From Eutreptiella sp. 'Long Island Sound 2002' (taxonomy: Eukaryota > Protista > Euglenida), in NCBI GenBank assembly GCA_964036045.1, contig OZ038378.1:180606001-180670000 (forward strand): 64,000 nucleotides of DNA. The letters are read 5' to 3'. Made by a program: the position numbers and the translations under genes. How positions within the stretch are numbered: position 1 is the first letter of the stretch; each line of letters begins with the position of its first letter. Below are positions 1 through 64,000 of the stretch, in pieces. The notes beneath the pieces are model-generated. The model saw only the letters and a list, made by a program, of their open reading frames with translations. It had not been told where the DNA came from and did no database searches.

Positions 1-70
1 AACCGACCCACAGGCAACACCACAGGCTTAGAAACAAGGACAGACACGTCAAACTGTACAGCTACGTACA

Positions 71-1292
71 CTACGGCATAGCTAAGCCGTTGAACAGGGC
101 CTCCAACCTGGTGGCCCCCAGAACATCTTCTTCGCCATCCGCAGCCAGGGGCTCAGCAATCGCTGCCAGCTTCGGCCTTTTGGACCGAAGCCCAGATGCC
201 TTGGCTGCGGGACGTTTCTTTCCACCGGGGGACGTAGTTGCGCTCCCCGCACCTGTCCGTGCCTTGAGAAGGGGAAATAAACTTCGCAGCGGAAAGGTCA
301 GCCTCATCCTACTTGGCTGTTGCTGCCTTCACCGCAGGCATTTGGGCAGTGTTACCCAGGATAACTGTGTTGCCCTATGGGACAACAGGGTGACTATCTG
401 TCTCCAGGGCTGCCCCCTTCTGCTGTGCAGCCTTTTGCTGCTTGCTGTCCTGAAGGGCGGTTTTCGCCTCTTCCTTCGCTTGAACCTTATCTTGTTCGGC
501 CTTTGCCTTCATCTTTCTTGTGGTTGGCAACCAGCTCACCAACCTTCCTACGCTGTCCAGCCCTGTCCTCCACCAACAGCTGCACAACATTCTGGGCATC
601 CACAACCTGGCCCTTGCAAGAAGGGTCAGTTCATGGGGCAGGTCTGGCGACACACTCCCATGATAAATACGGGACGCCTCATGCAAGTCCCTATCAAACA
701 ACTTCAGACTCTGTGGCGGACATACCACAGTAATCTGCCAGAGCGGAAAGTCATCAGCCAAACTGGAGGCCAAAACAAAAACTGTCCTTGCACCTTGGAT
801 TGAGGGCCAGCGCCAAGCACCTGAAGTTCCCCTGATCCAAGTCTAGCTTCAAGCCTAGCTTCACTATGGGGAACAACAGAACACTGGCCCGTACACCCAA
901 ACGACTCCCAATATAACATGGGAGTGTCACAGCCTTAGGGCTAAGCACTGCCAACACAAGGGAACCTGCAAGACCTGTTACTTTGGGGTCAGGGAGGAAC
1001 ATCTCACGCTCTTCGGTGGACCCCAAATAAATAGTCGTAGTAACCCTAAAGTTGGTGGCCCGTGAGCACCGTTGCCACCGTTTTGGTCAATCTGATCCTG
1101 GATGACAGTACCGCGCCCAAGTAGAATAATGGGCGTGCCACCATTGGCAACCTGGAGGATGTCCTGGGAGTTGCGGATATCCTCCTTCGTGGCCTCCACA
1201 TACAGGCACTGGGTGCCGCGTGCTGCCACTACTGACCCGATAGTGGGTTCGGCAACCACTAGCTTTTTCCAGTCACCAAACTCCATTTCCAC
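71..1292 (-). pseudogene. Decayed, frameshifted ORF, probably the ORF1/N-terminal part of a second retroelement pointing away from the main element
   Basis: Protein-like segments occur in shifting minus frames (978-1292, 754-1026, 704-919, 375-773, 71-307), including a charged coiled-coil-like run KAKAEQDKVQAKEEAKTALQ. No catalytic motif is visible, so the identity is inferred. Confidence 0.35.
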
Positions 1293-2367
1293 ACGGACTA
1301 GTTCCCCAGTAGTGCCAAGGGGTGCTGCACAGCGGCAACCTAGGCTAGCAATTCACCGAGGCAACATACCCAACCCACCTAAACCCCAAGCCCCACCGAA
1401 ACCCGGGCCCAAGTCAGCTCGTGGGCCAGCTAATCGTCCGTCACGGACACACCCGCCGAAATGACCGGCATCCGACATCTCCGATTTCCTCGAGATGCGA
1501 AGGAAAAGGATGCGTTCTTAGATTTACGGCGCTCGCGAGCGCCGTAAAAAAAAAGAACGTGTTTGAGGGAAAAAAACCAGAGCCGCTAGTTCTGATGGAT
1601 CAGCGCCAACCCTGGTTTGCTTCAGGGGACTACAAAATGCCCCAAAAGACAGGCTATACCAGAACAAAACCACAAACATCACAAGCAATAAACTGTTACC
1701 AAATAGGTGTCTACCATGAATAGTCCCCGTTGAACATGTCACCTATTGGCCCACGCCAATGTGACTCCCTGTTGCCCATGTCTCCCGGCTCCAGTTAGTG
1801 GACTCAGGGTCCGATGTGCATCTTGTTGTTATTGTTATTGTCTTGGCCACACGACACCACGGCGCCCCGCTCACCCTACCGCCACGAGAGACGGAGTAGG
1901 GGTGGATCTCCTTTGGAATCGGCCAAATACCCTTGCCTAGGGTCTGGGGTGTGTGCTTTCGCGACCACTTACAGAGAAAGCCCCTGCTCAACCCCTGCAA
2001 GCACTGTGGCCGGACCATGATTGCGAAGCCACATGGGGACCACAAGGGCCACGAGGGTTGTTGCCTAATGTGGGGGATGGAGCCGACCCTGTCCTTGGTT
2101 TGCGCAGTTGGGCTGTTTTTCCCACCCAGCGGAAACACTCGCCCAGCAGGTTTCTACTTTTTACCATACCCACAACTCGCTAGCATCACATGGTACCGGC
2201 GAGTTGCATTCCATCCAGCTCCAAGGTGATCCCAAAGGTATCCCCAAGGTGTCCCCAAGGTGTCCCCAAGTTGTTGACAGGGCCCAAGGGGCCACATGGT
2301 CCCAATGGTTGACGGCCTCACCTTCAACATTTCAATACACAGGCGCAAAGGGTTTTTTCGTTAATCC

Positions 2368-2794
<427 letters not shown>

Positions 2795-2796
<2 letters not shown>

Positions 2797-2992
2797 CTGG
2801 TACCACTGCGGGCGCCCCCAGCTGTCCTGCCCTTGTTACGGGTGGTTGAACTGGGGGGCGTCGTTACGCAGTGGTTTACCGTCAGCCCACCCCTGAGTGG
2901 CTCCAGGAGGTGGTGGGGCAGCCCCAGGTAGCGCCTTGTTGATGGGCTGCCGGTTTCAGGGGTGTGCGTCTGGTGTCTGTGGCGCCTGAAAC
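2795..2992 (+). ncRNA. Structured 5' terminal RNA module (tandem hairpins) of the retroelement
   Basis: Long imperfect hairpin at 2795-2883 (ACCACTGCG/CGCAGTGGT; GGCGCCCCCAG/CTGGGGGGCGTC), then perfect 8-bp stems GGCAGCCC/GGGCTGCC and GTTTCAGG/CCTGAAAC. Confidence 0.5.
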
Positions 2993-3808
2993 TGCTGGTG
3001 AGCTACGGTGGTGGAGTGGTTAGTTTTCATGGGTTCAGTTGGTGTTCGTTGGTGCACCAGGTTGGGGAAGGGGACCGGGCTGGTGCCCCCGCCCCCCCCC
3101 CCTTCTGAGAGGGACAGGGAGCAGCCCCCCCCCCCCCCCCAGTCTGAGCAGGGTGCGGGGTGTGTGCTGTGTTTGTGCGAAGTGTTGGTATCTGCTTTGC
3201 ATGCGTGCCTGCCCCTTGTCTGCTTTAACAGGCCATCAGGCCGTTACGTGGGCGTGGGATCACGATGCGGCTCCCGGGACCGGGGGCTGTGGGGATGGTG
3301 CTGCCAATCGATGGGCAGCAGCACTCTGGTATGGCCTGTGCAGGGCATTGGGAGGGGCAGATCGAGGGGTTGTGAGAGCAGTGGGTGGTGCAGGGCAGGA
3401 GAGCTGGCTAGGGGTTTGAGGCGGGGGTCGAGCCAGGGGCGGCACTGAAGTAGGGGCACGGGGGGGGCGACGGGGCTGACAGTCGTCATGGAAGCAGGTT
3501 CGCGGCAAGTGGTCAGGAGGCGTTTGGGACGCTACACTGTTTATTGCTCTGCAGGCTCCCAAGGCCGGGGGCTGACGTTGGGTACTGTGCGTGCTGGGTA
3601 TCCGGGAATGGAGCTTCTGGCGTCCAATCCAGTGGGTGCCGGGTCCAGTACATGGCCAGGGCATGCGAGATCTGGATCGAAAGGTGGCGCTGAGAGTCAT
3701 CTCCTTCAATGCCGTGTTATTCTGGTTTGAGATACTTTGTTTGCAGATATCGACTTTCTTACAGGTTTGTGTGCTGTACTTCTGTCGGGGTCGACAATGT
3801 GGAGACGT

Positions 3809-3846
3809 GTAGAGGCCATGGATCGGCGTAGAGGCCATGGATCGGC
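3809..3846 (+). repeat. Perfect 19-bp tandem duplication immediately before the array
   Basis: GTAGAGGCCATGGATCGGC at 3809-3827 and 3828-3846. Confidence 0.95.
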
Positions 3847-4229
3847 GCGCCTGGTTAAAGGGCTGTGCTTTAAAGAGAGGCGCAGCAGGATTTGTCACTT
3901 CTGGTTAAAGGGAGCGATGTAGCTAGGGCTTGAGCTGTGTACATGCCTGGTTAAAAGGCGGCGTGTTTATTTGTGCATTAAGCCAGAGTGCCTGGTTAAA
4001 GGGCAGGAACGTTTCAGACGTTCTGGCATTCATGGTGCCAGTACCCCTGGTTAAAGGGGGTGCAGAGAACGGGCCAGAGTCTCGCCGTGTGCCTGGTTAA
4101 AGGGCGGCGACTTCGAGGAATGTCGTATCAGCATGCCTGGTTAAAGGGCTGAGGGGACTTGTGAGCACGTGGTTCTGGACACGAGGGGGTGGCATATGAG
4201 CCAGGTGGCTAGAGTGTCTGGTTAAAGGA
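3846..4229 (+). repeat. CRISPR-like short repeat / unique spacer array (not a canonical CRISPR)
   Basis: Core CTGGTTAAAGGG (extended consensus roughly TGCCTGGTTAAAGGGC) starts at 3851, 3901, 3947, 3992, 4047, 4093, 4137 and 4218. Spacers of 38, 34, 33, 43, 34, 32 and 69 nt are mutually unrelated. Degenerate units lie near 4175 and 4276. Confidence 0.9.
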
Positions 4230-4318
4230 CAACCTAGTGCAGGAGCGCGTGCATGAGCGAACAGCGGGCGTACTCCTGGTAGTGTAGAATTAGCACCTGC
4301 CTGTACTCCGCTCCGCAG

Positions 4319-7150
4319 ATGCCTTCGGTTACCGCAGCAGATTTCAAGAAGTTGTCGGCGGCTAACAAGAGGCAGCAGCTGAACGGGGCAGACATCTGGC
4401 CGGTGGAGACGGTGGCTCGAGGCAAAGACAAGGAGATCTTGATGTCGGCCGTGCACAAACCGTCGGGTGAAACGGTCATCTCTGTTCCAGTCGAGGAGAA
4501 GCAGCTGCATTCGGCCGCGGTCTGGTGGTTCTATTTTACTAGTGAAGGCACTAATGTACAGAGGACTTATCTCCTGGAGAAATATCCTGATACTATGGTC
4601 TGGTCGGTATTCGCGCTGATGGCAGACCTCTCGCGACAACTCGAGGATGTCTCGACGATCGACGAAGCTGGCAACTGGCAGGCAAGTGTCATCAGTCAGG
4701 TGGACGACATGGATCTTCAGTCGTCCTTGTCCAACCTCACGCTGGAGGATTTCGTGGGGACTTTAGATGGCTCAGTGATCAAGCTTTCCCCTACCGTCGA
4801 CGTTATTCACTTATGGTACGCGGCAAGCTGCAAATTGGCGGCCGACAACAAGACGCGAATGTTGGTCAAGTTGCACTCCGACACTAGTGGTGACAAGGGC
4901 ATGGGGAAGGTACTCCGGCCGTCCCCATTGTCTCAAAATGACATGCTGAGCTACTTGCGGACCATCCGCAAGAAGACATGGAGGCAATTGCAGCTGCCGG
5001 ACACAGTGGTCACATCTGCGCAACCTGTGGTGTCGTGGAAGTCCCTGATGAAGGAATCCAAAGTGGCAGGGCAAGACAGCGACAAGCCGATGACGGAGAA
5101 GCTGCAGATTCTGCTTGCCATTCCGCACAGGGCCGCGGTGCAGCGGGCAGTGGCGTCACTGCAAGTCCTGATGGGCAAGCGGCTTGATAGGCAGCTCGAT
5201 GCTCTGCTGGCCAAGAGCAAAGATGCAGAGGGTCTTCTCTCGATCATGACCAAGTTCTGGAGCAAGAAGACGCCTTTGGAGCAGGGGGAGATAGAGGAGG
5301 ATCTGGGCCAGTGGATAGCGGCTGTGCGAGACTTGTGGGGAGATACGGGCGCGGTCAAGAGCAGGAGGGAGACATTGGAGCGCATCGAGAAGGCTATGCA
5401 GAAATTCGTGGAGATGCAGCAAGCAGCGGGCAAGGACTTGAATTGGTCAGACTTTGCGCAAGAAGGAGCCATGGAGTTAACCAACCACGAGGACGACGAA
5501 TTCGGGCACCTCATGGACTTGCTGTTGGACTTCCGAGAGGAGAAATCTGCGCCAGGGTCGGAGGCGCAGGAACGGGCGCTGAGGACCATGTTGGTCAAGG
5601 CAGTGGGAAAATGCACCCTCGGGGAGCGCAGGAAGGAGCTCGCGGACGCTTTCGACCAGGTGGTGGGGAATGCAGCGGACACGAAAAAGGCCGCTGAAAG
5701 TTTCTTGTCTAACAGGGTAGGAGCGCCAGTGGGATCGGTGGAGTTGCCTGATGGCTGTGTCAGGGTCGCTACACAGGATGTCCGCAGAGTGGTCAAACTG
5801 ACGTGGAGTACAACCGAGGACGCGACGAGGCAGGACATAGAAGGTCTGGCCAGCAAACTTCTGGGGCTACCAGTGGTACTGAGTGACAAATTACAGAGAG
5901 TGGCCTGGGGTCTCGCAAGGATTCCGCAAGCACAGTTGGATATGTTGTTGGGGACGTCCGACGCGAGAGCATTTCTTACCGACAACAAGAAGGTTGAAAT
6001 AGAGGTCCGAGTTCGCACGGAGGGAGCCAAAGAGCCCTACTTCCTGGAGGTGGGGCACTGGACAAATCTGGCAGCAGGAGACACAGACGTGGTGAGGAAA
6101 AGGCCTCTGGCTGAAGTACCAGTGGGGGTGGAGGCCCAGCGCACCAAGGTGGCGCGGCAAGGAAAAGGGGGCAACCCTCGCTCGGACAGGCCGTCCACTG
6201 GTTTCTCGGCAAGGTACGACCGATGGGACAGGCCCAAGGATCACTCCTTCGTCCGTATGGATGGCAGGTACGGGGGCAAAGGCGTAGGGGCGCAGGGTAG
6301 ATTTTGACTACCAGTCCATGTACCTCCAACGGCTGTGGTGTCGGGGCCTATGGTTGGGCTTATGCGACACTTGGAGAAGTCAATGGTCAGCCCGCACGAC
6401 TTGGCTGGGAAGATTTGGGGCGCTTGGGCGGCTGAGCTGCAGACATGGCTGGTTGCAGGAGGTGTGGAAGTGAATTACTCTGAGATGGGATTCCAGGTGT
6501 GTTGGACCTATGGGCAGGTTCAAGGGTCGGATGGCGGAGATTTTCGGTGTGCGGCATGTGAGGAACGTGGAGGGTTGCGCCTGGGGATACCTCGGGTGGA
6601 GGAATTCTCACTGCCAGACGCGGTTCAGGCCGTCTTTGGAGAGTACCTGAGCCTCTGGTCTGCGGCCATTCGACGCGAACTACTGGTCCAATTTGTGCAG
6701 TTCGTTACACCACTGGGGAATGTGAGGGGCCGTATCAAACGACGGACGTGGGTCACGGTTCTGATTTTGTTGCCGTCATCCACACTGATTGCGACTCACG
6801 AAGGCCACCATCGTTGTGCACCGTTGCCACCGCACACGGCTTGGGAGTCTCCTGGACAGTGGATATTGAAAGGGGACATTTGTGGGCTCTGTGGCAGGTT
6901 CGTGGCGCATTCGGCAGTTGTGCTGCGGCCAGGGACGTCGCCTCTTGGACTGTGTACTGGTCGTCAGCCCCAGAGCGCGCTGGTGAAGAGGGAATGGTCT
7001 CAGCGTTCGTCGCTGGGCTGCGGCTCCATCAGTCTTCGTGGGGGGGTTCCGATTCAGCGACAAAAGGACACGGAGCCCCCGGATCTGAGTCTTCCAGAGG
7101 ATGAGGATGGAGCTTGCGCAGCGTGGGTTCGGCAGTTCGCGCCCCACTAG
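4319..7150 (+). pseudogene. N-terminal (Gag/ORF1-like) part of the polyprotein: novel helical region, possible RRM-like segment, Arg/Gly-rich linker, Cys/His finger
   Basis: The 662-aa ORF 4319-6307 continues in the same frame through TGA 6305-6307 into 6308-7150 (CAAC, HHRC...W...CGLC). Domain names are inferred. Confidence 0.7.
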
Positions 7151-7960
7151 CCGGAGCGTTATGACACGGATGAGAAGACCTCTGACATCGACTTCTTGGT
7201 GTTGCAGGTGGGTGGGGGATGCGCGAAAGCGGAGGCAATAGAGGACTGGATACAAGGGCTTAGTCCTTCCGTTGTGGTGATGCAGGAGTTGTGGGATTTG
7301 GAGCTGGAGGATCACTCGTGGCCCCATAAGTATTGGGTCCGTGAGGGAGTTAAGGGGCAAGGGCTTGGATTGGCAGTGCTGCTGGCGCGCCATCTGGTGG
7401 CACCTGGAGGCCGAATGTGGCGCATCTACGACGATGAGTCAGCCCTGGTGGTGGCGTTTGACTCAGTTTCGGGGTCAATTTGGGCAGTGGGGTCCGTCCA
7501 TCTGCGGCCCGGAGACTCTTTTACTGAGAAACAAGCCGTATTGAAAGGAGTGGTCTTGTCCTTGAAAGTCGTGGGGGCAGATACCGCGTTTCCTGGAGGG
7601 GATTTCAACTGTTCATACCATAAGGAGCACTCACCGTTGCGCAGGTTTGCTGAAGGGAATTTGGAATGGAGTAGACTTGGGATGAGCTATGTTGGTGAGA
7701 TGACGGATGTGACCAACGAGGTCCCTCAGCGCGGGGGCATATCCCGAACATCCATAGACCACCCGTTCGTCTCGGGGGTCCTCGGGGAGGCAAGCGAGCG
7801 CCACCTTCTGCCGGGCATATGCTCGCACAAGGCCCAGCTGGTGGTCAGCAGAGTGCGAGGATTTTTTCGTGGGCCATTTGGCTGGAAGCGATACTCTTGG
7901 CGCCGCGTGGGGGATCAAGACAAAAGGCAGCTGATGGACTCCATGGAGGTGTTTTGGTTT
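7151..7960 (+). pseudogene. Apurinic/apyrimidinic endonuclease (EEP superfamily) domain
   Basis: Motifs VVVMQE, SVHL, GGDFN, SIDH and CSH occur in canonical order, in the same frame as 4319 after TAG 7148-7150. Confidence 0.9.
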
Positions 7961-9845
7961 CTGGGCGGCGGTAGCTGGGGCAGGGCCGGATGCGTACCTC
8001 GGAGTTTACCACCATGTTGCAGATCAGTTAGTTCACCGAGATCCAAAAACAGTGCGGGAGCAGTTCTTGAAGCGGCTGCGGGACGATGAGGACTCCGTGG
8101 GTATGGTGGCCGCTAACCGTAGGATGCTGGCAGTCCAGGCTGAGCTGCGTGAAATGGGGGTCAAAGAAGACGCACGGGAGGAGGGTCGCAGTGTGGGGAT
8201 CACGTCACCCACGAAGACGAGTATGAAAATCAGCAAGGCAGCTCTAGTTATGTTCGGGGGCATCAAGGCGCACGAGGAAGATTAGTATTTGGGGATGGAT
8301 CAGGCATTGCAGGAGATCAGCGAGCAGGCCACTGAGAACAATCGTTACAGGGGAGAATTGCTCGACATGGAGGCCCTGCAAGCGTCTTACCAGGTACCTG
8401 CAGATGTGTGGCGCTGCTTGGACGAGCTGCCAGATGACCTGTGGATCCGGATGCTGGAGCGAGGATTGGATCCTGATGCGCATGAGGATCGCATGGTAAT
8501 GGCAAAGGTCATAAAACGGGAAGGCCACAAGGTCATGCGGCGATTAAATTAGGCCCCGGCCAGGAGGATGACTGACGCCACGTTTGTGGATCTGGTGCCC
8601 TCATCTCAGCTTGAAGCCGGAGGCATGGTGGCAAGGAACGTCATGTTGAGCATCATGAGAGACCTGCACAGGGGGTCCCTCTCCTTGTTCAACGCGGTAG
8701 CTCATTACGGGATCAAGAAAAAGCCTCCATTCACGCTGATGAGTGGATACAGGCACATCTTCGTGGAGACGTCGCTGTCGCGTGTCGACTCTGCAGGCAT
8801 GCATATGGTGCTGAGCGAGGCGTCCAAGCTGAGCGGTCTCTGGGGGCCCAACCTGTTCTCGTACAGGAAGGGTTTCAGCCCGGCAATCATGGCTATTGTT
8901 CTCCGGAGGAGTGTGTACAAGGTGCTGAGTTTGTGGGGGCAGACTTGGATTCTGGACTGGGACGAGACAGGCGCGTTCCCGAAGCTTCAATTGGGGAATT
9001 TGGACCAATTACTTTCGTTGGCGGCGGAGGCAGATGACGAGCAGTCGACGTTACAGGGCGTCCGGGACGCCTACTGGATGGCTGAAGGAGACGTAGATGC
9101 TTTCTACCGCAGGCAGCGCATATACCCGGTTACAGCATACGGCTTGGGTCGACCTTACTCGGCAGAAGATGGCATGCTGGAGGGCGATTCAGCGGCCCCT
9201 ACGGTATATCAAACGGCAGGGGCAGTCGGAACTTCGTGCACTACAGTCGAGGGAGCAGTTCGCTTCAGCGGACCGCACGGTGCAGTGGCGCTCAGTGAGT
9301 TTGTGTTCAGTGACGATCGCCGCCTCATACACCACAAGAAGCATTTGTTTGAAGAATTGGTGGAAGAAAGGGTTCGCACCACCAAGGCAGCGGGGGGCAT
9401 GGTCAATCCCACCAAACTGGAGCTGTTCCACGTCGTCGACACTGAAGGAGAACTGGAGCTCAGGCAGTCGGAAGCGAACGTGGGCGTACATATGACAGGG
9501 TCTCTATCGCCTCCAACATGCATAGGCGTCCCCATTCTCCTCGGGGTACGGCCGGAAGCATGGATAGCGCGAACGGAGGAGATGTGGGGTCGAATGATCG
9601 GGCGGCTCGGAGCAGCTCACTTCGTCCCCATCAAGAACATCAGAGTAGTCATGGCTTTCATGGTGGCCAGGCTGGACTATGTGTCATCGGCTTTTGTATT
9701 TGGGGAAAACTGGCTGGTGGACCTGCAGAAGTTGGTCGACAAATCCTTCTGCGACCTGCACGGTCTGTCCATGCGCACAGCGAAACTGTTCTTGTACCTG
9801 CCGTTGGAGCACGGTGGAGGGGGATGCCCATGGCTCCCGATATGA
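7961..9845 (+). pseudogene. Non-LTR reverse transcriptase domain
   Basis: After a frameshift near 7960 one frame runs through stops at 8283-8285 and 8550-8552. Motifs: N*AP (KAPG-like), GFSP, LDWDETGAF (DxxKAF), GMLEGDSAAP (GxxQGxxLSP), FVFSDD (YxDD), VNPTK, CIGVPI. Confidence 0.92.
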
Positions 9846-11404
9846 GGGCACATCAGGTATCTGCGCACAGTGTTGGGGTTGCCGCACAGTCGCAGCGGTC
9901 TGAGACGACTGGTGGTGGCAGAAATTCTGAACAGGGAGACCCCAGGAGAGGATGTAGCACGACTTTGGGAGCTGCTGAAGGCATATGGCATCCACGTGTG
10001 CACGTCTCGGGGAGACGGCGTAGGTCTGATCAGCCCGGGGCTGGGGTCAGACGAGGAGCCGTGGCTGCTGGTGAGTGACGGAGGTTTGCGCGGTCATCGC
10101 AGAGGTGTGGGGCTGGTGCTGGCACGGCACGGGACGATCGTGGCGGTGAGGGGATACGGCTTGTTGGTGCATGCTGGTAGTTCGACGATGATGGAATGGA
10201 TTGCTAAAGCACTCCTCCTGCTGGTCACAGCACATCTCACCGGGAAGCGCATCCTGGTGGCGGACTCAGCAGCGGGGGCGTTTACGGGGGCGTCCCTGCC
10301 CCATTACCACACATGGGTGGACGCGTTGGCGAAGAAGGCACTGAAATCCATCAATTTGGAGGAGTATTCTGAGGGATGGGTCCAGGCAAAACACGACAAT
10401 GGGATGAAGGAGTTCCTGGCCCTGTGCAACGAGCACGCGGATTTTGTGGCGACAGAGCAGTCGTTGGCGGCTCAGGTTGGTCCATTCCCTATTCAGGAAC
10501 AGTGGGCGTCGGGGCCAATTTTGCAGGTGGACGGAAGGTATGTGGTAGACCCGGATGCATCGCTTGATAAGCTGTACGACGACGCCATGGTCCACAGGGC
10601 AGCCCAGGGGCTTCACGGATGGAGCGGTGAATGGTCAAGTTACGATCACGTACGGGCCGTGAAAGGTGGAGAGGTGAGCAGGGAGTCTCATCGCATGCTG
10701 ATGCTCCTGCGAGTGCTGGGAACGTGGCCGCGTTGGACAAGGTTCTGGACTGGGAGTTGGACGGGACGTCGGACTTGGAGGCCTTGTTTCGTCAAGGAGA
10801 GAAGCGTCTGTGGGTGTCAGTACAGCCGGACGGAGAGCTGCAGGACTACCTGCGTATCAAAGCAGGCGACGAGATCATGCTATGCAGCTGGTCGGGAAGA
10901 TATTTTACTTCAGGGCCTCTTCGTAATTCTTGGGGAGGGTGCCCGGTGCCGATGGCGGATATTTTTCAGTCGTGGGACTGCTCGAAGACCGTGGACCTGG
11001 AGACAGTACAGGGCCTGTTTTCTACTGGCCACAGGACCTGGGATCATGGGCAGCACCCCAGGGTAGTGACTACTGAGGGCCTGCCAGCCTCCTTGCTCGA
11101 GGCAGTGACTGTCGCTTGGCTGGTTCGCGGATGCACCAGCTGGCAAGTGTATATGAGCAGTCCATTGTTGGTGGACCTGCCGACTCAGCAAACGGCTGCT
11201 GATGACGTTCCCTGCACCCTGTACTGCGGGGCGTCTGCCATCTCTTTTCCTGCAGGATCCCCTTATATTGTCCGAGTAGGTGAGCAGGATCAGGTTCAGG
11301 ATCTGGATTTCGAGTATTATGGGTCCCAGTGTCCTTTTCGCATGACAGTGGGACTGCCGTGGGCAGCGCGGAAGGAGCTGGCTCCGCTGGCGCGTATCAG
11401 ATGA
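9846..11404 (+). pseudogene. RNase H domain and C-terminal extension of the polyprotein
   Basis: Same frame as RT after TGA 9843-9845. LVSDGG, STMMEW, LVADS, WVQAKHD and NEHAD give the D-E-D-D catalytic set. A frameshift near 10720 leads into the 10631-11404 frame. Confidence 0.85.
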
Positions 11405-11499
11405 TGTCGAGTTCTTCAACACGACTTCAGGTCTGCATTGCCTGTGCCAGTGCCAATGCAGAGGCTCTGGAGCCGACGCCAGAGCCAGAGCCGGCGGCA

Positions 11500-11829
11500 G
11501 TGCATTAATTTATTTGATTGCCAATCTGAAAAAACTGCACTGAGCTGCACGGATGAGCAGCTGACTGCAGATTTTGTATCGCAGCCTGTCGTTGTTGGAA
11601 TCAGTGCAGGGTGTTTGTGGAGAGCCAGGTAGGGAAAGGGGACCGGTGGAACAGTTTTTTTTTTTTCAGAAAAACAAAAAAAAACATATTACCATTCAGC
11701 AGCAAGCAACTCATACGACGGAAGCAGTGGTACTGGCAGAGCTATCGAGAAATGGGGGCGCATGGTGAGAACGTATACCGCAAAATTCAGCATGCACACA
11801 AGTCGGGGTGGGGGGGGGGTGCATTAATT
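11500..11829. mobile_element. Candidate ~308-bp nested insertion flanked by an 11-bp direct repeat
   Basis: GTGCATTAATT at 11500-11510 and 11819-11829. The interior contains a T-run followed by an A-run near 11654-11683. Confidence 0.4.
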
Positions 11830-12041
11830 AAGAGGTGGAGCACATGGTGGAGGCCAGCGCGGAGGTTCAGGCCGGCTCTGCTGCCTACTAGGCGTGAGAG
11901 GGGGATCCCTGCGGCTGGTGGTGGGGCGATCGGGGGTGGGTCTGATAATGGCCCGCCTCTTGAACACAGTGACCTACCGGGACGTCCAGTGGTAGGCTCA
12001 GGCTAAGGCCTGGTGCGTCCGCAAGCATGAAGCATGAAGCA

Positions 12042-13987
<1,946 letters not shown>

Positions 13988-14228
13988 AAAATTGTTGACC
14001 ACTGAATCTGTCTGGGAGCCCAGAAATTAGGGGTTCTGGACAACAGCGTGCCACATACACATGCAACTTCAAGAACTAAGGACCATATGTCGTGCCTTCA
14101 ATGCTATCGCTCACGCACCATTTGCGAAACACAGCACAACAAAGTGGTTGAGTGTGAGTCCTCGTCAGGTGGGTCGTCAAACAACAAGCAAATTCACACA
14201 TCCCCCCTACGCGGGCGTACACATACAC

Positions 14229-14263
<35 letters not shown>

Positions 14264-15728
14264 AACACACACAACATAAGAACTAAGAGCCATGCGTACA
14301 TCCTGTCTTGTTGTCATGCGATTGTACACACCCACCCACCCACTTACCCACGCCCACACCCACACACCCACACACTTGTCTCATACTCACACAGACGCAC
14401 CCATGCTGAACTGCACACCTGCATCATTGAACAACAGCAGCACAAACATGACCGGCGTAGGAACGTGTAACAGCAGCCTCCCCCCACGAGCAGCAACCTT
14501 CCCAAATGATGCCTGCAGCTCAGCTGATCCCTGTGCAGGAGGCGTTCGACTGGGCACACATCTGCATGGGGCAAACACAACACCCCGACTGAGAAAAGTC
14601 ACGCAATGGATCATGAAAAGCTGTAGGAACTGGTCCAGTGGGGTCAACAGGAAGGACCTAAAACACAACCATCTCAATTTCGTTGGCACTATGGCAATTT
14701 GGCAATATGGGCATCCACCTTGGCGGCACAGTTTGGGTACTATTTTGGCTCACATTCCATTTCGAGGAACCATGCCCAAGCTACTCTACTCGGAAAAAAT
14801 GCACATGCACCGTCTAAAGAGGCTGGGTAACAAACAATCATCAAATGAAAATGAACAACACATCCATTTCGCAGTGAGTGCATTCCAGGACTTTGACCCG
14901 TTCGAAAATAATCAGGAGACTATTTTGTCCCGTAACATTTGGTCACAGGCACCGAATCTTGTTTTCAAATTTCCCACAATTCAAACTTTTGGCTGCTTTG
15001 GAAGCGGTTGGTAGGACTCCAAGAGTCCTCCTAACAAATTGTTTTCAAAGCGTGCTTTGGGATCTGAGCCACGGAGAGTAGCCAGAAATAAAAAATCAAA
15101 AAGCACTGTAAACAAGTTGTGACGGATCTTGAGAGGCTGAGCCTTCCCCAGCTGGCTGAGGCTGAGCCTTCCTGAAAAATATCCTGATTAGGAGAACGGG
15201 GCGTGGGGGCAGTCTGAAAGAGCGAAGGTACATACGATGGCTGGAGGGCGTTAAGGGGTGGATTTGGTATGATTTTGTTATAGGGGCATGCCCCCCTCCA
15301 CCTATCTCAATGTGAAGGCTGAAAGCCCTCGCATGGAAGTACACGCAGCGCGGCAGAACGCGCAATGAAGCAACTTGTGAGCAGTGGCACAGACACAACA
15401 TTCTCACAATTAAAAGTGCCACCCCCTCCCCTGCCCCATAGAACCGACCTCGAGCAACGAAGACGGGTTATAGAAAAGACATGGCACTGGGTACCGATTC
15501 CGATACCACACGACGCATTTTACCACCGCCCACAGTGTTGAGTGCTGGGGGGAAGTTAGACTGCACTCGAAGGATGACAAGAAAGACGAAAGATAGATAA
15601 GATGGACCCAGAAGGAACGCAAAACTCATGCAGGCCCAACTGTGAGGGGATTCCCGCAGTTTCCATGCAGCCTATGAGGGATGAAAGCAAGAAGGGGTTC
15701 ACCAGCCGAGGAAGCAGGATGAGATGAC

Positions 15729-15842
15729 GGCCGCAGTAGAGCGTCTTGTACGCCTCCGAGAACTGTCCCCAATCCTGCATCAAACCATCGGGAAGCTGGA
15801 GCACCTTGCGGCACAAATCTTGATGCTCTGCTGCAGTGATTC
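15729..15842 (-). CDS. Probable internal exon of a minus-strand host gene (ITAAEHQDLCRKVLQLPDGLMQDWGQFSEAYKTLYCG)
   Basis: Good acceptor CTTTCTCAG, open frame and protein-like composition, but a weak donor. Confidence 0.35.
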
Positions 15843-16859
15843 CTGAGAAAGCGGCATTTGGCATCAGATCAATAAAGCGGCTGTGTTTGGCTCTGTTTGG
15901 CCCGTGTGTGTAACTGTGTGTGGGTTGTGTGGCCATGTGTGGCTGTGGATGGCCGTGTGTGGCTGTGTATGGCTGCATGGGGCTGTGCCAAAAGCAATGA
16001 TGCAGAAAGGAAGTGGCTGGGGCTACCCACAGTAATGGTAGATGGGTGGGCCCTTACTCTGGACCCTAAGCAAGACTGAGCATTTGGGGCAGTTTCGGTC
16101 ACATAAAACGCCCTCCTCAAAGGATTGGATGTCCATGGTTCAAGAACTCGATTTTCAAAATCTGAAGTGGCTCCCCATCAGTTTTGAAACAAAACCATTT
16201 TTGAGTGCTTTTGACCGTTGTGTGATGCTTGGTAACCCTACCTTAGCATGTTCACAATGTACCATTCCACAATGCCAATGGCCCACTGAAGTGCATTTTC
16301 GGGCTTTGTGGGGACAACTAAGGCCATAATTTGGGTTCTCATGGTCTGAATACAGCATTTTTGGTGCCTGAGAAGGTTCTTCAACGGGTTTGGAAAGAAA
16401 AATAGCCACCACCTGTTTTCATTTTAAATGCAAAAATGGGCCCTAAAAGGTGCCCATCTCCACCCAAAACACTTGAAAATGGCTGTTTTTGGTAAATTCT
16501 AACAGATTCTTAGACCTAGGACTGCCTCTTGTTGCATTCTCCCCTGGCCACCATTGTTCAGCTTCTTGCTTGAACCTCCTCAGCCGAAATCTGGGCTGAA
16601 TCCCAACCACCACAAGAAAATTCTGATTTTTTGTTGCTTTGTGTGTGCTACTTGCTTCTTGCTACTTGCTGCCACTTGCTCCTCACCCAAACCCAAAAGA
16701 GAGTTCCAAAACCTCACTGGATTGATCGGCTCAGTGAAACCATCGTTCGTCCTAGTGTAGTGTGACATGAGCAAGAGGCCAGCTCCTCCTAGATCTATGG
16801 CACCACCATGACAATGCGCACTGCCCTCGTAGCAAAGTCCTTTAGTATGGGGCATGTGA

Positions 16860-18330
16860 GCAGCATGCCATAGAATCCGTCATTTCATTGTCACAATGCA
16901 TGTGGGTAGTGGGTGGTGCAACCCTCTAGTACAGTGTCACAACATATGTGGGCAATGGGTAATGGAATACTTCAGCACACTGTCGCAACAGTCGGTAGTG
17001 GAATCCTTTGTAGACAACTATGCTGTGCTGCATGTGGGCAGTGGGTCGTGGAATCCTTGAACGCACTGCCACACTGCTAGCAAGCGGAGGGTAGGGGAAC
17101 CCTTGAGTCTAGTTGGGTTGAAGGCAATGCAATCTCCCAATATGTTGCCACACTAAAGGTAGGTAGTGGGCTGTCAAACTCTTGCACACACAGCCACATT
17201 ACATGTGGGCATGGGTCACAAGAGCCTTGCATTGCATGGTGACACTAACGATGGGCTGTGGGTAGTGAACTTGTGCAACACATTGCCAACTACAGTTCTG
17301 TAGTGGGCATGGAATCCTTTGTACTCTACCACACCGCATGTAGGTGGTGGGAAATCAAACTCTGTGTACACTGGATATTGAGTGTGGAGGCGGGCAATGG
17401 ATAGTGGAAGCTTTTCTATATCACCATGTTGTAGATGGGCAGTGGGCATCGAAATCCTTCAGTTTGGGGCTAGGTTGCATGTGGGCAGTGGGTAAAAGAA
17501 TCCTTTAGCGCACTACCACACTATGTATGATTAGTAGGACATGGAATCCTTCACTATACTAGCAAACTACATGTGGGCACATGGCACCAAAACTCTGTAA
17601 TACACCGCCACACTCCATGTGGGCAGGCGGCAGTAGAATCCACAACAAAGATTCTCAGGCATCCAAGATTGGTCTACCAAAATGTATCCGTGATTTTCCC
17701 TGATTTTTTGGATGGTCTAGATGGCCTCAAAATGGATGCTGTTATTCTTGGGAAGTCTTAGAATGGATGATGTTATTTCTTGTAGATATTTGGATGGATA
17801 CCATCAATTCTTAGAGTCTCCAGATGAATGTTATCATTTCTAATTCTGAATCATTTTTGTCATGTGTTAGAGGCTTCTAGATGATTGCAACTATTTCTTA
17901 GAGGTCTCGAGATGGATGCTGTTATGGTTTCATTCTAGATCGCAGCTAGGCATGCTATAATTGGGTACAACTAACTAAGTAGTAAACCGTACACAACACA
18001 TAGCACATATAGCAACATGATGACATGTGGATAGTGGGCAGCAGAATCTCCTACTAAGTTGTGGGCATGACACATGGATCGTGGAAATGACACAACAAGT
18101 GGACAGTGGGCAGTGGACTCCTTGAGCATAGTGCATGTGGGCAGTGAGCAAGCGAATATTCTGCTAAAATGCAAGTGGGTAGGTGAAAATGAAATCTGTT
18201 AGTACTACCACACTGTATGTGGCCGTTGGGCAGTGGGTGCCTTCTGCACACTGCCACATTGCGTGTGGCCAGTGGGCCATATCATCCCTCGGCACAGTGT
18301 TGCAGCACAAATGGGCAATAAGTAGTAAGA
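16860..18330. repeat. Degenerate tandem repeat region
   Basis: Recurring CATGTGGGCAGTGGG...GGAATCCTT...CACTGCCACAC units. A second degenerate unit (GATGGATGCTGTTATTTCTTAG-like) occupies about 17700-17940. Confidence 0.75.
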
Positions 18331-21256
18331 GCCCTGCTGCACGGCGTCCCTAAGAGTCTGGTTGAGGAGGAGCATGTCCATATTGCCCTCTGGGTACGTG
18401 AATAGACAACGCTTCAAGTGAAGCCACTCATGGCCACCAGGTGCAGTTGAGCTGGAGCCCTTCCACTGCAGGCCCCACTAGCATGAGATGCTGTCTTTAC
18501 TGTTGCCGAATGCTGGAAGCAATTTTTTTTTTGCGCACTTGCCCCTTGGAAACCCCTTGCCCCCAACACCTGTCGCATCTTGCATGGCCGGTGCTAGAGA
18601 GGGCTGGAGGCTGCACAACACACCTCTTGGCATCCTACCATGGGCACACTGTCAGAATACCCCCATTCCCACCCAAAGGGGGTCCCGAAGGGGGGCTGCA
18701 ACTCCGGCCTGGACGAAACCCTCTTTTCACCTCGGCAACAATGTACAGTGCTCTAAACATCAGGAGAGGCACCAATCGCTGACCTGCGGGCATCCGCTGT
18801 CCCAAATGGTCTACCCAATATGGCAGCCAACACAGGAGCCAACCCCCCGTTTTGGGGACCCAGATTCTCCGAATCAGCCCAACCCCTCAACCCGAATCAG
18901 TGGATCAGTGGAACGGGCAGTATGCTGTAAACTACTACTTACTGTCGTGTGCCTTGGTCTGCAGGTGGTCGCACACTCCCCTGCAGGGATGCACGTGAGG
19001 TGAGGTGGGGCTAAAGAGGGGGCAGCGAGAGTGTTTGAAGCAGGTACTGACGGTTGGAAGGCACAGTTGGAAGGCGGGTACAAACGGGTTGGATCAGCCG
19101 TCGTTGGGAGCGACAGCAGCAGTTAGCAGGGCTTACCGTCATCTCAAGATTGGGGAGGGGGGTTACCCCTGCCCCGCTTTGAGCGCAAGCCTGCTCCCTG
19201 CATGTGGTCAATATAACATCATATGTATAACATCTCTAAACAGGGTTCAGAAAGGTTGATATCTGTGCAGAGGTTCGTTGACCTGGTGTTTGGTGCATTG
19301 CCCTTATCCCAAATCCTGCCAGAGTCCTGCATACCCATGCATGGAAAATCGGCACTGTCCTGGACTGGGGCTGCGTGCAGCAGCTTGGAAGCCACACTCT
19401 GTGCTTCACCAGAGTCTGCAAAGCACGAGTACGGCCACAAATGAGAGGCATATAAGCGGACCCGGAGCTGGAAATTGCCCATCCCCTAAAACACAGATGA
19501 AACAGTACAGAAATCGAAAGGAAAAAGACAGTGGACCACTTTGGTTTCGCCGGGTTGGTCAAAGATTTAGTCTCCGTGCTTTGGCATCGAAATAAAACAG
19601 GAGCGAGGGGTGCATGTCTCTTGGGGACATTCATGATATGCCAACACGGAGCGTTTTGGCACTTTTTGGGAAGTTTTGCCAGTTTTGCTCCGATGTGTAG
19701 AAGTAAAGACACCCTCCCTATTTTGAGGGTGGGGAAAGCCTGGGAGGTATGTAGATGGGTAGGGGCAGGGGGGTTCTCGGAAATCGGATACCGTGCTTCC
19801 TGCTTAAAAAACCCCCCAGACCCAAATTTAAAAAAGGGGGGTTTGGGGGGCGGGGGGGTTGCAGGGGGTTTTTCGTTGCGCGGGAGTATTGTCCGCGGGA
19901 AGGGCACCCCGGCCCCCCAAACCCCCCCCATGAAATACATAGTGTCGGGCACCTCCGAACAGTTGGGTATGCGGCCCAGGTGTGATACGACAATTCGCAC
20001 CGCCCCTACCAACGTCTATGGTAGGGTTTCATCGGCTTGGGTATTTCCGGCCATGGGTACCAGAAACCTCGGGACTGTGGGTCTCCGAGGCGGTCATGGG
20101 GTTCGAAATACACCATAGGGTTAGAATTGCAGCATGGGGGTTCAAATGCATCAAGGTTGGTCATGGGGTTCGGAATGCATCATGGGGTTAGAAATACACC
20201 ATGGGGTGAGAAGTGCGTCAAGGGGAGGGCATAAAAGAAGGGGTGTGTGTGTGACTATACTGGTCGGCCGACGCAACTCGGGAGGCCCTTAAGGCTATGG
20301 CGGGCCAGGCCTCCCTCCCTGCGCCATTGTGTGGGCCTTCCGGTCCTAGTGTGCATGCTACTAAAAGGGAAGGAGAGGGAGAGCGAGGAGGTGTAGGGGG
20401 TGGGCCATGAGGCAACGGAAACTGGGCTCGCATACGCCCCCGTGTCACAGGCGCATGGTCATAACCACATTGTTCAGTGTTTCTCTTGCTGCACTGCAGC
20501 GCAGACCAGTTTTGTACCACACCAGGTGGTTGCTGACTGTGCTTTGGCTTCGGTCCTCTGGACACTGAGGTCAGCTCGCACCCACCACCCTCCCACAGTG
20601 CCGGTTAGTCTCTAACCCTTGCCCTGCAGGTCGTGCCCCTGTCAAGCACTTGCTCTCTGGCACATGAGGACGTGTCGTACCCGAACCTCGGGGGCGCAAA
20701 GGCGCCTTTGGTGGCGCAAAGGCGTCTCAACATTTCAACAAAAGCTCCGGCTGCCGGACACCTCAACAGATCATTGCTGTACTGTGTGTGGCGCTTACCT
20801 TTTCAGCACCACACCATGCGTGCACAAGCCGCCCATATTTTCATGCCCACTCGCTTCCAACGCCCTCACATGGGCCGCATTCTCGCGGCCCTTGCCATGC
20901 TTCGGCTTTCCAACACGTAACGACGTGTCGCGCCTGTGCTCCAGGGGCGCAATGGCGCCCTGTTATTTCCCCATTATACTGCTCTGTGCTGCCTTGGCGT
21001 CCCATACACCCTGGTCAGCTCGAACCCACCACCCTCCCTTTGCGCCGGTTAGCCCCCAACTCTTGCTCTGTGGGTCTCTCTCCCCCTCTCTCCCTCTCAT
21101 TCTCTCCCGCTCTCTCTCCTGCGCCCCACTCTCTCTTTCTCTCCTCTCCGTTCCTGTAGGGGGTGGGGGAGGTATCTGTTTGTGACGTGTGTGTGCATGT
21201 AGCTCCGCCTACTTCTTCCACCCTGACGTCTTCACCGTGCAACGCTTCTTAGCACT

Positions 21257-23400
21257 TTACTTGGGAGTGGTGATGGGCCGCTTTGTGCCCTTGCCGGGCA
21301 CAGCTTTCTTTTGGGGGAGAACTTCCACCCTGGAAGAAGAGGTAGAAGAGGAAGAAGATGAGGAAGAAGAGGAGCTATTACCATCTTCGGAAGGTGCGGA
21401 ACTCTCGTTACCGCTTGACGAATCATGATCTGCGGAAGACCCAGATTCCACAGAGCTTGCATCCTCCTCCGGTTTCCACTCCCAATCGGAGCGGCCAAGA
21501 GAGGCTTCAGAGAAGGATGCACTCTCGTTGTCGACCGCCTTTGCCACTTTCAAAGTGATCTTGGGCTTCATCACCATGGGGATTTTTTTGGCTTGCCCCT
21601 TTTTTCTCATCGGCCTGGCTCACTACAACCCATTCCGTCAAATCAACGTTGTTTGGTGCCACGGTTGGATGGCACCGTGCCAAGTGAGTTTTGATGTTCA
21701 AAACCCACGGGGTGGCACTGCACCCGGGAATAGGACATTCACGGGGCATGTTTTCTTGTTTGCGCATGGCCACTGCGAGCTTCAATGGGACCACACACGG
21801 GCATGTGCTACTGATTTTCTTGCGCACAATACTTGTGGTACATGTGCCTGTTGTGCGTGTGCGCCCACGGAAACCACAAGGTTCGACCTCACCACGCATC
21901 CTTGGGTCAGTTACCACCTCTCCCTTCTGCAAGTGCACTGCCACATGATTGCGCATCCTTGCCAAAGCAATGGCCGCTCCACAAAACAAACAAAATTCTG
22001 TTGCTTCCGCGGGCCGCACACTAGTATGTGCCACACCAGCGAATGGCTCTGCACGCAACTGAGGACAATTGGGCACCTTTGCGGTTTTCACAAAGGCAGA
22101 CAGGGGCCCACTGGAATGAGCCAGCGACCATCGGCATCCATTCGGGCATCAAAAAAAACCACATGCCCCTTCCGAAACTCACATTCCAGACCAAACTATC
22201 CCGTCCACCGCAACAAAGTTGGACTGGTCATTGCGACAAAAGGCAAAAATTGACATGTCAAGGGGATGGCATGTCCTGTTGCAAGTGCCTCCTTCGTAGT
22301 ACCATAAACCCGTGCACCGTCAACGGTGCACCATGAAAAACTAAACGTGCCCGAGCCCCATATGAAGGTCACAACTGCAAGAAAGATAGCACCGACCGTG
22401 ACTGCGTCCTCATCAAAATTGCAATTGTCAGGCAATGCAACATTGTTTACATTCGTGGGGGTTTGGCCAAACCGGGCGGTTTGTGCCGTGCACCGCAGCC
22501 GATCGGTTGACGCATGTTCAACATTGCCGTTGAAATACTCATTAACAAGTTGTGTAATATGCAAGGTGTGCCCATTGGCGCATGGGACATAGGCTCGATT
22601 CTGGTCAGAACCATGACAACGCAGCCACGATTCCAGGGAACAAGCATCGGTAGGATCGCTATCCTCCATTCCTTTGGTGTCCGGGGCAGTCTCCAAAAAT
22701 TCGTCTTCTTTGTCCAACACAAGGGGTGCACCACATGGTTTCAAAAGGGTTGCACCGCTTTGGAAAAGAGATTCCAAGACATTGTGCGCAGATGAGCCAA
22801 TCTGTGGGTGTTGCTCAAGGATGGTTGTGGCACGTGTTGTACCCCTTTCCCAAACTTTTTTCAAATCAACACTTTGCACACTACAATTTGCAGTGTACTG
22901 AAGTGGAGTCAATCGATCAGTGGCGTAGCGCTCATGCCGCTTGCGCCAATCAGGATGTGCCAAAAAAATGTCTTGGATGTCCAAAGCAGCACACAAGAAA
23001 CACATGGAAACGCCGGGACACAAAGGAGCAACAGATCTGATGCATGGTGAAGAACGGTTGTGTGGTCGAGGATAAGGATGCAAGGGAAGCAACCTCCAAA
23101 TGATTGGACAACTGCAACGCTTCAGCTGCCTCGGAGGAGGTAGCACCGCTCGAATTGTTGTCGGCCCCCAAAATAGCATGAGCTGTAGTGGCGACACACG
23201 TGGCGTACAAGACGGAGTATGCTGTCATAGCCAATGACCCGCAAGTGAGGGTAGTACCCAAAAGCATAGCAATACTGGAGCACGCCCTCCTGCAACCCAC
23301 AATACCCAATTGATATTGTGTGCTAGTGCACACGAGACCTTGTACTCGTGTTTTCCCCACGGCCGTAGGCAGCAACTCGTCACGCGACATTAGATAGTGT
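21257..23400 (-). pseudogene. Decayed DNA-transposase-like gene with a C-terminal Cys/His cluster and acidic/basic tail
   Basis: Frameshifted segments: YYPHL...YD, ALDIQDIFLAHPDWRKR, CLFC...HVAVH, PCGF, CPIPGC...W..NIKTHLARCHP, then an S/E-rich and K-rich tail. The resemblance to P-element/THAP9-like C-termini is from memory and unverified. Confidence 0.45.
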
Positions 23401-23508
23401 ACTTTAAGAGCTGTAATGGACAGAAGTTGTATGAAGCATGGAAATGGAATAGCACAAAGGTGTTGTCCCGGATGCCTACCCCTTTTCATCAGGGGGACCG
23501 CCCCTGCG

Positions 23509-24170
23509 ACTCCCTAACTCCAACTCGAGGGGCCACACAACAAAGCGTGCATTGTGAGTCCCTAACCCCAACTCGAGGGGCCACGCAAAAAAGCGTGGAT
23601 TGTGAGTCCCTAACCCCACCTCGAGGGGCTACGCAACAAAGCGAGGAGAGTTCTTGACCCCAACTCGAGGGGCCACGCAACACAACGTGGATTGTGAGTA
23701 CCTAACACCCACTCGAGGGGCTACGCAACAAAGCGAAGATTGTGAGTCCCTAACCCCAACTCGAGGGGCCACACAACAAAGCGTGCATTGTGAGTCCCAA
23801 ACCCCAACTCGAGGGGCTACGCAACAAAGCGAAGATTGTGAGTCCCTAACCCCAACTCGAGGTGCCACGCAAAAAAGCGTGGATTGTGAGTACCTAACCC
23901 CAACTCGAGGGGCTACGCAACAAAGCGTCCATTGTGAGTCCCTAACTCCAACTCGAGGGGCCACACAACAAAGCGTGGATTGTGAGTCCCTAACTCCAAC
24001 TCAAGGGGCCACGCAACAAATCGTGGATTGTGAGTCCCTAACCCCAACTCGAGGGGCCATGCAACAAAGCGTGGATTGTGAGTCCCTCACCGCGACTCGA
24101 GGGGCCACGCAAAAAGGGTGTGGATTCAAAGCCCCGACCCCAACTCAAGGGGCCACGCAACAAATCGTGG
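23509..24170 (+). repeat. 48-bp tandem satellite, ~14 copies, most units containing CCCTAA
   Basis: Unit TCCCTAACCCCAACTCGAGGGGCYACGCAACAAAGCGWRGATTGTGAG. The 16-aa periodicity in the overlapping ORFs confirms 48 bp. Confidence 0.95.
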
Positions 24171-24404
24171 GAAAAAGAAACAAGAAAGCAAGAAAGAATG
24201 CAGTGTGTTCGCCCTAGAAAGAATTTGGCACTGCACTCGTGCCGGGGTTTTGCTCCGAATGCAGGATCTTCACTGCGCAACAAACGACATTTGTACAGCG
24301 GCCTGTCTTGCTAATCTCCGCTAGAAGCACCTCGCAACAAACGACATTTGTATAGCGCCTCCTCTTGCGATATTTGGCGCTCAAAAGCTCTGTTCAAAAG
24401 TGGC

Positions 24405-24790
24405 TACCTCAAAATCAAAATTGGCTGCCTCACCCCTGCCTTCTTGGGGGCCCCCAAGTGGGCGGAAATGCTACCTAACCCCTGCATTCTCGGGGGTCCC
24501 CAGCAAAGGGGACAAAATTTTCGGGCTCCCCGGAGAGGGCGGAATTGCTACGTAACCCCTGCTTTCTCGGGGATCCCCAAAAGGGGGGTATAGACATGGC
24601 CCACGTTGGGCCAGGGCAAAAGGGCCTCTAGGGCCGGTCCTTAAGGGCGGTCTTTAACAAAAAAAAAAATCTCGTCCCTTAAGGACCGCCCTGCCCCTGC
24701 CTTCTCGGGAGTCCAAAAAAGGGCGGAAATGCTACGTCACCCTTGCATTCTGGGGGGTCCCTAGCTAAGGGGACAAAATCAAAAGTGGCT
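24405..24790 (+). repeat. Dispersed satellite-like family (GGCTGCCTCACCCCTGC...GGCGGAAATGCTAC...GGGGACAAAAT)
   Basis: Same motifs recur at about 50315-50612 and 59030-59070. This copy contains an insert with a 13-bp inverted repeat (24635-24647 / 24676-24688). Confidence 0.8.
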
Positions 24791-26319
24791 GAATTGGGGG
24801 CAAGGACCAAACTTTGGATGTGCAGTCCAAAAGAATACCAACAAATTTTTTGTCGCAAAAATGGGGTGTCTACGTCGGAAAACACCCTTAAAACCCCCCA
24901 CAACCCATTTTTATAAGGGGGGGGGGGGTTCAAAACCCCCCACGCTATCGGATTTCTCAGAAACCCCCCCCAATGGGTAGGGGTGGGTTTGGGGACCTAG
25001 TAAGGGGTTGGAAGGGCGAAAAATAGGGCATGGTAGCATCCTACACATACTGATAAAAATGGGCAACTTCGGGACAAAATTGGTGATGTGAGCTAGAAAA
25101 GCGACTGTGGAAGATGAAAATAAGCAAAAGGAACCGGAATGTTCCAAATTCCATGGTATGGGGGTGCCAAAGGGTAGGGATGGGCTACTTTTAGGGGTAA
25201 AAAGGCTATTTCTTACCACTCTAGGTAGAATCTTATCAACGGTGATGTTATGCCCAACTTTTTCATAATTTTGCCTTTGTACAGCTCTGCCGCTGTCCCA
25301 ACCCTCTCCTAAACATAACTTTTTGAACTTACCAACCAAAAATAGGGGGGCACCCCCTGTGTGACATTCCATCTGGCCGTTGTTTCTTTACGGGGCCGTG
25401 GACTGTTCTTCCCTTCACATGTTCCGTCAGGTTGCTGCTTTTTGTCGGTCACTGCAGCCGGTGCTCGTGCTAGTGGCATTTCCGCGTTCGCGGAGCCCGG
25501 TGGTTGGTTTGCCGGGGCTGTGCTGGTTGCGGCGGGTGCTGTTTGTGCGTTAGCAGTGCCCAGTAGTTAGTGTACCAAGGTGGTGCTGATTGTTGTGCCC
25601 CCCCCCCCCCAAATTAGACACCCAGTAATGTAGGCAGACGTGCAGTGCGGTCTGTCTAAAACTTGACCAAAACAGGCAAAAAAAAAACCCAAATTGTCAA
25701 CGGTAACGGCAAATTTTTGAAAAAAAATATGGTTCCGGAACCCTTGCGACCCATACATCTCCGAAACGCCCTTTTCAAGGGCTTCTGAATACACCCAACA
25801 TGCCCTACCTACAGGACACTCATTGGACACAAATGAGGCAACAATGGCTCCGACCCCGAAAACGCTCCGTGATGACATAATTGGCACGGTTCCCGAGAGA
25901 TATGGGTGTGCCCACTGGCTCCTTTTGACACCGTCAGTCTAGTCTCAATAGCTTTTGGGCGCTGACAGTGTTTGAGAGATTCTCTCACTCCATGGTGCAA
26001 CTCGCCGTCACGCGGCCTTGATTGTGGTCGAGTAGCACGACTGGCCATGTTTGTTATTTCCTGTTGTTCTCTTCCGTCGCCCTTTTGTCCGCTTACAAGC
26101 AATGTATTGGGATGCAAACTCCACCCACTCTGCGCTAGACACTGAGCAGCTTTGCTCAAGGACATGGGGGTTCATTGAGGCAAAGGAGCTGCACGAGACA
26201 ACCATAGGATATTATGACCACTAGACCGTTGGTACTTCTTCACGGATGTAATTGTGCCTTAGATATCACTTATGTATTACATCACTTGTGCGCATTGCCA
26301 ACGCATTGCCAACGCATTG

Positions 26320-27240
26320 GGCCTAAGAAATCAGGCCTTGGGAGTGTCTTTTTAAAACCTTTGCATCGGGATTTAGGCCTTGGGACTTTCTTCTTACAAC
26401 CATGGCCTGAGGAGTCACGCCCTGGAATTTTCTTCTGGAGACCTTGGCCTCGGGAGCCAGGCGTTGAGATATTCTGCTTAAAACCTTGGCATCAGAAATC
26501 AGACCTTGGGATTTTCTTCACAAAACCTTGGCCTCAAGAGTCAAGCCTTTGGAGTATCTTCTTAAAACCTTGGCCTTGATAGTAAGGACTTGGGACTTTC
26601 TTCTCACAACGGTGGCCTGCAGAGTCATGCCCAAGGACTTTTTTCTCAAAACCTTGGCCTTAGGAGTCAAGCGGTGGGATTTTATCTTTATATCTTGGCC
26701 TTGAGAGTGAGGCCCTGGGGTTTTTTTCTTAAGACCTTGGCGTACGAAGTCCAGCCCTAAGCTTTTCTTCTTAAAACATTGGCCTCAAGAGTCAGGCCCT
26801 GGGACTTTCTTCTTAACACCTTGGCATCAACATTGAGGTCCTAAGATTTTGTTCTTAAAAACTTGGCCCTAGGACTCAAGCCTTGGGACTTTCTCCTTAA
26901 AACCTTGGCCTCAGGAGTCACACCGTGAGATTTTCTTCTCAAAACCTTGACTTCAGGTCAACCGGTGGGACTTTCTTCTTAAGGCCTTGGGATTATCTTC
27001 GGAAGACGTAGGCCTCAGCTATCAAGCCGTGGGGTTTTCTTCTTAAAACCTTCACCTCAAGAGTCAGGCCTCGGGATTTTCTTCTTGAAACCTTGGCCAA
27101 AGGAGCCACGCTTGGGACTTTCTTCTTAAAACCTTGCCCTGAGGAGTCATGCCCTGGGACTTTCTTCTTAAAATGTTGTTCTCAGGAGTCAAGGCTTGGG
27201 ACTTTCTTATGAAAATCTTGACCTCAAGGGCCAAGCCTTG
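26320..27240 (+). repeat. ~42-bp degenerate tandem satellite, ~22 copies
   Basis: Consensus about CTTGGCCTCAGGAGTCAGGCCCTGGGACTTTCTTCTTAAAAC, with an internal GGCCT...AGGCC stem. Confidence 0.9.
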
Positions 27241-28063
27241 TTGGTCGAGGTCGTTTGTGGGGGGGAGGGGTGGGGGAGGAGCCCTTGAAAAATGGTCCAA
27301 CATGCAAAACCTGCAGTGCTGCAGGAAAAGCATTCTCCTCGTTGATTTGTCAAGGCCAGGCTGATCTAAAAATCGCTGGTGATGCGATGTTTGCACCAAG
27401 AAGAGGGTTTCAAATATGCCTGTGGAACGGAATCTGTGGGGAAGCTGCAATGTTGCAGCCGTGTTTGTCCCACTACTCAGCACTGTAGCATAACTGCCCC
27501 CTGGGTGTCAAATCACCTGCCAGCGCTAGAAGATGCCTCACAGTAAGTCACCACCAGACCATGAGGTGCAAGTCACCACAAATGATGTGGGAGTTGCCAC
27601 ACAAGGCCGGGGGGTTCCGGATCACCAAGTGTCACACAGTAGTGGTGCATGCCCACGCATTTTGCCCTTGGTGTGGCTGGTGGAGGGTGCTCCATGGGCC
27701 ATCGCCCAGGTGGTCCCCAACGGTTCTCTTCTCAGGCTGAGGGTCCGGACCCGACTGCCCGACTGGCGATTGGATCTGTGTGTGTGTGCGCGCGCGCGCC
27801 ATCAAAGCTGAGTGAGTATGCCGGGTGGTACTTGCAGGTGTTAATGGGTTGGTTGGTTGTCCATCCACTGGGTTGGGGGTGACGAGGTCAGGTTCAACAA
27901 ATGCGAGAGGTGGGGTGCCTGCTCATGATGCCACTGTAACGATGGCCCCGTTTTGAAATTGCCACACCCAGCGGAATCACTTTGGGGCTGGCGCCTGACA
28001 TTTCGCCTCCCTGTGGGCACATACCTCGGTTTTCGATTGGGAGGGGTGGATTTATCAGAAGGG

Positions 28064-28101
<38 letters not shown>

Positions 28102-28159
28102 GTGCAAATTGTGGTGTGTTGGGGGGTCCACCAGTTGGATCGGTGTGGGCTGATTGGAT

Positions 28160-28760
28160 CGGGGGGGGGGGGGGGGATGGGCCGCGCTGGAAGCACTGCT
28201 CCACTGCAAACAGCGGGCGTTGATACGGTGCTGATGAGGACCCGTGCAACTGAGCAGGCCTGTGCTGGGCAGCAGACAGATGGTAAACGTGGTGTGTAGA
28301 ATATTGAGAGCACGAATACAAATGCGACTGGTGTCCAGTACCATGCCTTTTGCGTGACCTCCTTGTGGCCCGAAGTCAATGCGGATCCGAGTGGAATGCC
28401 TGTCCCACTGCTCCACATTGCTGCATCATGCTCCCGTGGCACCCACTGCCCTGCCAGCGCAGGCAGAGGCTTCCGATTCAGTCACCCCCAGGCCACGAGG
28501 CTCGGAAGGCGCTCTTGAGCACAAATGCTGCAATCGTCACAAAAGGCCAGAGCGTTCGGATCACCAAGTGTAACACATTGGCGGTGCGCTGCGCTTCCCA
28601 GCATTTCGCTGGTGGAGTGTGCTCCATGTGCCATCAGCCGGGCAATCCCTGGCGGTTCTGTACTCAGGCTTGCGTCGGGGATGTGGGGTTGATCCAGATG
28701 GGCAATGGGGGCCGCCGGTCTATACCCACGTACAACTACAAGCACAATTTCAATTCAAGT
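28160..28760 (+). pseudogene. Probable 3' fragment of a decayed retroelement; related shorter fragment at about 27600-27720
   Basis: Both fragments share GGATCACCAAGTGTNACAC and RITKC-type Cys-rich translations. No catalytic motif is visible. Confidence 0.3.
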
Positions 28761-31700
28761 CAGACACATCCGGCTGATAGACAAACAAAGTGGACGGAAT
28801 GACTGACCAACCCACCACACTAGAATTCATGACTGTCGGTGGACAGCAAAAGCGCAAAAAAAAGTACTTGCTCAGTTGATCCTCGCTGAATGCGCCCCAA
28901 AAACATTCTATTGCCTGAGAATGCAACCCAAAGTGGATGGCGGACTGCACACAGCGGAGAATCCTGGGCGCCCTTGGGGTGTACACACCGGGGCAGAACA
29001 TTTCACACTGTAGAAATGTGTCAGGGCTCCACAAAGGCTGGTTGGGTACCGTGCAGTACAGCCGGTGTCCAGTGCCTTGTCTGCTGTGTGAGCTGCTTGT
29101 AGGTGGAGGTCCGTTCAGTGCGGTGCGACCTGCGTTTGTTGTTGGCTGAGGTCTTGTGGGATAGAGTGGGATGTCTGTCCCAAGGCTCTCCATGGCAACA
29201 CTGCCCCCTTGGCGTCCACACTGACCGGCTTCAAATGCGGTCATTTCCGAGGGTCCTCTCGACCACATCTAACGACAGACGCTGCAGTTTCAGGCTTGTG
29301 CGCACGGTGGGGGAGGGGCGAGGTCTGTGGCGTTTGATTGTACTTTTGGGCACCTTCAAACTCCCTACTCCCGACCCTTGCGACAGAAGTAGGGCAATGA
29401 GGGCGACACTGGCTGCAGTTAGGGGGCATCCTCGGGCGAGGGGCGGAGGGCGGGGGGGTGGATGGATACAAACGAACCGATTGTGTACATGCATCTATCC
29501 TCAGCTCAAGTTGCAGGGGCAGCTGGTGCATACCTCAGGCTGCGGACTGTGCTCCTTAGCATAGCTTGCATCTGCCACAAGCTGTGCAGCAACGGACAAG
29601 AAGCAAAAAGAGGAGACTTGGTGGAGTGAGACGTGAAGAGAGGGAATTGGATGAGCCGTGGACAACCGCTGGCCGCAACGCAAACGCGGCGATGCACATG
29701 TGACTTCGATGATGATAGGCCCCAGACAATGAAACAGGCAAGACACATACAACCACCAGAACTGCCCAACCCCAGAGCCCATAACAGTGTCAGGCTGCAA
29801 GTATTTGAGGTTGAAAAGCACACTTTGCCACATCGCACAAAGCATTATATTTTGAGCAGCGCAACAATTGGCTGGTTCGGCTTCTTTGTGGCAGATCACC
29901 TGCGGCAGATCACCCGTTACAGGGGTGGGCGGGATTTTGTACTGGGACTATTTTGCCAGCGAAAATTTCGTGGGGGAAAAACTTCGCCCCCTCTTGGAAT
30001 TCCCAAAGCTCCAACTACCTCACGTAACCTAATGCACAAGCCCATGCTCTGCTCAGAGTGGAAAGAGTTGCAAATCACTAAAAGCAGCATTAGTTCACAC
30101 CATCTGAAAGAAGCTGATTTCCAAACACTTGCCCAAAAAGGAAAACGGGTAAACACAAAAAGTGGGGGGGCTGGACGAAAAAGGAGTAAATGGAGAAATA
30201 TGGATGCAAACAGTCACCGGTGTGGAGGTTTGGCATTACCTACCCCAGGTCAAGGCCCCTTAACTACCGGGTGCTTAACTACTGGGGGGTATCCTAATCA
30301 GAGACTCCCTGCAGTTTCTCAGGCGTTAGTTTGCTTCTACAATACAAATGCGGCTCAGAGCCGACGATAGTCTCCAGCACGGCAATTTGCCAAGGAAAGC
30401 CTTACGCCACCCGGGTTCTGCCTCTCCTGGCTGACATGGGCAATCTGACTGAATGACCCGCACGTCGATATCCACCGTTCGCTTGGGTGCCCATGCAGTT
30501 GATGCAGTGCACACCATTGCACGTGCGCACACCCTCTCTGGTAGAACAGACCCTGGTGGCACACCACCCTCCACAGCCAGACAACACCTGCCTCCCGCCG
30601 CACACCAAACCCTTAGCCCAAGGGACCCACTTGTGTCCCTGACGTTGCTGCCATTTCCCGACCTAATATTAAGGCATCCTCCAATTCTATCAACAACAAG
30701 GGTCGCTCCCACTCGCTCTTGATTCAGTTATTGCAATAAGAGGGGGTGTTGTAACTGGGAAAGATTGTGCTGTGATCTTAGGAAACACCGGGCTAACCTA
30801 CCCCCCCCACACACACCCCTGTTCTACACAAGTGCAAAAAAGAACTTGCATTTCCCCTGACTGTTGCTCATCTTAACCATTTCACAGGCCAGTCTTCCTG
30901 CAGACTTCCAAAAGTGAGGGGTCAACCTCAATGGACTGCACAGAATCGCAAAACGCCCCCAGGTGTGGGTTTGCTGCAGGTATGGACAAAAGCAGGGGTT
31001 GAGCCATGGGCGTGCACAACCACATGAGATTGGATCATGAGGCCAGTTTGAGCAATTGTCAGCGGCAAGCTTTGCCACCTCAACCGTGCCAGCAGCATGC
31101 CTTGCATGTCGGCCTCCAACCATGGTACAGGCACGCTCTGCGAAGAAACCACGCCTCCCTCCACAGAACCAAAAGACACCATTGTGCTAAAATGTTCCGT
31201 GCTACGTCAGAGGCGCAGTGTAGAATGCAGCTCTATGTCGAACAGTATGACACGTGGCTATGGGGTGTGAAATGTTTTACTTGTTTGTACGTGTCAGTAT
31301 CAGTGTTAGTGTCAGCGTCACTGTCTTTGTCATTCTAGACTATCAGTCTCTATTGCACCACGCCAAAGGATAGCCAACCTTCCCTGTCGCAGAGAGAAAG
31401 ACAAAGCATGTTAATCTCTCGAATGGATCTGCTTGCAGACCAACTAATGGCGGCGAGGGACCCGACTGTGGCAGTAATTGCAGCCCTACGAATGGCGGTG
31501 GACCTCGACACTTTGCAATAAAACACAAAGGCAAATCTTCCTGACGTCCTGGAATATGCACGGACCCACGGCATGGCCCCAGGAAACAACGGACCTTAGC
31601 GAGATGGCCAGCCAGTACACGATGGGAGGCCTCTTGCAGTATGTCCACCAGGGTGGAGACCTTATCAGAGTCCCCTTTGGTGTGAGATAGCAGGTACTGT

Positions 31701-34700
31701 GCAGCCTCCTGGTATACTTGGGCATAGAAGTAGGCTGCAAAACATGTACACAGAGTGTGTGGGGTACTGGGAAGCCATCTCAGCCAGAGGTGGATGGACC
31801 TCCACTCTGGGGGGGGGGGGGGGGGGTGATGGAGCCCTTTGGCTGGACCCCTCGGCCCGGAACAAAATGGCTCAATTGACAGGACTTCCCAAAATCAACA
31901 GGCAGAAGGCGAGATCCCACGGCTGTCCCATGGGCCAGAAGGTGGTGGGTGGGGGGGCAGGGGGTTGGAACGGGAGGGGGACACTTACTTGGGGGTCAGG
32001 GCTTGGTCAAACCCTAACCCTAACCCTTGTTGGGGATAGGGTCAGTGATCGATGGCAGGCATCGAATCACATTCCCTGGGGAGAAGCGTACACTGTATCA
32101 TTCCAGCAAAATATGATGGACACGCATGCACCATAAAATTTTTGGTGGTAGGCCACCAAGGACCAAATTCTCCTCCTGGGGCCTGCGGCGCCAATGGAGA
32201 TAATGTTCCCTGTCAATTGAGCCCCTTTCCCTAACCCCCCCGCCAGCTTTTGGGGGCTCTATTGATCCCTCCCCGCTCCCCCCCCCCGAGTGAACGTCCA
32301 ACTTCCCCAGCAACCCTAAGAAGGAGCAGGGGAAAGGAAGGTGCACGTGACTACGTCCCACCCCATTTGGCAAAAACATCAAAACCATAAAAATCAAAGA
32401 AGGAAAAAAGAGAGACACCCCCTGTGACAATACCGCCGCCTCGAAAAGTTGTCGAAGGCGGAGAAAAGCAACAAGACACTGACAGTTGGAGCCGAAAGCA
32501 TTGCTTCAATCAGAAACTCCAAGAAGATTCATTCCAACTGTGTATGCCATGCTCAATGTTCAATGTGCAATGCAAAATTCAGTTCTCAGTCCGTCCTCCA
32601 GGATGCCCTAATCTGTTTTTCAACGTTTCCATGTTGGAAAAACTCGCTGAGGTTTTGTGTGCGTTGTTGCGGGTTGCTGGGTGTCCCCAAGGGTTCAGAA
32701 CGGCCTGTTCGGAGTCGGTGAGGGTGGTTGAGGATTGCAAAGGGATGCTAAGGGTGGCTGAATTGACACTGGTTGCTGAGCATAACCGTCCCTGCCCACC
32801 TCCTTCTCGATCGTGTTTGAAAGGGGGAGGGGGGGGGGAGCATGAAACCACTCGTTTTGGGCATTGAATTACATAAACTGACGGCAAAGAAAGGATGTAA
32901 AATGCAACCAAATGCGCCCAAGCAGAAAAGAAAATCGGAAGCTTCAATGACAGGGATGCTGGTTCAGCCGATCAGTTTGCACAACGGGCACATGCGCGTC
33001 GAAACGGAATCCATCTGGGCGAACTACGGCACACACAAATGCGACACACACTTGCGCAGCATGAAAAAGTCAAGGTACAATCCGCGTCGGAGTAAGATGC
33101 CGCGGCGCTCTTGCATACGCACGCACGGTCGCAAAATTGCAGCCAAAAAGTGGGTGGGTTGAGGGTTGGCGCTGCACCACACACATATCTCTCGGGGACA
33201 GTAACATTTGTGCCAACACAGAGGGTTTTCGAGGATCGGTGCCATTGTCGCCTCATTTGTGTCCACTGAGTGCTCCGAGGCAGGGGTATGTGGGAATATT
33301 CGGAAAGCCCTTGAAAAAGGCTATTTGGAACACCCTGGGTTTGCATGCTGTACTGACGGTATGTTTGACATTTTCGTCCGTTTTGGACGATGCCCGTGTT
33401 GCTTGCTGCCTCTTTTTGTCAACAGGCAGCCACCATGTCCGCATATAAATTCACTCCACAGGCTGTTACCTCCCCAGATGCACCCCAGAAACCTTTGGTT
33501 CGCAAAAGAGCACGCTCTGGGGGTGCAAAGTGGGTGCAATTTAGCCGGCGTACATCTGCTAGCTCAGCGAAAAGGCCTCGCACAGCCGGTTCGCAGCAAC
33601 CTGCATGCACCCACAAGGAACACCAAACAGCGAAATGTGGACTTCACAACTGACGGCCTGTGGGCCATGCCTCTCAATACAGGGTGGGTGCCTGTGAAAG
33701 CACGCAGGCTGCAGGACGCGGGAAAATTGAACAAATATGTTCCCATTTACAACAAGCAGTGCCCCAATGGGTTCCCAGCCCTTGTGGAGAGGGACAACAG
33801 TGGCGACGATTCGGGTCGTCCCCTGTGCATTGCTCCGCCCTGTGTGTGGTCCAATTTCCAGCTCTGTGCTCAAAAATGTGACCACCTACCCCCCCCAAAC
33901 CCATAAATTTCTGAAATGGCCTTTCCTCACGGATTTCCAAAAGTATCCACATAATCCCCCCCCAGGGAACAATATTTTGGCGCATCGGACAGAAAATCCA
34001 AAAAAAATGTCAAAAATTAAAAAACCCACCGAGTTGGCACATGCTGGACAGCCCCCGAGAGATACACAAATCCATAGCATAAGCAGAGCATACCCCGGGT
34101 GCGCCCACGCAAATGCACCGATAACTCGGCCACAGCGGCAAATATGTCCCCTTGGCTCCGTGCACAGCGCTTAGGTGCAGGCCGTGCCACAGGGCGCTTA
34201 CGCACGAAGCCCAAGGCACTGACGAGCGTGTCCACCAAACGAATGCCAGCGGCATCCGCGTGGCTTCGATTCAGGGCGAAGGCCATCCCCTACAAAAGCA
34301 GCAAAAACGCGGTACCGTTACCGCAGCGGTGTGCGTGGCAACAAAGTGCACAGGAGGTGTTTTGGTGCAATGCACCTGCACACAGAACTGTTATTGTCTC
34401 AGCCAACAACAGATCCCCGTTTCATTCGGAGCATTTTGAATACACACAAGTCCGCGGGTTAAAATCTCAGTTTACCATTTACCACAAATGGGGGAAAAGT
34501 GGGGGGGGGGGGGGATCCTGTGCCCGGTACAAAGAGGCCAAAAAAATGTTCCGAGCGCCGTTGGTGCACAAGTCGGTTGTGCCTCATTGTTCACTGCGGG
34601 TGTGGGTTTGGGGTCCTGAAGGCGTTTCGAGGTGCGCATGGGGGGGAAGGGGCGAAGGAGGGGGCCGCAAAAGATCAGATCATGCAATGACCCCCAGCCG

Positions 34701-35220
34701 TGCCTGCCACCACGGGCTTCGTCGCTCTCGGTTTCTTGAGTCAAGATTCAGCGTGCGCCGCTTTGGGTTTTTCGTGTTGAGCTGGCAGAGAGGCAAATGC
34801 CCGTCTCTTATGATCAATCTGTGCGCCTGCGCTGTATGTGTGGACTCTGCAGTCAGTTTTGCAGGCAAAACTTGTATGTCTACTCGGCGGATCGGCCGGG
34901 TTCAAGGTTGAAGGGACACAGACCAAAGCCAGGGGTTGATGAGCCGATTTGCGAACCAAAAATGGCCGACACACAAATCCAAGGCTGCACATCCAGCCGC
35001 ACTCCACGCGTGTGGTTTGCAAATTGGGCACCTGCCTTCGGGCAAAGCGCGACGACCACGACCGCCAATATCGTCGTCCATGGGGCACCTGCCTCTATCG
35101 GCTTCGTAAAGCACATACTTGTTTGGGGTCCTCCAAGCGGCAACGCTGCCCTATGGCCGGCGAGGGGTGTGGGGGTGTGGGGGTGTGGGGGTGTGGGTGG
35201 GAGCGAGACGTCGCGCATAC

Positions 35221-35349
35221 CATCAGCTGGTACCACTGGCTGCGTGTTGCTCGTACTTGTCACTGCATCCCACTTGCGTCGCTTCATGCCCTCGTACTTC
35301 TTGTGGACACCCACAGAAGCCGATGCAATCGACGACCTACTGCAAGACC
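35221..35349 (-). CDS. Probable internal exon (SCSRSSIASASVGVHKKYEGMKRRKWDAVTSTSNTQPVVPAD)
   Basis: CAG acceptor, GTATGC donor, open frame. Confidence 0.45.
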
Positions 35350-35869
35350 CTGCGTCTTTGCCAGTGTTATGGGTTGCGTGATGCACATCCGTCGGCCCCC
35401 GACAGTGATACCGGCCGATACCAGTCCAACGTATCCATCTTGCACCCTCCGCCTACTCCGCACCGTTGGTAGTGGCTCTCGGCGATAGCCCAGCGATTGG
35501 CATGTGCGTCCACGCTACAGGTCAGACGGACGCTCCAGACATTTTGTAGTCCAGGTTTCCATTGCTGTTGAAGCCTTCATTCAATACAGAGCAGTCCCCT
35601 GTTTCTCATTTGCATTTGCCAGTTGTCTACCCACCCCTCCGTTCAAAAGGACCTCTTGCTCTTGGGTCCCAACATTCTATGATGCCGAGATCACTCTGGC
35701 GATCCATTTCTCAACCGGCGCCAACGTGTCAGTGCCAGTGTGATGCTGTCCTTGCAGCAGACTGTCAACGTCATCTCTGATTGCACTGGAGAATCTCTGG
35801 GAGGCTCACCGCAAAAGAGAACGCAGCATGACACATCCACATGAGCCAGGCTCTGGCTGCATGACATAC

Positions 35870-35986
35870 CAAGCCCATGGCCCTTTCGATGCCGGTGGTG
35901 AACTCGAAGGGGAAGGTGCCAAGAAGCTGTTGGCACAAAGATTGCCAATGACCATGCAACTCTTGGACCACGCCTGCAGCATCATC
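35870..35986 (-). CDS. Probable internal exon, 39 codons (DDAAGVVQELHGHWQSLCQQLLGTFPFEFTTGIERAMGL)
   Basis: CCCCACAG acceptor, GTATGT donor, phase 0-0, open frame. Confidence 0.55.
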
Positions 35987-37885
35987 CTGTGGGGAAGCGA
36001 AGCAATGATCAACTGGTAAATGCATACGGCAGATGCACTGCAATACATGGCGCCGATAAAAGTGACACGGACTGCAAGATGACGCATGTGGCCGGTAAAA
36101 TATGCCTCCTGCTTGTACAAGGGCGTATATAAGGAAACGCAGACGGGCCTCCAGAAAGCAGCCAACTCAGTGTAATTTGCGCGGACGTGCAGGTCGTTGG
36201 CATGTCACAGGAGTAAGTCAGAGGCGGATATGTGTCGGATATGTATCAAGCCCATGATTCTTGGGGGTTGCGCCTCCTAACATTTAGAGTATGTTCCTCC
36301 CATGAATGCACCTGAACATACGCACGCGGATGCTACCTACGTGCTGTTTCAGGAAGCCCTTCATATTATGCGGATTGTCCCCTTTTGTCTACCGACCACT
36401 TTCAACTATTGACCGACAGCTCTCCTGCAGCCATTGAACTATCAGCAGTTTTGAATGCCGGCCCACTACTACCTGTTCCGATGCAGGCATCAAAGGCTGT
36501 GAACGCAAATTACTTTGTAGCTCCAGCTCCAACTCTGGCTCCAATTCCAGGACCAGTGCTAGCCCCACCACACCTCTACTCCGAAGCCCATCTCTAATGG
36601 GTCATGGGTCCTTCCCTTCGCGTTTCTTCTTGCAAGCCCTGGATGGCATGGCTGCAATGAATTGCACATTCGCACCCATTCTGGTTCTGTTGCTCCATCT
36701 CCATCAACTGGCCTGCAGCGATGGTGTTGGGGCATGCGTACGAAAACCATTTCAATGCAAACCTACGCAGTGGACTGTTTCGTGAATGATGCCATACCTT
36801 GCAATCAGTTTGGAGGAGATTGTGGATACGCTCCTGCACCCCATCCTTCACGAAGTGGTACACTGTGACGCGCAGAGTGGGTGCAGCCTGATCCATGTGG
36901 GACGTTGACCACTCAGATAAATCTGTGAGAGGAAACCATCAGGCTGGAGGCTGACAGGCACGCGCAATGTTTTGTATGTCAAAAACTGGGATGCAGAATT
37001 CCACATATGCTGCCACTTGGTTTGCTTATGGCAAGATATAAAAGCAATGCAGGCTTCATGGACATCCATGTCAGTCATAGGGTCTCAGCTGCACCTCATT
37101 CATGCCGAAAACCGCAGTCATCATTGCAGCCACCCCTGTGCGGATGAGCTAATCGTTGCAACGTGGTTCTAGGCCTATAGAAGGGGGAAACTGTTCGGAA
37201 CCCCCTGCTTATCACTGCCATGTCAGGCCATGCCCCTGCATGCCGGGGGGCGTCCAAATATACCATACCTCAAAATGAGCACCACATTGGGTTGATCATT
37301 CTGATATCATTTTATATATTGGGTGCTTTTTCAGGGAGAGGGAAGCCGGCCAACATCGAAATATTTCCTTGTAGCGCGTTCGGCGCCAGTGGTGATGTCA
37401 GGGTCAAGAAAGGTTCTTTGGGAAACTAAGTATGGCCCTAGGCCGAGGCGGGAAGCAGTGGGGGCTCGCGTCGAGGAACCGACCCCCCCCCCCGGCGTGT
37501 GGCGCACTAACCTCCAGCACCGCAGTGTAAAACCTGCCCACTTTCCATTCTGAAGCATGTGCAGCACTTCAGCATCTGCTTCAGTGCTAGATGAAGTTGG
37601 AAAAGGTGATTTCCCCGTCCCCACGGTCAGTTCCGCAGCATCTGCCACAGAGATGCAGCCATGGACATCATAATCCAGCACGCCAAGCTGCTGTAGAAGG
37701 ACCTGCAACAAGAGCAAGCGGACGCAGGGTGTGCACGAGAGACCCTTTGCCATGGACGTTGCGCCCAGGTTGCAGAGGGCCCGGCGCAGGAGGGATCGAG
37801 GCCAAGGAAGGCAAGGGTCAATGTACCGAGAGAAAAAACCAGGGGCCAGGAAACCAGGACTTTGCCTAGTGCAAAGGAAATACCA

Positions 37886-38210
37886 CAGACGGACGCTCCA
37901 GACATTTTGTAGTCCAGGTTTCCATTGCTGTTGAAGCCTTCATTCAATACAGAGCAGTCCCCTGTTTCTCATTTGCATTTGCCAGTTGTCTACCCACCCC
38001 TCCGTTCAAAAGGACCTCTTGCTCTTGGGTCCCAACATTCTATGATGCCAGAGCCTGGCTCATCTGGATGTGTCATCCTGCGTTCTCTTTTGCGGTGAGC
38101 CTCCCAGATATTCTCCAGTGCAATCAGAGATGACGTTGACAGTCTGCTGCAAGGACAGCATCACACTGGCACTGACACGTTGGCGCCGGTTGAGAAATGG
38201 ATCGCCAGAG
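37886..38210. repeat. Near-identical copy of 35523-35857 with the second half inverted
   Basis: 37886-38049 matches 35523-35686 directly. 38047-38210 is the reverse complement of 35694-35857 with about 3 mismatches. Confidence 0.95.
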
Positions 38211-38403
38211 CAAACACATGCCGTCCCATGGGTTTGCGGTCCAAAAGGTCCTACCACTCCCTTGAAATGCGGTTGGCGGGCCCGAAATAAAAATAACATA
38301 CAGCGGGCGTACAAAAGCTGCCATTCTATCATAGAATACGTATCATACAAGACAACTGAAATAACAATCAACTGGTCGTCGCCTGTACCTGTCGGCTGTT
38401 ACC

Positions 38404-38600
38404 GAGTATGAGTATGAGTATGAGTATGAGTATGAGTATGAGTATGGGTATGGGTGTACCCCGGTAGTGGAGGGTAGTTGGGAGGTAGCTGGGTTGGAGC
38501 CGAATACGAACATTCCAGAGTCCGAGGTGGCTAACCACTGAGCTACCTGCGCCCGTGGTGGGCGGTTCCTCCGGGTTCGAACACGACCCTTCTCAGGAAC
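38404..38600 (-). mobile_element. Candidate tRNA-derived SINE with an (ATACTC)n tail
   Basis: On the minus strand: GTGTTCGAACCC, then A-box-like TAGCTCAGTGGTTAG, B-box-like TGTTCGTATTC, ending in a hexamer repeat at 38404-38451. Confidence 0.4.
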
Positions 38601-40269
38601 TCCTCCGTGTGTCACTCAACGGGGAAGGCTGTCACTCAGCTGGGGTAAACTGAGTACCCGTTCCTGTTGGCGCTTCACCGTTGGCGGTTGGGGCTTGCGC
38701 GCCAGTTGGCAACCAACTGCTGGCAGTTGGCAGCCCACCACCCCCGATGGTCCCGGACTTTCCTCAAGCAAAAAAAAAAAATACTGTCTCTGAAAGAACC
38801 CCCCTGGGCCAGACAGGGGGGGGTCATGAATTTCAAGCTGAGAAAATTCCTCGTGATGGATGCCACCAACAGAACCACCACCACCCGCCTTCCCCGAATC
38901 GACGCCCATAAGCGGTCGACATCGGGCATTCACCATCTGCCGCCAGGGGACCACCGCCTGCTGTCGCTTATGCCCTGACCTGCAAAATCGGTAACACGAC
39001 CGGAACGCCACTGCGTGGAGACGTTTTAACAGCGTGAGGCTCAACCTGGTTGCCGAGGGCTTTAAAACTGAAGGTTGGCACTGAAGTGAGCATCCTGCCC
39101 ATCCCCTTTGTGGAAGCACGGGCGAATCTGCGTCGCACACCAATGCCCTGCACCAATGTTGCAACCATCAGGCCCCTGCACGCAGGCCAGCACAGTGTCT
39201 GACACACCAATGCCACTTCCGCACGACGAGCAATGTGCCTGCACCAAGAGCTTGCTTACCCATCCCCCCTGCACCACTACATTACACACCAAGGCTCCAT
39301 CTGCATGACGATCAACGCCTTTACACCAATACCTCACGCACCAATGTCTGCACCAGCATCAAATACACTATTGCCCCATCGCCACTATCTGACACAACTT
39401 TGAAGTGTTGCACAGCTTTGGAGGGCTTGAGAATCGCATTTTTTATATACCCCCGCGCAACGACGGGCGCTGTCAGGTGCGGGGACGATGCCTGCTGTTG
39501 TTCTGGCTTGTCAACGTGTGACATCTCTTCGGACTCAGCCAAGTGGCTTGGACTTCTTGTAGAGTTGACCAAAATCATGTCACATCCATGGGGTTAGGGT
39601 CAGGGGTAGGGCAAGCACAGCAAACGAAACTCTAACTATGCTGCCTCCGACCGCCTCTTTTTCTCATCTCGCACCACCTTCTGCCTCATCTGGCTTCTCC
39701 CTGGCTCGGTGTTGCTTCGACAAAGAGCTGTTTGTGCTCGAGGGGAACTGCACAACCACGTGCCAAACAAATTCCATGCCCGATACCCATCTCCTCTGGC
39801 ACCATGGTGATTTGAAATACTGGTTCAGGAGCATGGGTGTGTGAGATACCATGGAGGGAATATTTTTGGCAAAAAAGTGAGTGGCCGTTATTTGTTTTTG
39901 TCCAGACCAAGGTGACCTGGCGCACCCTGCGCATCACATGGTACTCGAGACAACGTCGCGGAATCAAGGTTCAGAGCTGTCCGGTGCTACGATGATCTCA
40001 CAAATGACTGTGACACGTAGTGAGTGAGTGACCGTTATTGATAGACAGTAGCGCATTTAAAGCAAAGAGTTGTAGTTTTTTGAAGCAACAACAATTTGTC
40101 AATGGGCTGACCGTCTGAAGCACGTCATCACTGAGGAGGTTGCCCGCAAAGCCATGGTTCAGACAAGGGGTGGGGAAAAGCAAATGAAACGGGACCCTCC
40201 GCAGGACCCACCTAGACATGGGCAACCGCGAGGACAGAAAGCACGGCAGCGGCTCAAAGGGACACACAC

Positions 40270-40433
40270 CTCCGACGGCAACATGGAGGGGCGGCCTGTC
40301 TTCACCAGGAGATAGGCCTCTTTCAGAGTCATCTCTTGAAACTTAATGAGGAAAGCCATACATACTGCAGGCGCTATGCTGAGACCGCGTTTATCGTGAA
40401 ATAGACAGCGCTGCCGGCCCTCCAGGGCATGGA
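40270..40433 (-). CDS. Dual-specificity phosphatase-like gene, exon with the degenerate active-site loop
   Basis: HALEGRQRCLFHDKRGLSIAPAVCMAFLIKFQEMTLKEAYLLVKTGRPSMLPSE matches the DSP pattern VLVHCxxGxSRS...AYL...A...VK..RP. TAG acceptor and GT donor, in phase with exon 42850-42905. Confidence 0.8.
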
Positions 40434-40574
40434 CTACAAATGGAAGCACAAATGTTTAAATGGTGGCAGTGCAGCAGTGCACAGCAAGCTGCATTGCAGG
40501 CCCAGGACATTCCCTGATGTCAGGAGGAACAAACAGCCAGGCCCTGCATCAGAGTGGCCCCGTTGCCTCATTGA

Positions 40575-40609
<35 letters not shown>

Positions 40610-40938
40610 ACTTGGCTGACTGTCAGCCTAGTTGACTGACTGAGTGTTCTAGCACTCTCTTCGAGGTGCCTTGCCGGAGGTAAAAGAATCTGAGTGCTGG
40701 GACCTTTTTGCGTGTTTTTGTTGTACTGCATTTTTGAGAAGTTGAACTGCACACTCACCAATGGCCCAGTGCACCGCCCCCGTGCACAATGAAGTGCTGC
40801 CCGTGCGCAATGAGGTGCTGCCCGTGCGCAATGAAGTGCTGCAGTCCCGTGCGCAAAGAAGTGCTGCAGTCAGGCATGCAGGCAGAAACACCCAGGCTCG
40901 ATGTGGTTCTTGAGCGGCAGTATGTTAGTGATGGTGAG

Positions 40939-40994
40939 TGCTCTAGTGGTATGTGCAGTGGTCTCACAAAATAGCAGCCTGGGTTCAGTTCCCA
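40939..40994 (+). pseudogene. tRNA-like remnant (possibly Val-CAC derived) or SINE head
   Basis: CTCTAGTGGTA (A-box-like), CTCACAA anticodon-loop-like and GGGTTCAGTTCCC (B-box-like). The cloverleaf is incomplete. Confidence 0.3.
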
Positions 40995-42849
40995 CAACGT
41001 ACAATGTAAGCCTGAAGGGAAAATGCTTTCCTGCACAAACAAAGCCTCCCACCCTTGCAAGTCGTAACACTCGGGCTGCGAATCAAGTTTGATAAAATAT
41101 CACTTCAAATTCGAAAAAAAAGGTTGCACTGAAGAAAATAGAGAGGACCCAAATACCACTACTTGCGAGCCTCCTTTCTGTGCCGTTTCTTGCGCAAATC
41201 CAGAAACGAAGAGGCCTGTTTTGGAGGCACCACACCCAGGGCACGGCGCTTTTTTAATTCATCAACGATCCGCAATGCTTTGGGGTACATGGAGGGGAGA
41301 GACAGGGAGAGGGGGGGTGAGCAGCGAGTGAAACCCGGAAGCCCACGGAAGACGGGGGGCGGGGGGGGGGGGAAGAAGCATCCCTTCCGCAAATCCGGCG
41401 AATCCCCAGTGGCTAAATTTCGCACCAGTGGCTAAATTTCGCACCGGGTTTATTTCACAAAGCGGCCTGAAAATTGAGCGGGAAATTTCGCACACATTTG
41501 AAATACGAAATTTCCCACAACGAAATATTCCCCCAGCGAAATCCCCCCCCCCCTTACCGCCGCATACTACGCAGAATTTATGACCGATCAGTTGCTTGCT
41601 GTACGTCGCCCCAGGCTCTGAAATACACACTGACATACAGAGATCGAATGGTGCCATGCAAATGATGCAAACAAGCAAAATTCTCAATACAATGCATCAG
41701 TCCATCAGTTTGCTGCATGCCCCTACTGCTGAACAGGGACAGTGTAAAACTTCTTTTTCTGGTCCCACATAGTCTTGAACAGCTGCACATGCTGCCCATC
41801 AGCCACGGGGATGGACGAACTGGCTGCAGCAGGCTTCGCTGCAGGCTGCTTTCCACGTTTGGGTGCAGGTTTGGGTGCAGGTTTGGCAACTGTTGGTGCC
41901 TCCAGCTTTGTGGGGATCCACTTTTCCTCTGGGATGTCCCGGGTAAAATACACCTTCACGGAACATTTTGAGAGGTCTGAGGAGTGCAATGGGTTTGCAC
42001 AAAGGAGGGACGCATAAGCTCTAACAACAAGCACTCATAATTATGCAATCCTGTGCAATATGACACTGTTGCGGTTTTTGTTGGAACCAGCCGGTGACGG
42101 TTCCCCCCCCCCAGGGGGGGATGGACACGGGAGGGGGGGATGGACACGGGGGGGGGGGGGGGTAAGTGGGCGGTAGGATCAACATTTTAGGCACACCCAC
42201 CAAACTGCACCCCCCCACCACCCCTCTCAAGAGACACAAACGACAACTGTCAACAAAAGCAGGCTACACACAACAGACATGGCACTTGACACTGCTCGTG
42301 CGAAAAGGTTCGCCTTTATTGGGGATGCTCAAGAAAGGGATTAGGGCAGGCACCAAGATATGTAAAAGAAGACACCAAACTCACACCCTGGTACCAAAAG
42401 TCCATGGCACAAAAGTCTGCACCCAATGAGCGGAAGTACTCAAGAGCCCGGCCCACCTCCTGCCGTCGTTTCACTCTTTCATGGAGAGAAACAAGCAAGA
42501 GCAACCCCCTGCCCCGCACGCTTGAACAGTTGTTGGTTGCGTACGATGGTTCTCTCACAGCCCTGAGGGAGGATGGCAGCAATGGTTCCCTAACCAAGCA
42601 AGGGATGACCTAGGGCCATTTCTTCTTCCCATTGAGGGAATTCACCCTTCCTACTGGCAGGGGCAACCACTACAGGCGCAACACACAGCAACCATTCGCT
42701 ATCCTTGTTCGGACCAACAAATTCCAGGTGCTGCCCCCCTCCTCCCCTCGGGACGGCTACTGTTCAAGAGGGCGGCGAGGTTAAGAAGAAAAGACTGCCG
42801 TGGGCAACCTGACACCATCACACGCTGAGTGGCACGTATCAAGACATAC

Positions 42850-42905
42850 CCAGAGGTTCAAGCTTCTCGAGTTGCTGCAAAAAATCAGAGCTCTCTTCGT
42901 CCAAC
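42850..42905 (-). CDS. DSP-like gene, 56-nt exon (LDEESSDFLQQLEKLEPL; acid-loop region)
   Basis: TAG acceptor and GTATGT donor. Phase 2 to phase 1 fits both neighbouring exons exactly. Confidence 0.7.
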
Positions 42906-45753
42906 CTACGAGTTGTGGGTTCGCCAGCGTCATCTGGAGGTAGCATGGTGTACACCCCCTCCCCATGCGCAGGCACGGCCAAAATCGATGTGGGTTTTCA
43001 GTGAATGCAACTTTAATGGGCCCCAACCCCTTAAGAACCGCTTGCAAAGTTGTGTCAGCACGGCCTTGTCTGAGCATGAGGTCCATGAGTGACTGATGAC
43101 GACATATGAACAACTGTCACAGACATGACCAGACAACAATATGCTCACCAACATTTCATCTTGCATTCTTGACCACACAGCAGTCCAACAGGTGTGGTGG
43201 GTGACATGACTGATGTTACAAACGTGGGTGACTTGGAAGGTACTGCAATGACCCTCGACTTCTTTTGCGCATCCCGCTGTGTACATTGCCAGCTACAGAA
43301 AACAGGACAAAAGAATGGGGTCATAAAATTTGGGCTGGGTGTGTCCAATGCCCAAGTAGGGTGAGAAATAAATGAACATAGGGCCTAACACATGCTGTAG
43401 ATGAGAGATCTGATCATTATGAGTTGTCACAACATAAAAAAGTCGGTTTTGAAATGGACAATTTTTGAGTTATCGAGGGTGAAAAAGTGCTTATGTACTA
43501 GCCCCTTGGAGAGCCCTCCCACACCCAATGCCGAAACCAGTTAAAACAAAACATAAACGAGGGCCTAAAATATGCTGTAGATGGTTGGTGGTTGTGAAGG
43601 GTTGCAATCTCAAAAAGAAAAAAAAGGGGGGAAAAGGGGGAAAGCGGTTTCGGAATTGTCAATTTCTGAGCTGTCAAGGGTGAACTGCTCAAGCAATTTG
43701 TGCACCAGCCCCCTTGGACAGAACCCCCTGTGCCCAACACCTTTCGTATGGTCCAAACCTAGAGAGAGCTGGAGGCTGCAAAACACAACTCTTGGTATCC
43801 TACCATGGGTGCACTGTCACAACATCCCCATTCCCACCCCTGTTTGTGGTAGCACAGGGTCCATGAGGCCGCCAGAGACGACGCAACACTCAAAAGAAAT
43901 GGCAGTGTTGACTACAGTCTGTGCAAAAAAATGGCGGCTTGGTATCGAATGGGCCATGGTGGGCCCTAGCCAAGCCTAGAGGCTGCACAACATATCCTTT
44001 TGCATCCTGCCGTTTGTATACCACCGCAACATCCCCAATCCTACCCTTCTTCAGGGGGACCAGAGGGTCCTTAAGGCCGCCTGAACGACATTCCACCCTC
44101 GTTATAACAAAGAGCACCAGAAACTGAAAGAGCGCTCATCCCACACTGCGTAAGCAACCCCCATAGACTTGAGACCCCCAAAATACTTTTCAGCTCAAAA
44201 TTGAAAAACTCCAAAGAATTCGTGGTTTTATAAAAAAAACAATAAAAAAAGCCTCCCCCCCCCCATTCCCCGCAGTCCCCCTGCTGGCGATAGTTGGGAA
44301 ATTGGGCCCACTGGCAAATTTTCTAGCCAAAACCTGGTAATAACCTATTTTGTAGGTGCCAATCAAGGGGAAAAAAAGCCCCACACCAAAAAAAAGTGAA
44401 AACAAAGTGGCCTATCCGAACCAATATCTCCTAGGGCAGATACGGCCCTAGGTGCTTTCTCAGGACTGAGATGGTCTAACAACATTGCTGCCAATGTCAT
44501 TACAGTCCAGATTGTGGGCCGCAAGGATGATGAAATACAGAGAAAAATGATAATGGACAAGACAGGAAAGGAATGATTTCAGAGGACCACCTAGCACTGC
44601 AAGAGCAAGACATTGTGATATGAAGGAAGTCTAAGCAAGCGTCCATGGCGGTCTGCGGCTCCATGTACAACAATGGCTATCCCGACCCTCGAGTCAGCCG
44701 CTTGTGAGCTGTGTCAGAGGTGCCACTCACAATGCAGGAGAGACACATCTGCACACTCTGCCAGTGATGAGGATGAGTGTCAAGCACGGCGTCATCTGAG
44801 CACACTATGCCCATCCGACCGTCGGTTTCCGTCTCACAGGGAGGGGGAGAATATTGCACGTGGTCTATTTCGTGGGAATAAATTTCGCTGTGGGAAATTT
44901 CGTGGTGGGTCCCAGAAAGCACATTGTCACAGCCACGGGAAATCTTGCCATAGAAACCTCGTGGAACGTCCCATGTCTTACAGGAGCCGTACAATATACA
45001 AGGGAGACCCAACAGCAATCCACAGCCAGTGAGGAGAGTCCAGTTGATCTCAGGTCCCGGGCACATGTTTGAACTTTGACAGTGGAATTCAGTTACACCC
45101 CTGGGAAGCGCAATCTTGGCTCCTTACACAGACCTCCTGGGCCGTGTTCAACATCATTGTTGGCTGTACTACGTGACCCGCTGCATTCGAGACCGCTTCA
45201 CGTGACTGCTCATTTCTCAAAATGTTGTTAGTGTCTGCCACTTCATAAGTACCTTTCTGGTTGTGCAAAATATGGCGGCGGTGAGCAACACGCACCTTGC
45301 CCTATTTGGCGGCCTATTTGAGGGACAAAATTTCCCAGATGAAATAGACACCGCGTGAAATCCCCCCCGGCCCTGTACGTGCTTACGACCTACAGGCAAG
45401 GGGTTGTTGTGGTGTTTGGGCCGCCAGGCAACAGTACTTACTGCAAACCACAAAAAAATAGTCAGAAGCGGGGTGCATGTTTCATAAGCACAAGCGATGC
45501 CTTCACAGGCATGCCCCAGCCGCTTCTCCGCCACCATGCAGCATTTCCTCAGCATGGCCCTACAATCACACCACAACGGCAATCTGTTTAGGAATGACTT
45601 CCGCCGGATCACTGTATTATGTCTGCGCCATTTTGTTGCGCGGTCACGTGTGCGGTCACGTGCCCCCCCCCCCCCCCCCCAAGGGGGGCGACGAGAATAC
45701 TACTGCCTGGACCTAGCTGCACATGGATTTGGTAAAGGAAGGTCAGGCCACAC

Positions 45754-45937
45754 CGCAGGTCGATGTACTGGAAATGTGTGCGGTATGCTGATGGGCAGGC
45801 TGGAAAATTGCAGTTGATGATGACGCTGACATCCTGTGCCAGGAGTTGTGGGATGTTGCAGGAAGCAAACTGCCCTCCAATGAAGATATGCTCTGTAATC
45901 TGTGCAGCAGGGACATTCATCCCAAAGGCACCAAATC
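45754..45937 (-). CDS. DSP-like gene, exon with the N-terminal part of the domain
   Basis: MNVPAAQITEHIFIGGQFASCNIPQLLAQDVSVIINC...FQYIDLR matches the DSP consensus (sqI...lylG...a.....L....It.viN). TTCAG acceptor before 45937 and GT donor after 45754. Confidence 0.8.
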
Positions 45938-48900
45938 CTGAACAGATCAAATAGTAATGCGACCGGGCATTATTCTTCAAAACTCCCTGCATCAAGCCCC
46001 AGAACAGTACCAGTGCCCCTCTAACCACCTGATGGGCACTGCAGCCTTTGGACATGCATTGGGTGCTGGTTGGCATAAATACCCTGGTTGGCATAAATAC
46101 AAAGTGCACATGTTCGCACACGGTGCTCTCTTGGGGATGGCCCAGTCACAGCACACTTGCATTGCAACCCATGGGACAAAACCCCCCTTGTTTGCTGGTG
46201 TCCAGCCGGTGCCTGGACGATGCTAGACAAATGATAATCCTCAAAATCGTCCCTTGGCCCTGACCAGGTTTTGGCTTGTTTCCTCATGCTTGCACGAGTT
46301 GTGTTTTCTCCCTTGCCCTTGCCTTGGGATTCTGAGTCATGAGTGACCAATCAGGTATACTTGGACCACAACACTCCCTTTGAACTTCGCCCCCTACCCC
46401 ATCTCCCCAGCCTTAGCCCTGCCCTCAGAACTTCAATGCCGCGGCCCTATAGAACATTGTGACATTTATTGGCCCCGTCCCTCTCCTTTTTGGGCCCCTC
46501 CCCCCTCACCCTATTCCATGTCAATCCTGTCCACTGATGGCAACCATCAAGCCATGGACAACTGATAGTGCACTGAGTGCATCGAAAATCATCAGGACAA
46601 AGCAGGGCAATTGGCATTCAGACGAGAACTCCAATCAATTTGCAGACTGCGTTGAAAAGAGGCCAAAGCCCTGGAGTCAAACGCACGGTGTCATATCGGG
46701 GTATGCTGCTGCATCTGCACTCTTCTCTCGTCACCGACGTATGGAGAAGCAATCTGTAGTCGGAATATGTGAAGGAGGTCATCATGAGATGCGGTGTTGA
46801 GCTACTGGCGTGCCTGTGTGCCCCCAGAGCGCCATGCCAATACCCATGATACAAAATATTTTCGGCGCCAAAGGGAACACTGTACGAATATTCGCTGAAG
46901 TGTAGCCCCATGTCATCGCCTGCACAGAGCACACTGCGCGCCCATCGTGCGTTACCCCAAAGCCAGATGAGCCACAACGTCCTTTGGTGCCCTTCAAGGG
47001 TAACCAGGAGACCCACCAGGCGCCCAAAAACTGAGAAATGAGCCTGCACTGCAATAAACTACACTCATTAGCCATTTCTTTGCGGGAATATGGGTACCCC
47101 CCCCCCTCAACATTATGTGCGACACATCAATTGGGCAATGGTCAGCAGAGGGAGCTGCACGGCCTTCATAGCCCAGTCATCAACTTCATTGTTTCGAAGG
47201 ATATACTCCCTTCCTCTTCTGGTGTTTGAGGGGGTGGTCTCAATGAGCCATGTTATGCATTTGTATGAGTTGTTTGCATGCCTTGCCCTCATTTTAGTGC
47301 ACTCATGTGTGTTGTAGTGCATCCTTTTCTATAGGTTCGTGGTATCTATCAAGAATTTGGATTTGGATTCTGAGTACATAAATGTGGGCCTCATCAACGG
47401 GAGGTTTACCAGCAAGAATTCCGAACGGCGCATCTGAATTTTTGGAAGGAGGAGAAGCCGGACTATCCCCCTCTCCCGCCTAGAGTGCCCTAAGTTGTTA
47501 GACAGATTTTGAAAGTGGGCAAAGGGAAACACATTCCAAAGGACATGGAAGAGAGTGGGTTTCCCCAAGCTTGCGATGAGGAAGAAACACAGAGGTTGCA
47601 ACAAAATAAGGCATGGAAGAAGTGGAAGGAGGCTGAAAGGGTGGCATCATTCGAGGACCTAGGAGGCTTGGGTGGTGGGTGTTGGGTGAAACATGAGGCT
47701 GTCCAACAATGTGGGGGTGTAGCATGGTCTACATAGGCAAGAATATTGCCAATAGTAGCAAAACCCCCTCAATTTCTCCCCAGCATATGCGCGCTGTGCG
47801 CGTGTTGTGCTAGGACGCCCCCTATGTTGTGAGTCCCAAGAACTGGGCTTGGGTATGGTCCTGCACAAACTTTGTGCACAGCGCGAGAGGGCACCGTGCT
47901 CAAAACACCCCCATAGAGGGAACATTTGCCCGGCGCCCACCGAGCGTGCCCGGCGTCCAAATCAATGTTCCAGCCATCTATCTCAATGCATTACCGCCAT
48001 ACAGTACTCCCTCATTGAGCCCAGGAACCATAAGAACAAGTGACACAAGGTTGCCCGCCTGAGATTGCACGATAATGCACACTGAAAACATATTGTGGTT
48101 TCTAAAATGGGAACAAACAAATAGAAGCCCCATACAGAGCCCCCCAAGAATGTATCACCATCATAATGAGTTGAAGGGTGCTGAAACGCACCGCGCACTG
48201 CACCACGCGCACTGCGCACACGTTAGAGGATGCAACGCTTTAGTGCAATGACACCCTTTCAGAAGGTAGGCAGGGACGCGGAGAAAATACATTGAAATGT
48301 GAAAATTTTGTGTATGCATTATCACCACTTCCCCCTAGATAATGCCCCCAAAGTGTGTTTTACCCATACACACCAATAGCATCACCCAACCATTGCATAC
48401 AGTGCACACCGGATATTGGGCACGCCGGGCTGACGTCGCACCGCGCGGTCAGCACCCTTTTGGAGTGGGAGAAATTTGGGGGGAAATAGGGGGAAACTTT
48501 GCCCAGCGCGCTAATGTTCCCTCATAAATAGCGTTCTTGTGAGAAGACTGTGGAACCATTGTGTTTGTAAAACCATGTGGTGGCATTCACGATGTGGTTC
48601 TTAGTGACACCCGTCCACGACAGCCTGCTTATCTACTGTAAGACTGTAAGACTGTCACAAAAGGGATCCAATACATAGCCAGGGGTAGTTGCATGGTGTT
48701 CCATGGGCATTTGATGACTACCCCACCACCTCCTTGCATTAGGAGCAGCAGTAATGTCATGCTGCAATGCATGGATGGTCTTGTTCTTTCAGGGCACTGG
48801 ATGAGACAAAATTGTTCACAGATCTGTGACTATGTGCGTGCCTGTGGTGCTCCGTGATGCTACGTTTTTCCGAAGGATTTGTGGGCTGGTAGCTGTGACA

Positions 48901-50314
48901 GGTGCAAGACGCGCACAGTGCAAGTGCCCCTCCTTTGTTGCAAACATCCGGCGCCACACACCGGAAGAAAAGTTTTCACATGCACAAAAAAAATTTACTT
49001 GCTTTGCTTGCAGGCATTGATTTCACCAGGGTTGTGGGTCGTTGTGCAACCCAACCGTTGTGCAAGGGAGGGCACACTACTGCTCAGTTGCCTAAGCATT
49101 GGACTTGCACCGAACTGCCCATGAGCCAACACAAGGCAACATCCCAAGCAAATGAGCAAGCAAGCACAGCACTTTCTGCATCACTTTCATTAAATGCTGT
49201 GACTATTCGGCTTGTCCAAAAGGGTCAGCGACCTTCTCACCCCCTGCCCAACCCTCTCCGACCCTGCGCAGTTCCTTCTGAAAATCACCACAGCTCCGGT
49301 GCGTGGCACGAAAGTGGCCCTGTCTAATTCTTTGGGCTGACCTTCTGTGTTGTACGAAGTATTGATCCTGTTCTAAGGTACCCAGGTAGAACCTAAATGA
49401 TATACACACCAAGATTTAGTAGTAGGGCTGTCACCCTGAGGTGAGAGTCCATTTGCGGGCTATTGCCCTGGCCTTTCGCAAATATATGCATGACCCAGTA
49501 CAGCTGAGCAGCAGTGTTCACTGAGCAGACCTTCTACACTCAATTGACAGACCCGTTGCATGGGCCACAATTGCAGCGTGGCAAATAGCACTGCGGTTTA
49601 TACAAAGAATTACATATAAGTAGAAATATATGGAGCACGACCAAGACTTAGAGGGAGTGTTTGCCCTGCGCGCGCCCTACACGCTACTTTTATGATGACT
49701 TTGGACTTTCCCCGATTGAGTCCCCAAGTTTACTATTACCATATGGAGCCCCGGAGTAGACCAATAGCTGCCTCTTGCCTACCAAATAAAGCAACAAACC
49801 ATCCATGCACAACATTGAACAAGAAAAGCAAATCTGAATCACCTTCACAACTTTGTTCCACCAAGTTTGTTCGCTCACGTTGAACGCAGGGGATGGTGGG
49901 GGTGAGTCCCAACTAGGGATACCAAAGGAGATGGCATCCATGGGGCAACGACCCACACCCCATCTTGATGATATTCCAACTCCACATAACCTTCGTCGGA
50001 ACGGCCAACCACCTTCGCGGGAACACGAAGTCCAGTCGACCTAGTGTAAAACACCTTGTCCCCAATGTCCAAGTTCATATCAAATGTCAAAAGAGGTCTA
50101 AGGACGCAAGCAGCAAAAATTGATCTCCCGCAGCAAACACGCTGAATGTATCACCATATTACCAACTTAGCGTGCCCGTTTCACAATGCACATGGACACA
50201 TACACACAACGCAACGAAACACAGCCCAGGATAACGCAACATCACACAACGCAACGCCAAAAGTGTAACAAAGATTGTCCCGGTTTCCTCAATAGCACCG
50301 GAAGGTTGGGGCCC

Positions 50315-50612
50315 AAAAGAGGGCAGAAATGCTACGCCATCCCTGCATTCTCAGGGATCCCGAAACAAAAGGGGACAAAATCAGAATTGGCTGCCTCACC
50401 CCTACCTTCTTGGGGGCCCAAAAGCGGGTGGAAATGCTATGTCACCCCTGCATCCTCGGGGGTCCCCAAACAAAGGGGGACAACATTAGAAGTAGCTGCC
50501 TCAACCCTACCTTCTCGGGGGCCCAAATGAGGGCGGAAATGCTACGTCACCCCTGCATTCTCGAGGGTCCCCTACAAAGGGGACAAAATCAGAATTGGCT
50601 GCCTCACCCATA
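50315..50612 (+). repeat. Tandem copies of the same satellite family as 24405-24790
   Basis: Repeated GGCTGCCTCACCCC / GAAATGCTACGTCACCCCTGCATTCTC / GGGGACAAAATCAGAA. Confidence 0.85.
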
Positions 50613-51815
50613 GGGGTAGGGATCGGAAATGGCCCAAAAAGTTGCCCTGCGCGCGCTCTGCGCGCTAACGCTCCCCATTAAGTCTGTTCACGTGGGCCCT
50701 ACCATGTGCGACAACAGCCCGGAGTTGCGGAATTCTGTTTGGCCCCTAACCGCCGGTCCGACCACAACCCCGTCGCAACGGCAACACCGCCCCATGGCCG
50801 GGAGTGCCGGCAGATGCCGGCTGTCATGCCCAGGCCCAGGCTGCCACAACCCCGTGGGGTACGGCCAGAACTGGAAGCGCGGTTCTGCTGCCCAGCTTGA
50901 AAATTGCGTCCGAACTCGTGAAATTTTGACGAAAACCGCGAGACATGAGCTAAGTATTCGCAAGCATAGCTGCAATACCTTTCTGCGGCGGCAGTTCACA
51001 CTGCTACAGGGCCCCGCCCCTTTTGCGCAACTACTGCCAGAAGCATTCAAAGGTGCGGAAACAACGCCGAGTGTTGTCTACGAGTGACATCTCCTCTAAC
51101 CATGCCAAATGGTTTGGACATCTTGCAGAGTTGTAGAACATCATGTTGATAAGTATGAGGCGTTGGACTCATCATCCCAAAGCAGCAATGGATGCTACTG
51201 CTTACAGGCACTATCAAGGAACGCAAGCGCCCAATTCCATAGTCCCAAAAGGTTCTAACGCTTGGTGGTGTCTGGACAAGGCGGATTGTTTGTGCACAGG
51301 GATAGGGTGGGGCTCAGTGCACTGTAGACTCTCTCCCCATTGTTAACAGCAACTCAATGCAGGGAAAGAGTGTGCTTGTTATCCTTTCCATCGACAGGCA
51401 AATGCAAGGCCAAACGGCACAAGTGCGGTCTGACCAGGCTCCCATCGTTCAACAAGTGGGTCAGAGGTCGCGCATTTGCGGAACAGGAACCTCAAACACA
51501 CTTCACCCGCTTAAATGCTACGCTTGAACGGACCAAAAACCTTTCTGGTACATTTCTGGCTACAACATCTGCCTCTCTCCACATGTCCTCTGATCATGCG
51601 CTGCTTTGACCTACAAATATGTGCTTCTACTGAACCAGCAGCGCAAAAATCCATGGGGTCAAAATACGCAGTCCAGCGAGGTCCTGGGTAATGGAGGCGA
51701 CCTTGTGGGCATCCCATTTGTGTTCGACTTCCTCCTCATGGAGTAGGCTCTGCATATGTTGTACAAATGGGACAAGTTGTGAGCACAACTTCCTGCGTCC
51801 CCGAGGATGGACAGA

Positions 51816-51820
<5 letters not shown>

Positions 51821-51864
<44 letters not shown>
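51821..51864. repeat. (GA)n microsatellite
   Basis: Seen directly. Confidence 0.95.
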
Positions 51865-51865
<1 letters not shown>

Positions 51866-53003
51866 GACAGAGTGAAAGAACGGGTGGAGGGAGAGAAGAC
51901 AGGGAGAAAGAAAATGGGAAACGACAACAAAGAGGAGGGAGTGAGACGGCCGAAAGGGAGAGGAGAGGTAGGAGAATGAGAGAGAAACACAGAGAAAGCC
52001 ACAGGCATAGGCTGCTGCCCCAGAGCACAGCACCCTGATGCTGCCCCGAAGCATGGCATGGATGGTGCTACACAGTGAGCGTATATAAAAACAAACGAGG
52101 ACGGGACCTGAGCATAAATTCCGAAGGGCAGGCATCACAACTCAACGATCAGAATATCTTTGGCAATGAGACATGGTACCCACCCACTGTGAAGGCCCCG
52201 CCGAGGGGGAAGGGGCAGGTACGCAACAGTGTCATACAGTTGGAGGGACTTGGGAGGCATACAACACAACGGACTCGGCCATGCTGCTGCCAGTTGGATC
52301 GCATGCTGCACACCATGGTGTAGTGCTGCAAAGGCAAGCCCTGCTGCATCAGGAAAGGCGGACTTCAATTCACCCACGCCAGCCCGGGTACAGCCTGACA
52401 GTCCCGGACGAGTCCAGGAGGGCTTGGACTCACCCCCATCAAGGGCGGGAGAGTTGGGGGTGGTGTGCTGCTGCGCACACTTTCCAGCGGCAGAGTGCAC
52501 TGGGGGCGGGGGCCAGGGGGTTCCGAAAGCCCGAGTAATCGTGCATCAGATCTCTTGCACTGACACACAATTTACGTAACAGACGGGCAGACGAGGCTGC
52601 ACAGGATGACCCGTTGGCTTGCGGGTGGATGGCAAACACAATGAAAACTGCCACCATGCTGCATGGTCCCGAGTGCTCGCAAGTCGATACGATGTGGCAC
52701 ATCGCCACATTGCTTTGGTGGTCCACAATCTGGCCAGCGCCAAATGCACCTGCCATCACAATGCCCTGTGACTTCTGTTGCATTAGCAGCAGTCGAGCTC
52801 AACCACGATGGTACTTTGCTCTGTCCGTAAAGATGAAAGTTCAATGCAGCTGTACTGTATCTGTGGGGGCAGAAACACTGTACCTGCCTGCAGGACTTCG
52901 GTTTCCGGATTAGCTGTCCCCCCAAGCGGGCCTGGTCAGCTGACCTACACCGTTTTTGTGACCACAGCTTGCGGATGGAGTGGGGTCATTTAAGGCTGGC
53001 CAG

Positions 53004-53402
53004 GGCGGGAAGAAAATTGCTCTGCGGAGGGGGGGGGGGGGTGACACGGAGGCCCATTTTCCCAACCCCCCCCCCCTCCTTGGCCGCCGTGACAGGGGGG
53101 GGTTCAGGGCGGGGGTGCCCGACCTACCGTGCCGGGGGGGGGGGGGGGGAAACCCAACATCTATGGCTCAAAATGATACCCACGTCGCGCTGATCATTTT
53201 GACTACTCAAATGGGGGGGATTATTGGTGGAAAAAACTTTTTGGGGCGAAAATTTTTGTTCCTGCGCCTTCGGCGCCAACATCCGTTCTTACACAAAACA
53301 AAGGGCCCGACACGGAACCCCATTTCTCCAACCCCCCCCCCTCCTTCGGCGGGCGTCCATGTCACCCCCCCCCCCCCCCCGCAGAGCAATTTTCAGGTCG
53401 CC
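53004..53402. mobile_element. ~400-bp MITE, PIF/Harbinger-like
   Basis: Terminal inverted repeats GGCG....GAAAATTGCTCTGCGG(G)nTGAC at both ends, flanked by a CAG direct repeat (53001-53003 and 53403-53405). A CWG target duplication is known for some Harbinger elements. Confidence 0.6.
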
Positions 53403-56400
53403 CAGGGACTTGCTGACCCACGCACCCACCGAAACACTGCCCTGCGCCCTCGTTATGGGGGGTGCTCAAAGGTGAGTGTCCTATGGCAACTCCAAGGCCC
53501 TTACAGATTGGGACCCCCTACCCGAAGTTTAGTCCCATGGACCAGCCCAACTGCTAGGTGGTGGGCCGTTTCATATAGAGGTATTAATCGGGTTCGAACA
53601 CCCGATCCTTTCCTGCGAGCATCCAACGGGGGGAGGGGGGGGGGGGGGGCAAAAAGGAAAGACCCTCAACTTGAGACCTCATTGAGAGGTGGCGTTCAGG
53701 TCTGTTTCGACCTCTGGGTCCCCCAACTGCCCTGCAGTCTTTTTTCCGTTTGGTCCAAATCTGGCACACACTTTGTCCAAATGATTTGATACAGATGTTG
53801 TAGGAGGACAAACTCATGTATTGAGGGTGTTCTACGGGCAGGGGGGGCTTGACCCCACTGCTGACAGCGTCTTTGTTTTTGTGCTTGCCACTTGACCGCT
53901 GATACCTCACCTGAATCCAGTTCGCTACCTTCCTTGAGGACCTGAGCGGTGCCGTAGCAACGCCATGGACCCAACTGATCATACATAACGATCTGTGTCA
54001 AATAAGATTGTCTCACTTCACATTCCTGAGCAGTGGTACAAATAACCCGGATGTGTCTGAAAGGCCACAGCCCTCCGAACAGGAGGAGCTGTGCCTCAAA
54101 GTACTGTTGAACGAAAACATCGAATATCCAGTCCTTTCATTTCGGATCTTTCCTTGATCCCACTGTCTGCAGTGTCCAACAACTGCATGTGCACTTTCTT
54201 TTCAGTCGTGGAGCCAGATGAAGGTCAGATATGCACCACACATCCTCGCTACGTAGCCACTGGCCTCGTGCAGGTGATACCCGTCAACAAGAGTGAACAC
54301 CAACAGGGCCTGAAACATGGAGAAGACAGAGAAGACACAGACAAAGAAGATGGAGAAGGAGATGGGCCGTGACAGGGAGCATGACAGGGGTGCCGATGGC
54401 CATGGCGGCGCTGATGGCAGTGGTGCAAACAGGGACTGAAATCGGGGAAAGCCGCCCCAACCTAAGCCACCTCCCCATGACTCCTTGCACTTGCCTTGTC
54501 CTCTCTGTAGCTCTTGTACACAAGATTCTGAAGCTTCGAACAGCTGCCCATAATTTCCCATAACCTCCTCCTCCTCCTCCTCCTCCCCACGACCCCTGCT
54601 GTCCGCCACGTGAGATTTACGTCGCCGCAGAATTGATGAACGAATAAATGAGTAAGCATGGTGATGATGTGGGCACACGCACAGGGCAGAGAGGTGTGTG
54701 GTCCTCCTCCTGCCAGGCCCGAACACCCCCTAGCACCGTGTTGGGTTGGAACTGGTTTGGCTGGTTCCCTGGACCTGGTTCCCTGGACCTCGCTCCCTCA
54801 AGACACGGGCACAGTATAAGTCGAACAACCACCTGACGGGCAGGAGCGCGCGACCCCGCGGATGCACTGTAAGTAGATCAGTGTGGGATGGCGCAGGTTC
54901 GGGGGTGGGTGGGTGGGAAACTGAACACTGTAGATAAGAGAGGCAGTGACGCTAAACTGGGGTTTCTGGGGAAACCTGGGTTCTTTTTTTGGTGTTGACT
55001 TTACACGGCGTGTGCCCTGCATGCGCCTTGGTTGGTAGGACCGATACGATATACCCCTAAAATAATGATCTCCCAGGAGCATCAAATGCAGAAAAACACA
55101 ATTCATCTGGCTAAGCAAATCTGTGTTTCTTTGAAAACCCATTCATGGCCTAACTAAGAAACAAAAGGCAAGTGGAAGTCAAAGGTGCAAACTCAGGCTA
55201 GCTCAGGCAAAGCAGAATCCCTGATACCTGTCCTACACCCAATCTCCCTCTCGCCAGGATTGGTGGCCCGGTGCAGTACAAAACCTTTGTACTGCAAGCG
55301 CACAGCGTGCAACATCATCCCCTTCTGGTCTAGACCGAATGTAAGTCGCCCGCTCACCAGATGCTACTGGAGAGAGGTCTCGGAATCAAGGAGCTTCCCG
55401 ATGCTAGAATGTTCCTACACAGCCCTGTGGTGGCGGACATCAAACGCAGTGAGTAAGTCTGAGACCAGGAAATGCAGTGGGAAAGTGCCACACCCGTCGG
55501 CATCCCAGCATGCTGTTGAAACACGAAAAGACCCAGGCGGAGACAGACCGCGGATGTGCAAAGCACAGGGAAACAGAAGCAATGAACAGTATTGGAGAGA
55601 TCAACTGCCACTTGGACGTGGACTTACGCCAGGACAGCGCGCCTCTGGAGGGGGGGGGGGGGGGGCTCTACTGCTGCCGGGCTGACCGTAGCGGTGTGAA
55701 AGAATGGTGGAAAAGCATGACAAAGGATTCATGTTTTCATGATCTACTCCAACGAAATGGACGAGAAACAACCTGTTGGATGGCACACCAAAAGGAGGGT
55801 CCCGTAACTGTTGGGGGGCCAGAGCGAACTTCATGTGTACCCCCACCCCCATGTCCAACGAACAATTTTGTGCTTAAAAAATACGATCCGAACAGGAATG
55901 TTCGTTGGACACACCATTCGGTGCACGCAACAATATTGTGAAATGGCAGTAACACATCCCTAGGCATAAGATACCCAGCCCATTCAATGCGCAATTAGCA
56001 CTTTTGAGAGTAGAAGCCCTTCATGCGGAAAAGTTGAACATGCTCTCCGGGCTTGCGGCCCCTTTTGTTCTTGGCACGGGCAGAAGTGGCAGCCCAATCC
56101 GTCTCAGGCACCTTTGGGACGGACAGCTCACGAGTGTGGTACCGCTTGTATAGCACCTCCTGGCCAGGTGCAAACAGAGAATCAGTCATGGTGGGCCATA
56201 GAGGTCCCGTAGTCGAGGGACACCATTCCCTAACAACCTGCTTCACAAATTTGCCCACCATTACTGCAAGATACATCACAACAGCCCCTCATTTCCCCAA
56301 ACCTTTAGCCTGAAACCGCAGCTCTGGAGCCAGGTACCTAATTAAGTGCCTAATTAATTAGGTCCCAAAAAATACCGTCCGAACGGAAGTGGACTTAGTG

Positions 56401-58140
56401 TTCGGTGGAACAGGGGGGGAAGGGTCTAGACTTGAGGCCTGCTCTTTCTCCTTTTCTTCTTAAAAACACATGACATACAACTGAGGGTCGTCGCTTGTCC
56501 CATGTTGTCCATGCTTCTGCATGCCAGCAGTGGGGGAACGGGGCCAGGGTCTGGCAAAGCACTGCCTTGAAAAGAGGAGGATTGCAACGACTGCTCTAAC
56601 TCTCGAAACACAAACCCGCAGATTGGTTTTGTTTTGGTTCAGACCAAAGCTGGCAAAGCCCTCTTACCAGACGGTACTCGAGAGAGTCTCGGAATCAGGA
56701 ATCAGAGCTTTCCAGTGCTACGATTGTCCCACAGCTCAGTGTGGTAGCGGACATGACACGCAGTTAGGATGAGCTAAATCTGAAGCCAGAAGATGCAGCG
56801 GGAACTGACGCGCACAGGCATCCCAAGGTGCTACGGGAGCACACAGAGACTGGAGGCTGAGAAGAACCAGCGGGTTGTATTGCATAGCATGACAGCATCA
56901 GAGAGGGATAGGGAGACGACATTCAGCCATTGTTGGTCACTGTCCACTTCGGGACTGGAAACACTGCTGTCTCAGTTCTACTTCCGGGGAGCGGGGAGCC
57001 ATGTGTCGTGCACACGGCCGTTTTGATTCAGCGGCCTGGGGGTCTTGGGTTTGTGTTTGTGTTTGTGTTTGTGTGTAGAAACACAAATCCGCAGATTGTG
57101 CAGAGGGCAGGGCAGGTCGTCTTCAACAGGAGCAAACAAAACTCATGCGACAGGGAGCCTGCAATCGGAAAGTAGCTGACGGCAATTGGAGCGGTACTCA
57201 AGCGCAGCACTGATAGAAGTAGTCAAAAACAAAACGGTGAACGACGAGGTCCTTTGTGGGCAACATCTGTGGACACCACCAGGAGGCTCAGCAAAACTTG
57301 GGCGGGTGCGTGGGGGTGTCGCGGAGGGACGGGATGGTGGAGGGTATTGTCTCCTTATAATGAAGGGATATGGTTTAAGCCCATGGTTTCAGTCCATGGT
57401 TTAAGACACGACACCCCCGGCAGTGGAAGTGTGCCAAAACCTCCTTTGGAGGGGGCGGGGACTGAGCAGTATGGGGGGCATATGTTTCTTGGGGGGGATC
57501 ATAGACGGGAGCATGAGGCTTGGGGGATGGTGCAGGCTTGCAGTCAGTACCCGGGCGCCCGGGTCTGCCCGGATGCACCCTCCTGCTCTGGCAGCCACGT
57601 CTGGCTGGGACACAGGGGATGCTCCTGCTCTGCCCGGGTGTGCCCGGATACACCCTATCACTCTGCCCGGATACTAGCTACAGGTCTGGTATGGTGTCAC
57701 GTAGGCCCACGAGCACTATGTGAACATGCACGCATCATAGACACCGGCCGCCAAAGCCAGTGGTCCTGTCAGACCCAAGCCCGGACACCTCTGTGCGTTT
57801 GAGTGTGGCCGAAGGTGGTGAGAATGGGCCGCCAGCAGGTCACCAAACCCACAGAAGCGCATCTCTTTTCCTTTTTTTCGTTGCCTTGCGGCGGCGTGAG
57901 CAACAGTGTCACACCGCTGCACCGCAGATACTCCAAAAGGACAAATGCTACACAGCCCCACCGAAGTAGCGCATCAGTGCCGCATTGCACACACCGATCG
58001 CCCGGATGTGCAGCATCGGCGGTGCATGGGAGCACAATGCAGCCACGTTCGGCAGTTCATCTGAGACAGCAGTCGATATTTCATTGCCTTCAGTAGCAGT
58101 AGATGGGGCTTGAAACCATGAACTGTCCGTGGGAATGGAA

Positions 58141-58167
58141 GGGGTGGGGTGGGGTGGGGTGGGGTGG
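58141..58167 (+). other. (GGGGT)5 potential G-quadruplex
   Basis: Five consecutive G4 tracts. Confidence 0.6.
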
Positions 58168-61100
58168 CTGTGTCTGGGAAGCGAGGGGTCGCCTCGCTCG
58201 CCGTGGCTGAAGCTTATAATGATGCTTATAATGACATCCAGGGCTGTTCTGGACGATAAATAAATTGCCGGACTCCGTTGCGCTCTTACAAAAGCGCCGG
58301 CGGTCAGGCGTATGCTGGCACTTGAGGCACTAGTGCTGTCGGTTACTCCTCAACCGCCATCCTTTCCTGGGTCCCTGTTTTCTGTTGTGATGGGGCTGAG
58401 GACACTCTTGCGGTAATGTGGTGACGAGGGCCGAGTCCCTCCCTCCCTCTGGTCCATCCCTCCATCCGTCCCTCACTCCCTCCCTCAGGCCCTCTCTTGG
58501 GTCTGTGCTCATTCCCATCGCACAGGCCCAATCACATGCGCAATGCCTCGGGTGGGCCATAAGGCCTGGGGTGCACTCCGCGGCATCAAAGGCCAAGTTG
58601 TTGCACTGCGTGCGCACTGCGTGCATACTGCGCACGCAGAGGCCGGGATACTCACCCAAGAATACGTGTCACCTGACTGGTTGCACAGCGAAGCAGCAAA
58701 GCCCACATGAGAACGACGAAACTGCCTTCAACTTAGTCCTCCACTGTCCCTATGAACAAACCACTCAGCCTTGTAAAGTCCGCTTGCTTCGAGTGTTTCG
58801 GTGCCCATGGCTTCGCTCTTGGAGGCGGCGATGAGGTGTCCCTTGACTCGGAGCGCGGGGAATGCGTTGTCCGTGGTCTCTTGGGTGATGGGGACCGCGA
58901 ATAGGGTGAAGGGGAGGGTGGTGGTGATTCTGAGCGTGGACGCGACACACTTGTTGATGGTGAGCGAGGTCAGTGATGTGGTGGGGATGAAGGCCGTACC
59001 ACAAACTCCTCAAGGTCCGCGGGCTATGTATGGCTACATCACCCCTGCCTTCTCGGGGTCCCCATAGTGGGGAGAGTTCAATATGGGGGATGGAAAATGG
59101 GTAAAAATGGTTGACATTGGGCAACAAAGGGTGACAATTCAAATGTGCCACATCCCAAATGCATAGGAAGCTAAAAAAACCCGCAGTATGGAACCAAAAA
59201 CTGGTCAAAGGGGCCAAAAGTAGGGTCTGAGTATTGGCCGACATTCAAAACTTCGCACTGTGTGCGCACTGTGTGTGCACTGTGTGCGCACTGCGTGCAT
59301 GGCATTCCCAAAGGGTTGCGAAACACCGCGACGGTTGGGGGCAGTCGGGCACCGGCACCGGCAAACAGCGCTGGCGACAGCCCAAAAACAAAACAGAAAA
59401 GGCACCCGCAACGTCGCTAGCTTGTATGGCCGTTCGAGAACGACTTCTTGACTGCTTTTCACCCATTCCACAGTGTTGCATGAATGCGTGCCAAACCAGC
59501 ATCAGGACTCTCTTCAAGGAGTGGGACCCCAGCACTGTGCAAAATGACCTCTGGTGCGGCCCATGCGGCTGCTGTTGATGTTGGTGGGACAGTTCCCGTT
59601 GCCGATGCTGCTTCCATTGTGTTTGGTACTGCTGCAGCTGCTGTCGCCGTCGCTGACCTTGGCCTTGGGGTCGCAAAATAGGGGGGTCTTCCCCATTTTT
59701 GCGGCATTGGCAGATTGTCCCGAACAAAAGTGGGTGACAGAACAGGACTGGCAACCGCAAGATCGCCAGAAGGGGTGTCTGCCCTGTGCACAGGCGCAGG
59801 CATCATGACGACACGTGCAAAGCAAAGGGTCAATGGGCCTCAAAGGGCGCATTTTCTCACCTCAAATTTGCGAATCTGAGGCATTCAAATCGCGAAGCCA
59901 GACCAACCGCCAAGCTGTCACATGCCGGCGAAATACTGCTGTCGGCTGCGAGAGTGCGCACGGGGCAGGGGCGCAGGCAACAGAGGCGAATTGCCGAGCC
60001 CCGCAGCCTTTCTCATCGGTATTGCTTCCATCTACACATCTTTTCTTGGAACGGACAGAATGAACAGCAGCATTTGGAAGGAATGGGGCAGAATTATTTG
60101 CGTCATATTTTTTTTGTCGTGGCCGTTTTTGATTTGTTGTCACCCCCGTGTACATCGGCGGGGGAGCCGAGGAAGTAGTGTACAGAGGCTCCTGCATGGC
60201 TATGTACTGCATGCTTGCCAGGCACGTTCCTCAAGACATTGACTGGTCTATACAGTCACTCAGAGGTCTATGAAACTCGAGTATCTCTCGCAGCAAACCC
60301 TCAGGGAGTCAGACCTCGTAACTGGCTGATTGACAGACACTCTAGGTGTAGTAAGGTGTGCCCATGACCGCTACGACTCAGGATCTCATACAGGCAGATG
60401 CAGAACATTGTACGTACTTAACCGTTGCTGTCAAACACCCAGCCGCGAACCACGCGTAGTTCTCGGCTCATTCTCCGCCGAGATCAAAAGGAAAAGAGGG
60501 CAGTACCTGAGAACGCAACCCCCTACTCTTTGCCATTCCCCACTCTACGCGTGACGCCCGCCCCTCTTCCCAGGTGCAGTGTATTTATCGCTGCGCAGCT
60601 GCTGCTTCTTTGTTGGTGTCCCACCCACAGATCATCCTCGTGTTGCCTTTTTGTGACAGAAAGGTACCGATGGTCCTCTGGGCCACTGACGAGCCAATTA
60701 TCTTCCTGTGCTTTGTGCGGATTGCCTTTGTGCACACGTGTGCACACGTGCCATAGCCCAGACATCCTCCGGGGCGTGAAGTATCCATCGCCTCCTCAGA
60801 CTGCACTTGACACGCTTGTATACTGACAATAGTGTGCACCCTTTGTGCCAGTTGCCCCGTGTACTTGAATTGGTCAGCTCGTAGTCGCCTCACAATACTT
60901 TCAGACTGGCCAAAAGGCTGTGTGTTTGCCTCAACAAAATGGTGCTCATGGGCGGTCACGGTGCCACAACAGTGTTTTGATTTGGCCTCGACCTTGGCCA
61001 ATATCTTTAGGGGACACCATGTACTGATTCCAGCCACGTTGGTGGTAGTGCCAAGACGCTACGTTGCAAGGCTTGCAGAGGGTGGATGATAAGCATACTT

Positions 61101-64000
61101 CAACGACTTCTTTTGTGCCTTATTTTTTTCCGCCAAGCCCGATTGGACAGCGATTGGCCATTGCTGTCAAAAATGAAATCATCCCCAAAGGAGCAACCAC
61201 CACACAAAATGTCCTGAAAGCTTGCACAAGAGGCAAATGTAGGGCCATGGGTGATGCTGTGTAATGCACAACTCCCCCAGGTAAAGGAGTAAAATTGACC
61301 AATATCCCGGCAAAGGAACTGGGTGTGTTGCAGGCTCCATGGCATGGAAAACAAGGCAGCAAAGTGTCATGCCAAGCAGGTAGGCAAGTAGGTAAAACAC
61401 ACCACTTGTTTTTGGTGGTCACGAAGGAGACAGTCCTCCGCCCCTCAGAGGAAGACATGGGATGGGGGTAGGCAAAGGGACGGGGTCACGAGAATACCTC
61501 CCATCGGAGAGGCTATGCCGGAGCGCCTGCACGAGGCGCGCACTGACGGAGGAATCACACCGTTTGGGCTGCCAACAACAGCTGCGTGGCCACCTCACCG
61601 AGCGCACTGTGCAGTGGGTCCCTGTGTGGACAGACAGCCACGGGTGTAGCACGGGTGCACCATTAGTTTGGAAAACATATTCTTGACCGGACATCTATGG
61701 ACGTGGCATGAAAATAATTTTGCAACGGGTGAGTGTCGACCAAAAGGCGGGATTGCACCCCCCCCCCCCCCCCCCGCCCCCCCTACCAGCCATGTGAGCA
61801 GAGGTGCAACTCCCACTCTCGTCCCACTCTCTCCTCCAAAAAACGCTTCCTTACCGTCTGGTGATAAACTATGTGTACAATTTCCTCTCCAGATCTTGAA
61901 AGATTGCGCACATCTGGAAGCACCAACTGGCATACCGGGGCTGTCTTTTTGGAGATCCCCTCCTTACCAGGGCCAGATCAAGACATCACACAATCCCAGA
62001 GAGTGATAAGGCCACAACGTGCTCCAAAAACTGTAAGACTCATGGCAGTTTTAGTCGTGCCTATCACCACAGCAGCCTCTACACTATACTACAAGCAATC
62101 ATGTAGCACCCTTCTTGGTGCTGCCTGGCCGACAGCAGCTCAGTCGGCCAGAGCCGAAATCTGTTGGTAAATGTAGCAATTCCTTTAGGCTGAATAGGGT
62201 TCCCACGTGTCTGCATTGATGGCGCACGGTCTTAAGTTCATTTGTGTTGTGTCTATTTGAGGTGTGGTGTGGTGTGGCTGGCCGTGCTGCGGTATGCTGT
62301 GCTTTGGCCCCATGTGCTGGGACATGCTTTGGTAGGCGACATTGTGCTGCGCTGCGTCCGCCTTTTGTGCCGAGTTGTGCTGGGCTGTGCTGCCGTGGTG
62401 TGCGTCGTGGTGCCCACAAAAGCAAAGCGCAGCTTCCGCGGCACAGCCCAGCGCCCAACACCACACCACAGCGCAACTGTCCGATGAATGCAGCCGTCGA
62501 AGTGCTGAAACGACCAACCATAGCCACAGGGCAGAACAAGGCAAGCGGAAAGTGGGACAGGGTGGGGGCGGGGTGAGGTCGGGTGGGGTGAGGTCAGGTG
62601 GGGCAGCTCGTCACACATGCCTCGCGGGCCTTGCCTGGCTTGTTGGGGCACAAGTATGGGAAAATGGTTGTGGGCACCACTACAGGCGTCAGCAGTGGGA
62701 CAACATGCGGATTGGAGGATGAATGGTGCCTGAAAGCCTGGGCACAGCCCCGTGCGTGAAAACCAATACATTTGGAACCCCTGGGGTCAGTCACAGCATT
62801 CACAGGGATGCAATTGATGACCACTGCCGGTAGATGGAAGCTCTCCGCTCGCACTTTTAACGGGACAGCCGCATGGACGAGGACGTGTCTGCGCCCCGCA
62901 GTATATGCCATGACAGAATGCCTTGTGGCCATTGTCAAAAATTGATCGTCGTAAAATGGAGCCTACCCACTCGTGTTCGCTGTCAACCAATGCACGCCGA
63001 TTGAGTACCAGACATGGCATTGGTGGCCCCGGGATGAGCTACTGCACCCCCTTTGGGGAAAAGCCACCCAGGGGTCATGGGCCATGGGAGGGAAACCCGT
63101 ACAACATGTCCTTGTTGTCATGTCTTGTCATCATGATCATTCATCTGCGGCCTTTGCAGCGCCCCCCGCGCCCATGTTAATGGCCCGGGCCATGATTCTT
63201 CCTTCCGGAGGGGGGTTCCATTGACAGGGGGCTGGGGGAAAGAAGAAAAGAAAGAACTATGGGCATACAAAATTTGGTGGTGCCGGGCTGTGCACCTCCA
63301 GGCTGTAGAAGGCAGGTGGGTGTTCCATGACGGCTGGTGGGCTACCCTGTCATACGACCGGCGTCAAGGGTCATGTCTCAGCATGGGGCCCACCACGCAT
63401 TGGCACATGAGGGTGGCATGATCGCATTGCAAGAGAACGCTTTTCGCGCGCCGCAGGCCCGGAGGCACTTTTCCGGGCGCCATATGCACCGGGTGCGAAG
63501 AGACCTGGCCCAAAAGGGATGGCACCCCATCTAACATGAAAGGGGTGTGAGAATCCCTCTGTATGACGTGCCTGCCGGTCGACTGCAGCACTCGGGAAGT
63601 GTGGCGGTGTGGGACACTTTTGTGGGTGAGAGCAGAATATATGTCCCATATGCAACGAAAACAAAGCACAGCAAGTAATGCAGCAGTTGTTTCCTGAATA
63701 CAAACTACATTACAAGGAGTACTCATTGAAGAACGCCCACCATTTGTAAGCCAAAGCGCAACGTACCGCCATAATGCTCTATTAAGAACGCAAACAAAAA
63801 GGAGTATGGGGTACTAAAATAAAGCAACCAGTTAATGGGCCGTCAATTGCGCAATTGTGGTGGCGGCTCTAATCGTGCTCGACGGCTAGACGGCTCGACG
63901 GCTGTGATTAGAGGATCAAAATATTAAATCTGAAAATATATCGCTTTCATAATCAACAATGTCAATGTAGCGACCTGCCGCCTACGAAATCCGACCTGGG

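Follow-up and report, generated by a model that had tools for sequence, protein, structure and literature searches.

A retrotransposon leader in the 64-kb stretch of Eutreptiella DNA analyzed here (the window) carries an array in which short constant repeats alternate with 32-43-nt spacers of differing sequence, the units lying 44-55 nt apart except at one 81-nt gap. Comparison with related elements in the same genome suggests that this is an old, diverged array of ~46-nt head-to-tail monomers, and covariation among the units and their relatives supports a base-paired core. The interpretation that we favor, and to which we give about an even chance of being right, is that a worn-down 46-nt repeat furnishes the sense RNA with a row of stem-loops that most likely serves as a multivalent platform for protein. 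A preliminary description of the window had read the same layout as a CRISPR-like recorder in a eukaryote; this striking but wrong claim is replaced here by a concrete and testable one about a LINE hairpin array.

Organization of the array and its host retrotransposon

The array resides in what its homologies define as a ~9.25-kb non-LTR (LINE) retrotransposon (positions 2796-12041) that interrupts a (GT)n/(TG)n microsatellite. The 5′ end was assigned from homology to a paralog on another chromosome (the C3 paralog) and to a short non-autonomous element, and the 3′ end from homology to the latter; in each case the homology directly abuts (TG)n. The features of the insertion are as follows.

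2395-2795, no strand: (GT)n microsatellite, 5′ flank and target site (TRF)
2796-3008, + strand: conserved 5′-terminal LINE segment, ~210 nt
3009-3842, + strand: variable middle of the 5′ UTR
3843-4236, + strand: eight-unit array (core matches, unit alignment and stem pairing)
3848-3864, 3898-3914, 3944-3960 and 3989-4005, + strand: hairpin cores (5-nt arm + GGTTAAA + 5-nt arm)
4044-4060, 4090-4106, 4134-4150 and 4215-4231, + strand: further hairpin cores of the same composition
4169-4190, + strand: degenerate unit in the 81-nt gap, with TTCTGG kept and the loop lost (unit alignment, C3 counterpart)
4266-4290, + strand: last unit, degenerate, CCTGGTAGTG... (unit alignment, C3 counterpart)
4319-6307, + strand: ORF1, 662 aa, intact and closed by a stop, with 94% protein identity to the C3 paralog
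6308-11404, + strand: ORF2-like region, broken up by stops and a single shift of frame
11819-12041, + strand: conserved 3′-terminal LINE segment, ending in (AAGCATG)3, with 86% identity to the short element at its 3′ end
12042-13987, no strand: (TG)n microsatellite, 3′ flank (TRF)

The final third of the 1.5-kb 5′ UTR contains the array, which begins ~1,050 nt from the 5′ end of the element and ends 28-90 nt before the ORF1 ATG (4319). Its earlier placement in the leader of a reverse-transcriptase element is correct in that it lies within the 5′ UTR, but not at the 5′ end of the element, which starts at ~2796. Similarly, the APE-RT-RNase H polyprotein that had been said to start after the array is borne out in part. 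APE and RT are encoded downstream on the array strand, but the frame that opens at 4319 is the 662-aa ORF1, in which no Pfam domain was found, and RNase H has no Pfam support in the ORF2-like region. The APE endonuclease (7196-8089) passes the Pfam cut-off (Exo_endo_phos, E 4.9e-6); the divergent reverse transcriptase (8568-9845) falls short of it (RVT_1, E 0.007), and its atlas look-alikes are RT clusters. Neither RT nor APE matched PDB sequences in phmmer searches, and the database homologues of the element are few and without names. ORF1 and the APE region share one reading frame with stops between them at 6305-6307 and 7148-7150, the first of which may be the natural ORF1 stop (with read-through or re-initiation) or a product of decay.

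The (GT)n/(TG)n microsatellite also immediately precedes both the C3 paralog and the short non-autonomous element. Moreover, the window copy, the C3 paralog and several copies of the short element all lie in (TG)n and start and end at common element bases. Independent insertions with one microsatellite on both sides, together with the APE and RT domains, indicate that the element is a microsatellite-targeting APE-type LINE.

Its 5′-terminal segment is ~89% identical to the C3 paralog (2796-3006, in a match that also includes some flanking (TG)n) and 85% identical to the short element (2796-3008), and over 2796-3008 the summed contig depth is 20-50x the value elsewhere in the LINE. The segment is conserved and the following 830 nt are not; it is a candidate promoter or processing element, and no Rfam ribozyme matches it at E ≤ 1. 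Between 3009 and 3842, blastn (word size 7) found a poly-C match alone to the C3 paralog. Across 2300-14200 on both strands, Rfam at E ≤ 1 returned no relevant match, and one chance miRNA match inside (GT)n. Two joints appear in read contigs with low support, 3293>3576 (separated by 17 other letters) and 3294>4089; their flanking sides are only 21-24 nt long, and they may represent deleted or rearranged 5′ UTR variants elsewhere in the genome.

Within the array, eight copies of the core CTGGTTAAAGGG (six exact and two with one mismatch) begin at positions 3851, 3901, 3947, 3992, 4047, 4093, 4137 and 4218, all on the + strand. The core-to-core periods of 50, 46, 45, 55, 46, 44 and 81 nt, with a modal period of 44-46, reproduce exactly those first described. 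Outside the array, the 64-kb window holds four scattered matches to CTGGTTAAAGGG with one or two mismatches, compared with 6.2 expected at two or fewer mismatches; because these remaining matches stay within chance expectation, the clustering of the cores lies far beyond it. Alignment of the units reveals a conserved block wider than 12 nt, approximately GTGCCTGGTTAAAGGGCGG, followed by 25-40 nt that differ between units. The near-invariant part measures 12 nt and ~19 nt are conserved per unit. Degenerate units had been suspected near 4175 and 4276; both are plausible, and the C3 paralog has both at matching places. Decay affects the units closest to ORF1. Tandem Repeats Finder made no report of the array.

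The array is non-coding, since stops fall in all three sense frames (5, 11 and 6), in agreement with the earlier view that it is not a protein repeat. Antisense ORFs at 4097-4639 and 3260-3898 overlap the array and have no credible Pfam match, and a coding reading was rejected on either strand. Immediately before the first core lies a perfect 19-bp duplication (GTAGAGGCCATGGATCGGC x2.1, 3809-3847) that is present as a single copy in the C3 paralog. Whole-unit satellites occur elsewhere in the window at 23511-24170 (48 bp x13.8), 26320-27240 (42 bp x16+5) and 50308-50609 (105 bp x2.9).

Spacer divergence and probable monomeric origin of the array

The LINE-type array was found at three places in the 2.28-Gb genome: the window locus, contig C1380 and the C3 paralog. 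The unplaced contig is identical to the window locus at 3641 of 3641 bases (G000 C1380:7191-10831); it probably represents a duplicate or haplotig and not a separate insertion event. Each of the seven good units of the C3 paralog, and each of its two degenerate units, aligns with a single counterpart in the window in the same order, and no unit has been gained or lost. The two copies are 90% identical in the 17-nt cores and 96% identical in the loops (47/49), compared with 63% in the spacers (57% counting gaps). In ORF1, where protein identity is 94%, codon positions 1, 2 and 3 are 94%, 98% and 74% identical, which indicates that both copies descend from lineages under purifying selection. In this comparison the cores thus behave as constrained coding positions do, and the spacers diverge at close to the neutral rate.

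The spacers were also compared with the rest of the genome and with other samples. Three of them were searched genome-wide at up to three mismatches, and matched solely their own locus and the duplicate contig. Across the array, no differences were seen in contigs from two samples of a single study, although these samples may include the source of the assembly itself.

The origin of the array is suggested by its most abundant relatives. A genome search with a pattern of two cores found 697 adjacent core pairs, and the reversed-pattern control found 0. Nearly all of the matches listed lie in a tandem repeat of homogeneous, whole 46-bp units (91% matches, no indels), which carries the array core in the form TCTGGTTAAAGGA and has 3-13 units in those copies that were read. 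The repeat makes up the body of an ORF-less, non-autonomous element of ~1.45 kb, which lies in (TG)n and greatly outnumbers the LINE. From one end to the other, the short element contains the 5′ 210 nt of the LINE, further leader sequence (resembling, by eye, a C3-type copy), the 46-bp monomers (3-13), a 21-bp repeat in four copies and the 3′ 225 nt of the LINE. Two copies were located as follows.

L065:1847-3298 (G000 C2:179551346-179552797) and L065:3743-5194: short element copies, head-to-tail, with (TG)n between them

At L065, the 46-bp hairpin repeat (x10) is followed by the 21-bp repeat GGGCATTGTGCCC (x4), which is itself a small hairpin.

That the partner carries the core as a homogeneous 46-bp whole-unit repeat is the reason for reading the window array as an old monomer array, and the modal period in the window (44-46) equals the monomer length. 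What remains in the window is the core plus weak residual similarity (spacer-spacer z 2.5; 3/8 spacers match the monomer). Specifically, spacers 1, 4 and 5 match the linker of the 46-bp monomer better than shuffled sequences do (p = 0.014, 0.034 and <0.002). The spacers were therefore correctly described as differing, but they are not wholly unrelated, as had been stated, because three match the monomer and their summed pairwise scores exceed those of shuffles.

The monomers at L065:2430-2897 fall into two subtypes (~50:50, often alternating) that differ at three linker sites. The subtypes carry GGTCC and GGACC, which are mutually complementary, so that neighboring linkers could pair to give a 92-nt dimer. 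In the short-element monomers, with edge units removed, variant cells make up 1.1% of the hairpin and 2.0% of the linker (p = 0.008), a sign of weak constraint. The partner's array could be a passively expanded VNTR.

Sister LINE families of this genome have arrays of other sequence in the corresponding part of the leader, immediately ahead of ORF1. A sister LINE whose ORF1 is ~49% identical (L007, minus strand, oriented 748-1450) carries nine whole-unit 79-bp monomers with a 158-bp dimer pattern. These end ~40 nt before ORF1 and contain GCGAC..GTCCTG, which resembles the core of another sister family, inserted in (GA)n (L008:856-1410; also L012 and L020), with 46% identity in ORF1. The last ~600 nt of the 5′ UTR in the (GA)n family holds five to seven irregularly spaced units that keep GCGAC...GTCCTCC around a variable, often self-complementary insert, giving the same look of core plus spacer with other sequence. 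Monomer arrays in these LINE leaders apparently expand as whole units and later decay to a functional core, and the window array offers an example of such decay into the appearance of repeats and spacers.

A covarying stem-loop and its possible functions

The conserved part of each unit consists of a 4-8-bp stem around an invariant GGUUAAA loop, the bases on either side of GGTTAAA being complementary in every unit. Covariation was assessed in 23 cores from four lineages (eight from the window, seven from the C3 paralog, six from a more distant C8 fragment and two from the short element) using a model of 6 bp around a 7-nt loop. In this set 84.8% of cells are paired, compared with 71.0 ± 2.4% in shuffles (0/500 reach the observed value) and 40-60% in slid-partner controls. 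Cells changed on both sides number 21, compared with 7.4 in the control, and the covariation score is 0.442, compared with 0.193 in shuffles (0/500).

Individual pairs exhibit the same pattern. Pair 7:21 is G-C in 14 of the 23 cores, U-A in 3, C-G in 2, A-U in 1 and U·G in 1, and pair 8:20 is C-G in 19, U-A in 3 and U·G in 1. Column 7 departs from G in nine cases, and in eight of these column 21 also departs from C (Fisher p = 1.6e-4). Twenty of the 23 cores close with U·G and the other three with UA; this points to the sense strand as RNA, since U·G pairs there alone. In the short element the stem has seven Watson-Crick or wobble pairs (GCAGTCT/GGACTGC) and the GGTTAAA loop is kept. The folding energy of the array is -189 kcal/mol for the sense strand (z -2.1) versus -133 kcal/mol for the antisense strand (z -1.1), and the MFE folds contain the exact 7-nt-loop hairpin in about half of the units. 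Because the units are paralogs of each other, compensatory events are few; the covariation comes from perhaps four to five independent double changes in a short stem. We conclude that a base-paired core is supported by covariation in the sequences compared.

Two roles suggested by the loop were considered. Its TAA could act as a stop for upstream translation, and falls in all three frames relative to ORF1; this was dismissed as the principal role, given that the ORF-less partner retains the array in amplified form and that upstream ATGs are not conserved. A likeness of GGTTAAA to a Pol III B-box or T-loop was also rejected: the key B-box C is absent and the short element contains T runs.

A mechanism consistent with these features would begin with a ~46-nt monomer array in the 5′ UTR that diverges while selection keeps one short stem-loop per unit. 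The linkers between stem-loops would drift neutrally and come to look like unique spacers. Each unit would be a stem of 4-8 bp, free in sequence, with U·G as its closing pair and presenting an invariant GGUUAAA loop, and a sense RNA with seven to eight such stem-loops upstream of ORF1 would form a multivalent site for a sequence-specific RNA-binding protein. We infer in this way that the array acts as RNA and that a protein binds it. The most plausible candidate for that protein is the ORF1 or ORF2 product of the element itself, which would mark the transcript for RNP assembly.

The partner element gives this mechanism a further dimension. It keeps the LINE termini and the array although it has no ORF, its array has a longer stem and up to 13 copies, and it greatly outnumbers the LINE; these features argue for a cis function other than ORF1 translation. 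As a combination of the two ends of the LINE with an expanded hairpin array, the short element would fit the hijacking of such recognition. We put forward, tentatively and as a proposal that may well prove mistaken, that the GGUUAAA stem-loops are a cis-recognition (packaging) signal for the LINE ORF1 or ORF2 protein and that the short element spreads by means of an amplified copy of it. If so, the array would be a defined, multivalent RNA address label in the 5′ UTR of an APE-type LINE, and the partner a natural case of a parasite that out-competes its LINE by multiplying the signal.

Structure prediction and public reads were examined for further information on these points. AlphaFold2 models of ORF1p from a 10-sequence alignment were unusable (pLDDT 51 over the full length, 40 over the C-terminal domain), and a Foldseek search for fold matches in the PDB returned nothing at E ≤ 0.001. 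One weak Foldseek row, an RRM (E 0.34, prob 0.63), gives a possible lead. Three sequencing runs contain the array stretch, at uniform, genomic-like depth, and none of them is labelled RNA; the stretch was not found in putative RNA runs of the species.

The main rival to an RNA hairpin platform is a DNA-level module, in which the cores would be host transcription-factor sites and the array an internal promoter or enhancer, in the manner of mouse and rat L1 monomers. LINE 5′ UTRs classically contain tandem monomers that carry transcription signals (PMC5381506), and an invariant motif of 11-12 nt is about as long as a transcription-factor site. The LINE and its partner alike have to be transcribed, which would account for the retention of the array in the two elements, and the sister families with other sequences at the matching place recall the rapid turnover of L1 promoters (PMC5381506). 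However, complementarity persists as the arms vary, one position showing four kinds of Watson-Crick pair, which is not predicted for a site in duplex DNA, and the closing T·G of 20/23 cores pairs solely as sense-strand RNA. In addition, the array lies ~1,050 nt downstream of the 5′ end of the element, where the conserved 5′-terminal 210 nt is the better promoter candidate. On balance, a DNA-level module is possible but rather unlikely. The evidence favors one of the alternatives offered in the preliminary description, a multimerized protein-binding or promoter module.

VNTRs expand passively in composite non-autonomous elements, e.g. SVA. The array might on this account be a neutral relic, a decaying old VNTR whose cores owe their conservation to recent gene conversion or chance; the decay of the units nearest ORF1 and the similarity that some spacers retain to the 46-bp monomer would fit. 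We judge this improbable, because in the unit-by-unit orthologous comparison the cores and loops are far better conserved than the spacers and the third codon positions. Conversion between units would also have homogenized the spacers, which are not homogenized, and compensatory changes in the stem are unexpected under neutrality.

It is highly improbable that the array is a small-RNA precursor, from which RNAs of ~45 nt or shorter would be cut at the hairpins to act as guides, primers or silencing triggers. Regularly spaced hairpins could serve as processing sites, but no Rfam family matched at E ≤ 1. Guide production was part of the original headline idea and finds no support here, because the variable parts, which would have to confer specificity, evolve near-neutrally and the three spacers searched have no targets in the genome.

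An acquisition array that records foreign or transposon sequences with polarized gain, for which the superficial layout alone speaks, has practically no chance of being correct, since its spacers recur in unchanged order in the long-diverged C3 paralog, at roughly neutral divergence and without gain or loss of a unit. CRISPR arrays are built from near-identical direct repeats of roughly 23-47 nt. Their spacers are acquired from foreign DNA, differ between lineages and are gained at one end, and the arrays lie next to cas genes in a prokaryotic or viral genome. The window array resembles them in alternating a constant, partly palindromic short repeat with differing spacers of similar length. 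In contrast, its constant part is merely 12-19 nt and the rest of each unit differs; its spacers are orthologous between paralogs and drift neutrally, with no protospacers for the three that were searched and no polarized gain. Its setting is a eukaryotic transposon on chromosomes of ~200 Mb, where the neighbors are LINE ORF1, APE and RT and there are no cas genes. The idea that the spacers are captured sequences also fares poorly in the genome search, which located no source for the three spacers beyond their own locus and the duplicate contig, and in the two samples, where the array does not differ (one possibly being the source of the assembly). Relatives that carry the array as a whole-unit 46-bp repeat point the same way. 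The preliminary description had itself set a decayed tandem repeat with shared spacers against its proposal, and this is the outcome observed, some of the spacers aligning to the 46-bp monomer.

Relation to other retroelements and repeat RNAs

Tandem repeats in LINE 5′ UTRs are well known, both as the L1 monomers of mouse and rat and as duplicated motifs of 70-100 bp in other mammalian L1 elements (PMC5381506). Like these monomers, the units described here, probably head-to-tail copies in origin, lie in the sense-strand 5′ UTR upstream of ORF1, differ between families and vary in number, and a relative of the window element carries whole-unit repeats. However, the units are ~46 nt in length, compared with ~200-650 bp, and in each LINE unit a 17-19-nt stem-loop alone is conserved, with stem covariation that points to RNA. 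Furthermore, mouse L1 monomers form the 5′ end of the element and are joined to ORF1 by a tether, whereas this array abuts ORF1 and begins ~1 kb from the 5′ end.

For the possible working of the array, the best analogy may be the A region of Xist, in which about eight conserved cores are separated by variable spacers (PMC2796953). The two share a set of ~8 short base-pairing cores, variable spacers and, in prospect, a multivalent platform that recruits protein. They differ in that Xist is a lncRNA and the array part of a transposon leader, in sequence and host, which are unrelated, and in the spacers, which are not U-rich here; protein binding, moreover, is for this array something that we infer. 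A precedent for a LINE protein that reads the 5′ part of its own RNA is provided by R2, whose protein recognizes structured RNA near the 5′ end of its transcript, as seen with the 5′ and 3′ protein-binding-motif RNAs (PMC6895275). R2 uses a single structured domain and a restriction-like endonuclease, in contrast to the repeated hairpin array and the APE-type element described here.

Pairs of a LINE and a non-autonomous element with shared termini include ingi/RIME and L1Tc/NARTc (PMC1874656, PMC3383444). As in those pairs, an ORF-less short element has the 5′ and 3′ ends of the autonomous one and is far more abundant than the LINE. The partner described here differs in having an expanded internal hairpin array and a 21-bp repeat, and its shared 5′ end has no Rfam match. 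APE-type LINEs that target microsatellites are also established, among them Mino in (AC)n, Kibi in (TC)n, Koshi in (TTC)n, Waldo in (ACAY)n and Dong in (TAA)n (PMC3812793). Independent copies of the LINE and its partner are similarly flanked by (TG)n, and the sister family lies in (GA)n. A difference is that the RT and APE described here match Pfam weakly and match no solved structure by sequence. A non-exhaustive look at descriptions of these five elements found no hairpin array.

Tandem repeats in LINE 5′ UTRs, LINEs that target microsatellites and LINE/partner pairs that share termini are therefore already known. The unusual features of the present element are the shortness of the unit, the reduction of units to a selected, covarying stem-loop, the adjacency to ORF1 and the amplification of the array in the partner. 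To our knowledge, it is mainly in a few models that the choice of RNA by APE-type LINE proteins, in cis-preference and in the trans mobilization of partners, is well defined. For binding and mobilization experiments, a short hairpin that is repeated and covarying and has natural variants of its loop and stem would be a convenient handle.

A further relative, the LINE at L067:5334-16998 (ENA assembly ERZ25074135), which is 56% identical in RT, also lies between (GT)n tracts, and no GGTTAAA cores were found in it. Adjoining it is a short element in (TG)n with a 41-bp x6 repeat that forms a different hairpin, with a 7-bp stem (CTAGCCA/TGGCTAG), and with 15 copies of the 21-bp repeat GGGCATTGCGCC.
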